Assembly (NCBI GenBank): GCA_963779415.1
Contig: CAVZYA010000002.1
Location: 1,280,001-1,344,000, forward strand
Length of the DNA: 64,000 bases
Source: an uncultured Acidobacteriota bacterium
GTDB lineage: Bacteria; Acidobacteriota; Thermoanaerobaculia; UBA5066
Reading direction: 5' to 3'
Shown: in pieces, positions 1 to 64,000 of the stretch
Layout: the number at the start of each line of letters is the position of its first letter
How positions within the stretch are numbered: position 1 is the stretch's first letter
The notes under the pieces: generated by a model
The model's database searches: none
What the model saw: only the letters and a program-made list of their open reading frames with translations
What the model was told of the DNA's origin: nothing
Program-made: the position numbers and the translations under genes

Positions 1-3000
1 TCGGCCCCGAATCTCTTCTCGTAGCTTCGCTGCCGGATGATCGCCCGGGACGGGGACGACAGGAAGTCGTAGGCAATTGCCTTGTCGACCCCACAGGCCC
101 CCCAGTCCTGGTCGTCGCACCCGACCGAGAGAGTCACCGGGTAGAGCCCGCCCGGCATCTGGGGGTCGTCGTTCCAGGAGGTCTGCAGCCTGTAACCGGC
201 GCGGTCGAATGGGACGCTCGTAAAGGGAAGAGTCTGCTGGGCAGAGAACGCCGTTAGAACGTTGGACGCCGCCTGCGTCGAGCTGGCCGATGTATATCCC
301 CAGCAGACGTTGTCGTATTTGTCCTTCAGGTAGTAAGAGTTGTAGATCGAGAAGGGCCCCGATGCGGTCTTCTGGGAGCCGTCGCCCTTGAGGCCTGCGG
401 GGTAGACGAGGTACCCGGTCCAGTACGAGAGGGAGTCCGGGCAGGGCGTGAAGTCGTAGTTCAGGCAGAGGAAGTGATCGGGCTTGCCGGGCTCAGGCCG
501 AACGGGGAAGTCCGATTCGCCGACCTCTTCCGAGCCGTCCGCGGCCAGCGTCGTCACACGAATGCCGAGCGTCTCGGCCTCGCCCCAGAGAGGCTGATAC
601 GGCCCGGGATCGGACCCGGTGGAGCCTTCGTAGAGGGACAGCGTCCCGAGCGTGTACTCGAACTCCTCGTTCAGGCCGGAGCCGCTCCCTCCCGCGGGAT
701 GCCAGACGAACGAGGCCTGGTCGCACTCCACCCGGTTTCCGTCCGGATCGAGGATGAGCATGCCGTGCGAGGGGCCGTCGACGCCCATGCTGACGAGGAC
801 CGGGTGGTTCGGGGTGCTGCCGTTCGCATCCTTGACGTCGATCCGAAGCCGGATCGTCTTCTCGATCCGGTGGCCGTGGATGCCGTCAGCCAGGTTGACG
901 TCGCCGTTCGGTGAAGTCTGGCCGGTTGACGGCGAGAGGTCGCTGAGCGAGACGCTGTAGGGCCCGGGCGCGACGGGGCCGGAGACGGCGACTTCGCTGA
1001 ACGTGGCCGAAGAGCAGCCGGTGATCGCAAAGGCGGGGGCGGAGACCGGGGCCGACGCCCTCTTCGCCGAGATGGCAGAGAAGGGCGCTGCCGAAGTAAC
1101 GGCCTTCAGAGGCGAGCCGGAGAGACCGGAATCGCTGCGCGAAAGAACCCGCCCGTCGGGCGCCAGGAGAATCCGCCCGCCTTCCTCCTGATGCTGGAAG
1201 CGCTCGAGCCGTCCGGCCGCAATGCCGAGGACGTTCTGATAGACGCCGGTGATCCGGATGTTCTGTCTTCCAACCGGGCGATAGCGGGGAATCGTGGCCG
1301 CCGCCGGCAAGGCCGTGGAGGTGCCAGCCATGGCGAATGCCGTCAGGCCGGAATCGTCCCTCCCCGCGACGAGGTTCGCGAAAAGCGGGTTTCCGAAGGC
1401 CGGATTGAACTGGACCTTTCCGGCCGCCGTGATCTTCGCTGAGACCTGAGCGATCCCGTCGAGCGTCGTCGAGGTTGCGGCGCTGGGGGTGAAGAGTGCG
1501 GCGCCCGTGTCGTCCGGGCCGTTCGCGACGGCGAACGTCACGTCCGCGCCGGCCACGGGCCAGCCCCGTGGGTCGAACATGACGGCCGTGGGTTTGAGCG
1601 TCGTGTTGACGGGAACCGTGTTGCCGCCGCCCGCGAGGGAGAAGACACGCCCTCCGACGGGTGCGGGTGCGACGGACGAAAGGCTGAACGTGAGCTGGTA
1701 GTCGCCTCGCCCGCGCGTCGTCTCGGCAGCGAGGATGTAAATGCCGGTCTCCGGAAGGATGGCATCGGAGAGGGCGGCGTTGTAGTCGATGCCCGGGACG
1801 TTGTCGAACGCCTGCAGGTTCGAGTAGATGAAGCCGTCGGGCGCGATGACTTCGATCTGCGGATCGAGGCTGGCCGGGCTCTCCCACGGAACGGAGCCGT
1901 CCACTCGCTGCATGACCACGTTGAGGTGAGTCCCGGCGGTGGCGGCGAAGTAGAAGTAGTTGTAGTCCGCGATGGCGTTCATGGGGTTGTCGCCCGTGAA
2001 CGTTCCCGTGACGGTTTGCCCCGGATAGATTCTCGTGGCCAGCTTGTGTTGGTCGGGCGTCAAAGCCGCGTACGTCTTCTGCGCCTGGTCCACCACGATC
2101 CACTTGTTGTTCGTCGAGTTGACGCCTGCGGGGTCCTTGGCCACCAGGTGGTAGATACCCGGCTGGAGACCGGCTGGAACGGCGAAACCCAGAGAGGTGA
2201 AATCCGCGTTCACGGTTCCGGTCAGGTTCTGGACCGGGCAATCCAACCCGGCGGAACAGAGAGGATGGAGGATGTCGGCGAGCGTGTAGACGGGGCCGCT
2301 GAAGGTGACCGTCGAGCCGGGCTCGAAGTTCGAACCCCAGAGCGCCGGTGTCGTGTCGCCAGGCACGACCCACCCCGGCGCCACGCCGGCGAGCGTGACC
2401 GGTGGTGTCGCGGCAACCGTCAGCGTCGCGGTCTTCGTCAGCCCGACGAATGTCGCGGAAATGGTCGTGGCGCCAGGACTCGAAGTGCTCGTGACGCCTA
2501 TGGGGAAATGGAAGACCGTACCCACCCGGACCGTCGTGATTGTGCCGCAAGGAATCGTTGGGCACGCCGTGACTGACGCTGCTGTCAGCCCGATGTCGGG
2601 GTTGCCTGAGGCAAGTGCGACGGAGTATTCATAGCCGAAAGGCGGCCAGCCATCGAAGAGGATCGCCCCCAACGAGGTGCCGCCCCGGGCGATCAAAGTC
2701 GGACTGATCCAGAAACTGGCCGTTCCGGCCGCGATGGTGGTGTTTCCCGTCTTCGTGACGCCGTTCAAGGTCGCCGTGACGGTCGCGACATACGCGGACG
2801 GGCTCCAGTCAGAGCACATGTCGAAGGATTTCCAGGTCTGCCCCGCCGGGATGGCCAGAGTAATGTTTGGAACGCATTCCGTACCGGCCTGACCTATGAT
2901 GTTGAAACTCGCCCCGCCTGAGGCCGTCATCTCGACGGAGTACCCTTCAGCGGGTGCCGCCGAGTTCAGCGTGACCGTTCCGAAGAAGAAGTGTCCGGCC

Positions 3001-6000
3001 TTGACACCCGAATCGAGCGTGACGCTGGCGAGCCCGAGTGGATCGACCGAGAGGGGCGCCGTCACCTGCACGCCCATGTACGTGGCCGTGATGGTCGCAG
3101 GCGTCGACGTCGAGACGGGCGTCGTCGTGACCGTGAATGACGCCGAAGTGTACCCGGAGGCGATCGTCACGGACGCCGGCACGGCGGCGACGGCGGGGAG
3201 GGACGACGACAGAGTCACGACCCCGCCTCCCGTCGGCGCCGGGCCGTTCAGCGAGGCAGTGCCTGCGACGCTGTTCCCGCCGGCGACCGCGGAAGGGGTG
3301 ATCGTGACTTGGACGAGCGTGGCCGGCGTGACGGTGAGCGGGGCCGAAAGCGTGACGCCGTTAAATGTGGCGGAGAGCGTTACAAGAGTCGGACCGGAGA
3401 CCCCCCGGGCGTAGAAGCTCACCGACGCCGTGGACGCTCCTGCCGCGACAAGCACACCGCTGGGAGGCTGGGCGACTGACGAATCCGAGCTGCTCAAACT
3501 GATGTTGGCGCCGCCGGCCGGGGCGGGCTGGTTCAAGGTGACCGTGGCGGTCACGGAGACACCGGAGGCGACGGACGGCGCGCTCAGATTAAACCCCGTC
3601 AAGCCGATTGGGGTCGGCGTAAGGGTGAGAAGGGCGGTCCTCGTCTCGTTCCTGTACCCGCCGGTCGCGGAGATCGTCGCGGAGCCCGTCGTGAGCGCCC
3701 CGTTCGTGGCGATCGGGAACGTCCCGGTGCTGGCCGCCGCGGGAATTGTCACGTTCGGCGGGAGGGTGGCGACGTTCGTGTCCGAGCTTGCGAGCGTGAT
3801 GACAAGGCCGGCGGCCGGTGCCTTTCCGGAGAGCCAGACGGTGCCGGTCGAGGGGGCGCCGGCGACGAGGCTGAAAGGGCTGAGGGTCATGGATGCGAGG
3901 ATGGCGGGATCAACCGTGAAGGTTCCGCTCTTGATGACGCCCCCGTACGTGCCTGAGATGGTGATGGCGACGGAAAGTCCCACCCCGACCGTAGGAATCG
4001 TAAACGAGGCCGAAGTTGAGTTGGCGGGTACAGTGACGCTGGCAGGCACGGAAGCCACCGTGGGGTCGGAGCTCGTGAGAGCAACGGTAAGGCCGCCGGC
4101 GGGCGCGGCCGTGGCCATCGTGACCGTGCCTGTGGCATTGAGTCCACCAGAAATGACCGCCGGAGTGACGGAGACACTGGTGAGGGTCGAAGGAAGCGGC
4201 GTCACGACGAGGGTGGCCCAGAGGCCCGACACGCTGTACCACGCCCCTATGGAGACGCTGGTCGTCGAAACGACAGGGTACGTCGTGACCGGAAAGCTGG
4301 CGCTGGTTGCCCCCGCGGGGATCGTGACGCCGGCCGGCACCGTGGCAACCGAGGTCCGGGAGCTACCGAGAGTAAGGTTGAGTCCACCGAATGGCGCATT
4401 GCCGTTTAACGTGACGGTGCCCGTACAGGCGTCGCCGGCCTGAACAGAAGATGGACTAAACGTGAGAGACGTCACCCGGGGCGCGAGGACGGTGAGGGTC
4501 GCCGTCAGGGGCGTCCCTCCGTCGCTCGAGATGATCGTCACGTTTGCATCGGTGGCGATAGCGGCCGTCGTGATCGGGAACGTGGCCGTGTTACTCCCGG
4601 CCGGCACCGTGACCGTCGCTGGAACGGACGCAAGAGAGCCATTGGAGGAGGTCAGCGAGACGGCATAGCCCGTGGCCGGAGCGATGCCCGAGAGCGTCAC
4701 GGTGCCGGTCGCGGGAGTGCCTCCAGTAACGCTCGTAGGCGAGAGGGAGATCCCTGTCAGGGACGGCTTCAGAACGGTCGCCGTCGTTACCGCGCTGGTG
4801 CCAGACGCCGTGGCCGTGACTGAGACGACCGTCGATGAGGCCACTGCCGTCGTCGAGCAGCTGAAGGTCGCCGACGTCCCGCCTGCCGGAACGAAGACCG
4901 TCGCCGGAACTGAAAGCGTGGCCGGATCCGAACTGCCCAGTGCAACAGTTACGCCTCCAGACGGGGCGAATCCCGTGAGATAGACCGTGCCGGTGAATGC
5001 GGTTCCGCCGATCTCGTTGAATAGCGTCAGAGAGCTCGGAGCCGACACCGCATTAACGACGAGAGGTGTCGAAAGGAGCTCGCGGCCGCCATAGGTTCCC
5101 GCAAGGACGACGGTCGCGGGCGCCGCGATCGAGGCGAGCGAACCGGTGACATATGCCCGCACGCTGCCGCTGGGAACGCTCACGCTCGCGGGCACGGAAA
5201 CGATGGACGGGTTGGAGCTGTAAAAGCTTGCAGAGCTTGCAACCGTCGTGGTGCCCGTCAGCGCCAGCGTGCCTTGGACCGTGCTGCTTGACTGGTACGC
5301 CGTCATGTCCTGCGAGGCGAGAAGGCTCGACACCGTGATCGCCCGCGAGCGCGAGACCCCCTGGTAGCTGGCAGTGACGATGACCGGCGTGACGGACCCT
5401 GTTCCCAGGACCGGGTAGACGTAGTTCGAGGAACAGCATGAATTGACCGTCACCGAAGCGGGAACCGGAACGGCAGTCGGATTCGAGCTCGAAAGGCTGA
5501 CCGCGGCTCCGCCGGCCGGCGCATTTGCGTTCAAGGTGACGCCGATGTCGGCCGTTGAGCCCGTCTTCCCATAAGGCACGAGACTCATCGTTGCAAGCGC
5601 TGGTGCCGGGGTGACCGTGAGTAGCGTCGACGCCCCGCCACTCGGAGCAGAGGCTGTGATCGTGGAGACAGTCGTCGTGGCAGCAGCCGCGACGGTCACC
5701 GGGAACGAAACGGCGAGAGCCCCTGCAGGCACGAGTACGGTCACCGGCATCGTGACCGTCGGGGCGCGGGAGCTCGTGAGATTGACGAGGAGGCCACCCG
5801 TCGGCGCCGGTCCGCTCAGAGAAAGAGTGCCGGTGAGATTGGCCGGGCCGACAGCGCTTCCTTTTTTCAGCGACACCGACACGACCGCCGGGTCCGGCGT
5901 GAGCATTATGTAGGCCTGGTTCGTTTCGCCGCCGCTCGTTGCGGACACAGTCACCCAGGTTGGCGTTGAAACCGCGGTGTACGTCACTGGAAAGGTGAGC

Positions 6001-9000
6001 ACGCGCTTGTTAGTTGCGACCGTGACCGACGCGGGCACGGGGAGGCTGACGCTGTTGCTCGAAAGCGTGAAGAGCTTCCCACCGGCAGGAGCCGAAGCAA
6101 CCAGCATAATCATCGCCGTAGATGTGCCGCTGCCGGACGCGACGGCCGGAAGCAGATCGAACGTGAAAGTCTGGATTGCGCCGAGGGCGATCGTACCGGC
6201 ATCGGTCGTCTGGCCATCGATTGCGGTCAGTACTGCGGTTGTGGCGGGCTGGAATCCGGCGTACGCGACTGTAAGCGTGTAGCTCCCCGGCGCCACGGGA
6301 AGAGCGAAGGATCCGGAGGCATCCGTACTGGCTATGGCCGCAATGCCGGTAGCGGAGACGCGTGCAGAAGGCAGGGCGACCCCTGTAGCAGAGACCGTGA
6401 CGAGTCCTGATATCCACGAGACGCCACCCCCCTGCGTGGGCGTAGGTGTCGGAGTTGGCGTCGCCGTCTGAGTGGGCGTCGCAGTCGGCGTGGGCGTAGC
6501 GGTCGGCGTCTGAGTCGGGGTGACGGTCGGGGTCGCCGTGGCGGTCGCTGTTGCCGTTGGCGTCCGGGTTGGCGTCGGCGTGATCGTCGGCGTGGGGGTT
6601 GGTGTTGGTGTTGGCGTGATTGTCGGAGTCCACGTGGGCGTCAGCGTGGGCGTTCGAGTCGGGGTCGGCGTGACGGTGGGTGTCCGCGTCGGCGTCGGGG
6701 TGAATGTCGGGACCTGAGTCGGTGTTGGCGTAATTGTCGGGGTCCGGGTTGGTGTCGGCGTGGTCGTCGGTGTAAATGTCGGTGTTGGCGTGACGGTAGG
6801 CGTCAGCGTGGGCGTTCGAGTCGGCGTGGGCGTGACGGTGGGCGTCGGAGTTGGCGTGAATGTGGGAGTCACCGCGGCCGTTGGAGTCGGCGTCGGGGTA
6901 GCCGTCGGGACCTGAGTCGGTGTCGGCGTGATTGTCGGGGTCCGGGTCGGCGTCGGCGTGATCGTCGGCGTGAAAGTGGGGGTCAACGTTCTGGTCGGCG
7001 TCCGGGTCGGCGTCCATGTCGGGGTGCGAGTCGGAGTCCGGGTTGGAGTCGGAGTTCGGGTCGGCGTGGGGGTCGGGGTGGGCGTCGGGGTCGGTGGAAC
7101 GGGCCTGACCGTGAGGGTGGCGGTCTTCGTGACGCCCGCGTAGACGGCGGAGATCACCGAAGTGGCGTTTGCTGCCACGGTAAGCGTCGTAACGGTGAAA
7201 GTCCCGGTCCTCGTGCCGGCGGGAAGGGTGAGCGCGGCAGGGACGGTAGCCGCGGCCGTGTTCGAGTTGGCGAGCGTGATGGTCGCGCCGGCCGGCGGAG
7301 CGGATCCCGTGAGCGTGATGGTCCCCGTCGACGGGGTGCCTCCGATGACGCTCGTCGGGCTTAGGACGACGGACGACAGCGCTGCCGCGCCGACGGTCAG
7401 AGTGGCCGTCTTCGTGACGCCGCCGCTGATGGCGGTGATCGTCACCGGGGTCGAGGACGCGACGCCCGTCGTCGTGATCGTCGCGGTGGCCGAAGTGGAG
7501 CCGGCCGGCATGACGGCGCTGGCCGGGATCGAAGCGACCGCCGTGTTGGAGCTGGAGAGCGCGACGGTCGCCCCGCCCGCGGGCGCGGGACCGTTCAAGG
7601 TCATCGTGGCCGTCGAGCTGTTCCCGCCCACGGGATTCGTCGGGCTCAGAGCGAGAGTGATGAAGGTCGGGACCGCCGTCACGGTGAGCACGGCGGTCTT
7701 CGTCACCCCGAGGTAGGCCGACGAGATGGTGGCGCTGGTGTTTGCCGCAACAGCAACGGTCGTGACGGTGAAGGTCGCGGTCTTCGTCCCGGCGGCGACG
7801 GTGACGGTGGCCGGAACGGTGGCTACCGACGTGTTCGACGAGGCGAGCGAGACGACGATCCCGCTGCCGGTCGCGTTGCCCGTGAGCGTGATCGTGCCCG
7901 TGGATGTCACGCCACCGAAGACGCTGGCGGGGTTGAGGGCGACGGAAGAGAGCGCGGCGGGCAGGATCGTGATCGGCGCCATGGGGCTCGTCCCCGCATA
8001 CGTCGCCGAGATCCCGACGGTGGACGGCGCCGTGACGCCGAAGGTCGTGATCGTGAAAGTCTTCGAGGTGGTTCCCGCGGCCACGGTAACGCTCGCCGGG
8101 ACGGTGGCGAGACCCGTGTCCGAGGAGGCGAGGCTGACCGCGACGCCGCCGGTCGGCGCGGAGCCGTTGAGCGTGACGGTGCCGGTGAGTGCGGTTCCGC
8201 CTCCGACGCTCGCGGCGGCCGTAACGCTTGCGAGGACGACGGAGTTTGTTACCGCGAGGGGCTTCGTGGCAGTCCGCCCGCCGGCCGAGGCCGTGATGTC
8301 GGAGGATGCCGGGGCCGCGACTGCCGTCGTCGAGATCGTGAAAGTCGCCGTCTTCGTCGCCGCGGCGACCGTGACGCTGGCCGGGACCGTCGCAACGGCC
8401 GTATTGGAGCTGGTGAGCGTGACGACCGTGCCGCCCGTCGGCGCGTTGCCGTCGAGCGACACGGCGCCCGTGGTCGAGGCGCCGCCCACGACGCTCGCCG
8501 CGCTGAGCGTGACGGATGCGACGGCTGCCGACGGCGTCACCTCCAGCGGCGCCTGCCGGACGGTTCCGGCGAGGGTGGCCGAGATGGTGGCCGTGGCGGT
8601 TGTCGCCACGGTCTTTGCCGTTACCGTGAAGGCTCCCGAAGAGGCCCCCGCGGCGACGGTCACGCTTGCGGGCACCGTGGCCACCGCCGTGTTGGAAGAG
8701 GAGAGGCTCACGACGAGGCCGCCTGCGGGGGCGACGGCATTGAGCGAGACGGTGCCCGTGACGGTGGTTGCCGCGAGCGCCGCCGGCGCCGAAAGGGTCA
8801 GTCCGCTCAGGGCTGGCGAAGGGGTGACATCGAGGGCGGCCGTCCGGGTGTCGGCTCCGAGGGTCGCCGAAAGAGTGACTGTCTGGATGCTGGAAACCGG
8901 CAGGGTCGAGACGGTGAAGCCGGCCGCGGAGGCGCCCTGGGGAACCGCCACCGTGGCGGGAAGCGTTGCCACCGCCATGTTGGAGCTGCCGAGCGTGACG

Positions 9001-9182
9001 AGTGTGCCGCCCGCCGGCGCAGGACCGTTGAGCGTCACGGAACCGAGCAGTTCGGATCCGCCCGTGACGTTCGAGGGATTGACGGCGAGGGACGAAAGCG
9101 TCTGACTTGCAGCAGGGAAGGCGGCGAGCAGACAGACGAGCAACGCCAGCGGAGAACCCCGTCTTCCCGTGCTCATGCCCAT
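1..9182 (-). CDS. Giant secreted surface protein/adhesin (at least 3060 aa, runs off the window): signal peptide, about 20 ~95-aa Ig-like repeats, Thr-Pro linker, carboxypeptidase-regulatory-like, IPT/TIG-like, PPC-like and Big_1-like domains
   Basis: ATG at 9182 with GAGGAG RBS; [27 protein letters not shown] signal peptide; repeats like [31 protein letters not shown]...[10 protein letters not shown]. Same frame checked at 7142, 6422 and 2. No stopped ORF from this start appears in the track. The plus-strand V/A/T-rich ORFs are its antisense shadows. Confidence 0.92.
6434..7100 (-). repeat. Low-complexity (Thr-Pro)n linker of about 220 codons inside the giant protein
   Basis: Runs of ggcgtcggcgtg/ggtgttggcg on the plus strand encode TPTPTxTP on the minus strand; internal duplicated blocks (e.g. 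gacctgagtcggtg at about 6711 and 6910). Confidence 0.95.
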
Positions 9183-9373
9183 GACTCTCCTCGGAAAGGT
9201 CGCTTGACTCATAAAGTGCGGCTCCGGGACCGCCTTGACCAGATGCACCTGAATCAGGACCAGGGGGGTCAAGACGAGCGGCTCGCCGGCACTCTCTCTA
9301 TTGTGGAGTGGGCTTCTCCGAGGGTTCCCGGGATGAAGGGCGACGCGATGGCCTGCTTGAATGACGGCTGCGT

Positions 9374-9398
9374 GGAACTCAAAATGCCACGGCTCGTC
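9374..9398 (+). promoter_or_regulatory. Possible ECF-type promoter (GGAAC-N16-CGTC) upstream of ECF sigma 1
   Basis: ggaactcaaaatgccacggctcgtc fits the AAC-N16-CGT ECF consensus; if real it would imply a later start (GTG 9420). Confidence 0.3.
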
Positions 9399-9911
9399 AT
9401 GACGAACGACAACGGGACGGTGAGGACGGGTCCGGAAACCGCCGAGGCGCTATTTCTCGACCGCGCGCAGGTGGAGCGGTTGATCGGTCTGGCGTTCCGG
9501 CGGTTCGGGATCTCGCGGGCGGACGCCGAGGAGGTGCTGGCCGAGACGCTCCTCGAGCTGTCGGCGAGCGATGCCCTCGTCAAGAGCCCGAAGGGCTTTG
9601 CGTTCCGCGTTTTCTACGTCCGTTGCTGCAGATGGCTCGAGCGCGAAGGGCGCTCGCGTGTCGAGACGGCGGGGCTGGATCCTTCCGCGGGACGGCCCGT
9701 GGCATACGCCGGCCCGGGACCGGAGTGGACGCTGGCGCTGAGACAGGGTTTCGCGCGGCTGTCACCTGTCTGCCGGCGGCTCCTGACGGGCTACTACGTC
9801 GAAGGCTTGTCGCTGAAGGAGACCGCGGAGACGACGGGACACTCGTCGAAACAGGTCTGGAAGCGGCTGGATGACTGCCTGAGGAGGCTGAAGAGATGCC
9901 TCGAAGCGTGA
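9399..9911 (+). CDS. ECF RNA polymerase sigma factor (paralog 1); start uncertain
   Basis: Region 2 ([12 protein letters not shown]) and region 4 ([37 protein letters not shown]); overlaps the downstream anti-sigma gene. Confidence 0.88.
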
Positions 9912-12193
9912 GCGACGCCCACCTCGGAGAATCGGTGCTCCTGCGACTGGCCGTAGGCGATTTGGACCAGGCCGAGCGGCAAGGCGCCGAGCGGCACCTC
10001 TTGGCCTGCGACACGTGCCGCGAGGCATTCCGGGCTTCCGAACGTCTCGACGGCGCACTTCGTTCCGCCGGCCCGGCACTGTTCGACGGCGGCAGCGAGA
10101 CGATGACGCTTCCCGCGGCGGACCCGTTCGCGCGGCGGCCGGAGGCGCGCCGCTTCTCCATGACGGCGAAGTCGGAAACTGTATCGCTGGCCGAGGAGGC
10201 CGTGCATGCGGTCCCCGAAGCGCGGGAGATGGCTACGCGGCTGGGCGCCGCTTTCGAGGATGACGGTGCCCGCGAAGCGGCCCTTGCGGCGCTCGACCTC
10301 GACGCCATTCGCGATCGTCTCGCCCTCGCCTACGCACTCGATGGCAGGTTCGAGCGCGTCGAGCAGGACGCGACACTCTCGGGGCGCCTGGCGGCTGCAG
10401 CCCTCGACCGGATCTCGAAAGAAGCGCCGAGGTCTGCCGGAGGAGTCGCTGAGCGAACGGTGCCGCTCGCGGATCTGAGGGGGAAGGCGCTCCTTCTCTC
10501 CGGAGCCGCGAATCTCTTCGGTGGCGGCTTTGCCGAGGTGGAAGTGCGGCTTCAAACGGCGTGGCGGGCGTTCGGAAAAGGACAGGCGAGCGAGCCGCTC
10601 CTCGCGCGAACGGAGACTCTCGAAGCGCTCCGGCGGGTCGTCGAAGGGCGATGGAAAGAAGCCGAAGCCCTGGCGGCCCGGGCCGGCGAGACCTTCGCGT
10701 TCACCGGCGCCGAGGCGGATGCGGCACGGGCCACTCTCGCATCGGGCCTCGCCGCGTGGGGAGAGGGCCGAAACCGCGCGGCGCTGACGTTGCTGCGGAA
10801 AGCCGCCCTCGGCTTTCAAAGGGCGGAAGCGTGGGGCGGCTTCTCGATAGCGGCTTGTGCAGCCGCGCTCTGCCTCGCCGCGGACGGACAGGTTGCGGAA
10901 TCGCGCCGCGCCTTCTGCGACCTGCGCCGCCGGAAGGCCCGCCGCGCCCCGCTCGCCGAGCGTCTGTTCGTCCGGGAGACGGAGCGGATCGCGCTGCTCC
11001 TCGTCAGGGAGCCGGGGAAGAAGAAGGAAGCGACATTCCGCTTCTCGCCCAGCGACATCCTTCTTCTTCGCGCTGCCTCATTCCTCGCGGACGGCATCGT
11101 CAGTGCGGCGCGAGAAGGCGGAGAGAAGCTGGAGGTATCTCTTCGGGCCCTCGACGAACATCCCGCCCGCGCCTTCGCTTTTCTATACACCTGCCAGAAG
11201 GCAGCGCTGCTCGTCGTCCAGGATCCGCTTCGAGCTCTTGAGGTCTCGCGGCGCATCTTCTATGAGGCACAGTTCCTTGAAGAGATCGGCGCAGCCGGCC
11301 GCGAATTACGCGCGGCGCTCGGCCAAGTAACGCAAGCCGAGGGGAAACTCTTGGAATCAACGGCCCTGAATATGCTCGGCTATCCCCTAGAAGCCCGTGT
11401 CGCCGCAGCGAGGGCATGCGAGTTGTTCGGTCGCGGAGACGACGCCGGCTTCGGGAGGGCTCTGGCAAATTATTTCGAGGGCTCGGCCGCACTCTTTGCG
11501 AAAGAGTTCGCGGCGGGTGAGCGACTTCTAAAGAAGGCCATACGAGTCTTCTCCGCATACGACCAGACGAACCTCAGGGCGCGTGCTGAGGGAACTCTGG
11601 GAACGTTGTATCTTTACCGAGGAGACGGGCGACGGGCACTTCCTTTTCTTGAACGTGCCATCGACCTCTTTGACTCGATCGAGGACGAGCGTTTTCTTGC
11701 AGCAGTTCTGACAAACCGGGGGGCGGCGCTCTCTCGCCTAGGTCGGCTTGACGAGGCTCGTACTTGTTACACGCGGGCTCTGATGGTTTCGCGAAGAACG
11801 CAGTCCCAAGCCCAGATCGCGATCATTCGCTCCGGCCTCGCGCTGATCGATATCAATCGCGGCGAATATGCTCGAGCCCTTCAGGCATTTCGAGAGCTCT
11901 CCAGTGAAGAGCGAAGGGAAGGCCGGATGCAGCTCGCCTTCGTTTCCGATCTCTACACAGCCGAATGCCTCGGACGACTCGGACGCAACGATGAGATGGC
12001 TGAAGTCATTCGGAACGTTCGCGCGGAGCGGCGGGGACATTTCGTGGTCTCTCCACTCGCCCTGGCCGAGTTGTTCGCCTGTCTTGATCAGGGAGAACTC
12101 AATGCGAACTTCATTGCTCACGTTCGCTCTTATTTGGAGGACGAAGCCAACGGTATCCAACGCGAGTACCGGCGGTTCAAAGTCGCGGGCTGA
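9896..12193 (+). CDS. zf-HC2 anti-sigma domain + tandem TPR-module protein (765 aa)
   Basis: HLLACDTC (HxxxCxxC) N-terminus; TPR-like helices (AAVLTNRGAALSRLGRLDEARTCYTRAL); no TM segment evident; C-terminal half closely resembles 13258..14673. Confidence 0.88.
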   Translation: MPRSVSDAHLGESVLLRLAVGDLDQAERQGAERHLLACDTCREAFRASERLDGALRSAGPALFDGGSETMTLPAADPFARRPEARRFSMTAKSETVSLAEEAVHAVPEAREMATRLGAAFEDDGAREAALAALDLDAIRDRLALAYALDGRFERVEQDATLSGRLAAAALDRISKEAPRSAGGVAERTVPLADLRGKALLLSGAANLFGGGFAEVEVRLQTAWRAFGKGQASEPLLARTETLEALRRVVEGRWKEAEALAARAGETFAFTGAEADAARATLASGLAAWGEGRNRAALTLLRKAALGFQRAEAWGGFSIAACAAALCLAADGQVAESRRAFCDLRRRKARRAPLAERLFVRETERIALLLVREPGKKKEATFRFSPSDILLLRAASFLADGIVSAAREGGEKLEVSLRALDEHPARAFAFLYTCQKAALLVVQDPLRALEVSRRIFYEAQFLEEIGAAGRELRAALGQVTQAEGKLLESTALNMLGYPLEARVAAARACELFGRGDDAGFGRALANYFEGSAALFAKEFAAGERLLKKAIRVFSAYDQTNLRARAEGTLGTLYLYRGDGRRALPFLERAIDLFDSIEDERFLAAVLTNRGAALSRLGRLDEARTCYTRALMVSRRTQSQAQIAIIRSGLALIDINRGEYARALQAFRELSSEERREGRMQLAFVSDLYTAECLGRLGRNDEMAEVIRNVRAERRGHFVVSPLALAELFACLDQGELNANFIAHVRSYLEDEANGIQREYRRFKVAG

Positions 12194-12217
12194 CGGGCAG
12201 TTGGCTCGAAGTGGAGA

Positions 12218-12322
12218 TCAGGCCACCGACTCGAGGTGCAGCCGGCCTTCGGCTTTTTCGATTCCGGGGTTGCAGCTCAAACGGACGGTGAAGGTCGCGC
12301 CTTCGGCCGGAATCTCGGACAT
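12218..12322 (-). CDS. 34-aa ORF MSEIPAEGATFTVRLSCNPGIEKAEGRLHLESVA, homologous to the C-terminus of 12386..12808
   Basis: AAGGAGG RBS 5 nt before ATG; shared pattern EG-T-T--L---PG-E--E--LH with the upstream gene. Confidence 0.5.
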   Translation of the reverse strand: MSEIPAEGATFTVRLSCNPGIEKAEGRLHLESVA

Positions 12323-12385
12323 GGAGCCCTCCTTCGCCTTGGGAGTGCGATGGCGGGCCCTGAATTGACCTCCGCGCCGGGCGGG

Positions 12386-12808
12386 TCAGGCGCGCGGCGC
12401 GATGTGGAGGGTGGCCTCGGTCTCTTCGGTGCCGGGGGCGAATCGAAGCTGGAGGGTGAGGGTCTCGCCTTCCGGGGAGAGGCCCGGGAGGGCGATGCGG
12501 AGGGGGAGGAGGAACCCTCGTCCGGCATCGAGCCTCGTCGGGGGGGAAAGCATGATGAGCTGACGGGTCTGGCGGGACCGCTCGGCGCCGGAGGCGTCGA
12601 TGACGAGCGCTTCCAGGAGCGGGCCGTTCGCGATCGTGGCGTTCCACGGGACGTCGCTGCGGTTCCGGATCTCGAGGTGGAGGAGGGCACCTCCGCCGGT
12701 ACTCGCAACGTCTTCGACGTAAAGGGTCTCCGGGACACGGAGGCTGATCGAGAGCGGCAGATATGGCCGTGCCGCCGACGCGGCCCTGCGGTCCCACAGG
12801 GCGGTCAT
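12386..12808 (-). CDS. 140-aa beta-rich Ig-like protein, possibly BsuPI (intracellular proteinase inhibitor)-like
   Basis: GGAG RBS; LHLEIRNRSDVPWNATIANGPLLEALVIDASGAE resembles the BsuPI pattern (judged by eye only). Confidence 0.6.
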   Translation of the reverse strand: MTALWDRRAASAARPYLPLSISLRVPETLYVEDVASTGGGALLHLEIRNRSDVPWNATIANGPLLEALVIDASGAERSRQTRQLIMLSPPTRLDAGRGFLLPLRIALPGLSPEGETLTLQLRFAPGTEETEATLHIAPRA

Positions 12809-12929
12809 CGAGGCGTCTCCGCGTTCACGGATCTATGGCTCTCGGTCCGTTTCTTCGACATGAGTCTCAGTCGCACGGGCACAAATCCCCCCGCGCGCGA
12901 TTCTCTTCACGCTTCAGCTCTGTTACGCC

Positions 12930-13085
12930 TCAGCCGACCGGAACGAGGCCGCTTCCCGTCGAGCCGACCGGAACGAGGCCGCTTCCCGTCGAGCCGACCG
13001 GAACGAGGCCGCTTCCCGTCGAGTAGTTGAAAAAGCCGCCGAAGTTCCAGAACAGGTTCAGAAATGCGCCGAAGAAACCGATCAT
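12930..13085 (-). CDS. 51-aa repeat peptide MIGFFGAFLNLFWNFGGFFNY(STGSGLVPVG)3; candidate signalling propeptide
   Basis: GAGGAGG RBS 4 nt before ATG 13085; three in-frame identical decapeptides end exactly at TGA (12930-12932); below the ORF-track size cutoff. Confidence 0.85.
   Translation of the reverse strand: MIGFFGAFLNLFWNFGGFFNYSTGSGLVPVGSTGSGLVPVGSTGSGLVPVG
12933..13022. repeat. Perfect 30-bp tandem repeat x3 (gccgaccggaacgaggccgcttcccgtcga)
   Basis: Directly visible; no spacers; unit length is a multiple of 3 and lies within the peptide ORF. Confidence 0.98.
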
Positions 13086-13257
13086 AGATCCTCCTCTTGA
13101 AGGTCTTTCACGGCCCTTCGTCCGGAACGAAGGGACTGATGTGGCCTTCTAATGACTCAGACGGCGGCCATCGCAAGTTTGACCCCCTCTATGCGGGGGA
13201 GATGTCGAAAACCTGAAGGCTGCCTTAGAAGGCGGCCAAAAAAAGCTGAAAAAAAAG

Positions 13258-14673
13258 TTAGCTGGCCAGCCGAAGCGGACAGTATTCGCGCTGGACGCCG
13301 TTGGCTTCGTCCTCGAGATACGCCCTGACGTGAGCGACGAGGTCGGCGTCGACGGCGCCCTGGTCGAGGCAGGAGAAGAGTTCCTCGATGGCCGCGGACT
13401 GGCGGAACGGGCTCTCGCTTCGCTGGCCTCGCAGGACGAGAACCATCTCGAACATCTCGTCCTCGCGGCCCAGGCGGCCGAGGCATTCGGCAACGAAGAG
13501 GTCCGAGATGAAGGCTTGGGCCGCCCAGCCCAACGCGCGCTCGTCCCTTGCGATCTCTTCGTAGGACTTCAGAGCGCGTGTGAACTCTCCCCGCATCATG
13601 TCGATCTGGGCGAGGCCGACGCGAATCTGTGTCAGGTGCGCCCTAGATCCGAGTTTTCGGGCCATCCCCAGCGCGCGCGCGAAGCTCGCCTTCGCTTCAT
13701 CGAAGCGCCCGAGACGGGAGAGCGAAATTCCCCGGTTGTTGAGCGTCGCCGTCAGCGGGCGCGCGTCTTCAACTGGATCCAGTAACTCGATCGCGTGATC
13801 GAGATAGGGCAGGGCGCGCTTTTCGTCGCCGCGCTGCACGTACAGCAACCCGAGAGCCGATTCGGCCCGACCCATCAGGCTGTCCTGGCCGAATTCGGCG
13901 AAGACCTTGAGAGCTTTCTTCAGGAGCCGCTCGCCCGCGACGTAGTCCTTGGCGAAGCTGGCCGCCGAGCCTTCATAGTAGTCGGCGAGAGCGAGGGAGA
14001 AGCCCGGGTCGCCAGCAGCCCGGAACTTCTCGCGAGCATCCGTCGCGGCGACGCGCGCCTCGAGGGGATAGCCGAGCATGTTCTGCGCCTGCGATTCGAG
14101 CAGCTTCGCCTCGGCCTGGACGGTCTCGCGCGGGGCAGGAGTGGCGAGGCGGGTGTCGAGGTTTGCGTCCATCAGGGACTGCGCTTCGTCGTAGACGCGA
14201 CGCGAAAGCTCGAGGGCGCGGAGCGGGTCCTGCGGCACCAGGGCGTTCGCCTTCTGGCAGGCGTAAAGAAGCGCGAAGCCGCGGGAGGGGTTGCCGTAGA
14301 GGGCGCGGAGGGCCGCGTCGAGGGCGTCATCGCTTTCGCGGGCGGCAGCGACGATCTCCTCGGCCAGCCCGTCGGCGGCGGAGGCGCTGCGGTAGATCTC
14401 GTCGAGCTTGGGAACGCGCGGCTGGAAGGCGACGGTCTTTCCGCCGAAGTCGGGGATGGCGGGAAGGTCGTCTCCCTCGAGAATGGCGTCGAAGGCCTCT
14501 TCCTCGCGGACGGCCTCCACCAGCTCGCCCAGCTCCCGGAGCCGGACGTCGCAGAGGCGGCACCCTTCGGAGAGGTGCTTGCGGCACTCGTCCAGCCCTT
14601 CGGCCTCCCGCCCGGCGGCGAGGTTCAGAAGGTCCGCCTCGCTGGGGTGGCTCGCCGAGACTAGACGAGGCAT
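13258..14673 (-). CDS. Zinc-finger anti-sigma domain + single TPR-module protein (471 aa)
   Basis: Start [12 protein letters not shown] parallels the paralog's [12 protein letters not shown]; HLSEGCRLC zinc motif; TPR helices; overlaps the stop of sigma 2. Confidence 0.88.
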
Positions 14674-15245
14674 TGCCGCATCCTCTTCAGGCATTCCTGA
14701 ACGCGCTTCCAGATCGTCTTCGACGAGTAGCCCGCCTTCTCGGCCGTCTCGGCCAGGGAACACTCGTCGACGCAGTAGCAGCGGATCACCTTCTGGCACT
14801 TGTCGCCGATCCGGCGGAAGGCGCCGGTGACGGCGTTGATCTTCCGGATCTTTTCGGCCTGCCGCTCGCGCTCCTCGGGATCGTAGATGGCGCTGCGGTA
14901 GATCCCGTCGGGGTCGAGTTCCGTCGTCCGGGCGCGGTTGCGCGTGCGCGCCTCGGCGACGTTCTGCGCCTGATGGAGGAACGCCGCGCGGAGGTAGGCC
15001 TTCGGGTCGCGGACGCGCGGGCTCTGCGCGATGACCTTGAGGAAGACGCTCTGGGCGGCGTCCTCGCATTCCTCGCGCGTCAGGCCGAAGCGGACGATGC
15101 CGGCGGCGATGAGACGCGGCCGATAGTGGGAGTTCAGCTCCTCCCAGTTCCACTGGGCGGGGACAGAGGTTCTCAGAGGACCGGTGAGGCCATAGCCTCC
15201 GGATCCCTGCACCTCGGGACGGGTCTCTTCGAACTTGCGAGACAT
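14661..15245 (-). CDS. ECF RNA polymerase sigma factor (paralog 2)
   Basis: [13 protein letters not shown] (region 2), [37 protein letters not shown] (region 4); start placed downstream of the sigma70-like promoter. Confidence 0.88.
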
Positions 15246-15270
15246 CCCTATATCTGGACCTGCCGTGTGA

Positions 15271-15300
15271 AGCATATCTCCCTGTTTTTTCAAGAGTCAA
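15271..15300 (-). promoter_or_regulatory. Sigma70-like promoter TTGACT-N18-TATGCT for the sigma 2 operon
   Basis: Reverse complement of agtcaa (15295-15300) and agcata (15271-15276), in an AT-rich patch. Confidence 0.55.
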
Positions 15301-15371
15301 TAGGGAAAAGAAGGGGTACCCCCGGCCCGCCGGATGGGGGAGGATTCGCCCTCGAGAGGGAGCACGACGTC

Positions 15372-18179
15372 ATGAGCAGCAAGCAGAAGTTCGTCTACTC
15401 CTTCGGCGGGGGGACCGCCGAGGGAAGGGGGGAGCAGAAGGCCCTCCTCGGCGGAAAAGGGGCGAATCTGGCGGAAATGGCCCGGCTGGGCCTCCCCGTC
15501 CCGCCCGGCTTCACGATCACGACCGAGGTCTGTACCTGGTTCTACGACCACGGGAAGGCCTACCCGAAGGGGCTGGACCGCGAGGTGGCGGGCCACCTTG
15601 CCCGGGTCGAGAGTCAGCTCGGCCGGAAGTTCGGCGACGCCGAGCATCCGCTCCTCGTCTCGGTCCGGTCCGGGGCGCGCGCCTCGATGCCGGGGATGAT
15701 GGACACGATCCTGAACCTCGGCCTGAACGACCGGACGGTGGAGGGGCTGGCGAAGGGGTCGAAGGACGCTCGCTTCGCCTGGGACTGCTACCGCCGGTTC
15801 GTCTCGATGTACGGCGACGTCGTCATGGGGCTGAAGCCCGTCGACAAGAGGGAGCGCGATCCCTTCGAGGTGATCCTCGAGAAGAAGAAGCACGCCCGCG
15901 GCGTGAAGCTGGACGTAGACCTGCCGGCCGACGCCCTGAAGGAGCTGGTCCGCGAGTTCAAGGCGGAGATCCGGAAGCGGACGGGGCAGCCGTTCCCCGA
16001 CGACCCGATGGAGCAGCTCTGGGGCGCCATCGGTGCCGTCTTCGGCTCGTGGATGAACGAGCGGGCCATCGTCTACCGGCAGCTCAACGGCATCCCGTCC
16101 GATTGGGGAACGGCCGTCAGCGTCCAGTCGATGGTCTTCGGAAACCTCGGCGACGACTGCGGCACGGGCGTCGCGTTCACACGCGACCCGGCCACCGGCG
16201 AGGACGTCTTCTATGGCGAGTACCTGATCAACGCACAGGGGGAGGACGTCGTGGCGGGGGTCCGGACCCCGCAGAGGATCGCGACGCTGAAGGAGCGGAT
16301 GCCGGCCATCTACCGTCAGCTCCTCGAGATCCGTAAGACCCTCGAGAGCCACTATCGCGACATGCAGGACATCGAGTTCACGGTCGAGCGCGGGAAGCTC
16401 TTCATGCTCCAGACGCGGACCGGGAAGCGGACCGGCTTCGCCGAGGTCCGGATCGCCGTCGAGATGGCCGACCGGAAGCTGATAACCCCCGAGGAGGCCG
16501 TCCTCCGCGTGAACCCCGACTCCCTGAACCAGCTTCTCCGGCCGATCTTCGACCCGGCGAAGAAGCGCGAGGCGATCGAGGGAGGGAAGTTCCTCGCCCG
16601 CGGCCTGAATGCCGGGCCGGGCGCGGCCTCGGGGCGGATCGTCTTCACGGCCCTCGACGCCTTCGAGTGGGCCGCCCGCGGCGAGAAGGTGCTCCTGGTC
16701 CGCGAGGAGACGAGCCCCGAGGACATCAAGGGGATGAACGCCGCGGAAGGGATCCTGACCGCCCGCGGCGGGATGACGTCGCACGCCGCGCTCGTCGGCC
16801 GGCAGATGGGGAAGGTCTGCGTCGTCGGCTGCGAGGCGATCCACGTCGACGCGCGCGCCCGGACGATGACGGTGAAGGAGAAGACGTTCAAGGAAGGAGA
16901 CTGGCTCTCCCTCGACGGGACGACGGGCGAGGTGCTGGAAGGAAAGCTCGCCACGATGCCTTCGGAGGTGCTTCAGGTCGTCCTCGAGAAGTCGCTCGAC
17001 CCGAAGAAGAGCCACGTCTACCGCCTCTACGCGAAGCTGATGGGGTGGGCCGACGCCGCGCGCCGGATGAAGGTCCGCGCGAACGCCGACCAGCCCGACC
17101 AGGCCAGAAACGCCGTCGCCTTCGGGGGAGAGGGGATCGGCCTCTGCCGGACGGAGCACATGTTCTTCGGCGAAGGGCGGATCGTCGCCATGCGCGAGAT
17201 GATCCTCGCCGACTCGGTCGCCGAGCGGGAGAAGGCGCTCGCGAAGATCCTTCCGATGCAGCGCGAGGACTTCATCGGCATCTTCCGGGCGATGGGGCCA
17301 AGGCCGGTGACGATCCGGACGCTCGACCCGCCACTCCACGAGTTCCTTCCGCACACGCCCGCCGAGCAGGAAGAGGTCGCCAGGCAGGCCGGCGTCCCGG
17401 TGGAGAAGGTGGCCCGGAAGGTGGCCGACCTGCACGAGATGAACCCGATGCTGGGGCATCGTGGCTGCCGGCTCGGGATCACCTTCCCGGAGATCACGAG
17501 GATGCAGGCGCGCGCCATTCTCGAGGCGGCCTGCCGCGTCCGGAAGGAGAAGATCGCCGCGACGCCGGAGATCATGATCCCGCTCGTCAGTCACGTCCGC
17601 GAGCTGGAGGACCAGGCGCAGATCGTCCGGGACGTGGCGGAGGAGGTCTTCAAGGCGGAGGGGATCAGGGTCCCCTACCTCGTCGGGACGATGATCGAGC
17701 TGCCGCGCGCGGCCGTGACGGCCGACGAGATCGCGACGGCGGCCGAGTTCTTCAGCTTCGGGACGAACGACCTGACGCAGACGACGTTCGGCCTTTCGCG
17801 CGACGACGCGGGGAAGTTCCTCCCCGAGTACGTCAAGCGGGAGATCCTCCCCTTTGACCCGTTCGAGAAGCTGGACCAGGGGGGCGTCGGGAAGCTGATG
17901 GCGTGGGGCGTCACCTGGGGACGCGTCACGCGGCCGAACCTGAAGGTGGGGATCTGCGGCGAGCACGGCGGCGAGCCTTCGAGCGTGGAGTTCTGCCACC
18001 GGACGAAGCTCGACTACGTCTCCTGCTCGCCGTTCCGGATCCCGATCGCCCGCCTCGCGGCGGCGCAGGGAGCGCTGAAGGAGAAGGCGGCGGAGAAAGC
18101 CGCGAAGAAACCCGCGAAGAAGAACGCGAAGAAGGCGGCGAAGAAGGCCGCCAAGGGGAAGGCCGGACGCAAGCGATAG
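15372..18179 (+). CDS. ppdK: Pyruvate, phosphate dikinase with Lys/Ala-rich C-terminal tail
   Basis: [36 protein letters not shown] phospho-His motif, [19 protein letters not shown]. Confidence 0.97.
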
Positions 18180-18271
18180 GGCACCTTCCCGCCGGGGCGG
18201 CCGCGCGTGTCGCGGCCGCTCTCTTCCTTCTCACCTCGGGGGCGGCGAGCGGAGAGGATCCCGCCGCTCTC

Positions 18272-19456
18272 GTGATGGAAGTCAGCCTCGCCGGGACGCC
18301 GCTCGGGCTCGTCTCGATCGCCCGCGCCGACCTCGTGGAGCGGGCCCCCTTCGTCTACGTCTCGGGCGACCGGCGCCGGCTCGACGTCGAGCGGCTGCCG
18401 GACCCCCATCGCGAAAGGCTCCGTCTCGCCTTCGGGGGGCGGGAGCTTCGGGCCGTCTTCCTCTCCGAGTACGCCGTGACGGGGTACGGCGTCCCCGTCC
18501 TCCTCTTCTCGGACGAGCGGAGCTTCGCCTTGACCGATCCGGGGCCGGGAGGAAAGGACCTCAAGAGGTCGCGCGCCGCGGCGGCCGCCGCCGCATGGCA
18601 GTGGGCCGAGAGCGAGGTCCCCGGCGTCCTCCCGCTCGCGGCCGAGGCACGAGACCTCCTCGCGGCGCTCCGCGCCCGGACGCTCGAGGGGCTCACCCTC
18701 CCGGGGAACTACGCTCTTCGCCCGTCGCCACTCGACCTGATCGGCTTCCTCATCGGACCGCCGCGGCTCCTCGACTTCCGCACCCTGTCGGCAGACCTCC
18801 TTCCCTTCGCGCCGGCGGCCGAGATCCTCGCGGCGCGTCCGGAGATCCGCGAAGGGGCTCTCCGGGCGCCGCCGCCGGAGAGCTGGCACGGGACGGTCTC
18901 CGGCGGGAAGGGAGAGGACCTCGGCGACGTGAGCGTCGAGCGGGAGGAATCGCGAAGCGAGAGCCGCGTCGTGGCGGCTTGGGGAAAGGGCTCGCTTTCG
19001 CAGGTGCTCCGGATGAGCCTCGACGACGACGGAGTCGTCCGGCTGACGCTTGAGCGGACGGCGAAGGGGAAGACGGCCGTCCTCGCGGCCGTGGAGACGG
19101 TGCCGGCCGGAAGCGGAAGCCTCTGGTGCGCTCCGTGGCTCGTCGAGGACGCGGAAGAGCACCGGGTTCCGACGCTCGTTCCTCCCGAGCCCGCAGCCGA
19201 GACGCAGCGGGCGAGGGTCCGTTTCCTCGATGCCCTGTCGGCAGCCCTCCGCCACGACGGTCTGCCGGGGATCGAGGCCGATCGTCTCGTCTGGCGCTGG
19301 CACCGGCTTCTCGACTCAGAGCCTCTTCGCGCGCTGGTCCCCGAGCTTTCGGGCCTCGCGGATCTTCTCGCCTACGTCCCCGCCCCGTACTTCGGAAAGG
19401 GCGACGAGAGCGCGTGGCTCGGCGCCGTCGCGGTGGAAGCGTCACCCCGTCAGTAA
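18272..19456 (+). CDS. Hypothetical protein, possibly secreted; start uncertain
   Basis: Long ORF with host-like codon usage; a signal-peptide-like stretch (RVAAALFLLTSGAASG) lies in frame upstream of the first GTG/ATG. Confidence 0.65.
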   Translation: MMEVSLAGTPLGLVSIARADLVERAPFVYVSGDRRRLDVERLPDPHRERLRLAFGGRELRAVFLSEYAVTGYGVPVLLFSDERSFALTDPGPGGKDLKRSRAAAAAAAWQWAESEVPGVLPLAAEARDLLAALRARTLEGLTLPGNYALRPSPLDLIGFLIGPPRLLDFRTLSADLLPFAPAAEILAARPEIREGALRAPPPESWHGTVSGGKGEDLGDVSVEREESRSESRVVAAWGKGSLSQVLRMSLDDDGVVRLTLERTAKGKTAVLAAVETVPAGSGSLWCAPWLVEDAEEHRVPTLVPPEPAAETQRARVRFLDALSAALRHDGLPGIEADRLVWRWHRLLDSEPLRALVPELSGLADLLAYVPAPYFGKGDESAWLGAVAVEASPRQ

Positions 19457-19540
19457 GAGCACGGCCGCGGCGCTGAGGGCGAGGAGAAGAGCGAAGACGA
19501 TTCTGGAGGTGGGCGGCCGGACCATCTGTGTCTTCTCCAT
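19442..19540 (-). CDS. 32-aa small membrane peptide MEKTQMVRPPTSRIVFALLLALSAAAVLLLTG
   Basis: GAGG upstream of ATG; one hydrophobic helix; fills the intergenic gap. Confidence 0.45.
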   Translation of the reverse strand: MEKTQMVRPPTSRIVFALLLALSAAAVLLLTG

Positions 19541-19635
19541 CGTGAGCGTCCTCGTTACGGCCCATTGCCAGATCCGTGCCGCGGCCCACGCCCCCGAAAT
19601 GGGACGCCGGTCCCGGTCTGGCTTATCGTCCGCAC

Positions 19636-21117
19636 ATGCCGGTACACGGAAAGCAGAAGTCCGACCTCCTGGAGATCGCCCGTCAGGCGATGCTGGACCG
19701 GGGTCTCGACCCCGATTTCCCGAAAGAAGCGATCCGGCAGCTCGATGGAATCGAGGTCCCGGCGCGCGAGGAAGGGGACGGGATCCGCGACCTCCGCTCG
19801 CTCCTCTGGTGCTCCATCGACAACGACGACTCGCGCGACCTCGACCAGCTCACCTTCGCCGAGCCGCTCGGGTCGGGTGCGACGCGCGTCCTCGTGGCGG
19901 TGGCCGACGTCGACGCCGTCGTGAAGAAGGGGACCCCCCTCGACCTCCGGGCCCGGCAGAACACGACGTCCGTCTACACGGGAGCCGCCGTCTTCCCGAT
20001 GCTCCCCGAAAAGCTGTCGTACGACCTCACCTCGCTGAACGAAGGAGAGGAGCGGCTCGCCGTCGTGTCGGAATACGTCGTCGGTGCCGACGGCTCCGTC
20101 GGGACCTCCGCGATCTCGCGCGCGCGTGTCGTGAACAAGGCGAAGCTGGCCTACAACGCCGTCGCGGCGTGGCTCACGGGAGAAGGCCCCGCCCCGGAGC
20201 CGCTCGCGAAGGTCCCGGGGCTCCCCGAGAACCTTCGGGAGCAGGACGCCGCGGCGCAGCGGCTCAAGGAGAGGCGGCACGAGGAAGGGGCTCTCGACTT
20301 CGAGACGCTCGAGCCGCGCGCCGTCTTCTCGAATGACGAGATCTCGGACCTGAAGCTCGACGCGAAGAACCGGGCGCGGGACCTGATCGAGGACTTCATG
20401 ATCGGAGCCAACGGCGTCACGGCGCGCTTCCTCAGGTCGAAGAACGTCGCCTCCCTTCGCCGTGTCGTCCGCTCTCCGGAAAAGTGGCCGCGGATCGTGG
20501 AGCTGGCGGCGGATTTCGGGGACGCGCTCCCCCCGGAGCCCGACTCGAAGGCGCTCGCGGACTTTCTCGCACGAAGACGGAAGGCCGATCCGCTCCGGTT
20601 CCCCGACCTCTCTCTCGTCGTCGTCAAGCTGATGGGAAGGGGGGAGTACGTCGTCGAGTATCCCGGCGCCTCGCCGGTCGGGCATTTCGGCCTCGCCGTC
20701 CTCGACTACACGCATTCGACGGCGCCAAACCGCCGTTACCCGGATCTCATCACGCAGCGGCTCCTGAAGGGCGCTTTGGCGTCGCGTCCCTCGCCCTACG
20801 CGTGGGCCGAGCTGGAGGAGCTGGCCCTCCATTGCACCGAGGAGGAGAACAACGCCGACAAGGTGGAGCGGCAGGTGAGGAAGTCGGCCGCGGCGATGCT
20901 CCTCCAGCATCGGATCGGCGAGTGGTTCGAGGGGGTCGTGACCGGCGCGTCGTCGAAGGGGACGTGGGCGCGGATCTTTCATCCGCCGGTCGAGGGAAAG
21001 GTCGTCGAAGGGTTCGGCGGCCTTCGCGTCGGAGACAAGGTCCGGGTGAAGCTCGTCTCGACCGACGTCGAGCACGGCTTCATCGACTTCGTCCGGAAGA
21101 ACCGCGGACCCTCCTGA
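19636..21117 (+). CDS. RNB-domain exoribonuclease (RNase II/R family) with C-terminal S1-like domain
   Basis: SIDNDDSRDLDQ, LIEDFMIGAN, HFGLAVLDYTHSTAPNRRYPDL. Confidence 0.92.
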   Translation: MPVHGKQKSDLLEIARQAMLDRGLDPDFPKEAIRQLDGIEVPAREEGDGIRDLRSLLWCSIDNDDSRDLDQLTFAEPLGSGATRVLVAVADVDAVVKKGTPLDLRARQNTTSVYTGAAVFPMLPEKLSYDLTSLNEGEERLAVVSEYVVGADGSVGTSAISRARVVNKAKLAYNAVAAWLTGEGPAPEPLAKVPGLPENLREQDAAAQRLKERRHEEGALDFETLEPRAVFSNDEISDLKLDAKNRARDLIEDFMIGANGVTARFLRSKNVASLRRVVRSPEKWPRIVELAADFGDALPPEPDSKALADFLARRRKADPLRFPDLSLVVVKLMGRGEYVVEYPGASPVGHFGLAVLDYTHSTAPNRRYPDLITQRLLKGALASRPSPYAWAELEELALHCTEEENNADKVERQVRKSAAAMLLQHRIGEWFEGVVTGASSKGTWARIFHPPVEGKVVEGFGGLRVGDKVRVKLVSTDVEHGFIDFVRKNRGPS

Positions 21118-21123
21118 CGCCGT

Positions 21124-22005
21124 TCAGGCGCCGAAGAAACCCGCCAGAAGCTCGCTCACCCGCTCCGGCGCGTCGGCCTGCACCCAGTGGCTCGCGTCGT
21201 GGAGCCGCTCGATCCGGAGGTCCGGGACCCAGCGCTCGAGCCCGGTGGTCAGCCCCGGCCCGAGGTAGCGGTCTTTCTCGCCCCAGACGAGAAGCGTCGG
21301 AACGTCGATCGTCCGCCTCTCCTTCGGCAATCGGGGCGGGTGCCAAAGCGCGGCCCGGTACCAGTTGAGCGCGGCCGAAAGCGCGCCGGGCCTCGCGAGC
21401 GACTCCTTGTACCGGGAGACCTCCTCGTCCGGGAACGCGCCTTTCCGGACGGGGTCTCGGCGGAGCATCTTCGCGAGGAGCGCGAAATCGTTCTCGCGGA
21501 TCTTCCGCTCCGGGAGCCACGGAAGCTGGAAGAAGAGGATGTAGCGCGATTTCCGGCGCTGCTCTTTCGACCTCTTCAGCTCGCGCCGGAAAGCGGCCGG
21601 GTGCGGGGCGTTCAGGATCGCGAGCTTCCGGACGAGGCCGGGGTGGAGGAGCGGCAGATACCAGGCGAGAGCGCCCCCCCAGTCGTGGCCGGCGACGAAG
21701 GCGCTTTCCTCCCCGAGCGCCCGGACGAGCCCGGCCACGTCGTCCGCCAGGTTGGAGATGGAATACGCCGCCACGCCCGGCGGCTTTTCCGAGAGGTTGT
21801 ACCCGCGAAGGTCGGGCGCGACGGCGCGGAAGCCGGCCGCGGCCAGCGCCGGGATCTGGTTCCGCCACGAGTACCAGAACTCGGGGAATCCGTGGAGGAG
21901 AAGGACGAGCGGCCCTTTCCCCTTCTCGACGACGTGGAGACGGACGCCGTTCGTCCCGATCTCGCGGTGGAGGAGTCCGTCCTCCGGGCAGGGGCAGCTT
22001 CTCAT
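21124..22005 (-). CDS. Alpha/beta hydrolase, epoxide hydrolase family
   Basis: LHGFPEFWYSW, GHDWGG nucleophile elbow, WGEKD, ASHWVQ. Confidence 0.93.
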   Translation of the reverse strand: MRSCPCPEDGLLHREIGTNGVRLHVVEKGKGPLVLLLHGFPEFWYSWRNQIPALAAAGFRAVAPDLRGYNLSEKPPGVAAYSISNLADDVAGLVRALGEESAFVAGHDWGGALAWYLPLLHPGLVRKLAILNAPHPAAFRRELKRSKEQRRKSRYILFFQLPWLPERKIRENDFALLAKMLRRDPVRKGAFPDEEVSRYKESLARPGALSAALNWYRAALWHPPRLPKERRTIDVPTLLVWGEKDRYLGPGLTTGLERWVPDLRIERLHDASHWVQADAPERVSELLAGFFGA

Positions 22006-22018
22006 TCGACAAAGCCTC

Positions 22019-23041
22019 TCAGACGATCCGCGTCGCGGCGCGCTCGAGGCGGTCCATCACGGCGCGGCCGAGGCCGCGGCGCGGGACCGCCGGGACGAGC
22101 AGCTCGGTCCCCTTCCGCCGCGTCCGGAGCGCGGCGAAGAGGTTGCGGGCGATCTCCTCCATCGTGTCGCCGAGCGGCACGACCCGCCACGCGGCGAAGA
22201 ACGGCGCGAGCCAGGCGGGGCAGAGGACCAGCGCTTCGGGGTGGGCCTGCGCGTAGGCGAATAGAGAGGATTTTCTTAGAAAGAGAATCAGAGGACGGCT
22301 CGGTGCGTAGTGGAGATACTTGGTGCCGGGACTTTCGGCAGGCTCCGCCACCGCGCGGCGCTTGGGCCGCGCGATCCGCTCGCCGCGCTGCTCCCCGCCC
22401 TCCAACGCCCTATTCCCCTTTCTAAGAAAATCTCTTAGTTCTTCCTCGGTAATGGCCCCCTGCCGGAGGATCCGCGGCGGATCGAAGGCGACGACGGTCG
22501 ACTCGAGGCCGTGGGCCGTCGGCCCGCCGTCGAGAATCCAGAGATCGGGGAAGTCCTCCGCGACGTGCGCCGCCGTCGTCGGGCTGGGGCGTCCCGAGAG
22601 ATTCGCGCTCGGGGCGGCGACCGGGACCCCCGCGAGGCGGACGAGGTCGCGGGCGAGTCCCTGGGGCATCCGGACGGCGACGGTGTCGAGGCCGGCGGTG
22701 ACGAGAGAGGGAACACGGGACGTCTTCGGAAGAACGAGCGTGAGCGGCCCCGGCCAGAAGGCCCGGATGAGAAGTTCCGCCGGCGCCGGAATCCGCCGGA
22801 CTACTTTTCTCAGCATCCTCCGGTCGCTCACGTGGACGATGATCGGGTTGTCGGCGGGGCGCCCCTTCGCCTCGAAGATCCTCGCGACCGCGTTCGTGTC
22901 CAGCGCGTTCGCCCCGAGGCCGTAGACCGTCTCGGTCGGAAACGCGACGAGGGCGCCCCGGGCGATCCGCCTCGCCGCCGCGCGGAGGGCGGCGGGCGTG
23001 ACGCGGCGGACGTTCCGGCGGGCAGGGCGTTTCCGCTTCAC
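22019..23041 (-). CDS. sua5: L-threonylcarbamoyladenylate synthase (Sua5/YwlC type)
   Basis: FPTETVYGLGA, KGRPADNPIIVH, APSANLSGRPSPT, SPGTKYLHYAP. Confidence 0.93.
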   Translation of the reverse strand: MKRKRPARRNVRRVTPAALRAAARRIARGALVAFPTETVYGLGANALDTNAVARIFEAKGRPADNPIIVHVSDRRMLRKVVRRIPAPAELLIRAFWPGPLTLVLPKTSRVPSLVTAGLDTVAVRMPQGLARDLVRLAGVPVAAPSANLSGRPSPTTAAHVAEDFPDLWILDGGPTAHGLESTVVAFDPPRILRQGAITEEELRDFLRKGNRALEGGEQRGERIARPKRRAVAEPAESPGTKYLHYAPSRPLILFLRKSSLFAYAQAHPEALVLCPAWLAPFFAAWRVVPLGDTMEEIARNLFAALRTRRKGTELLVPAVPRRGLGRAVMDRLERAATRIV

Positions 23042-23105
23042 GCGGCGATCGTAGAACGCTTCTCCCCGGGGAGTGCGGCAGAATCCCTCCGCCGGGAGGT
23101 GCCTC

Positions 23106-25109
23106 ATGTCGGCTCGTCTCTCCACCGGGCTTCTCATCCTGTCGCTCTCGCTTCCCTCCCTTCTCGCGGCGGCGCCCGAGGAGCGGAAATACACCGTTCT
23201 TCTCATGGGACAGAAGGCGGGAACGGAGACGTGCACCACGTCGGGAGCCGAGACCCGATGCACCTTCTCCTACACCGACCGGGGGCGCGGGCCGAAGCTG
23301 GAGGCGGCGTTCACCGTCGGAAAGAACGCGATCCCGGTGGGGGTCTCGATCGCCGGGAACAACTACCTGAAGGACCGGGTCGACGAGCGCTTCACGCTCG
23401 AAAAGGGAACGGCGCGCTGGAAGAGCACCGTCGAATCGGGAGACGCGCGGGTGACGGCGCCGGCGCTCTACCTCCCCTTCGAGGACGTCCCGGAGATCGC
23501 GGGGATCCTCGTTCGGGCGCTTCGGGCCGCGAAGGGAAACATGCTCCCCCTTCTCCCGGCGGGGGAAGCGCACCTCGCCGGCTCGGCCTCGCTCGACGTC
23601 ACGGCGGAAGGAAGATCGAAGAAGGTCACGAGATTCGACGTCGCCGGTCTCCGCCTCGAGCCGGCACGAATCTTCCTCGACGAGAAAGGGGATCTCTTCG
23701 CCACGGGCGGCTCCTGGCTGATGACGGTCCGCGAAGGTTGGGAGGGCGCGGCGCCGGCTCTTCTCGCCTCGCAGGAGGCGGCCGCGTCGGAGGAGAGCCG
23801 GTCGCGCGCCCGCGAGCTGGCCCGGAGGCCCAAGGGACCGCTCGTCTTCCGCGGGGTGGATCTCTTCGACGCCGACGCCGCGGCGATCCGGCCCGAAACC
23901 ACGGTCGTCGTCTCGGGAGGCCGGATCACGGCCGTCGGGCCCGACGGATCGGTCGCTCTTCCCGAGGGGGCGGAGATCGTCGACGGCAAGGGGAAGACGC
24001 TCCTCCCGGGACTTTGGGACATGCACGTCCACGTCGGGAGCGACGTGGACGGGATCCTCTACCTCGCGTCGGGGATCACGAGCGTCCGCGATCTCGGCAA
24101 CGACCTCCCCCAGGTGACCGACCGCCGGGACCGGTTCGCGTCGGGCGCCGCCCTCGGTCCGCGGCTCCTGACGTCGGTTCTCATCGACGGGCCGGGGCCG
24201 TTCGCGGGGCCGACGAAGTTCCTCGTCTCGACGGAGGAGGAGGGGCGCGCGGCCATCGACGCCTGCGTGAAGGCGGGCTGCACGGGGCTGAAGATCTACA
24301 GCTCGATCAGGCCGGAGCTGGTCCCCGCGCTCGTCCGCGATGCGCACGCGAAGGGGATCCGGGCGAGCGGGCACATCCCCGCCTTCATGACGGCGGACCA
24401 GTGCGTCCGCGACGGCTACGACGAGATCCACCACGTGAACTTCATCTTCCTGAACTTCCTCTTCGACAAGGTGCAGGACACCCGGACGCCGGCCCGCTTC
24501 ATCGCCGTCGCCGAGAACGCGGCATCGCTCGATCTCGGCTCGCCGGCCGTCCGCGAGTTCGTCCGGCTGCTCCAGGTGCGCGGCGTCGTCGTCGATCCGA
24601 CGGCCGGCACCTTCGAGGAGCTCTTTCTCTCTCGCCCCGGCAAGGTCCCCGAGGCCTGGGCGCCCGTCGCCGACCGGCTCCCGCCGCAGCTCAAGCGGGA
24701 CCTTCTCGCCGGAGGGCTCCCGGTCCCGGAGGGGGGCGACGCGCGATACCGCGCCTCGTTCGACGCCCTCCTCCGGATGATCCGCTTCATCCACCTCGCG
24801 GGCGTCCGGATCGTCGCGGGGACCGACGGCTTCGCGGGGTTCACCCTGCCGCGGGAGCTGGAGCTTTACGCGAAGGCGGGAATTCCGCCCGCCGAGGTCC
24901 TCCAGATCGCGACGCTCGGCGCGGCGAGCGTGGCGCACCGCGCGGACGACCTCGGGACGATCGCCCCGGGGAAGCTCGCGGACATGATCCTCGTCGACGG
25001 GAGGCCCACGGAGCGGATCTCCGACGTCCGGAAGGTCTCGCTGGTCGTCAAGGACGGAACCGTCTACGACCCCGCGGCGCTCCTCAAGTCGATCGGCATC
25101 AGGCCCTGA
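23106..25109 (+). CDS. Secreted amidohydrolase family protein
   Basis: Signal peptide; [10 protein letters not shown] metal motif, [20 protein letters not shown]. Confidence 0.9.
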
Positions 25110-25209
25110 CGGCCTCTTCGAGGGAGACGGCAATCCGCGGGAACGCGCGGAGGATCTGCCGGTCCGAGGTGACGAGCGGAACGCCCAGGTATGCGGCGGC
25201 GACGATTAC
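25099..25209 (-). pseudogene. vapC: Internally deleted VapC/PIN toxin remnant
   Basis: (V)IVA start joined directly to a VapC-type C-terminus [28 protein letters not shown]; start codon is GTA, overlapping the antitoxin TAA. Confidence 0.7.
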
Positions 25210-25445
25210 TTCCGCCCTACCTTCTTGAAGCGGCGGATCGTCTCGTCATCTAACCGAACCAGTATCCCTTCTCGTAGTTTTCGCGCCTGGGCGATGAAGA
25301 CCTCGACGTCGACGGGTCGGCCCGCCGTCGCCGCGCGGAGCGCCGCGATCGCCTCGCTGTTGAGGCTGCGGCCGTGCTCGGCAGCCTGCGCCTTGAGCTT
25401 CCGGTGGAGGTCGGGAGGGATGTTCTTCAGCGTGATGCTGGCCGT
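25206..25445 (-). pseudogene. FitA/Arc-like ribbon-helix-helix antitoxin with ACG in place of the start codon
   Basis: ACG-ASITLKNIPPDLHRKLKAQAAEHGRSLNSEAIAAL...; 80 codons; no in-frame ATG/GTG before the upstream stop. Confidence 0.75.
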
Positions 25446-25446
25446 A

Positions 25447-25472
25447 CAACCATTTTACAACCGGAATGGTTG
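25447..25472. promoter_or_regulatory. Palindromic operator CAACCATT-N10-AATGGTTG overlapping a TAAAAT -10 box
   Basis: Direct inspection; typical TA autoregulatory site. Confidence 0.7.
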
Positions 25473-25482
25473 CAGCCGGAAG

Positions 25483-25529
25483 CTACCGCATCGCCTCCAT
25501 CGGGGTGAGGTGCGAAGCGCGGAACGCGG
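25483..25529. repeat. 47-bp copy of the 3' end of the ABC permease gene (26334..26380)
   Basis: ctaccgcatcgcctccatcgg is identical; 4 mismatches over 47 bp. Confidence 0.92.
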
Positions 25530-25549
25530 TATCGTTTCGGGCCACACAC

Positions 25550-25969
25550 ATGGGGGAATCACCTCGTCATTCGTGGGCCCGTGCGGTCGTTCTCCTCGGT
25601 ATCGGGTACGCCCTCGTTGGCATCGTGTTCGCGGTACCGGCCACTCACGTGAGGGCGTGGCGCTTGGCGGCGTGGGTAGTGAGCGCCGTTGGATATGCGA
25701 CTCACATAGTGTACGAACGCTTTCGGCTGCAGAACTCACCCGGTTCGGCAGCCCTTCACGTTGCTTTCGCCGTTGCGCTTGGAGCATTCGGGCTTGCTGT
25801 TGGCGCAAACATTCATTCACTGTCTACCGGATCGACCAACCAGCACCGACAGCTCCTGCTTCTGTCGCTCGCGATCTGGCCGGTCATAACGGCGCTCCCG
25901 GCATTTCTTGTCGCGCTCGGCACAAATGTGCTTCTGGTGCGTGCGCTCGGGAACGCGCGGGGTAAATAG
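25550..25969 (+). CDS. Small multi-TM membrane protein (cassette-like gene)
   Basis: About four hydrophobic segments; lower GC than flanks; followed by an attC-like site. Confidence 0.75.
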   Translation: MGESPRHSWARAVVLLGIGYALVGIVFAVPATHVRAWRLAAWVVSAVGYATHIVYERFRLQNSPGSAALHVAFAVALGAFGLAVGANIHSLSTGSTNQHRQLLLLSLAIWPVITALPAFLVALGTNVLLVRALGNARGK

Positions 25970-25985
25970 AGGAAAGGTGCTTGTG

Positions 25986-26047
25986 GCCCAACCCCGCGCT
26001 CCAGCGGACCGATTCCGTCCGCCGCTGAGCCGCAGTATCATTTAGCG
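25986..26047 (+). mobile_element. Integron attC-like site (degenerate R' box)
   Basis: GCCCAAC (RYYYAAC) start; imperfect stem gctccagcggac/gtccgccgctgagc; ends atttagc instead of GTTRRRY; sits between two short co-oriented ORFs. Confidence 0.6.
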
Positions 26048-26053
26048 CGCTCT

Positions 26054-26236
26054 ATGGAAATGAGTGCCGCGATGAGTCGTTCGACAGCCGGGGGGCTCGC
26101 ATTCATCGCTGCGGGAGTGGCCTTCGTGGCCATCGGAATCTCCGGGCAGCGCGCGTTTATGTCGATTGGCGCCGCGTTCGTTCTGATCGGCGTAATCTTC
26201 ATCGCGCGGAGACGCCGTCCGGGAGGGCACAAGTGA
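26054..26236 (+). CDS. 60-aa two-TM membrane protein (cassette-like gene)
   Basis: Two hydrophobic helices and a basic tail; starts just after the attC-like site. Confidence 0.65.
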   Translation: MEMSAAMSRSTAGGLAFIAAGVAFVAIGISGQRAFMSIGAAFVLIGVIFIARRRRPGGHK

Positions 26237-26333
26237 CTCCGGCACCCGACCACTTGTAGCCGTCGCGCTCCTGATCAACCCTTCCATTGGCCGCGTGAAT
26301 GCTTGACAGCCAGCGGACCACTCGCGGGGTTTC

Positions 26334-27632
26334 CTACCGCATCGCCTCCATCGGCGTGAGGCGCGAAGCGCGGACGGCGGGATAGAGGCCAAAGACGAGC
26401 GCGAGGGAGAGCGCGACGCACCAGGCGATGACGAGGCCGACGGGGTTCACCACGAGCCCCCACGGGAACATCGGGGAAAGGGCCTTGCAGAGGACCGCGC
26501 CGGCGACCGTCCCGACGGCCGCCCCGAGCGAGGCGAGGACGGCGGCTTCGAGGAGGAACTGGAGGAGGATCTCCTTGTCGGAGGCCCCGAGCGATTTCCG
26601 GAGGCCGATCTCGAACCGCCGGTCGGAGAACGAGATCAGCATGACGGAGAGGACGCCGACACCGCCGACGAGAAGGACGGTCGCCGCGAGCGACAAAAGG
26701 ACGATCCGCCAGCCGCGCATCTCGTTCAGGAACTGCTGATACCACTTCGCGGCCTCGGCCTCGAGGTCCTTGATCTCGATGTCCTCGATCCCGTGATGGG
26801 CCTGCTTGACGCGGCCGATGACGAGGGAAGAGACCTCGGCGAGATCGCTCTTCCTCGCGAGCTTCACGGCGACCTGCGTGAGCTGGTGGGCGGGGTCGAT
26901 CCGGTCCATGTAGGTCTCGAGCGGGATCTGGATGCCGTTGGCGTCGTAGTAGATCTCCTCGTTGAAGATCTGGAGCCGGTCCTGGAGCCCGACGATCCGG
27001 AAGGGGATCCCCTCGACGGAGATGTCCCGTCCGACCGGGTCGGCGCCCGCGAAGAGCTTGGCCCCGAGCGTCGCGCCGACCACGGCTACGCTGCTCCGGC
27101 GCTTCCGGTCGTCCTCGGTGATTCCGCGCCCCGACTGGATGGGCCGGTTCATGTAGCGGGCGTACTCCGGCGTCACGCCGGTCACGAACATCCGCTCGAT
27201 GCCTCCCGGCGTCCGGACCGAGAGCCGCTTCGTGGCGCGCGGGAGGAATGCGAGAACCCTCGGATCGGGCGTCGTGAGCCTCGGGAGGTCCTCGAACCGG
27301 AAGCCGGGCGACATCGCGAACCGCTTCTGCTCCTCGGAGGTCTGGGGCTGCTTGGCCTGGACGACGGCCGTCCCGTCCCAGGCCATCCCTTCGAAGCCCA
27401 TGCCGACCTTGTCGAGGATCCCGTCGAGAACGGAGGTCATGACGACGAGGGCGAAGACGCCGAGCATCAGGAGCGTCAGGGTCAGGAACGAACGGAGCTT
27501 GTGGGACCAGAGCTCGATGAAGCCCCCCTTGATGGTTTCCCAGACGAGGCCGAGCTGGGCGGCGAAGGAGAGGCGTCGCACCGAGAGCTTCGGAGTGGCG
27601 ACGGCGGGAGTCTCGAGGACGACGCTACTCAT
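26334..27632 (-). CDS. MacB/FtsX-family ABC permease
   Basis: HKLRSFLTLT, VGGVGVLSVMLISFSDRRFEIGLRKSLGA, PAVRASRLTPMEAMR. Confidence 0.92.
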   Translation of the reverse strand: MSSVVLETPAVATPKLSVRRLSFAAQLGLVWETIKGGFIELWSHKLRSFLTLTLLMLGVFALVVMTSVLDGILDKVGMGFEGMAWDGTAVVQAKQPQTSEEQKRFAMSPGFRFEDLPRLTTPDPRVLAFLPRATKRLSVRTPGGIERMFVTGVTPEYARYMNRPIQSGRGITEDDRKRRSSVAVVGATLGAKLFAGADPVGRDISVEGIPFRIVGLQDRLQIFNEEIYYDANGIQIPLETYMDRIDPAHQLTQVAVKLARKSDLAEVSSLVIGRVKQAHHGIEDIEIKDLEAEAAKWYQQFLNEMRGWRIVLLSLAATVLLVGGVGVLSVMLISFSDRRFEIGLRKSLGASDKEILLQFLLEAAVLASLGAAVGTVAGAVLCKALSPMFPWGLVVNPVGLVIAWCVALSLALVFGLYPAVRASRLTPMEAMR

Positions 27633-28878
27633 ACCTCAAGGCTTCCATCGGAGAGAGGCGGGCGGCTTTCCACGCCGGGTAGATGGCGAAGACGAAGCCG
27701 AAGACGAGGGCGAGGAGGAAAGCCCAGAGGAAGCTCAGGGGGTCCATCCAGAGCGGGACCTCGAGCGCCGTCGTGATGACCTTCGAGAAAGCCGCCCCGA
27801 GGGCGAATCCGACGATGCCGCCGAGGCTCGTCAGGAGGAGCGCCTCGGTCATGAACTCCTTGAAGACCTCCCGCCCCGAGGCTCCGATGGCCATCTTCAC
27901 GCCCACCTCGCGGACCCGCTCCTTGAGAGAGGCGAGCTGGATGTTGACGTTCACCATCCCGCCCCCGATGAGCGAAAGGATCCCCGAGAGCATGAAGACG
28001 ATGTTGTAGACCTGTCCCTGGCTCTGCCGCTTCTTCACCCGGGCCGCGAGGTCGTCGAGGCGGAAATCGTCCTGCTGTCTGTGGCTCGCCCTGAGGACCG
28101 ACGTGAGCCCTTTGGAGAAGAGATCCATCAGCCCGAGGGTCGGGATCTTGAAAACGACGCGGTCCACGCGAAGGTGGGCATCGCCCTGCATCCTCCTGGC
28201 GACGAGGGTGGCGGGGAGGGCGATGATCCGGTTCCGCCAGGCGAAGACGTTTCCTTCGCTCTCCCGCCAGTGGAAGATCTTCTCCTTGAGGACGCCGACG
28301 ACCGTGACCGGGGTGTCGTCCACGCGGATGACCTGCCCGACGGCGTCACCCGAGGGAAAAAAGATGCTGGCCGGCTCGGCCCCGAGGATGGCGACGGGAG
28401 CGGCCTTCTCGAGATCTTCGGCTCCGAAGGCGCGCCCCGTCTCGATCTCGTAGCCGTTCATCGGGAGGTAATCCGCCGCGATCCCCCGGATGTCCCGGTC
28501 CCGGTCGGCGAACGGGGACCGGACGCGGGCTCGCGCGAATTTCTCGACGCTATAGGCCTGGACGGCCTTCGTGTCGACCTTCTCCCCTTCGGAGGCGTCC
28601 CGCCGTCGAAGACCCAGATTCGCGTTCTGGAGAGCCGTCGGCGTCGTCCCGTCCCGGATCGCTCCGGCCGGCTGGACGTTCAGCTTGTCGAACCCGCCCC
28701 GCTTCATCCAGGCGTCCTCGGAGTGCCGCCGCATGCTGTCCGAGATCGAGAATCCTCCGAGGACCGACGCCACCCCGAGCATCACGCCGAGCGCTTGCAG
28801 AGCCGAGCGTCCGAGGTTCTCCCGGATCTCGGTCCAGGCGCTCCGGAGGCGCTCGCGGAAGGCGCCGGAAAGGATCAC
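27625..28878 (-). CDS. MacB/FtsX-family ABC permease
   Basis: ERVREVGVKMAIGA, PAWKAARLSPMEALRYE. Confidence 0.92.
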   Translation of the reverse strand: MILSGAFRERLRSAWTEIRENLGRSALQALGVMLGVASVLGGFSISDSMRRHSEDAWMKRGGFDKLNVQPAGAIRDGTTPTALQNANLGLRRRDASEGEKVDTKAVQAYSVEKFARARVRSPFADRDRDIRGIAADYLPMNGYEIETGRAFGAEDLEKAAPVAILGAEPASIFFPSGDAVGQVIRVDDTPVTVVGVLKEKIFHWRESEGNVFAWRNRIIALPATLVARRMQGDAHLRVDRVVFKIPTLGLMDLFSKGLTSVLRASHRQQDDFRLDDLAARVKKRQSQGQVYNIVFMLSGILSLIGGGMVNVNIQLASLKERVREVGVKMAIGASGREVFKEFMTEALLLTSLGGIVGFALGAAFSKVITTALEVPLWMDPLSFLWAFLLALVFGFVFAIYPAWKAARLSPMEALRYE

Positions 28879-29567
28879 GCCGCCCGCTCCTCCGGCGTCA
28901 CGACGAGGCCGTCCGACAGCTCGACCCGCCGGGAGGCCATCGCCGCGATCCTCGGGTCGTGCGTGACGAGAAGGACCGTGTTTCCCTGCCGGTTCAAGTC
29001 GGCGAAGAGCTCGAGCACCTCGGCGCCCGTCTTCGAGTCGAGGGCGCCTGTCGGCTCGTCGGCCAGGAGAAGCGCCGGCCGGTTCGCGAGCGCGCGTGCG
29101 ATGGCGACGCGCTGCTTCTGGCCCCCCGAGAGCTTGGCCGGAAGGACGTTCGCCTTCTCCGGGATCCCGACCTTTTCGAGCATCTCGAGGGCGCGCTCCC
29201 GCCGCACTTTCCGCGGGAGGCCGGCGTAGAGGAGCGGCAGCTCGACGTTTCTGAGGACGTTCGCCTTCGGGAGGAGGTTGTAGCTCTGGAAGACGAAGCC
29301 GACCTTCTCGTTCCGAATCCGGGCGAGAGCCGGGCCCGAAAGACCTTGCACGGCCTCTCCGTCGAGGAGATAGCGCCCTTCGGTGGGGGAGTCGAGGCAG
29401 CCGAGTATCGCCATCAGTGTCGACTTGCCCGATCCGGACGGGCCGACGAGCGCCACGAACTCCCCGCGGTCGACCTTCATGTCGATTCCACGCAGGGCAT
29501 GGACGGCCATGCCGTTCGACCCGAAGACCTTCGTCAGGCCGGTCGTCTCGATGATGCTAGTTGTCAT
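28875..29567 (-). CDS. ABC transporter ATP-binding protein (MacB/LolD type)
   Basis: GPSGSGKST, LSGGQKQRVAIARAL, LLADEPTGALD, VTHD. Confidence 0.95.
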   Translation of the reverse strand: MTTSIIETTGLTKVFGSNGMAVHALRGIDMKVDRGEFVALVGPSGSGKSTLMAILGCLDSPTEGRYLLDGEAVQGLSGPALARIRNEKVGFVFQSYNLLPKANVLRNVELPLLYAGLPRKVRRERALEMLEKVGIPEKANVLPAKLSGGQKQRVAIARALANRPALLLADEPTGALDSKTGAEVLELFADLNRQGNTVLLVTHDPRIAAMASRRVELSDGLVVTPEERAA

Positions 29568-30786
29568 CGTCCTTCTCGACCTTCCTTCTCGTGGGATCTT
29601 CCAGAGACACCTGTTCGGCGGTCTTGACACCCGAAAGGATCTCGACCCGCTCGAGGGTCGCGATGCCGGCCTTCACCGGGACGACGTCGAAGTAGTCCTT
29701 CCAGTTCTCGGAGAGCCAGGTGAACTTGCCCCTCCCTGAGAGCCCCTCTTTCGCCTTCGCGATCTCGGGGGGCTTCAGGTTCGCCTTCAGGCGGTAGACG
29801 ACCGTCTCGCCTTCCTTCCGCTGGAGCGCCTCGAGCGGGATGGAGACGGCCTTCTCGCGCTTCTCGCCGAGGATCTCGACGTTGGCGCTCATCCCGGTCC
29901 GGTAGGCGTCCGAGAGATCGTCGAGGGCGATCTCGACGAGGAAGACCTTGATCTTTTCCTGCAGCTTCGCCGCCGGAGCGACGAAGCGGACCTTCCCGCT
30001 GAAGACCTTCTGCGGATAGGCGTCGAGCGTGATCCGGACCGGCTGGCCGACCGCGACTTTCGCGATGTCGACCTCGTTGAGGTTGACCTTGATGATGATC
30101 GACTTCAGGTCGGCGACGGTGAACAGGACCGTTCCCGCGTTGAACGAGGAGACGCCGGAGGTGACCGTCTCTCCCAGCTCGACCCCCTTCGTGATGACGA
30201 CGCCGTTCATCGGGCTCGTCACGCGCGCCATCTGAGTCGACGCGTCGCCGGAGATCGGGATGCCGCGGTCCTGCACGATCTGGTAGCGCATTCTCGCGGC
30301 CTTGAGAGCGTCGGCGGCGAGGTCCCGCTTGATCTGGTAGTCCTTGAGCGTCTCGCCGCCGATGAGGCCGTCGTTGAAGAGGCGGGTCTGCGAGGCGAGC
30401 TGCCGCTCGGCGTCGTTCAGGTTCAGCTCGGCCGTCGTCACGCCGGCGTTGACGTCGGAGAGGGACTGCGCCTGGTTCACGTCGGGCTCGACCTCGGCGA
30501 GAAGGTCCCCGGCTTTCACCACGGCCCCTTCGCGCACCTTCAGGCTGACCACGCGCCCGGAGACGGCCGATTTGACGTCGACCTTCGTCTCGGGATCGAC
30601 GACGCCGACTTCCCGGACGGAGACCTGGAGGTCCTCGGCCGAGACCTTCCCGAGCCGGAACGGGAGAGGGGCTTCCTTCGCGTCCTTCGGCTTGTCCTTC
30701 GCCCGGGCGGCGAAGACGGCGCCGGCGCCGCCGAGGATGACGACCCCCGCGACGATCAGAATCAGACGTTTACGCTTCCGATCCAT
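29557..30786 (-). CDS. Efflux periplasmic adaptor subunit (MacA-like)
   Basis: N-terminal TM, VKSAVSGRVVSLKVREG, coiled hairpin, SPMNGVV, VNLNEVDIAKV. Confidence 0.92.
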   Translation of the reverse strand: MDRKRKRLILIVAGVVILGGAGAVFAARAKDKPKDAKEAPLPFRLGKVSAEDLQVSVREVGVVDPETKVDVKSAVSGRVVSLKVREGAVVKAGDLLAEVEPDVNQAQSLSDVNAGVTTAELNLNDAERQLASQTRLFNDGLIGGETLKDYQIKRDLAADALKAARMRYQIVQDRGIPISGDASTQMARVTSPMNGVVITKGVELGETVTSGVSSFNAGTVLFTVADLKSIIIKVNLNEVDIAKVAVGQPVRITLDAYPQKVFSGKVRFVAPAAKLQEKIKVFLVEIALDDLSDAYRTGMSANVEILGEKREKAVSIPLEALQRKEGETVVYRLKANLKPPEIAKAKEGLSGRGKFTWLSENWKDYFDVVPVKAGIATLERVEILSGVKTAEQVSLEDPTRRKVEKDDDN

Positions 30787-30850
30787 CGGCCTCTCCTTCT
30801 CGAATGGGGCCCGCGACCCGCCGTCGCGTGTGCCAGAATTACCCAGCCCC

Positions 30851-33800
30851 GTGAGTCGTAACTCTCTCAGCCTTCTATTACGGAGCCCGAAAGGCAAAAG
30901 TTCGAAGAGGATCCTCGGCATCGCCGGAGGGCTCGTCGTCCTCTGGGCAGCCGTCGGATTCCTCGTCCTGCCGCGCGTCCTCCGGCCGGTCGTCGAGAGG
31001 AAACTCTCGGAGAGCCTCCACCGCCCGGTGACGCTCCGCGGCCTCTCGATCAACCCGTTCGCCCTCTCCGCGACGCTGGAAGGGCTCGCCGTGAAGGATC
31101 GGGACGGCGGCCCCTTTTTCTCCTTCGAGAGCCTCTACGTCAACCTCGAGTCGATCTCGATCTTCCGGGGCGGGCCGGTGGTTCGGGCGATCCGGCTCAT
31201 GAAGCCGTCCGCCACGCTCGTCCGCCTCCCGGACGGGACGTACAACTTCCAGGACCTCATTCCGAAGGCCGACGCCGGACCGGCGAAGGAGAGAAAGCCT
31301 CTCCGGTTCTCGCTCAACAACATCGACGTCGAGGGAGGGAGCGTCGACTTCGACGACCGGCTGAAGCAGACGAAACACGCCATCCGCGACGTCCGGATCG
31401 GGATCCCGTTCCTCTCGAACATCCCGTCGAAGGTGGAGATCACGACGCAGCCCGTCTTCGAAGCGAAGGTGAACGGTTCGCCTCTTTCCCTCCACGGGCG
31501 GACGAAGCCGTTCAGCGAGACGCGGGAGACGACTCTCGATCTCGTCTTCGACGACGTGGACCTTCCCTATTACCTCTCCTACCTTCCTTCCGAAACGCCA
31601 TCGAAGCTCACTTCCGGGCGCCTCGACGCGAGGCTGACGATCTCTTTCACGCAGCCGCTCAAGGGCGCTCCCACCCTCCTCGTCTCGGGCTCGGGCGCCC
31701 TGCGAAAGGTCGCGGTCTCCTACGGCGGCCGGCCGCTCGTTTCGTGGGACCGGTTCGAGGCGGTTCTCGACTCCTTCGACCTCTTCGGTCGGAAGGCGCG
31801 CATCCGGAGCCTGAAGGCCGTGGCGCCCGAGCTCTGGATCCGGCGCGAGACGATGGGGGAGCACAACATCGCGAAGGCTCTTGCGGCGCCGGCTGCGCCC
31901 GCGGCGGGCGCGGGAAAGAACATCCGCGCCGCCAGTCTCGCCATTTCTCGTCGAGATCGGCGAGATGGGGATCGAGGCCGGGAAAGTCCACTATGACGAC
32001 TTCGCGTTCCATCCCCCGTTTCACGCTCTCTTCGGAGAGCTGACGGCCTCCGTGAAGGGTTTCTCGACGGCGCCGGGGAAAGCCGCGTCGATAGAAGCCT
32101 CGATGAAATCGGACAAGGGGGAGCTTTTCCGGAACACGGGGACCGTCTCGATGGAGCCGTTCACGCTCGCGGGGAGCTTCTCGATCGACGCCGTCCCCCT
32201 GAAGAGCTACACGACGTTCCTCGACGAGTTCGTCCCGCTCGTCATCGAGGACGGCCTCCTCGACCTGAAGACCGGGTACCGCTTCTCCATGGGGAAGGAC
32301 GCCAACACGATCCTCTCGGGCCTCTCGGTCGACGTGAATCGCCGCGCCTCCGGAAGAAGAGCGAGAAAGAGCCGTTCTTCTCGGCGGCGACGCTCTCGCT
32401 CTCGGAGACGTCGGTCGACCTTGCGAAGCACGAGGTCATCCTCGGGAAGATCGAAAGCGCCGCCGGCCTTTTCGCGGTCGTCCGGGAGAAGGACGGCCGC
32501 GCGGATCTCCTGTCGCTCATGCCCGCGCCTCCTCCGGACGCGCCGCCTCCTCCTCCCTCGCTCCCGTGGGCCGTCAGCGTGAAGAGGTTCGGCCTCTCCG
32601 GGTACACCGTGAAGATCGACGACCGCGGCTTCGACCGCCCCGTCCGCTACGCGCTGACGAAGATGAACCTCCTGCTCGGAAATCTCTCGACCGCCAGAGA
32701 CTCGAAGGGGACGCTCGCCGTCCGGGCCGGGTCTCGACGGGAAGGGGCTCGCGACGGTAAAGGGACCGGTCGGCTTCAATCCGATCTTCGCGGAGCTGAA
32801 AATTGACGTGAAGGGGGTCGACCTCGTCCCGCTTCAGGCCTATGCCCTTCCGAACCTGAGGCTCGACCTCGCCCGCGGTTCGGCGAGCGCCGCAGGAACC
32901 CTCTCGCTCCGGGAAGACTCGAGCGGGAAAGCGAGCGTCGTCTACGCCGGGGATGCCCTCATTTCGGACTTCTTCGCCGTCGACCAGACGACGAAGCTCG
33001 ACTTCCTGAAGTGGGAGACCTTCTCCGCGACCGGGATGAAGGCGGGATACAACCCGATCTTCTTCGAGGCGAGAGAGGTCGCCGCCGTGGGGGTCGTCTG
33101 CGACGTCACGATCGAGGCCGACGGCTGCGTGAATCTCCGGAAGATCGTCGGGAAGCCGGAGCCGACAGAGGAAGGCGAGGAAGCTGCGGCTCCGTCCGGC
33201 CGTCGTCCCGACGCCCCCTGGCCTCCGCCGCGGCGAAGGCCGGAGAGAGCGAGCCGCGTACCGTCATCCCGGTCCGGATCGACGAGCTGACGCTCCAGGG
33301 GGGCCAAATCGGCCTCGCGGACTACTTCATCAGGCCAAATTACACGGCGACGCTCGGAAACCTCGGTGGGCGGGTGACGGGCCTCTCCTCCGCGGACGGG
33401 ACGGTGGCCGCGCTCGACCTGCGCGGCACTCTCGCGAACCACTCGCCCCTTCAGATCTCGGGCTCGGTGAACCCGCTCGCCGCCGCGACGTTCGCGGACA
33501 TCAAGGCCAGCTTCCGCGACATCGACCTCGCGCCCTTCACGCCCTACTCGGGAAAGTACGCGGGGTACAAGATCGCGAGCGGCAACCTCACGGTCGAGGT
33601 CGCCTACAAGCTCGAGAATCGGAAGCTCCAGGCGTCGAACCGGTTCCTCGTGACCGGGTTCGACTTCGGCGAGAAGGTGGAGAGCAAGGACGCCACCAAG
33701 CTTCCGGTGAGGCTCGCCGTCTCGCTCCTGAAGGACAAGGACGGCGTCATCGACCTCGACTTGCCCGTGGAAGGCTCGCTCGACGACCCGAAGTTCCGGA

Positions 33801-34462
33801 TCGGGAAGGTCATCTGGCAGATCCTCGGGAACCTGATCGCAAAGGCGGCGACGGCCCCCTTCGCCCTCCTCGGAAAGCTTCTGGGCGGGAAGGGAGAGGA
33901 GTACTCGTCCGTCGACTTCGCCGACGGCGTCGCAACGCTAGACGACGCCGCGAGAAAGAAGCTGGACTCTCTCGCAAAGGCCCTCGAGAACCGCCCCGCC
34001 TTGAAGCTTCAGGCGACGGGGTGCTTCTCCGGGGAGGCGGATCTCGAAGGGCTCCGGCGCGCCCGCCTCGCCCGGAAGGTCAAGGCCCAAAAGCTGGCCG
34101 ACCTCGTGAAGAAGGGGGCCGCCCCCGCGAGCGTCGACGAGGTCGTCGTCGATCCGGCCGAATACCCCGAGTACCTCAAGAAGGCCTACAAGAAGGAGAA
34201 ATTCCCCAAGCCCAAGACCGCGCTCGGCTTCGCGAAGGAGATCCCGGCCGAGGAAATGGAGAAGCTGATGCTCGCGAACGAGACCGTCGGCGATGCGGAT
34301 CTCCGGACCCTCGCCCTCGCGCGCGCAAACGCGGTGAAGGACTACCTGACCGGGCCGGGAAAGATCGACGGTGGGCGCATCTTCGTCCTCGAGCCTTCCG
34401 ACAAGCCCGCCGCGCCCAAGGACAAGGCCCGCGCCAGCCGCGTCGACTTCTCGCTGAAATAG
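30851..34462 (+). pseudogene. DUF748 / AsmA-like large membrane-anchored protein, split by about 4-5 frameshifts (possibly assembly errors)
   Basis: Consecutive fragments in shifting frames: INPFALSATL...; FTPYSGKYAGYKI; LAVSLLKDKDGVIDLDLPVEGSLDDPKF; C-terminal OmpA-like end RVDFSLK. Confidence 0.85.
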
Positions 34463-34573
34463 CCCGCCTCGCGCCTCGTATTAGTTCAACCGAGGTGACC
34501 GGGTCGGAATCGAAGGGAAGACTCGGCGGCGGCGCGTCAAGGAGCTAGGTTCAAACGCTCCCGAGCGGGCTGT

Positions 34574-35927
34574 TTATGGGCGAATCCGGAAGTGCTTGAA
34601 CTGTTCTTCCGCATTCAACTTCTGCGATGAGCTGCCTTGTCTGAAGTAGAACTCGGGGCCGTACTCGCTGAGGAAGGCAGGCCGCGAACGCGGGGCGGGC
34701 TGCACGTCGAGCGCGAGGACTTGGGGATTGACTGGCGGAATGAACCGGCAATCGACCAGGCCGCGGTATGCGGGCCCGATTTTGTCTCGGATCGCCACGT
34801 GCAGGGCCTTCTGGAGATCGTCTGTTGAACCACCTCTCTGGTGCAGATCCTCGGCAATTCCTCGGACCGCGCCGTCGTCGTCGACTCCCACGAATACTGT
34901 GCCCCCATTGGAGTTGAGGAATGCAACGACCGACGCCAGGACCTCGATCTGGAGGTTAGAGTTGTGCTTTCTCTCCTTCACGTCGTAGTCGAAGCTGCTC
35001 TTGAACTCAATGGTCTGACCCTCGCCCTGCGCCAGTGCGAGGTCGAGGTCGATGGGTTTGAATCGCTTTGGGATCTCCCGAAGAAGGAAGAACACCGCGA
35101 GCGCAAAGGCGAGAACGCCGAGGCCAAGGCTCGCGAAGAAAAGTGTCGACAGGGTGGCCAGCTCGAGCGTGATGTCCCGAGGGATCGTGATCCATCCGAC
35201 AACGTCGCCGCGCGGATCCCTGAAGCCTCCCGAATGACCATGTACGTTCGACGCCCACTGACAATCCTCTGATACGACCCTGGGTCGGGACCTGCCGCGG
35301 GCCTGTCCAGCACGAGGGGAATGCCCCCCCATGCCCGTTCGAGCTTCCCGAGTCGCTGACGATCGCAAACTCGATCGGGTATTCGATCTCTCTCGTTCGG
35401 AGGACGGTGGCGCTGGAGACCGAGGTGCCGAAGCGCGTGGATGCGTCGAGAAGGGCCGCATCCGTCGAGGGCAAGGACTCCGAGGCGCGGACGCCCACCA
35501 GCACGAGCCCGTCCGTCAGCTTTCTGAGGACGAGCCGCCATGTCTCGTTCGCTGCGCTCCGAAACGTCGTAACCATTCTGGGCGGTATCTCCGGGGCCTT
35601 TCGCACGCGTCCAAGAAGCTCAGGCGGTGGCCCCTCGACGTCGATCAATAGGCCATCCGCGCCCGTGATGAGCCAGCTGGCGGCCTTCGGAAGCGAGGAC
35701 CGACGAAACGGCGTCAGGTTCCAAGTATCTCGATATTCGAGTTCATCGGAGATGGCCTTGGCCTGATCGAGCAGGTCAGCCTGGATCGTCCGGAGTACTC
35801 GGGCGCGAACAACCACCCACTGGGCGGCGGACAGGACCAGGAGAATCAGAGCGAGATAGAGCGCGATTCGGACCCGTGGTCGCCGAAGGGAGCCCAGAAG
35901 ACCTTGATATCGAGGAACGAGCGACAT
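34574..35927 (-). CDS. Membrane-anchored sensor domain fused to a Schlafen/AlbA_2 domain (frameshifted near 35330)
   Basis: N-terminal TM, extracytoplasmic region, second TM, then GEGQTIEFKSSF...VVAFLNSNGGTVFVGVDDDG...FYFRQGSSS. Confidence 0.8.
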
Positions 35928-36060
35928 CGCGGACCAGTCTATCGAACAGTCGATCGCGGAGGTCCGGCCAAATACTGTCTTTCTTTTTCGGCGCGGATCG
36001 CCGTCGAGGGGAGCGGCGACGATCAAGTTCGCTGCTAGCCGAGAGCGGTGAGCCGTCTTA

Positions 36061-36453
36061 TTAGCTCCGAGTGTTCTCCTCGGATTTCTGTCTCACGAGA
36101 GCGTCAATTTCCCTGTCAATGCTCTCGTACTCCTCGATGCCAGAGCCGGCGAAGAGTCGCTTGATGCCCTCTTGGCGTCAGGGTCCCGCCCAGCGCATAT
36201 CGAAGGGTCCACAGAAAAGACCCTCGGGAAGTTTGATTTTCGCGTCGCGGTTCTCCCAGATTGTCAGGCCGATCTGGACTTCGTTCTGGGTCGAAATCCT
36301 TCACGTCATCCTGAAGGTGATCGAACCATGTGTCGCCGGGGAACGGCTGGAAGGTCATGGTCATTGGCTTCTGTCGGATATGACCGTCCGGATCCCGATC
36401 AGGGCACTGATCCGTGTGTTCTTGGGCTTCACTTCACCGGCGTGAGAGCGCAT
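36061..36453 (-). pseudogene. Fragmented hypothetical gene
   Basis: GGAGGG RBS + ATG; protein-like stretches in three frames with an internal TGA; ends TAA TAA. Confidence 0.4.
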
Positions 36454-36587
36454 CTTCGCCCTCCGTCCGCTGAAGATGTTCTCGGGAGGATCGTGGAGTC
36501 GTGCACCCGTGAGTCACGTCGTATTTGAAGCGAAGCTCCGGGGAGCCATGGAGTCAACATTGTATAGGGGTCATCGAGAAATTGGGG

Positions 36588-37030
36588 TCAGGCCCCTGTT
36601 GAGCCAGAACGATCGAGCAGGAGGCGTCGGGGAGTTCTCCCTGAAACTGCTTCTGTGCCTCGTTGATGTGGTCCCGAATCGGCTTTACGGGATAAACTGA
36701 GGCGCCTGAACCCGGGCGGCGGAGCAGGGCCCTCGAGATCCTTCACTTCGAAAAAGGTAGCAATGCCCATGGTACGGGATGGGAAAGTCCGGTCGCCGCC
36801 GCTTTCCTGGCCCACTCTTTCTCGAACGCGAACGGGATACCGTTCTGGTTGAGGTAGTAGGCGAAGTACTTCTCGCCGAGCGTCGAACCGATATTGACGC
36901 CCATAAAGCGATTCACTTCTTCATGCGAGACGTGCCAGACGCCCCCGACCTTCTTTCCGACGGGCCGTTGCTTTCGACGAACTCTAGGACGACGCTCTTT
37001 GCGACCTTCAGGATGCCGACCAGGGTCGTC
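36588..37030 (-). pseudogene. HTH_17 (excisionase-like) + PD-(D/E)xK-like nuclease, frameshifted
   Basis: VGILKVAKSVVLEFVESNG/VGKKVGGVWHVSHEEVNRFM, then GEKYFAYYLNQNGIPFAFEK...TFFEVKD. Confidence 0.5.
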
Positions 37031-37084
37031 GTCCCGCGTAGCACGCAGCCGGAGTGCCGGCGCACATGGGCTGGCCAAGGCCGC

Positions 37085-37571
37085 GACAGCGCGAAGGAAA
37101 TCGAACCAGCCGGGCCGTTAAAGAAGACGGTGCAATGCTGGAGGACATCCCGGCCTAAGAAGGGCGATCAGACCTTGCGCGGCGAGCGGGGCGCCGATGG
37201 AGTTGAGGGCGTTGATCGCGATGGGCAGGCCGATGACTTCGATCTGCGCGGGATAGACGTTGCTGCGGGCGGCCGAATGTGACGCCGAGGCGACGGTGAC
37301 GACATTCGTGACGGGTAGGCCGAGCGTCCGTGCGGCGTCCTCATCGATACAGGTCGTGCTGGCGCCGGTGTCGATGAGGGCGAGGCCGGAAACGGGCTGG
37401 GGCAGGGTCTTCCCTTGCTGGAGAAGCTGGCGCGCGATGGGCTGGGCCACGCCGAGAAGTACCTGCACGCACGGGCCCAGTGGCGCGAGAGCGAATGCCG
37501 GAGGAACAACGGCGACGGAAGTCGGAGGGAGCCTTGGCCTGGCCGCCGAATTGAACGTTAAGTACCGGCAC
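37085..37571 (-). pseudogene. Retropepsin-like aspartyl protease, frameshifted; 3' end approximate
   Basis: LALIDTGASTTCID, and in the shifted frame GRDVLQHCTVFFNGPAG. Confidence 0.8.
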
Positions 37572-37804
37572 GGAGCAGGCCCAGGGTCAAGGCCGGGACG
37601 TAGGCGGCTACCGGCAGCTCTTCGACGCGTCGAACGAGGATGGATTCGAGGCCGAATAAGCGGGCACCCTCTTCAAGCGCCTCTTCGTGGGTATCGAACG
37701 TCCCGACGAGCCGGGGATCCCTTCACGAGCACGAACTTCCCCGGAAACTTCAGGAGAAGCTCTTTCTCGTGCGCGTCGTAATAGCGGAGTTCTTCCTCCA
37801 GCAT
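37558..37804 (-). pseudogene. DUF5678-like small protein, one extra base near 37713
   Basis: MLEEELRYYDAHEKELLLKFPGKFVLVKG/RLVGTFDTHEEALEEGARLFG; overlaps the retropepsin start. Confidence 0.7.
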
Positions 37805-37868
37805 GCCCATAACGTTAGACCTGCCGGCTTCCGAAATCCAGCGCGGAGCGGAACCCGGCCCTCTAACA

Positions 37869-37919
37869 GCTCAGCCCTTCGGCCGCAGACGTCCGGATCA
37901 TCTCGAACTCGCCGCCGTC
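37869..37919. repeat. Copy of the 3' end of the DUF1579-like gene (40366..40418)
   Basis: gtccggatcatctcgaactcgccgccgtc, 29 bp identical (37891-37919 vs 40390-40418), plus a degenerate extension to the stop codon. Confidence 0.92.
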
Positions 37920-40312
37920 AGGGCGGGAACGCAAGACGCCGCACGAGATCCAGGTACCGGGGGTCGGAGCGGATCGGGTCGAGACGCGGATCGACCTTGA
38001 GGAACGGCATGCAGATGGACCGGTCCTGCAGCCCTTTCTCGAACGACCGGAAAGCCTCGTCCTTCTCGCCAAGGCCGATGTGGATGACGGCAATCTCGTA
38101 GGGACAGAGGTATCGGTTCCGGTAAGGCCCGGCGAGCTTTTCCAGGACCTCTCGTGCCCTGTCGCTCTTGCCGCAGGCCGCATAGATCCCCCCGGACATG
38201 GCGAGCGCGAACGGGCTGTCGTCCGCCTTCGTTCCTTTTTCGGCGACGGCGATCGCCTCGGGACACCGGCCCTTCTGAACGTAAGCGATCGCCATGCTCT
38301 CGTGGGCGAAGCCGAAGCCTGGCTCGATCTCCACCGCCTTGCGAAAGAACTCGATGGCTTTGTCGTAATCGCGCGCCGCGAGCCGGCTCCAGCCGGCGTC
38401 GGTGGTGAACACGACGGAAAGGGGATCGAGTTCCAGGGCGCGCGTCGCCTCGGCCGCGCTCTCCGCCGCGCGTCCGAGAACGGTGAAGTAGAGGCCGAGG
38501 AGGTCGTGCGCGCCCGCCGAGTTCGGGTTCAGCTCCAGGGCACGCCGGGCCTCGCGCTCGGCGGCCGCCCAGTCCCGGTCGTAATTGAAGAGGATGTTGG
38601 CGAGTGAGACGTGTGTGTCGGCCAGCGACTCGTCGAGCTGCAAGGGCCTTCCTGGCGGCGGCCTTCGCCTTCGGCATCACTTCGTACGGGGGTCGGTAGA
38701 GGTCCGAAAGCAGGGACGTAGGAGTCCGCGATGCCGGCCCAGGCCGGGGCGTAGCCGGGGTCTTTCGCCAGCGCGCTCTCGAAGTCCCGGATCGCCGCGA
38801 CGAGGTCGGCCTCGGTCCCCTTGTTCCAGTGGAAGCGGCCCTTCAGGAAAAGCTCGTGCGCTTCCGGGTCGATGGGCCTCGCCTGGGTCAGGCGCATCCG
38901 TTCCTCGGGGGTCAGAACGGCCTGGACCTCGTGGGCCACGGCCGCCGCCACCTCGCTCTGGAGCCCGAGGACATCGCGCAGATCCCGCTCGTAGCTCCGG
39001 GCCCAGAGATGCTGATCCGTGGAGGCGCGGATGAGCTGCGCGGTCACGCGAACGCGCGAGCCGCTGCGCTGCACGGAGCCTTCCAGCACCGCGTCGACAT
39101 TCAGCTCGCGCCCGATCTCCGCAAGCCTCTTCTTCGTCCCTTTGTACGCCATCGCCGAGGTCCGCGAGATCACGCGCAGCGACCGGATCTGCGCGAGCTG
39201 CGTGATGAGCTCCTCCGTCATGCCGTCGGCGAAGTACTCCTGTTCGGCGTCCCCGGAGAAGTTCGCCAGCGGCAGGACCGCGATCGACTGGATGCCGCCG
39301 GCCGCGCCTCCCGGGAGCAGCCTGCGAATCGTCCCGGCGTTGATGGCGAGTATCGCGAGGATCGCGAGGATGGCCAGGGCCAGGGCTCCCATCGCGACGA
39401 GCCGGCGGGTGCGAGCGCCGACGGGCGCGGCGGCGGCCGGCCGTGCCGCCGCGGACGTGTCGGATGCCTCCTCGAGGGCGTAGGCGACGTCACTCGCGGA
39501 GTGGAAGCGCACCTGCGGGCTCTTTTCGAGACAGTGGCGGACCACCCGGGCGAGGGATGGCGGGATCGCCGGGTTCATCGCCGCGAGGTCCGCCGTCTCC
39601 TCGTTCAGGATCGCGCTGAGGGTGTCCGCGGCCGACGGCGCCCCGGAACGCCCGCTCGCCCGAGAGCATCTCGTGAAGGACCGCGCCGAGGGAAAAGATG
39701 TCGGAGCGGAGGTCGACGTTCCCTCCCCGCACTTGTTCCGGCGACATGTAGCCGACCGTGCCGAAGACGATGCCCGCTTCGGTTCCCGCCGTCAGCGTCG
39801 GCGATTTCGTGTTCTCCGCGCCCTCCGTCGCCGGCGGCGTCTGCTTGGCCAGGCCGAAGTCCAGGATCTTGACGCGCTCGTCCTTCGTCACGAAGAGGTT
39901 TTCCGGCTTGAGATCGCGGTGGACGATTCCCCTCTCGTGCGCGGCGGCGAGGCCCCGCGCGATCTGGACGCCCCAGTCGACGGCCTTCCGGACCGGGAGC
40001 GCGCCTGCGGAGAGTCGCTGCCGCAGCGTCTCCCCCTCGAGCAGCTCCATGACGAGGAGATGACGCCCGGAGACTTCTTCGAAGGAATGGACGGCGGCGA
40101 TGCCGGGGTGGTTCAGCGAGGCGAGCGATTTCGCTTCACGCCGGAATCGCGCGACGCGATCCTTGTCTTCGAAGAACTCTTCCGGCAGGACTTTCAGCGC
40201 GACGTCCCGGTCGAGGCGCGTGTCCTTTGCCTTGATAGACCTCCCCCATGCCGCCCGCGCCGAGAGGAGAGAGAACCTCATAGGGGCCGAGACGAGTGCC
40301 GGCGGAAAGCAA
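37918..40312 (-). pseudogene. Hanks-type Ser/Thr kinase - TM - TolB_N-like - TPR protein, several frameshifts
   Basis: [39 protein letters not shown]; SIAVLPLANFSGDAEQEYFADGMTEELI; TPRs ending LKVDPRLDPIRSDPRY. Confidence 0.88.
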
Positions 40313-40367
40313 TGTTTGCGGAGAGTCTAAACCCCGAGACTCGGCGAACGGGCCACGTTCCGGCCGC

Positions 40368-40850
40368 TCAGCCCCTCCGGCGGTAGACGGTCCGGATCAT
40401 CTCGAACTCGCCGCCGTCGGGGGTCGGGACGAGGTTCCGGTAGAGGAGGGAGCCGTCGGGCCGGGTCGTCGTCTCTTCGCGGTAGCGGACCTTCTGGCCG
40501 CCGTGGGTCACCTCGACGTGGAAGGTCATCGTCTTCGTGGAGGGATCCCACGATCCACTCGCCCGCGAGATCGCCGTCTGCATCGAGTCGACCCAGACGC
40601 CGGTGTATCTTTCTTCTCCCGCGTCCCAGCCGTAGATGCCGTGCCCTTCGAAGCCGCTCTCGGCCGCAAAGTCGACGACGAGCCACTTCCCGCCGCCGAT
40701 CCTCTTGTTGGTCGAGACCCCTTTCTGACGGACGGGCGGCGCTCCGGGGCCGGGATGGATTTCCATCTCGGCATCCCAGACCCCTTCGTCCTTGGCGAAA
40801 ACGGCTGTCGCGGTGGCGATCCTTTCGGCCAGCTTCGGGTCGTTCATCAT
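40368..40850 (-). CDS. DUF1579-like beta-barrel protein
   Basis: [29 protein letters not shown] pattern. Confidence 0.75.
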
Positions 40851-40990
40851 TCCCCCCCTTCTCATCCTCTTCTCGTCGGGAATACGAGAGAGGTCGAGCG
40901 CCGGTTTTGCAGCTCGGGACCGCGGCGCGCGGAGTTAGAATCCGTCGCCCCGTTTCGGCGTCCGTGCGCCGGGGCGCCGCCCGAACCCTC

Positions 40991-41683
40991 ATGAAGCTGA
41001 CCGTACGCGATGCCGCCGATCTCCTCGGGGTCTCGGAGAAGGCCATCTACGACTGGGTGAAGACGCGGGACCTTCCCGCGGTCCGGATGAACGAGGAGAT
41101 CCGGTTCAACCGCTCCGAGCTGCTGGAGTGGGCCACGGCCGAGGGAGTCGACGTCTCGCCGCGGATGTTCCAGGACTCCGGGAGCCTCCCCGTCGAAAGG
41201 GCGACGATCTCGGAGGCGCTCGCCCGGGGAGGGGTCCACGCCCGCGTACCGGGCCATTCTCCACAGGAAGCGCTGCGCTCGGTGGTCGGTCTCCTCGCGC
41301 TCCCGCCCGGCGTCGACCGCGAGAGTCTCCTCTCCGTCCTCCTCGCGCGCGAGGCGCTCGGCTCGACCGCGATCGGCGACGGGATCGCCATTCCGCACGT
41401 CCGAAACCCGATCGTCCTCCATGTCGACGAGCCGATCGTCTCGCTCTGCTATCTCGAGCGGCCCGTGGACTTCGGCGCTCTCGACGGTCAGCCGGTCCAC
41501 GCGCTCTTCACCCTCGTGACGACCACGATCCGGACGCACCTCCACCTTCTGTCGCGCCTCTCGTACCTCCTCCAGAACGACCGTTTCCGAAGCGCCGTGA
41601 CGAAGGGAGCGGGAGCGGAGGAGATTCTCGGCCTCGCGCGGGAGATCGAGGCGGCGGTCGAGACCCGTCGAAGCGGACGATGA
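40991..41683 (+). CDS. HTH_17 DNA-binding domain + PTS EIIA (Ntr/fructose-type) regulator
   Basis: LTVRDAADLLGVSEKAIYDW; REALGSTAIGDGIAIPH; first gene of the hyf-like operon. Confidence 0.9.
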   Translation: MKLTVRDAADLLGVSEKAIYDWVKTRDLPAVRMNEEIRFNRSELLEWATAEGVDVSPRMFQDSGSLPVERATISEALARGGVHARVPGHSPQEALRSVVGLLALPPGVDRESLLSVLLAREALGSTAIGDGIAIPHVRNPIVLHVDEPIVSLCYLERPVDFGALDGQPVHALFTLVTTTIRTHLHLLSRLSYLLQNDRFRSAVTKGAGAEEILGLAREIEAAVETRRSGR

Positions 41684-43654
41684 GCGTCTCTCTCGTCCTC
41701 GCGGCCGCCGGCCTCTCCGGGCTGAGCGGCCTCCCGGCGCTCCTGCCGGGGCCCCTCCGGAAGAAGGGCGCGCCTTTCGCAACGCTCCTCGCCGTGACGG
41801 CTTCGGCCCTCGGCCTCGGCGGCGCGGGACTGGCGCTCGTCGCTGGCCGCGCCCCGGCGAAGCTGGTCCTTCCGTGGGGCGTCCCCGGCGGGCTCTTCGC
41901 GGCCGAGGTGGACGCCCTCTCCGCCGTCTTCCTGATCCCGCTCTTTCTCGTCTCCGGACTCGGCGCTCTCTACGGCGAGCCGTACTGGTCGCTTCGCGAG
42001 CACCCCGAAAGCGCGCCGCGGCTCCGCCTCTTCTACGGCGCGATGACGGGCGCGATGGCGCTCGTCCTCGTGGCCCGGAACGCTTTCCTCTTCCTGACCT
42101 CCTGGGAGGTGATGGCCCTCGCGGGCTTCTTCCTCGTCACGACCGAGGCGCACGAGAAGAGGGTCCGCGAGGCCGGCTGGCTCTACCTCGTCGCCACGCA
42201 CGCCGGGACGCTGCTCCTGTTCGGCCTTTTCGCCCTCCTCCGGACGGCTCACGGCTCCTTCGAGATCGCGAAGCTCCCGTCGGGCGTCGCCGCCTCGTCC
42301 GCGGGGAGCGCGATCTTCTTCCTCGCTCTCGTCGGGTTCGGCCTGAAGGCGGGCCTGATGCCGCTCCACATCTGGCTCCCCGGAGCCCACGCCGCCGCGC
42401 CGAGCCACGTCTCGGCCCTGATGTCGGGCGTCCTGATCAAGATGGGGATCTACGGCCTTCTCCGGATCACGACGCTCTTTCCCGATCCGCCACTTCTCTG
42501 GGGCGCCGTCCTCTTCGCGATGGGCCTCGCCTCGGCGGTCTTCGGGGTCGCCTTCGCCCTCGGACAGCACGACCTGAAACGCCTTCTCGCGTACCACAGC
42601 GTGGAGAACGTCGGGATCATCGCGATGGGGCTCGGGCTCGGCCTCGTCGGGCGTTCGCTCCGGCAGCCGGCGTGGGTCCTCCTCGGCTTCGGGGGCGGCC
42701 TGCTGCACGTCGTCAACCACGGCCTCTTCAAGTCGCTTCTCTTTTTCTCGGCGGGCTCGGTCGTCCACGCCACCGGGACCCGGGAGATGGACCGGCTCGG
42801 AGGACTTCTGAAGAGATTGCCGGCCACGGGCCTCGCGTTTCTCGTCGGAGCGGTGGCCATCTGCGGTCTCCCGCCGCTCAACGGCTTCGTGAGCGAATTC
42901 CTCGTCTACGTCGGCCTTCTGTCGACGCTCCCGGCCGGCGCGGGGCCCGGCTGGATCTGGGGCGCATTCGCCGTTCCCCTTCTCGCCCTCGTCGGAGCGC
43001 TGGCGCTCGCCTGTTTCGTGAAGGCTTTCGGGTCCGTATTTCTCGGCCAGCCGCGCTCGGAGGTGGCCGTCTCCGGGCACGAGCCCGCGCTCACCGTCGT
43101 TCCGATGGCGGTCCTCGCCCTGCTCTGCGCCGCCATCGGGCTCTTTCCGATCGCCGTCGTGCCGTTTCTCGAGAGGGCGGCCGCCGTCGCCGCCCCGGAG
43201 CTCGCCTCGCGCCTGCCGCAACTTTCCGCCCTCGCGCCGGTTCGCGCGCTCGGCTTCTTCGCCCTCGGCCTGACCGCCTTTTCCGCGGGGATCGGCGTCG
43301 TCCTTTTCCGGAGGACGCGGCATGCCCGCCGCGCGGCCACATGGGACTGCGGCTATGCCGCCCCGACCCCGAGAATGCAGTACACGTCGTCCTCGTTCGC
43401 GTCCTGGACGGTCGGGTTCTTCCGGTGGGCGCTCCTCCCGCGCGCGACGGCCCCCGCCCTCACGCGCCTCTTTCCTTCGTCCGAACGCTACGAGAGCCAC
43501 GTTCCCGACACGGTTCTGGACCGGTTCCTGGTGCCGTCACTGGCATTCGGGGCCCGGCTGGCGTCGTGGGGACGGCTACCTCCAGCGGGGGCTCGTCCAG
43601 ATCTACATCCTCTACATCATGCTGACGATCGTCGTCCTTCTCTTCCTCGTGTAG
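41680..43654 (+). CDS. hyfB: Hydrogenase-4 component B-like antiporter subunit (frameshift near 43575)
   Basis: FLTSWEVM, KAGLMPLHIWLPGAHAAAPSHVSALMSG, DLKRLLAYHSVEN, WDCGY; C-terminus YLQRGLVQIYILYI in another frame. Confidence 0.88.
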
Positions 43655-43658
43655 GCCG

Positions 43659-44576
43659 ATGGGAAACGTCGCCCTCCACCTCCTCGTCGTCCTCCTCGCC
43701 CCGCCGCTCCTCCTCGGAGTGATCGGGAGGACGAAGGCGGCCTTCGCGGGGCGCGCCGGACCGTCTCTCTTCCAGCCCTACCACGACCTGATCCGACTTT
43801 TCCGGAAGGGTTCGGTCCTGAGCGTGACGACGACGGGGATTTTCCTCGCGGGACCGGTCCTCGCCTTCACGGCGCCCCTCGCGGCCTCCCTCCTCGTCCC
43901 CATCGGGAGCCCGCACGCCCCGGTCTCGTTCACCGGCGACCTGATCCTCTTCGCCTACCTCTTCGCTCTTTCGCGCTTCTTCACGGCCGCGGCCGCGCTC
44001 GACACCGGCTCGGCGTTCGAGGGGATGGGGGCCGCGCGGGAGGTGAGCTTCTCCTGCCTCGCCGAGCCGGCCCTCTTCTTCGGCCTCCTGGCCGTCGCGC
44101 GGATCTCCGGGTCGCTCTCCCTCTCCTCGATGCTGGCCCACCCCTGGTCCCTCGGCTGGCTCACCTCGGGGGCCTCGCTCGTCCTCGTCGTGGCGGGGTG
44201 GTTCCTCGTTCTCCTCGCCGAGAACAGCCGGATCCCGTTCGACGACCCGAACACGCACCTCGAGCTGACGATGATCCACGAGGTGATGGTCCTCGACCAC
44301 GGCGGGCCCTCCCTCGGGCTCGTCCTCTACGGCTCGTCGATCAAGCTCTTCGTCCTCGGGGCGCTCCTGATGCGGGTCGCCATTCCCTTCGGTGCGCCGG
44401 ATCCGCGGCTCTCCGGCCTCGTCTTCTTCGCCGGCATGCTTCTCCTGGCGATTCTGATCGGCGTCGTCGAGTCGGTCATGGCGCGGGTCCGCCTCGTGGC
44501 CGTACCGCAGCTTCTCGTCACGGCGTGCCTCCTCTCGGGGCTCGGGATGCTCCTTCTCGCGAGGTCCGCGCCGTGA
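43659..44576 (+). CDS. hyfC: HyfC/HycD (NuoH-like) membrane subunit
   Basis: GPSLFQPYHDLIRLFRK, ENSRIPFDDPNTHLELTMIHE. Confidence 0.9.
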   Translation: MGNVALHLLVVLLAPPLLLGVIGRTKAAFAGRAGPSLFQPYHDLIRLFRKGSVLSVTTTGIFLAGPVLAFTAPLAASLLVPIGSPHAPVSFTGDLILFAYLFALSRFFTAAAALDTGSAFEGMGAAREVSFSCLAEPALFFGLLAVARISGSLSLSSMLAHPWSLGWLTSGASLVLVVAGWFLVLLAENSRIPFDDPNTHLELTMIHEVMVLDHGGPSLGLVLYGSSIKLFVLGALLMRVAIPFGAPDPRLSGLVFFAGMLLLAILIGVVESVMARVRLVAVPQLLVTACLLSGLGMLLLARSAP

Positions 44577-45214
44577 TGCACCCGGCCGACCTCCTCCTCG
44601 TCCTCGTCATCCTGATGAACTTCCTCGCGCTCGGGGCGAGCGGGATGCGCGTCTGCATCCGGGCGGCGGCGCTGCAGGGAGCCGTCCTCTCGGTCCTGCC
44701 GCTTCTCGTCCACCGCGATCCGGGGTGGAACGCGCTGGCGATGGCCGCCGGCGCCGCGGCGCTGAAGGGGGTCCTGATTCCCGGCCTCCTCCAGAAGGCG
44801 ATGCGGGACGTCCACGTCGCCCACGAGATCGAGCCGTACGTCGGCTTCGTCCCGTCGCTCTTCCTCGGCGCGATCGGAACGGCTCTCGCGCTCCTCTTCG
44901 CCGGCCGGCTGCCGCTCGCGCCGGAGCACGTCGGGACGCTCATCGTCCCCGCCTCGCTGGCGACGCTCTTCTCCGGATTCGTCCTGATGACGACGCGGCG
45001 CAAGGCGATCATGCAGGTCGTCGGCTACCTGATTCTCGAGAACGGCGTCTTCGTCTTCGGGCTCGTCCTGATCGAGGCGATGCCTTTTCTCGTGGAGGTG
45101 GGGGTCCTCCTCGACCTCCTCGTCGCCATCTTCATCATGGGAATCGTCCTCAACCACATCCGGCGCGAGTTCTCGTCGCTCGACACCGAGCGCCTCGCGG
45201 ACCTGAAGGACTAG
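44576..45214 (+). CDS. hyfE: HyfE-like membrane subunit
   Basis: QVVGYLILENGVF, MPFLVEVGVLLD. Confidence 0.88.
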   Translation: MHPADLLLVLVILMNFLALGASGMRVCIRAAALQGAVLSVLPLLVHRDPGWNALAMAAGAAALKGVLIPGLLQKAMRDVHVAHEIEPYVGFVPSLFLGAIGTALALLFAGRLPLAPEHVGTLIVPASLATLFSGFVLMTTRRKAIMQVVGYLILENGVFVFGLVLIEAMPFLVEVGVLLDLLVAIFIMGIVLNHIRREFSSLDTERLADLKD

Positions 45215-45217
45215 CCC

Positions 45218-46651
45218 GTGGCGCTCGCGCTGATCCTCGTCCCGCTCGCCGCGGCGGCCGTCGCCTTCCTCGTCCCGTCGGACCGCGCCCGGCCCCTCGT
45301 CCTTCCGGTCGCCGCCCTCGCTCACCTCGCCCTCACGGGCGCCGCCCTCGCGGGGCTCGGGCCCGTCGTGCGCGGGGAGTGGCTCCAGCTCGACGCCCTC
45401 GGCGGCGTGACGCTCGGCCTCGTCAGCGTCCTCTTCTTCATCTGCGCGCTCTATGCGCCCGGTTACCTCCGCCTGAGGCTGGACCGGCCGAACCGCGTCT
45501 TCTGCGCCTGCCTGCTCGTCTTTTTGTCCGCCGCCACGCTCCTCGTCCTCTCGCAGCACCTCGGCCTGATGTGGGTGGCCGTGGAGGCGACGACGCTGGC
45601 GACGGCGCCGCTCGTCTACTTCAACAGGAACGCGCGCTCCATCGAGGCGACGTGGAAGTACCTGATGATCGCGTCGGTCGGGATCGCGCTGGCGCTCCTG
45701 GGATCTCTCTTCCTGGGCTATTCGGCGTATCTCGGGGGGGGCGAGCCGTCGCTCCTCTTCGCGACCCTTCGCGAGAACGCCGGCGGCTTCTCGAGACCCT
45801 GGCTCCGGGCGGGCTTCGTCCTCCTCCTCGTCGGTTACGGCACGAAGATGGGCCTGGCGCCGCTTCACACCTGGAAGCCGGACGTCTACGGCGAGGCGCC
45901 CGGGCTCGTCGGCGCGCTCCTCGCCGGAGGGCTGACGAGCGGCGCCTTCCTCGCGCTCCTGCGCGTCTACGGAATCGTGAGCGCGGCGGGCGAAGGGGCC
46001 TTCGCGCGCGGCCTGCTCGTCGTCCTCGGGCTCCTCTCCATGGCCGTCGCCGCGGTCCTGATGATCCGCCAGCGCGACTTCAAGAGGATGCTCGCCTACT
46101 CGAGCGTCGAGCACATGGGAATCCTCGTTCTCGGCGTCGGAATCGGGGGGGCGGGGCTCGCCGGAGCCATCCTGCACGCGATCAACAACGGCCTGACGAA
46201 GACCGTCCTCTTCCTCGCGGCGGGGAACATCCACCGCGCCTACAGGAGCAAGAGCCTGGACGACGTGACGGGGGCCCTGGTGAGGCTGCCGCTCTCCGGA
46301 GGCCTTTTCCTCGCGGGATTCATCGCCATCACGGGGTCCCCGCCCTTCGGCCCGTTCGTGAGCATGTTCGCGATCCTGAATGCGGCGGTCGCTTCGCGGC
46401 GATTCGTCGTCGCCGCCCTTTACGTCGGACTCCTCGCGCTGGTCTTCCTCGGGATGGGGGCGACGGTCCTCGCCGTCGTCCAGGGGCGCCCCTCGCGGGA
46501 AGCTTCCGCGTCACCGTACCAGGACAACATCCGGAAGACCGGCCCGATCCTCCTCTCGATGGCCCTCGTCCTTCTCCTCGGCCTCTGGATTCCGGAGCCG
46601 CTCCGGAAGCTGATTGCGGGGGCCGCGGGCAGCCTGGAGGGGGGGCCGTGA
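45218..46651 (+). CDS. hyfF: HyfF-like antiporter subunit
   Basis: MWVAVEATTL, EATWKYL, GYGTKMGLAPLHTWKPD, KRMLAYSSVEH. Confidence 0.9.
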   Translation: MALALILVPLAAAAVAFLVPSDRARPLVLPVAALAHLALTGAALAGLGPVVRGEWLQLDALGGVTLGLVSVLFFICALYAPGYLRLRLDRPNRVFCACLLVFLSAATLLVLSQHLGLMWVAVEATTLATAPLVYFNRNARSIEATWKYLMIASVGIALALLGSLFLGYSAYLGGGEPSLLFATLRENAGGFSRPWLRAGFVLLLVGYGTKMGLAPLHTWKPDVYGEAPGLVGALLAGGLTSGAFLALLRVYGIVSAAGEGAFARGLLVVLGLLSMAVAAVLMIRQRDFKRMLAYSSVEHMGILVLGVGIGGAGLAGAILHAINNGLTKTVLFLAAGNIHRAYRSKSLDDVTGALVRLPLSGGLFLAGFIAITGSPPFGPFVSMFAILNAAVASRRFVVAALYVGLLALVFLGMGATVLAVVQGRPSREASASPYQDNIRKTGPILLSMALVLLLGLWIPEPLRKLIAGAAGSLEGGP

Positions 46652-48168
46652 GCTTCCTTCCGCTTCGAAACGCGACCGCGGTTCCGCTCGGGGAGATTCC
46701 CGAGAGCGACTTCGACGACTTCCGCGGAGGGGTCCTCTCGGAAGTCTCGGCCGGGCGGAGGCTCGTCTCGCTCTTCGGCGATGCGCCGCCCGGCGCGCAG
46801 CAGGTCCGGATCTTCGCGGTTCTCGCGGACGACCGTGAGGGGTGGCTCCACGTGGCGAGGACGCGGCTCTTCGGAGACGACTATCCGGCGCTCACGCCCC
46901 TCTGCCCGCAGGCGCACCTCTTCGAGCGGGAGATGGCCGAGCAGCTCGGTGTGAAGCCGCAGGGCCATCCGTGGCTGAAACCGGTGAGGTTCCGGAGTTC
47001 GTGGCGGCCGGGGCGGGACGCCTTCGGGCGCGCTCCGGGCGAGGAGCCGGTCCCCGGCGTGACGCCCTTCTTCCGCGTGGAGGGGGACGAGGTCCACGAA
47101 GTCGCCGTCGGCCCCGTCCACGCCGGTGTCATCGAGCCGGGGCACTTCCGCTTTCAGTGCCACGGCGAGCGCGTCTTCCACCTCGAGATCTCTCTCGGCT
47201 ACCAGCATCGGGGCGTCGAGGAGGCGCTGAAGGGCGGGCCGCACAAGCTGTCGGTCCACCAGGTGGAGACGGTGGCGGGCGACACGACGGTCGGTCACAC
47301 GATCGCCTACGCCCAGGCGCTCGAAGCGCTCTCGGGGAAGGCGCCGCCGGCCCGCGCGCAGGCCCTCCGGGGCGTCGCGCTGGAGTTGGAGCGCCTCGCC
47401 AACCATACCGGGGACCTCGGCGCGCTCGCGGGCGACGTCGGATATCTGCCTACGGCCTCCTACTGCGGGAGGATCCGGGGCGACTTTCTCAACATGACCG
47501 CGACGCTCTGTGGCAGCCGGTTCGGGCGCGGCCTGATCCGCCCGGGAGGCACCGGCTTCGACATGGACGACGCCGCTCTCGCCGCTCTCGCCTCGCGCCT
47601 CGCCCGGGCGGAAGAGGACGTTCGGGGAGCCGTGGAGCTTCTCTGGGCGACCCCGACGGTCGTGGCCCGATTCGAGAACACGGGGAAGGTCTCCCGGGCG
47701 ACGGCCGAGGAGATCGGACTCGTGGGCCCGGCAGCCCGGGCGACGGGCCTCGTGCGCGACGTGAGGCACGACCACCCGCACGGCATCTACCAGTACGCCC
47801 ACATCCCGGTCATGACCGCCCACTATGGCGACGTGAACTCCCGGGCCGTCGTGAGATGGCTCGAGATGCAGCAGTCGCTTCAGTTCGTCACCGAGCGGCT
47901 GGCGGCGCTTCCGAGGACCCCGATCCTCACGCCGACAGGCCCGCTCGCGAAGGAGAGCCTCGCCGTCTCCCTCGTCGAAGGGTGGCGGGGCGAGATCTGC
48001 CACGTGGCCGTGACCGGCGCCGACGGGCGCTTCGAGAGGTACAAGATCACCGATCCCTCGTTCCACAACTGGTTCGCTCTGGCCCTCGCCCTTCGCGGCG
48101 GGGAGATCTCCGACTTTCCGCTCTGCAACAAGAGCTTCAACCTCTCCTACTGCGGGCACGACCTTTGA
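46648..48168 (+). CDS. HyfG/HycE-like large subunit lacking NiFe-binding CxxC motifs (Ehr-type)
   Basis: GPVHAGVIEPGHFRF, LGYQHRG; ETVAGDTTVGH replaces RxCGxC; NKSFNLSYCGHDL replaces DPCxSC. Confidence 0.9.
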   Translation: MSFLPLRNATAVPLGEIPESDFDDFRGGVLSEVSAGRRLVSLFGDAPPGAQQVRIFAVLADDREGWLHVARTRLFGDDYPALTPLCPQAHLFEREMAEQLGVKPQGHPWLKPVRFRSSWRPGRDAFGRAPGEEPVPGVTPFFRVEGDEVHEVAVGPVHAGVIEPGHFRFQCHGERVFHLEISLGYQHRGVEEALKGGPHKLSVHQVETVAGDTTVGHTIAYAQALEALSGKAPPARAQALRGVALELERLANHTGDLGALAGDVGYLPTASYCGRIRGDFLNMTATLCGSRFGRGLIRPGGTGFDMDDAALAALASRLARAEEDVRGAVELLWATPTVVARFENTGKVSRATAEEIGLVGPAARATGLVRDVRHDHPHGIYQYAHIPVMTAHYGDVNSRAVVRWLEMQQSLQFVTERLAALPRTPILTPTGPLAKESLAVSLVEGWRGEICHVAVTGADGRFERYKITDPSFHNWFALALALRGGEISDFPLCNKSFNLSYCGHDL

Positions 48169-48178
48169 GGCGGCGCAG

Positions 48179-48967
48179 ATGCTGAAGGCACTGAGGGCGC
48201 GGCTCGCGCAGGGGCATCGGACGACCCCGTTCCCCGACGGGCCTCCGCCGGCGCTGCCCGAGCGTTTTCGGGGCCTCCCCTCGATCGACGCGGCGCGGTG
48301 TCACGAGGGATGCCGTGACTGCGCCAGCGCCTGCCCGACGGGGGCGATCTCGGTCGGAGAGGGCGGAGTCTCCCTCGACCTCGGGAAATGCCTCTTCTGT
48401 CCCGAGTGCGAGAGGGCCTGCCCCGAGAAGGCGGTCGTCTTCACCGGCGATTACCGGCTCGCGACGGGGAGACGCGAGGCGCTCGTCACGAAGGGGCGGG
48501 AGATCGAGCTGGCCGCGGCGCTCGACGGGAAGCTCCGCCGGCTCTTCGGGCGGTCGCTCAAGCTCCGCCAGGTCAGCGCGGGGGGGTGCAACGCCTGCGA
48601 ATCCGACGTCAACGTCCTCTCGACAGTCGTCTGGGACATCGGACGATTCGGAATCCAGATCGTCGCCTCGCCTCGGCACGCGGACGGCCTTCTGATCACC
48701 GGCCCGGTGACCGAGAACATGCGACTGGCTCTCAAGAAGACGTACGACGCCGTCCCCGGCCCGAAGATCGTCATCGCCGTCGGCGCCTGCGCCATCTCGG
48801 GGGGCCCCTACCTCGACCGGCCGGAGCAGCACGGCGGCGCCGCCTCGACCGTCCCGGTCGACCTCTTCATTCCCGGCTGTCCCCCTCATCCGCTGACGAT
48901 CCTCGACGGGCTCCTCCGACTCCTCGGCCGGATCGAATCGGATGGGGCGAGAAAGCCGGTAGTCTGA
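48179..48967 (+). CDS. 2x[4Fe-4S] ferredoxin fused to a NuoB/HyfI-like small subunit
   Basis: CHEGCRDCASACP, CLFCPECERACP, GGCNACE, ASPRHAD, GACAISGG, PGCPPHP. Confidence 0.9.
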   Translation: MLKALRARLAQGHRTTPFPDGPPPALPERFRGLPSIDAARCHEGCRDCASACPTGAISVGEGGVSLDLGKCLFCPECERACPEKAVVFTGDYRLATGRREALVTKGREIELAAALDGKLRRLFGRSLKLRQVSAGGCNACESDVNVLSTVVWDIGRFGIQIVASPRHADGLLITGPVTENMRLALKKTYDAVPGPKIVIAVGACAISGGPYLDRPEQHGGAASTVPVDLFIPGCPPHPLTILDGLLRLLGRIESDGARKPVV

Positions 48968-48971
48968 CGCC

Positions 48972-50177
48972 GTGAGCCCCGACCGCCGCCGGATACCTTT
49001 TCTCGCCGCACCGGTCGCGGCCGCCGGGATCCTCGCCCTCGGGCTGATTGCGGTGGCGCTCGTGGCGGCGCGAACGCTGCGCGAACGGGACGCGGCCGTT
49101 CGGGAAGGGGTCCTCGGTCGCGTGGGGCACGAGCTGGAAGCGCTTCTGAGAGAGAGCGGTCCCGAAGGGGCTGCGGCGGCGATGGAGACGTTCGTCTCCC
49201 GGCGTGGCTCGGTCCTTTCGGGAGCCGCCGTCGCGGGCCCGAACGGCATCCTCGCCAAGTGGGGCGCGACGGAAGGAGTCCCGTTCGAGATGCCGGGAAT
49301 GCTGGGACCGGAATGGCGGGGAGTCGTCCGGATGGGACCGGGGCGCGGCCCGATGGGCGGGCGCGGCGGGATGGGGCCGTCGCTCCTCGTCATCCGGCTC
49401 TACCCGGCACCGGCCTTCGGGCGTGAGACGGGGCTCGCGAACGTTCTCGCCCTCGGCTCCGTCGTGGCCGGGGCGGGGCTTCTCGGCTTCGCGCTCTTCG
49501 CCGCGCGCGGACTCGCCGAGCGACGGCGAACCGAGCTACTCGAGATCGAGCGCCAGCGGCTCGACGCGCTCGCGCTGGCCGGAGCCGGCCTCGCCCACCG
49601 GATCCGGAACCCGCTGGCCGCGATCAAGGGAACCGCGCAGCTGATGGCCGACGAACCGGCCGCGCCGGCGGGTGCACGCGCCGGGCGGATCGTCGAGGCG
49701 TCCGAACGGATCGAGGATCTCGTCGCAGAGCTCCTCCGGTTCGCCCGCCCCCCGGAGCCGGTCGCCGAGACGTTCGATCTCGGCGCTCTGGCGCGAGAGG
49801 TCGCGCGGGAAGCCGGCGGGCTTCCCGTTGAGGGAAGGGCGTCCCTCCGGGTCGTCGGGGACCAGGGGTACGCGCGGGAGATTCTGGAGGAACTGGTCGC
49901 GAACGCGCGGGCGCACGACGCCTCGGGAGAGATCACTCTTTCGGTGGAGAAGGAAGCGGGGCGGGGACTTCTCGAGGTGCGCGATCGGGGTCCGGGCCTC
50001 GGCGTCGACCCGGAGAGAGCCTTCGACCCTTACGTCACGACGCGTCCCGCCGGAACCGGGCTCGGCCTGCCGATCGTCCGGGCCCTCGCGCGGACGAGCG
50101 GCGGCGACGTGACGCTCTTTGCGCGGGAGGGGGGCGGGTGCGTGGCGCGGCTCTCTCTCCCCGCGGAGGGGCGCTGA
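48972..50177 (+). CDS. Sensor histidine kinase
   Basis: Two TMs; LAHRIRNPLAAIKG H-box; DRGPG, GTGLGL. Confidence 0.92.
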   Translation: MSPDRRRIPFLAAPVAAAGILALGLIAVALVAARTLRERDAAVREGVLGRVGHELEALLRESGPEGAAAAMETFVSRRGSVLSGAAVAGPNGILAKWGATEGVPFEMPGMLGPEWRGVVRMGPGRGPMGGRGGMGPSLLVIRLYPAPAFGRETGLANVLALGSVVAGAGLLGFALFAARGLAERRRTELLEIERQRLDALALAGAGLAHRIRNPLAAIKGTAQLMADEPAAPAGARAGRIVEASERIEDLVAELLRFARPPEPVAETFDLGALAREVAREAGGLPVEGRASLRVVGDQGYAREILEELVANARAHDASGEITLSVEKEAGRGLLEVRDRGPGLGVDPERAFDPYVTTRPAGTGLGLPIVRALARTSGGDVTLFAREGGGCVARLSLPAEGR

Positions 50178-50178
50178 G

Positions 50179-51462
50179 ATGGCAAGGGTGCTCGTCGCCG
50201 ACGATGACCCGTCTTTCCGTGCGCTCCTCCGGGACATCCTCGAGGGGGCCGGGCACGCCGTCACGGAAGCGCGCGACGGAGAGGAGGCGCTCCTCTTCCT
50301 TCGAAGGGAGTCGTTCCATCTCGTCCTCGCGGACCAGCGGATGCCGAAACGGGACGGGCTCTCGCTTCTGAAGCAGAGCCGGGCCGAAGTCTCTTCCCTT
50401 CCGCCTTTCGTCCTGCTGACGGCCTTCGGCACGATTCCCGACGCGGTGGAAGCCGTACGCCTCGGCGCGGCGGACTACCTGACGAAGCCCCTCGAATCCC
50501 CGCGGGCGCTCCTCGCCCTCGTGAACCGTCTCCTCTCCCCGGAGGCCGGCGAGGAGGAGTTCGTCACCGGCGATCCGCGCGTGAAGGAGCTTCTGGCCCT
50601 CGTGGACCGCGTGGCGCCGACGGACGTCCCCGTCCTCGTTCTCGGGGAGTCGGGGACGGGGAAGGAGCTGGTCGCGAGACGGCTTCACGCCCGTTCGCGC
50701 CGCGCGTCCGGCCCGTTCGTCGCCGTGAACGCGGCGGGTTTTCCCGAGACGCTGGCCGACAGCGAGCTTTTCGGCCACGAGAAGGGAGCTTTCACGGGCG
50801 CCGAACGGGTCCGGGCGGGGCGGTTCGAGGAGGCCTCGGGGGGGACCCTCTTCCTCGACGAGGTGGGGGAGCTGGCGCACGCACTCCAGGCGAAGCTCCT
50901 GCGCGCCCTCGAGGAGAAGACCGTCCGTCGGGTCGGAAGCGAGCGCGACCTCCCGGTCGACGTCCGCGTCGTCGCCGCGACGAACCGGGACCTCGCGCGC
51001 GAGGCCGAGCAGGGGACGTTCCGCCGGGATCTCTACTTCCGCCTCGCGGTCGTGTCGGTCGTCCTGTCGCCGCTCCGCGACCGGCCGGGCGACGTCGAGA
51101 GGCTGGCCCGGCACTTCGTGGCGCGTCTCGCCGTGCGGCACCGCGTCCCCCTTCCGGATTTGACGACCGGCGCTCTCGAAGCACTCGCCGCGCACGCATG
51201 GCCGGGAAACGTCAGGGAACTCCGAAATGTTCTCGAGAGCGCCGTCGTGATCCGCGCGGGACAGCCGATCCGCCCCGGAGATCTGCGCCTCACCCCGGCG
51301 GCGGCGCCGGCGGGCTCCTCGCTCGACGAGGAGACGCGGGGGCGCGAGGCGCTCCTCGAGGCGCTGCGCCGAACCGACGGGAACCGGGAGGAAGCGGCGC
51401 GCCTCCTCGGGATCTCGGTCCGGGCGCTCTACTACCGTCTCCGGCGCTGGGGCCTGAACTGA
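50179..51462 (+). CDS. Sigma-54-dependent NtrC-family response regulator
   Basis: REC domain; GESGTGKE, ELFGHEKGAFTGA, LFLDEVGE, WPGNVREL; Fis-type HTH. Confidence 0.95.
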   Translation: MARVLVADDDPSFRALLRDILEGAGHAVTEARDGEEALLFLRRESFHLVLADQRMPKRDGLSLLKQSRAEVSSLPPFVLLTAFGTIPDAVEAVRLGAADYLTKPLESPRALLALVNRLLSPEAGEEEFVTGDPRVKELLALVDRVAPTDVPVLVLGESGTGKELVARRLHARSRRASGPFVAVNAAGFPETLADSELFGHEKGAFTGAERVRAGRFEEASGGTLFLDEVGELAHALQAKLLRALEEKTVRRVGSERDLPVDVRVVAATNRDLAREAEQGTFRRDLYFRLAVVSVVLSPLRDRPGDVERLARHFVARLAVRHRVPLPDLTTGALEALAAHAWPGNVRELRNVLESAVVIRAGQPIRPGDLRLTPAAAPAGSSLDEETRGREALLEALRRTDGNREEAARLLGISVRALYYRLRRWGLN

Positions 51463-51499
51463 GCTGCAAGCGCTGCGCTCCTGCTGCAGAACCTGCAGC
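51463..51499 (+). promoter_or_regulatory. Tandem enhancer (UAS)-like sites TGCA-N5-TGC(G/A)
   Basis: gctgcaagcgctgcgc and gctgcagaacctgcagc, about 80-110 bp upstream of the -24/-12 element. Confidence 0.55.
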
Positions 51500-51575
51500 C
51501 GGGCACGGGGTCTTTCGGGGCGCCCTCTTTCCCCAACTCCTGAAGTCCGAGTCACTTCGCCGAACAGCCCGAATC

Positions 51576-51590
51576 TGGCCCGGGCCGTGC
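51576..51590 (+). promoter_or_regulatory. Sigma-54 -24/-12 promoter TGGC-N8-TGC
   Basis: GG(51577-78)-N10-GC(51589-90), 28 nt upstream of ATG 51619. Confidence 0.7.
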
Positions 51591-51618
51591 GTTACGTGAC
51601 GGCGTGAAGGAGGCCTCG

Positions 51619-52140
51619 ATGAAGAAACATCTGACGACCCTCACCGCTCTGATCGCCGCATTCGCTCTCGCCGGATCCCTCGCCGCCCAGCAGGGGGGCG
51701 GCCCCGGCGCCGGAAAGGGGATGATGGACGGCACCGGGCCGCTCGTCGATCCGTCAAAGGTCACGAACGTCACGGGCGACGTCGTGAAGTTCACCGGCGG
51801 CCCCGGACAGGGGATGCCGACGCTCGTCCTGAACGTCGGCGGCAAGGAAGAGTCTTACGTCCTCGGGTCGTACCGCTACCTCGTCGCGCAGAAGTTCGCG
51901 CCGGCCGCCGGCGACCGGCTCCATCTCGTCCTCTGGGCGTGCACGACCTGCCCTCAGGGGAACGTCGTAGCTGAGATCCAGAACGTCCGGTCGGGCGACG
52001 TCCTGAAGCTCCGCGCGGCCGACGGCTCGCCTCTCTTCGCGGGCCCGCACGGAGGCCGCGGGATGCACGGCCCGGGCGGACACGGGATGCAGGACGGAAC
52101 GGGCCCGAACCCGAACTGCCCCTACCGGACCGGCGGCTGA
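51619..52140 (+). CDS. Secreted Gly/Met/His-rich protein with OB-fold-like core (MamS/MamX-like by eye)
   Basis: AAGGAGG RBS, signal peptide, DGTGP motif at both ends, CTTC, LKLRAADGSPLF. Confidence 0.8.
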   Translation: MKKHLTTLTALIAAFALAGSLAAQQGGGPGAGKGMMDGTGPLVDPSKVTNVTGDVVKFTGGPGQGMPTLVLNVGGKEESYVLGSYRYLVAQKFAPAAGDRLHLVLWACTTCPQGNVVAEIQNVRSGDVLKLRAADGSPLFAGPHGGRGMHGPGGHGMQDGTGPNPNCPYRTGG

Positions 52141-52169
52141 GCTCCTCCGGACTCCTCCGGTGACACCGG

Positions 52170-52206
52170 CCGGGAGGGCCTCGTGCCCTCCCGGTTCTTT
52201 TCTCTT
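52170..52206 (+). terminator. Intrinsic terminator
   Basis: ccgggagggc-ctcgt-gccctcccgg followed by ttcttttctctt. Confidence 0.8.
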
Positions 52207-52228
52207 CGGGCGGGTAACATCGCCCGCC

Positions 52229-53991
<1,763 letters not shown>

Positions 53992-53995
<4 letters not shown>

Positions 53996-54912
53996 ACGGC
54001 GGACGCGACCTTTTTTCGCCGCGTCTCGGGCTGACGCTGCCGCTCTGCGGGCTCAACTTCATCTTCTTCTTCCTGATCCAGATGAACCCGGAACGGGCCC
54101 TCGGGCTCTTCGCCTTCCAGCCGGCCCGCGCGCTCTCCATGCCCTGGACGTTCGTGACGTACCAGTTTCTGAACACCGGGGCGCTCGGCCTCTTCTTCGG
54201 GACGATGATGCTCTACATCCTCGGGATGGCGCTCGAGACCGAGTGGGGGACGCCCGAGTTCACCCTCTTCTGGCTCGTCGCGACGCTGGGGGGCTCCCTC
54301 TCCGGGTGGCTGACGGGGGGAGTCCTGACGAGCGGCTGGCAGGTCACCGGCGTCTCGATGCTCTTCGCCTACGCATACCTCTTTCCGGAGACGCAGTTTC
54401 TGATTTTCTTCGTCGTCCCCGTGAAGGTGAAATGGCTGGCGTGGCTCGGAGCGGGGCTTCTCGCCTGGACCCTTCTCGGAGCGACGCTCTCGGGGCGCTT
54501 CGGCGCGGGGCTCGCGAATCTCGTCGGCGCCTCCGCGGGGTTCCTCTGGTTCTGGATCCGGCATCGTGGGCTCCAGAAGGCGAAGCGGGCGCAGCGCGAC
54601 GCTCTCGCGGCCGTCAAGTCGGCGGGCGCCTTCCGCGAGGACGCCGCGCTCGAGCGGCGAAACCGCACTCTCTTCCCGAAGGTGGAGGAGCTGCGCGCGT
54701 CCGCCCGCGCGGGAGACGAGCTTCCGCCGAAGTGGAAGGCGTTCGAAGCGGAGCTCGCGACGCTCGTCGTCCCCGGCGTGAAGATCTGCAAGCCCGTCGA
54801 CTTCAAGGGGGACAAGGACGGGATCTGCCTCAAGTGCGAAGGCTTCGCCGAGTGCTCGCTCCGTTACGTGAAGGGGGAGCCGGCGGAGATCGTGATGAAG
54901 CCCAAGGAATGA
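53992..54912 (+). CDS. Rhomboid-like membrane protein with C-terminal Cys cluster
   Basis: PWTFVTYQFL, LETEWG, FFVVPVKVKWL; CKPVDF...CLKCEGFAEC. Confidence 0.78.
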
Positions 54913-54931
54913 CCCCCGTTAGAATCGTCCC

Positions 54932-55507
54932 GTGCTAGCCCTGATCCTCGCGCTTTCTCTCGCGACGGCCCCACCGGTCGCGACCCCTTCGCCCGCCGGG
55001 GAGACGTACGCCGTCGTCCCGTCGCCGATCGCGGGCGTTCCCCTTCCGCCCGGCGGCGCGGTCGACCCGGACCTGACGAACGTCCGGAAGAAGCAGGCCG
55101 ACGCCGAGAGGCAGCAGGCCCTGGACCGACTCGACGCGGACCGGAGCCTTCCGGCGAAGGAGAAGGCGGCGATCAAGGGGAGGCTCCTCCAGATGAAGGT
55201 GGTCGTCATGACGACGGCGGTTCCTCTGGAGGAAGTGGCCTCGTTCTACGAGCGGACGGTGCCGCGGGCCGAATTCGCCTTCGGGGTCCGCGACCTCCAG
55301 GCGGACCTCAAGGAGGCGATCCGCGCCGGCGCGATCCACGCGGGCCCCGAACAGCTGCGCGAGGCGGCGGGGAAGATGGGCCGCTCGGCGCGGTGGACGC
55401 GCGAGGCCGAGCGTCTCTCGATCGCCATCGAGGACGGGTTCCTCGACCCTCGCGACGGGCGGATCGTGCCGAAGACCGTGGTTCTGGTCACCTCCTTCGG
55501 AAACTGA
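54932..55507 (+). CDS. Secreted hypothetical protein
   Basis: Hydrophobic N-terminus; TAGAAT 6 nt upstream of GTG. Confidence 0.75.
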   Translation: MLALILALSLATAPPVATPSPAGETYAVVPSPIAGVPLPPGGAVDPDLTNVRKKQADAERQQALDRLDADRSLPAKEKAAIKGRLLQMKVVVMTTAVPLEEVASFYERTVPRAEFAFGVRDLQADLKEAIRAGAIHAGPEQLREAAGKMGRSARWTREAERLSIAIEDGFLDPRDGRIVPKTVVLVTSFGN

Positions 55508-55511
55508 GCGG

Positions 55512-58193
55512 GTGGAAGGACTCTTCCCGGCCGCGACGCCGGCGTACCTCGTCGTGGCTCTTCTCTGGGGAAGCCTTCTCGTCGCCTCCTTCGCCGGCTG
55601 GGGCACCCTCCTCCTCCGGCTCCTCTCTCCCGGACGGACCCTCGACGCCGGCCTCCGCTCGGCGCTCGGCCTCGCGCTGACGGTGGCCGTCGGAGGGCTC
55701 TTCAACCTCGCGTCGTGGATCTCCCGGACGGGCGTGCTGCTTTGGGTGACCGGTGGTGTCGGGTGGTTCGTCGTTGATTTTCTTAGAGGAAGAAAGAGAA
55801 TCTCCGCTTCCAGCGAAGTCGCGCGCGAACAAACCGGACCGATCGGCTTCGTCGCGCTCGGTCTCGTCGCCGTCCTGGCGCTCGTCCTCTTGGCCGGATC
55901 GGTGAACGGCCGGATCTGGGCCGGGTACGAGTACCGTGACTTCGATCTTCACGACGACGAGCAGTCGTACCTCGTCTATCCGATCCGAATGCTGGAACGG
56001 GGGGGACTCGGCGCCGATCCGTTCGATACACGGCGGCTCGTCGTCCTCGGGGGGCAATCGCTCCTTCAGGCCTTCGTCGCCGTCCTCTTCCCGCCGCGCA
56101 CCACGCACCTCCTCGACGCCGGGGTCGGCCTCCTCGTCTCTCTCGGCGTCCTCTGGGGCGCGGGCCGGGGGTCGGGGCTCTCCCGGGCTCCGGCGTCGCT
56201 CCCGCTTCTCGTCCTTCTCCTCCTTCCGGTCGCGACGGCGCGCGGCAACACGACGTCGCTCCTCACGGGGACGGCGCTGCTCCTCGCGGCGTACCGGCTC
56301 GTCGACGAGCGACCGCTCGCCGATCTTCCCCTGCTCCGCCGCGCGATCCCTCTCGGGCTCGTCGTGGCAGGGCTCGTCGCGCTGAAGACGACGTTCCTGC
56401 CCGTCGTCGTCGTCTTTCTCGCGGTCGATGCGCTCCTCGGGTTTTCCGCCGGAAAGGGACGCGAGCGGCTCGTGGAGGCTCTTCTGGGAGGAGGGCTCGC
56501 GGTCGTGGCGCTCTTCCCCTGGATGATCTCGACGAAGCTCTCCTCCGGCACGCTTCTCTTCCCGCTCCTCGGACGGGGCTTCCAGGGGACGGTCCCGTGG
56601 GGCGGGATCCCGGGGATCCCCAGGGAAGCGCTCGACGCGCAGGTGAACCGCCTCGCTCTTCTCGTTCGGAGCTTCGTCCCGGCTCTCCCCGTCGCCCTTC
56701 TCGCGGGAATTGCCGGGTTCCTCGGGCGGCGGACGGCGGCGGCCTTCGGCCTCTCGGTCTTCGTCCTGCCGGCCATCCTTCGTTTCGCCGGAGACCCGTT
56801 TCTCGAGAGGAGCCTCGTCCGCTACGCTTTCCCCGCGGTCGCCGCCGCGATCCCGCTTCTCGTCGCCGCGTCGCTCTCGTCGTGGGCCGACAGGCCGAGC
56901 GGCCGATCGCGACTTCTCGCCGCCGCCTCGCTCCTCGTGACGGCGGCCGTGCTCTGGTCCTCGAGAGGGGATGCGATCGGCGCCTATCGCGAAGCGTTGA
57001 AGAGCGTCCGTTCCGCGATCTCCGGACGGCCGCTCGTCGACGAGGGCCTCGTCGCGCATCTCTCGACGCTTCTCGTCGGGGTCCCGTCCGAGGCCCCGGT
57101 CCTCGTCCGGGTGACACGCCCCTACCTTCTCGACCCGGCGGCGCACCGGCTCCTCCTCGAGACGATTCCCGGATTCTCGAGCCCCCCTCCCGGGATGCCG
57201 TTCTTCCGCGGCCCGGAGCCGCTTTCCGACTACCTTCTCGCGGAGGGCGTTCGCTACCTCGCGTACGGCGACCGGCGCGGCGGCGGGAGCCTCCTCGAGC
57301 TGACCGAGGACACCATCCGTTTCCGTTATCCGCTCTCGAAGAGCCGCTGGGCGCTCCTCTCGTTCCACCGGGACTTCCACCGGAACGTCCGGGAGCTGTC
57401 GTTCACGCGCCTCCGCCTCGCCGACCGCCCCGACGCCTTCGTCCTCGACCTCGGCTCCCGTGCGCTCCGTCTTCCGATCCTCGAAGCGCCGGAGAGGCTT
57501 TCGGGATTCGATGCCGACGGGAGGATGGAAGGGACGGCGCGGATCCGGCTCGACTACGACCGCGCCGAAGGGGACCGGTTCCTTCGGGTCGTCTTCCCGG
57601 AACGGCCGACTTCACCGGGCATTCGCGGGTTCCTCGACGGCACGCCGCTTCCGGTAGTCCATGACGACGGAACGGGAGTTGTCTTCGATCTCTCCGGTGT
57701 GTCGAAGCGAATCGGGACGCTCTCGCTCGAAGGCCCGCCGGCCGAGGTGACCGGCGTCGCGACCGTCGCGCGGCCCGAGGAGGCCCCCCTCGTCGGGCCG
57801 CCGCCGCAGCTCGTCGAAGGCCCTCTCGAGATCGCGGCCGTCTCCTGGAAGTCCGGAATCTGGGGCGACCGCTGGACGAACGGCGACGCGCTCCTCTCGA
57901 ATCTCGACTGGACTCCGAAGCCGGGAGAGACCGATCTCGTCCTGGAGCTTTCGGCCGGACCGCCCGGGGCGCTCGAACAGGCGGACGTCCGCGTCCTCGT
58001 GAACGGCGTGCCGCTCGAACGTGTCGGCGCCGCGGGCGGCGACTTCCGGTTCCGGCTTGCTCCGGATCGGCGGCCGATCCGGCGGATCCGGATTCTCTCG
58101 AAGACGTGGGTGCCGAAGGAGGCGGGGCAGAGCGAGGACGCGCGGCGCCTCGGTGTCACCGTGGCCCGCGTGCGCCTCGCTCCTCCCGGCTGA
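55512..58193 (+). CDS. Large polytopic membrane protein, GT-C glycosyltransferase-like, with soluble C-terminal domains
   Basis: About 13 TM segments; acidic loop DFDLHDDEQSYL after the early TMs; C-terminal RWTNGDA...DARRLGV. Confidence 0.7.
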   Translation: MEGLFPAATPAYLVVALLWGSLLVASFAGWGTLLLRLLSPGRTLDAGLRSALGLALTVAVGGLFNLASWISRTGVLLWVTGGVGWFVVDFLRGRKRISASSEVAREQTGPIGFVALGLVAVLALVLLAGSVNGRIWAGYEYRDFDLHDDEQSYLVYPIRMLERGGLGADPFDTRRLVVLGGQSLLQAFVAVLFPPRTTHLLDAGVGLLVSLGVLWGAGRGSGLSRAPASLPLLVLLLLPVATARGNTTSLLTGTALLLAAYRLVDERPLADLPLLRRAIPLGLVVAGLVALKTTFLPVVVVFLAVDALLGFSAGKGRERLVEALLGGGLAVVALFPWMISTKLSSGTLLFPLLGRGFQGTVPWGGIPGIPREALDAQVNRLALLVRSFVPALPVALLAGIAGFLGRRTAAAFGLSVFVLPAILRFAGDPFLERSLVRYAFPAVAAAIPLLVAASLSSWADRPSGRSRLLAAASLLVTAAVLWSSRGDAIGAYREALKSVRSAISGRPLVDEGLVAHLSTLLVGVPSEAPVLVRVTRPYLLDPAAHRLLLETIPGFSSPPPGMPFFRGPEPLSDYLLAEGVRYLAYGDRRGGGSLLELTEDTIRFRYPLSKSRWALLSFHRDFHRNVRELSFTRLRLADRPDAFVLDLGSRALRLPILEAPERLSGFDADGRMEGTARIRLDYDRAEGDRFLRVVFPERPTSPGIRGFLDGTPLPVVHDDGTGVVFDLSGVSKRIGTLSLEGPPAEVTGVATVARPEEAPLVGPPPQLVEGPLEIAAVSWKSGIWGDRWTNGDALLSNLDWTPKPGETDLVLELSAGPPGALEQADVRVLVNGVPLERVGAAGGDFRFRLAPDRRPIRRIRILSKTWVPKEAGQSEDARRLGVTVARVRLAPPG

Positions 58194-58196
58194 GCG

Positions 58197-58814
58197 TCAC
58201 CCTTCGAGCTTCGGCTCCTTCGGCGCCGCCGGCTGCTTCGCCTTCCAGTAGCTGAAGATCTGCCACGCGCCGAAGCCGATCAGCAGGATCGGCCAGAAGT
58301 CGAAGAGGAACGAAAGGTCGATCCGGAACCAGCGGTCGAGGAAGAAGAAGAGCCCGACGAGGACGAGGAAGATCCCGAAGGTGAGGCTCCCGCTGAAGTT
58401 GAGCGGCTTCTCGTTCGGCAGGAGGTTCGACTCGGGCGCGCCGGTCGCGTTGATCGCCTTCGCCTGGCGGACCGCGTCGATCAGGACGAAGAACCACCAG
58501 AACGGGATCATCAGCCCCGCGGGCCCTCCGGCGTGCGAAACGACGGAGATCACGACCACCCAGACCGCGAAGAAGATGACGGCCCGCTGGTAGAGACCGA
58601 GGTAGACGTGCCCGAGCCCGGGGATCACGGAGAGAAAGCCCGCAGCCGCGGGGTTCTTCACCTGCGGATGCGGCGGGGCCACGGGGGCCGCCGGCGCGGC
58701 GTACGCGACCGGAGGCGGCGGAGCAGGCGCGGGCGCGGGGGGCGGAGCCGGCCAAGAGGGGGCAGGAGCCTGGGGGTTGGCGCTCGGCGTCGGGTTCATG
58801 TCGCTCATCGTCAT
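58197..58814 (-). CDS. Pro-rich membrane protein with TM2-like and LiaF/DUF5668-like segments
   Basis: KNPAAAGFLSVIPGLGHVYLG; GIFLVLVGLFFFL...FWPILLIGFG. Confidence 0.8.
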   Translation of the reverse strand: MTMSDMNPTPSANPQAPAPSWPAPPPAPAPAPPPPVAYAAPAAPVAPPHPQVKNPAAAGFLSVIPGLGHVYLGLYQRAVIFFAVWVVVISVVSHAGGPAGLMIPFWWFFVLIDAVRQAKAINATGAPESNLLPNEKPLNFSGSLTFGIFLVLVGLFFFLDRWFRIDLSFLFDFWPILLIGFGAWQIFSYWKAKQPAAPKEPKLEG

Positions 58815-58860
58815 CACCTTTTCGCGTCCGGGCCTCGCCCGGAAATCGTCGTCTCAATCA

Positions 58861-59691
58861 TCAGGAACGCAAGACCTTTCCGTCAGGTTCCGGCGTCGGC
58901 GCCGGAAGACGGCCGCGTCGTGGATCGACTCGGCCGTCGGGGGGCGCCGAGGAGGGAGTGGCGGGAGTCGGGGTCCTCTCGGAACTGCCGCCGAAGACGT
59001 TGTCGAACGCGACTTCGACGAGGGCTTCGGCGCGGGCCTTTCCCGCGGCGAACGCCCTGTAGATCCGGTAGTCGAGCCTCTCCGGCAACGGCTTTTCCGC
59101 CTGCGCGCGCGCTGCGGCATCGAGGCGCGCGAGCGCCGTCTTTCGCGCGTCCTCGACGGCACGCTCGCCCGCGGACGTGAGGCTCGAGGCGGCGTCCCGT
59201 GCCGCCGACATCGGATCGACGCCGAGGAGCGTGACGATCAGGAGCGTGACGGCGTACGCGACGACCACGGTGAAGCGCCAGTCGCCGAGCCAGCGTCGCC
59301 ACGGCGGTCGGTCGGAGAGCGACGGCTCCCCGACGGCCCCGGCGCGCGTCGGAAGGAATCGGAGTCGCCCCATCAGCTCGGGAGAAGGCTCCGGGAGGGC
59401 GAGCGCACCGGGAGAGAGGAGATCGAGATAAAGCGCCGATTCGCGCCGGGCCGAAAAATCGTCCGGGGGGGTCGCCAGCTTTCGGAGAAGCCGGATCGGT
59501 GCGCGCGGGGGGGTGACGTCCCGGAGGGTCTCCCGGGCGGCGTCGAGGATCGAGAGGAGGGAACGGCACTCTCCGCACCCTTCCGGATGCCCGACTTCCC
59601 CCGAGAAGGGACCGTCCGGCCCGGGCCCGTCCATCCGGGCGAGAAGCGCCTCTTCGAAGGCGCGGCAGCCGGTCGAAGCGGGCGCCGTCAC
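58861..59691 (-). CDS. Membrane anti-sigma factor (zf-HC2)
   Basis: HPEGCGEC, one TM, overlaps the sigma stop. Confidence 0.8.
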   Translation of the reverse strand: MTAPASTGCRAFEEALLARMDGPGPDGPFSGEVGHPEGCGECRSLLSILDAARETLRDVTPPRAPIRLLRKLATPPDDFSARRESALYLDLLSPGALALPEPSPELMGRLRFLPTRAGAVGEPSLSDRPPWRRWLGDWRFTVVVAYAVTLLIVTLLGVDPMSAARDAASSLTSAGERAVEDARKTALARLDAAARAQAEKPLPERLDYRIYRAFAAGKARAEALVEVAFDNVFGGSSERTPTPATPSSAPPDGRVDPRRGRLPAPTPEPDGKVLRS

Positions 59692-60308
59692 GAGGCACCT
59701 CCGGACGCCCGGACGAAGACGGATCCCTGCCCTCCGGCGTTCTGTCCGATTCGATGGCGGATCGCCCTGGCCAGCTCGATCCGGGCGCGGTTGAGGCGCG
59801 ACTTCACGGTGCCGTCGGGAAGACGGAGAAAGTCGCCGATCTCGCGGTAATCGAGGCCGTCGAGGTCGCGGAGGATCACGACCTCCGCCAGCTCGTCCGG
59901 GAGGTCGGCCAGAGCCTCGAGGAGGAAGCGGACCCGCTCCTGCCTCACGGCATTGGCCTGCGGGTCGTCTCCCGAGGGGAGGATGGCCGATACGGCGTCG
60001 TCCGAGAGGAAGCGGAAACCCTTCTCGCGGCGGCGCTTCCGGTAGTGGTCGATGCAGAGGTTGCGGGAAAGGGCGGCGATCCACGCGAGGAGAGACGCCT
60101 CGGTCGGCTCGTACCGGTCGAGGTTCTCCCAGAGCTTCAGGAAGCAGTCCTGGGTCAGCTCTTCGGCCTCGGCCCGGTCGTACGTGAAGTGCCACGCGAT
60201 GGCGTAAACCTTCCGGCCGTAACGATCCACGAGATCGGACCACGCCCCGTCGTCCCCCCGCTGGCAGCGGGTCACGAGTTCGGCGTCGGGATGAGGGGCG
60301 GGCGGCAT
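59688..60308 (-). CDS. ECF sigma factor (SigW/SigE-like)
   Basis: AEELTQDCFLKLW, RNLCIDHYRK, DYREIGDFLRLPDGTVKSRLNRAR. Confidence 0.93.
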   Translation of the reverse strand: MPPAPHPDAELVTRCQRGDDGAWSDLVDRYGRKVYAIAWHFTYDRAEAEELTQDCFLKLWENLDRYEPTEASLLAWIAALSRNLCIDHYRKRRREKGFRFLSDDAVSAILPSGDDPQANAVRQERVRFLLEALADLPDELAEVVILRDLDGLDYREIGDFLRLPDGTVKSRLNRARIELARAIRHRIGQNAGGQGSVFVRASGGAS

Positions 60309-60322
60309 GCTCTCGGAGGGAG

Positions 60323-60349
60323 TTACGATAAACGCGGCACTTCGGTTCC
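60323..60349 (-). promoter_or_regulatory. ECF autoregulatory promoter GGAACC-N16-CGTAA
   Basis: Minus strand ggaaccgaagtgccgcgtttatcgtaa, directly upstream of the sigma ATG. Confidence 0.7.
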
Positions 60350-60418
60350 CCTGCGGTCGGGCGCCGGTACCCGCCCTGCGGACGCAAGTCTATACTCGTC
60401 GATCAGGAAGACGGAGAG

Positions 60419-60967
60419 ATGTCGGTGAGGCCGATTTACGGGCTGGTTCTCTTTCTGACGCTCTTCGCGGCGCCCTTGGCTGCCCAGGCGCCGCCTCCCG
60501 CGCCCGCTCCGGCATGGCGTCCCTTCGCCGAGTTCGCGCCTTTGATCGGATCCTGGTCGGGGGCGGCGACGTCGGGGACGCGGATCGGCGGAGAGGTCGC
60601 GCGCTTCTCGATGGAGCTGGCCGGGACGGTCTTCGTGGAGCGGACGACGACGGTCTTCCCGGCCGAGGAAGGCAAGCCCGAGGAGACCTTCGAGGAACAT
60701 GGCTACGTGACGTACGACCGCGAGAAGAGGAAGTACGTGGCGACCTACTTTTTCTCGACCGGGGTCTTCGGGACGTATGACGTGGAGGTCCTTCCGGACG
60801 GCGGCCTCCGGATGACCGCCGGGGCGCTTTCGAACTACGAGGCGGGCGCGAAGTCCCGGCGCGTCTTCACGCGGAAGGCCGACGGGTCCCTCGACCTCTC
60901 CCTCGACCTCGCCCCGGCGGGGAAGGACTTCACCCCGTTCCTTTCGGGGACGCTGAAGAAGAAGTAG
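60419..60967 (+). CDS. Secreted beta-barrel-like hypothetical protein
   Basis: Signal peptide; FAPLIGSWSG; GGAG RBS and TATACT upstream. Confidence 0.8.
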   Translation: MSVRPIYGLVLFLTLFAAPLAAQAPPPAPAPAWRPFAEFAPLIGSWSGAATSGTRIGGEVARFSMELAGTVFVERTTTVFPAEEGKPEETFEEHGYVTYDREKRKYVATYFFSTGVFGTYDVEVLPDGGLRMTAGALSNYEAGAKSRRVFTRKADGSLDLSLDLAPAGKDFTPFLSGTLKKK

Positions 60968-60990
60968 CCGGAAAGGCCGGCCTCCTCTGC

Positions 60991-61019
60991 TTGACATGTG
61001 CTGCACATGAAACTATGTT
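60991..61019 (+). promoter_or_regulatory. Sigma70 promoter TTGACA-N17-TATGTT with operator palindrome CATGTG-ctg-CACATG
   Basis: Direct inspection; ATG 6 nt downstream, implying a leaderless transcript. Confidence 0.8.
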
Positions 61020-61025
61020 AGATGC

Positions 61026-61256
61026 ATGTCGACGATGGTCCAGATCCGGAACGTCCCGGATGCCGTTCACCGCGAGCTGAAGGCCCGGGCCGCGCTCGCC
61101 GGCCTCTCGCTCTCCGATTTCCTCCTCCTCGAGATGAAGCGGATCCTGGAACGCCCCACACGCGAAGAGCTTCTCCGGAGGATCGCACGCCGCGCCCCGG
61201 TCCTGGGCGGTCCGAGCGCCGCCGAACTCGTCCGCGCCGAGCGGGACGGGCGTTGA
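61026..61256 (+). CDS. vapB: FitA-like RHH antitoxin
   Basis: MVQIRNVPDAVHRELKARAALAGLSLSDFLL. Confidence 0.88.
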   Translation: MSTMVQIRNVPDAVHRELKARAALAGLSLSDFLLLEMKRILERPTREELLRRIARRAPVLGGPSAAELVRAERDGR

Positions 61257-61654
61257 TCGTCCTCGACGCCTCGGCGGCTCTGGAGTTTCTGCTTCGGACG
61301 CCGATCGGGCTGAAGGTGGCGGCGAGGATCGCTCCCGCGGAGGAGACCCTCCACGCCCCGCACCTGATAGACCTCGAAGTGGCGCAGGTCCTTAGGCGCC
61401 GCGAGGCCTTGCGGACCCTCTCGCGTTCAAGAGCGGAACAGGCCATTGCCGACTTCTCGGATCTGGACCTCTCGTGCTATCCGCACGACGCCCTCCTGCC
61501 GAGGATCTGGGCGCTCCGGAGGAACGTGACCGCCTACGACGCGGCGTACCTCGCGCTCGCAGAGGCTCTCGACGCCCCGCTCCTCACGACCGACGAGAAG
61601 CTCGCGCGAAGCCCGGGGCACAAGGCGCGCGTCGAGGTCGTGTCGGCGGCCTGA
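61253..61654 (+). CDS. vapC: PIN-domain toxin
   Basis: IVLDASA, APHLIDLEV, TAYDAAYLALAE, LLTTDEKL; TTG overlaps the antitoxin stop. Confidence 0.92.
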   Translation: MIVLDASAALEFLLRTPIGLKVAARIAPAEETLHAPHLIDLEVAQVLRRREALRTLSRSRAEQAIADFSDLDLSCYPHDALLPRIWALRRNVTAYDAAYLALAEALDAPLLTTDEKLARSPGHKARVEVVSAA

Positions 61655-61689
61655 TCGGCTTTCTTGCCGTCTGCTAGTCTGCGCGCCTT

Positions 61690-63525
61690 ATGCCGGGATT
61701 CCGGAACATCGCGATCATCGCCCACGTCGACCACGGGAAGACGACGCTCGTCGACTGCCTGCTGAAGCAGGCGGGGACGTTTCGCGTGAACGAGGCCGTC
61801 ATCGAGCGCGTGATGGACTCGAACGAGCTGGAGCGGGAGCGGGGGATCACGATCCTCGCGAAGAACACCTCGATCCACTACCGCGACACGAAGGTGAACA
61901 TCGTCGACACGCCGGGGCACAGCGACTTCGGCGGCGAGGTGGAGCGGGTCCTGAACATGGTGGACGCCGTCCTTCTCGTCGTCGACGCGGCCGAAGGGAC
62001 GATGCCGCAGACGCGCTTCGTCCTCCGGAAGGCGCTCGAGCTGGGCCTCAAGCCGATCGTCGTCGTGAACAAGATCGACCGCCCCGAGGCGCGCCCTCAC
62101 CAGGTCATCGACCAGGTCTTCGACCTGATGGTCGACCTCGGCGCCTCCGACGAGCAGCTCGACTTCCCGATCGTCTACACCTCGGCCAAGCACGGCTTCG
62201 CGCGGCGCGAGGTGGACCACACCGAGACCGACGTCCGGCCCCTTCTCGACACGATCTTCGTCGAGGTGCCCGAGCCGGTCGGGGAGGCCTCGGCCCCGCT
62301 CCAGCTCCTCGTCTCCTCGATCGACTACGACAATTACCTCGGGAGGCTCGCCATCGGGCGGATCCGGAACGGAACCATCGCGTCCGGCCAGCTCGTCGCC
62401 GTCTGTCGGCACGACGGTTCCATCACCCCGGGAAAGGTGACGAAGCTGATGACGTTCGAAGGGCTCGCCCGTCGGGAGGCCGACGCGGCCCCGGCCGGAG
62501 AGATCGTCGTCGTCGCGGGCCTTCCGGATGTGACGATCGGCGAGACGATCGCCGATCCCCTGAGCCCCGACCCCCTGCCTCACAAGGCGATCGACGAGCC
62601 GACGGTCTCGATGACATTCCGGGTCAACGACTCTCCCTTCGCGGGGCGCGAGGGGAAGTACGTCACCTCACGGAACATCTTCGACCGCCTGACGAAGGAG
62701 CTTCGGACGAACGTGGCGCTCAAGGTCGAGGAGACCGACAGCCCGGACGCCTTCAAGGTTTCGGGGCGCGGCGAGCTGCACCTCGCGATCCTCGTCGAGA
62801 CGATGCGCCGGGAGGGGTTCGAGTTCGCGCTCTCGCGCCCCCAGGTCATCCTGAAGGAGATCGACGGCATCGCGTCCGAGCCGGTGGAGGAGCTGGTCGT
62901 CGACATCCCCGAGGAGGCGACGGGAACGGTCATCGAAAAGCTCGGCCGGCGGAAGGCCGAGATGAAGAACATGACGAACCACGGGTCGGGGCGCGTCCGG
63001 ATCGAGTTCCGGATCCCGACGCGCGGCCTCTTCGGCTACCGGACGGAGTTCCTCACCGATACGAAGGGAGAGGGGCTCCTCTACCACGTCTTCTCCGGCT
63101 ACGAGCCGTGGAAAGGGGACCTCTCCGCGCGGCGCGAGGGGGCGCTCGTCTGCAAGGAAGCCGGGGAGACGACCGCCCATGCGCTCGAGAAGCTGCAGGA
63201 GCGTTCGGTCCTCTTCCTGGCCCCTGGCATCGCCGCGTACGGCGGGATGATCTGCGGCGAGAACTCGCGCGAGAACGACATGGTCGTCAACCCGTGCGTC
63301 AAGAAGCACCTGACGAACATGCGCGCCTCGACTTCCGACATCGCCATCCGGCTCACGACGCCGCGCGCGATGCCGCTCGAGGCGGCCATCGAGTGGATCG
63401 ACGAGGACGAGCTGGTCGAGGTGACCCCCAAGTCCGTCCGCCTCCGGAAGAAGATCCTCGACCACTCGATGCGGAGGGTCTCGGAGAAGCGCGCGATGAT
63501 GGAGGCGACGGAGGGGGACGAGTAG
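61690..63525 (+). CDS. typA: Translational GTPase TypA/BipA
   Basis: [54 protein letters not shown]. Confidence 0.97.
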
Positions 63526-63527
63526 CG

Positions 63528-64000
63528 GTGACGGTACCGCTTCGCCACGTCTCCGACACGGCGCTCTGGGTTGCCATGTACCGGGCGCTCGAATCCGAGC
63601 GGCCCGACGCCCTCTTCCGCGATCCGTACGCGCGAAGGCTCGCGGGAGAGCGCGGCGAAGAGATCGTCAGGAAGATCCCGCGCGGCCGGACTCTGGCCTG
63701 GCCCATGGTGGTCCGGACGGCGGTGATGGACGAGATCATCCTCCGGTGCGTGGGTCTGGGGGCGGGGACCGTGATCAACCTCGCCGCCGGGCTGGACACC
63801 CGCGCCTTCCGACTCGCGCTGCCGCCGACTCTCCGATGGTTTGACGTCGACCTCGCAGAGATGACGGAGTACCGGAGGGAGCAGCTCGCCGACGCCCGGC
63901 CCGCCTGCGTGCACGAGCACGTTGCGGCCGATCTGACCGACGTCGGCGCGCTGGCGGCCGTCTTCGCGCGCGCCCGCGATGGAGAAACGCCGGCGATGGT
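63528..64000 (+). CDS. SAM-dependent methyltransferase (LCM/YktD-like), truncated by the window end
   Basis: VSDTALWVAMYRALESERPDALFRDPYARRLAG...VRT...NLAAGLDTRAFRL...WFDVDL. Confidence 0.88.
   Translation, partial: MTVPLRHVSDTALWVAMYRALESERPDALFRDPYARRLAGERGEEIVRKIPRGRTLAWPMVVRTAVMDEIILRCVGLGAGTVINLAAGLDTRAFRLALPPTLRWFDVDLAEMTEYRREQLADARPACVHEHVAADLTDVGALAAVFARARDGETPAM

Follow-up and report, generated by a model that had tools for sequence, protein, structure and literature searches.

What does the perfect tandem repeat at positions 12932..13023 of the minus strand encode, and what might its product do in the cell? In the window, that is, the whole 64,000-nucleotide stretch of an uncultured Acidobacteriota genome analysed here, Tandem Repeats Finder reported a period of 30 bp, 3.1 copies, 100% matches and no indels (score 184), amounting to three encoded units. 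An earlier note on this DNA had attributed the repeat to a small unannotated gene, and it is with the reality of that gene that the argument begins.

The small gene and the selection on its units

The minus-strand read and the ORF list agree, as the note had it, on an in-frame 3x30-bp repeat within an ORF at 12930..13085 (minus strand), with an ATG at 13085-13083, 51 codons and a TGA stop at 12932-12930; the minus-strand read also places a GAGGAGG Shine-Dalgarno sequence at 13090..13096 (minus strand), 4 nt upstream of the ATG. The predicted peptide reads MIGFFGAFLNLFWNFGGFFNY and then STGSGLVPVG three times, the stop following directly on the last unit. Its N-terminal leader of 21 residues is Phe-rich and hydrophobic, with seven Phe and zero Lys or Arg, in line with the stated absence of a classical Sec n-region. 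Single-sequence searches found the 51-aa peptide neither in a 5.8-billion-protein collection nor in any Pfam family and gave no usable atlas match; against 41 relatives, with matches at E > 0.05 taken as chance, the single significant match was G007 (E 4.5e-4). A genome-wide search for small ORFs with such an end motif, of the kind that the note had suggested, covered 8.72 million strand-bases and returned seven RBS-preceded ORFs of 12-90 aa ending in P-[IVL]-x?-G(G), of which two, the window ORF included, have a hydrophobic N-terminus.

Comparison across loci carries the case further. An ORF of 17-56 aa occupies the same slot, from a TPR-protein gene to a gene for a 140-aa protein, in 28 of 30 related loci from two Thermoanaerobaculia genera, the two loci without the ORF being cut by contig ends. 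The ORF stays in frame at 28 of the 30, with the ribosome-binding site (GGAGGA-type in 28/28) and the stop after the units likewise kept. All family members combine a Phe-rich N-terminus with one to four C-terminal units of 5-10 residues, arranged in tandem at the extreme C-terminus and ending in P-[IV]-[GSN]; the N-terminus is conserved (M[DE]FLFAFF), the linker from there to the units is variable and poorly conserved, and single-unit peptides of 17-21 aa occur in 10 of the 28 loci. A further 53 relatives were found among public metagenome proteins, labelled 'hypothetical protein' or nameless.

The units themselves bear a clear signature. Differences between units in 16 multi-unit genes comprise 107 synonymous vs 38 non-synonymous codon pairs, which are not independent of one another, against an expected synonymous share of 0.29; in the last five unit residues the codon differences are 51 synonymous vs 2 non-synonymous. 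It is on these five residues, rather than on spacing or total length, that constraint is strongest, and the last-five core is identical across all units in 49 of the 53 database members while varying by species (STPIG, VGPIS, VGPIG, YGPIN, NGPIG, LVPVG, TVPVG). Judged from these substitutions, the peptide units are under purifying selection. Since units mostly keep their residues yet differ at synonymous sites, the repeat architecture is both old and selected. The recent amplification previously read from identical copies thus holds for the window genome, whose three units show 0 nucleotide differences, and fails elsewhere: 14 of the remaining 15 multi-unit genes have diverged units, the changes being mostly synonymous, and the G007 units differ at residue-changing sites only. 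By this comparison, the window genome alone has recent unit copies, whereas the repeat structure itself is old.

A chance ORF running across a non-coding tandem repeat would be easy to imagine in a GC-rich genome, where spurious ORFs are many; it is contradicted by the frame, ribosome-binding site and stop kept in 28/30 loci, the synonymous excess, the 53 database relatives and the background of seven ORFs, and its probability is negligible. On comparative grounds, the ORF is a real gene, translated into a small protein whose family has no previous description.

Transcription signals and the 140-aa gene

Upstream of the ORF, three features recur in all 28 loci: a hairpin resembling a terminator, the invariant GGGGGTCAAA-N-TGTCT block and the GGAGGA site. 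In the window the block forms part of a two-block element, GGGGGTCAAA-N14-CGTCTGAGT, at 13155..13187 (minus strand), conserved in 28/28 aligned loci and resembling an ECF promoter. The element has one match in the whole window genome; across the order, 23 of the 175 genomes have it, with 24 matches in total, all but one of them at the peptide locus, and the reversed control gave 0. The extra match, on contig 13 of G022, has no peptide-like ORF downstream and was taken as chance. No copy of the block turned up ahead of the sigma gene that neighbours the peptide locus.

Termination signals frame this arrangement. An imperfect GC hairpin with a T-rich run at 13206..13237 (minus strand) follows the TPR gene, at the position where relatives have a terminator; most g4 loci carry there a clean CGGCCGCC-TTCG-GGCGGCCG with a T-run, and the window copy has a stem mismatch and was unreported by the terminator scan. 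Within 12200-13600, which includes the stretch from the peptide ORF to the 140-aa gene, that scan gave no minus-strand terminator-like site with a T-run and a sigma-70 promoter scan gave 0 sites; Rfam matched 0 families over the whole window. In the 5' UTR, a hairpin CCCTTCG..CGAAGGG at 13114..13134 (minus strand) is part of a minimum-free-energy fold of -22.1 kcal/mol (z -1.88, not significant alone). Relatives also carry a hairpin at this position, of different sequence as judged by eye, and RNAalifold over 19 g4 5' UTRs found no convincing shared hairpin (-0.46 kcal/mol, no covariation), the hairpins of the two subgroups being out of register in the alignment.

Read together, these signals indicate that the peptide gene has its own transcription unit. 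RNA-library contigs from a relative of about 90% similarity bridge the starts of the 140-aa gene and the peptide gene, a weak indication given that DNA carry-over is possible; the run, from one study, has no cover over 13151-13400 and gives no evidence of a transcript start. Each of 12 sequencing runs contained at most 0.10 of the sampled words, and the contigs represent relatives at about 85-97%.

The gene that always follows the peptide gene in this module class lies at 12386..12808 (minus strand), 41-170 nt from the peptide ORF across loci, and encodes a 140-aa protein predicted as a beta-sandwich (AF2 pLDDT 82). It has no Pfam or NCBIfam family and its atlas leads stay below 0.9; the fold matches are generic, tied among many Ig-like domains that include the BsuPI proteinase inhibitor 3isy (Z 8.8). 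Its invariant residues include His, Glu and Arg, and there is no TM-like or signal segment. The protein has one to two matches per genome, its profile matches 4 of 401 genomes of the phylum, and in the fetched stretches around its paralogues (L041-L045) neither an upstream peptide ORF nor a sigma/TPR gene was found.

This proximity raises the question of whether the peptide ORF might be a functionless upstream ORF, in which ribosome stalling at Phe codons or at the Pro-containing end would tune the 140-aa gene. Phe-rich attenuator leaders such as pheL exist, Phe makes up seven of the first 21 codons here, and the 140-aa gene follows closely with no terminator detected between. However, an attenuator would call for terminator/antiterminator hairpins with a T-run before the 140-aa gene and the scan gave none, peptides of the same format in paralogous modules have no 140-aa homologue behind them, and the constancy of unit residues despite synonymous drift, together with the species-specific cores, points to selection on the sequence and not on mere translation. 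We regard such a role as very unlikely.

A second alternative casts the peptide as the precursor from which a natural product, secreted or modified, is made: either a multi-core RiPP or something akin to a bacteriocin. The N-terminus would then serve as leader and the units as cores, the TPR protein as scaffold or regulator, and the 140-aa protein or an unlinked enzyme as maturase, immunity or carrier protein. The leader and repeated-core layout (M[DE]FLFAFF N-terminus, one to four identical cores) fits, though it is not specific to RiPPs, as does the presence of a conserved 140-aa protein with invariant His, Glu and Arg and no assigned function. Cyanobactin PatE and yeast alpha-factor are multi-core or multi-copy precursors, and they resemble the present family in placing several identical short products behind a common N-terminal region, with copy numbers that vary among relatives; they differ from it in that the window peptide has no co-encoded maturase, protease or exporter, no recognisable cleavage signals separate the family's units, and single-unit forms are common. 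An AurF-like di-iron protein gene after the 140-aa gene in many g4 loci could be counted in favour, but its Pfam scores (22.9 and 17.5) fall below the cutoff of 29.6, and in the window genome the gene lies unlinked on another contig.

The annotated neighbours otherwise comprise PPDK, hydrolases, RNase II, FG-GAP proteins and an oxidoreductase besides the AurF-like protein. No exporter, importer, protease or maturase is conserved near the peptide gene, and no transporter lies within ~6 kb. The earlier remark that no RiPP enzyme lies adjacent was borne out by Pfam, which recognised none within ~6 kb among the window genes or at the four annotated loci L048, L053, L063 and L076, the families sought being radical-SAM, YcaO, lanthipeptide, ATP-grasp, peptidase-ABC exporter and other recognised ones. 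Moreover, paralogous modules have peptides without a 140-aa homologue, and the 140-aa fold is a plain beta-sandwich. We regard a natural-product precursor as unlikely.

The sigma factor/TPR pair and its paralogues

Beside the peptide gene lies a pair of genes that the earlier note had passed over: the peptide gene is constantly partnered with an ECF sigma/TPR pair, in addition to having its own conserved promoter-like element. The first, at 14661..15293 (minus strand, start codon uncertain), encodes an ECF-type sigma factor (TIGR02937 sigma70-ECF, 51.6 bits, cutoff 42.9). The second, at 13258..14664 (minus strand), overlaps the sigma gene stop by 4 nt (14661-14664) and encodes a soluble 468-aa TPR protein, recognised by TPR Pfam hits and an AF2 model, which we regard as a putative anti-sigma factor and peptide sensor. 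Its layout comprises a helical Cys/His N-terminal domain (C-x2-H-x4-C-x2-C), a linker and a TPR superhelix, modelled at pLDDT 87.4 with ~17 paired helices after residue 87, and it has no TM-like segment (maximum Kyte-Doolittle 1.29). The N-terminal domain matched no anti-sigma model and no HTH family, and its ZAS motif is a variant (H-x4-C-x2-C).

Foldseek matched the TPR model to LGN/Pins (E 3e-8, TMt up to 0.76), to KLC and, ranked behind LGN/Pins, to Rap receptors (E 1.5e-5 to 1e-4, TMt 0.5-0.6); for LGN/Pins, Rap and KLC, structures of the matched domains exist with a peptide or a partner protein bound. The fold match is generic, and a profile search against PDB sequences returned generic TPR proteins only and no RRNPP protein. 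A complex prediction combining the TPR and 140-aa proteins with the peptide scored 0.01 (mark 0.32); run without controls, it speaks neither for nor against binding.

The association with the TPR gene is consistent. A small gene is adjacent to the TPR gene in 28/30 loci and in 21/22 paralogous modules, and in the loci compared the peptide gene is always linked to a TPR gene. The link to the sigma factor is looser: region 4 of the local sigma factor and the zinc-finger domain of the TPR protein are missing from 10-12 of the ~22 loci that could be evaluated, losses that reflect at least two independent events and sometimes leave sigma and TPR fused as a 509-aa ORF. Because the peptide, the promoter block and the 140-aa gene persist in loci with truncated sigma/TPR genes, coupling to the local sigma factor is dispensable. 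Genomes with a truncated local sigma factor have one to three full-length paralogous sigma factors each.

Paralogous modules extend the pattern. In the window itself, the ORF list and domain searches identify a convergent pair at 9204..12193 (plus strand), consisting of an ECF-like sigma gene at 9204-9911 (start uncertain) and a gene at 9896-12193 for a 765-aa H-x3-C-x2-C/TPR protein, overlapping by 16 nt (9896-9911); the 765-aa protein scores 17.6 bits against zf-HC2, below the cutoff of 22.2, and the pair has no peptide gene of its own. The ZAS-TPR family occurs in 84 of the 175 genomes of the order, and the TPR proteins of paralogous modules are 37-41% identical. In the regions examined, an RBS-preceded small ORF lies ~200 nt downstream in 5/5 and 16/17 cases, and 18 of the 22 regions have the strict end P-[IVL]-x?-G(G), whose background frequency is 0.0008 per region. 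Several of these peptides have two or three tandem units (AGVSPIG x3, INAGPIG x3, VTSMPVQG x2), and class B modules share the same GGGTCAAA block. On this evidence, paralogous ECF-sigma/zinc-finger-TPR modules evidently carry their own P-[IVL]-G peptides.

A proposed peptide-TPR switch and its relation to known systems

We consider it nearly an even question whether the peptide is the ligand of the adjacent soluble TPR putative anti-sigma factor, in a manner analogous to RRNPP systems. Activity would reside in the C-terminal unit, which proteolysis would set free or which would be presented at the free C-terminus; the unit would occupy the groove of the cytoplasmic TPR domain encoded next door and so alter the hold of the N-terminal domain, with its presumed anti-sigma activity, on the ECF sigma factor. 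The two-block element would in turn be read by that sigma factor or by one of its paralogues, so that the peptide gene would be transcribed and a self-reinforcing switch under peptide control would result. With units in tandem, each transcript would give more of the same ligand. New unit variants would arise, be amplified, as in the window genome, and then drift at silent sites. Export and re-import of the peptide may also take part.

The peptide might alternatively act as an uncleaved intracellular small protein, either as a multivalent P-[IV]-G adaptor on TPR domains (an anti-anti-sigma factor or scaffold) or as a membrane-associated mini-protein held by its hydrophobic N-terminus. Its partners all look cytoplasmic, since TM-like and signal segments are missing from the TPR and 140-aa proteins. 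Nothing for export is linked, and the N-terminus is itself conserved, which a mere pro-region would not need; an unexported ComS precursor is, moreover, described as acting inside the cell (PMC13361665). However, multivalency is not required, as the 17-21 aa single-unit forms at 10/28 loci attest, the strongest constraint falls on the last five residues of the units and not on spacing or length, and the linker is poorly conserved. This, too, is improbable.

The reading of the peptide as a TPR ligand draws on the RRNPP(A) systems of Bacillota and phages (Rap-Phr, Rgg-SHP, ComR-ComS/XIP, PlcR-PapR, NprR-NprX, AimR-AimP), among which those of PlcR, NprR and AimR share the format of a small peptide and a TPR receptor. 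Here, too, a small gene lies beside the gene for a cytoplasmic TPR protein, the window protein corresponding to such a receptor in architecture only, and several paralogous receptor-peptide pairs with pair-specific peptides occur per genome. As described in PMC13361665, ComS has 17 aa with a 7-aa C-terminal signal, SHP signals read DI[I/L]IIVGG and the number of TPR motifs in RRNPP receptors is 6-9. A short C-terminal peptide is likewise the proposed active part here, with precursors reported down to 17-23 aa, and both have precursors in which the signal is repeated in tandem, PMC11343458 recording tandemly duplicated pheromones in Phr propeptides.

In contrast, the host belongs to the Acidobacteriota and not to the Bacillota; the putative receptor has at its N-terminus a Cys/His domain that is anti-sigma-like and paired with an ECF sigma factor; the peptide lacks a Sec signal, and genes for a PptAB/Opp-type transporter are not linked to it (~6 kb); homology searches detected no sequence relationship to RRNPP receptors, only the generic TPR fold match; and the module has an extra conserved 140-aa beta-sandwich gene. 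Because the putative receptor shows neither an HTH nor a phosphatase output, we do not file the window module as an RRNPP(A) member, although it may work alike.

Known ECF/ZAS pairs (RsrA-SigR, ChrR-RpoE, RshA-SigH) offer a second comparison, as they share a sigma gene translationally coupled to that of a soluble H-x3-C-x2-C-type helical-domain protein, whereas the window protein has a variant ZAS motif and no model match. The control modes for soluble anti-sigma factors listed in PMC8999054 are conformational change (redox), partner switching and mechanosensing, and a large TPR sensor with a dedicated co-encoded peptide lies outside that list. The 509-aa fusion of sigma region 2 and TPR in a g4 subclade bears a superficial likeness to ECF42, a sigma factor with a C-terminal TPR extension (PMC7826278; PMC8999054), but the g4 fusions have no sigma region 4 and derive from deletions in an ancestral two-gene pair, while the ECF42 sigma core is complete. 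The main texts searched on ECF sigma/anti-sigma/TPR modules, RRNPP systems and Thermoanaerobaculia small peptides describe no such module.

RRNPPA systems are presented as prevalent quorum-sensing systems in Bacillota (PMC11343458). Signalling by peptides through TPR proteins is regarded as characteristic of that phylum and has so far been known only from Gram-positive bacteria. That these modules form a peptide-autoinducer system outside the Gram-positives, with several orthogonal paralogous channels (classes A-D) in one Thermoanaerobaculia cell, is possible but doubtful. If true, it would add a fourth control mode for soluble anti-sigma factors and establish peptide quorum sensing in Acidobacteriota. 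A bridge between the peptide-TPR and anti-sigma fields would come from mini-peptides tied to ECF sigma/TPR modules in Acidobacteria of soil and sediment, and these would offer a testable handle on cell-cell or self-signalling in an abundant, hard-to-culture phylum. A compact set of parts is involved (one sigma factor, one TPR protein, a promoter block of ~35 bp and a peptide of 5-7 residues), and it exists in several natural versions, perhaps orthogonal to one another, which makes it attractive for synthetic circuits. Whatever the function, the family offers a clean case of selection holding tandem units identical as codons drift, with the window genome providing a fresh amplification.

The repeat-bearing gene and its upstream signals

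A 51-codon ORF with an ATG start was identified at 12930-13085 on the minus strand by strand reading and in the ORF listing, and its product consists of MIGFFGAFLNLFWNFGGFFNY, three copies of STGSGLVPVG and then a TGA stop. At 12932-13023, Tandem Repeats Finder reports 3.1 copies of a 30-bp period with 100% identity, in agreement with the ORF and with an earlier note that had placed the 30-bp repeat in frame within a small minus-strand gene, stopping after the third unit. The RBS proposed there, GAGGAGG, was confirmed at 13090-13096, with the ATG 4 nt after it. The three units differ at 0 nucleotides, a condition unique among the genes compared, which marks a fresh amplification; the recent amplification suggested earlier thus holds for this genome, whereas in 14 of the 15 other multi-unit genes the units have diverged, largely synonymously, the G007 gene showing residue-changing differences only.

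Alignment of the 170 nt before the peptide ORF at all 28 loci revealed, immediately 3' of the TPR gene, a GC hairpin with a T-run, whose window version is imperfect and went undetected in the terminator scan, and then a two-block element composed of an invariant GGGGGTCAAA, about 14-15 nt, and (C/T)GTCT(T/G)AGT. This element is followed by a UTR that is hairpin-capable in the window fold, by GGAGGA and by the ATG; a shared UTR hairpin was not recovered by RNAalifold. The two-block element has one match in the window's 4.36-Mb genome and 24 in the order, in 23 of 175 genomes, with 23 at the peptide locus and one elsewhere, the latter with nothing similar downstream, while a reversed control gave 0 matches. 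We term the element ECF-like for its two-block form and its AAC/CGTC-type letters, with -35 and -10 bases putatively among them. Judged from these features, the peptide gene appears to have its own transcription signals, with a promoter-like two-block element.

Related signals were also observed elsewhere. At 9260-9300 (plus strand), GGGGGGTCAAGA resembles the first block of the element and lies inside the listed sigma ORF 9204-9911, which may have its true start further downstream and a related promoter. Class B modules, one class of paralogous modules, share a GGGTCAAA block, and a second GGGTCAAAG...CTGTCC copy lies about 270 nt downstream of their peptide genes (L142:718-750, L143:774-806, L144 771-803, reverse strand); no convincing small ORF follows this copy, whose target could be an sRNA or a gene farther away.

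Conservation and selection of the peptide units

As the sole query, the 51-aa peptide returned almost no matches in Pfam, the relatives' genomes (a tally that takes in one unpublished genome, G030) or the protein collection, the exception being G007 of the same genus, where a 53-aa ORF occupies the corresponding position; it shares the RBS, and its three units differ from one another and end in GGTVPVG, followed by a stop. The downstream 140-aa gene (12386-12808, minus strand) then served as the anchor for locating peptide loci. Of the order's 175 genomes, 33 carry this gene, which is restricted to the genera g1 (6/7) and g4 (26/29), and among 401 Acidobacteriota genomes sampled its profile matched 4, likewise confined to g1 and g4; the carriers are uncultured Acidobacteriota, mostly of the class Thermoanaerobaculia, with one labelled Acidithiobacillales. 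The interval between the TPR and 140-aa genes contains, at 28 of 30 loci, an ORF conserved in frame with AGGAGG-type sites ahead of it, and the two loci without a full ORF are contig-end cuts, one with a partial repeat tail still visible. Loose ends on two further DNA contigs of relatives, translated by eye, read ...TIPIG and ...GPVG-stop; these relatives retain the C-terminal motif.

The peptides take a short form of 17-21 aa with a single unit (e.g., MDFLFALIEFFRTTPIVG and MVSFFALIIILVCAGGTVPLG) and a long form of 44-56 aa, mostly with 2-4 units (ISSTPIG, MGVGPIS, SGIGPIG, ASVGPIG, SGYGPIN), L015 being a long form with one unit. A g4 ORF, L023:1902-2054 (minus strand), extends about 17 residues beyond ...RTTPIV, which may be due to loss of a stop codon or to a sequencing error, the assembly being a long-read one. 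A profile built from 17 of the 28 peptides (the 16 multi-unit long forms and L015) retrieved 53 more members of 42-53 aa from the public protein collection, all unnamed or annotated as 'hypothetical protein' and without a Pfam family. Counted by their last five residues, the core, units number three in 42 members and two in 11, and the core is identical across all units in 49 of 53. In one member, P0053, a single TGVGPIS unit precedes three TGYGPIN units, and the protein looks like an intermediate in unit replacement, with turnover in progress.

In the 16 multi-unit genes, between-unit nucleotide differences fall in 107 synonymous versus 38 non-synonymous codon pairs (expected synonymous share 0.29; binomial p ~3e-29, pairs not independent), and codon differences in the last five residues are 51 synonymous versus 2 non-synonymous. 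Because gene conversion would erase silent differences too, unit identity is maintained at the protein level, and each of the units is under selection. A chance ORF is consequently a negligible prospect. The window's strain was absent from all 12 sequencing runs examined. One metatranscriptome library contains contigs of a ~90% similar relative that join the 5' parts of the 140-aa and peptide genes across a different repeat segment, which is compatible with expression and co-transcription, or with DNA carry-over. That the peptide ORF serves as a leader for the 140-aa gene is considered very improbable.

Neighbouring proteins and paralogous modules

Upstream, the stop of an ECF sigma gene (14661-15293, minus strand; TIGR02937 above cutoff) overlaps the start of the gene for the 468-aa TPR protein (13258-14664, minus strand), which has no TM-like segment and is thus predicted to be soluble. 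In its AF2 model (pLDDT 87.4), three helices form a Cys/His N-terminal domain, which a disordered linker connects to a long TPR superhelix. The LGN/Pins TPR domain, in structures with bound partner proteins and peptides, gave the best Foldseek matches to this model (E 3e-8, TMt up to 0.76); designed TPRs came next, then the Rap receptors for pheromones (E 1.5e-5 to 1e-4) and the kinesin light chain. Sequence profiles returned generic TPR proteins only, and no model matched the N-terminal domain; the convergent paralogue at 9896-12193 carries an H-x3-C-x2-C motif with a sub-threshold zf-HC2 score. On the basis of gene coupling and this motif, the 468-aa protein is regarded as a putative anti-sigma factor. 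In reviews of ECF sigma factors, soluble anti-sigma factors are described as being controlled in other ways (PMC8999054, PMC7826278).

The 140-aa protein is modelled as a beta-sandwich (pLDDT 82) with undiscriminating fold matches, the BsuPI intracellular proteinase inhibitor among them. Over ~6 kb, neither the window nor the four loci that were annotated showed a recognisable RiPP enzyme, protease-exporter or permease, which bears out the earlier remark that no modifying enzyme lies adjacent. In many g4 loci the module is followed by an AurF-like gene with a below-cutoff score, located on another contig in the window's genome. A RiPP or secreted product is judged unlikely.

The AurF-like proteins (di-iron N-oxygenase, sub-threshold) measure 303-317 aa and carry two ExxH motifs (L076:6488-7441, L048:8628-9542); the copy in the window's genome (G000:C1:1491291-1492106) is 75% identical, and in G003 a HepT/MNT-type (nucleotidyltransferase) toxin-antitoxin pair (L048:7872-8490, minus strand) is inserted between the 140-aa and AurF-like genes. 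At 7162-9105 (plus strand), two adjacent genes of 184 and 459 aa without a Pfam or NCBIfam family lie upstream of the paralogous sigma gene. A 3090-aa open frame at 3-9272 (minus strand) overlaps the plus-strand ORFs 2896-3414, 3430-4443, 7162-7716 and 7726-9105, which show the GC3 pattern of real genes, and is probably an antisense artefact of high G+C.

Members of the Cys/His-TPR family were found in 84 of the order's 175 genomes, spread over 14 of its 24 genera (one unpublished genome, G025, included), with 1-6 matches per g4 genome and at least two in 28 of 29. Inspection of the regions downstream of 25 further members located a small RBS-preceded ORF about 200 nt beyond the stop codon of the TPR gene in 5/5 regions and in 16/17 g4 regions; genus g16 contributed two regions with doubtful 19-aa ORFs, and the single g2 region had no small ORF. 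The encoded peptides have hydrophobic N-termini and carry P-[IVL]-G in their C-terminal part, with ends such as ...AGVSPIG x3, ...INAGPIG x3 and ...VTSMPVQG x2, further examples being MFNALFSFILECCTGTGPIGG, MDASTLIDLALSLLGLTTSPSDTLLNDETDPGRTTKPIG and MDALTLLLLLLGLGTTTPDSGDPTDPGRGGTPIGG. The terminal pattern P-[IVL]-x?-G(G) was matched strictly in 18 of 22 regions, with three near variants (PAGG, GPIGA, KPIGP) and one region without it, against a background of 7 ORFs in 8.72 million strand-bases (0.0008 per region). Diverged paralogues thus repeat the combination of a sigma/TPR module and its P-I-G peptide, one to one, and no other observation argues as strongly for the peptide acting together with the TPR protein. 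That the peptide is a membrane mini-protein or an intracellular regulator acting uncleaved is judged unlikely.

Loss of sigma coupling and a candidate peptide-sensing module

Among loci where both genes could be judged, 10 encode both the sigma factor and the Cys/His-TPR protein in complete form, while at 10-12 others only the sigma-2 half of the sigma factor remains and ~50 residues are missing from the start of the TPR protein, the two being fused in some cases into one 509-aa ORF; examples of this deletion of sigma region 4 and the zinc finger are L052:4118-5688, L053:4151-5680 and L069:3891-5629. Two deletion sizes, and the presence of truncated and complete forms within one close clade (TPR 81-90% identical), argue for at least two independent losses. 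The genomes concerned also encode 1-3 paralogues of the sigma factor at full length (39-45% identity). Since the peptide, promoter block and 140-aa gene are kept at all truncated loci, the constant core is made up of the TPR domain, the peptide and the 140-aa protein, and coupling to the local sigma factor is dispensable.

Full-text literature searches found no description of sigma/TPR/mini-peptide modules. RRNPP systems combine a cytoplasmic TPR receptor with an adjacent mini-gene, pair-specific peptides and several paralogous pairs (PMC13361665), and tandem duplication of the active unit occurs (PMC11343458). The module similarly unites a soluble TPR protein with an adjacent mini-gene for a constrained short C-terminal peptide, pair-specific peptides, several paralogous pairs per genome and a tandemly duplicated unit; however, it lacks the output domain expected of the family, and its host lies outside the RRNPP taxon. 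Because of this layout the unit is proposed, tentatively and at slightly less than even confidence, as a ligand of the TPR sensor, which in its bound state would control the ECF sigma factor and thereby exert positive feedback on the peptide promoter. The module may well work in the manner of RRNPP signalling.
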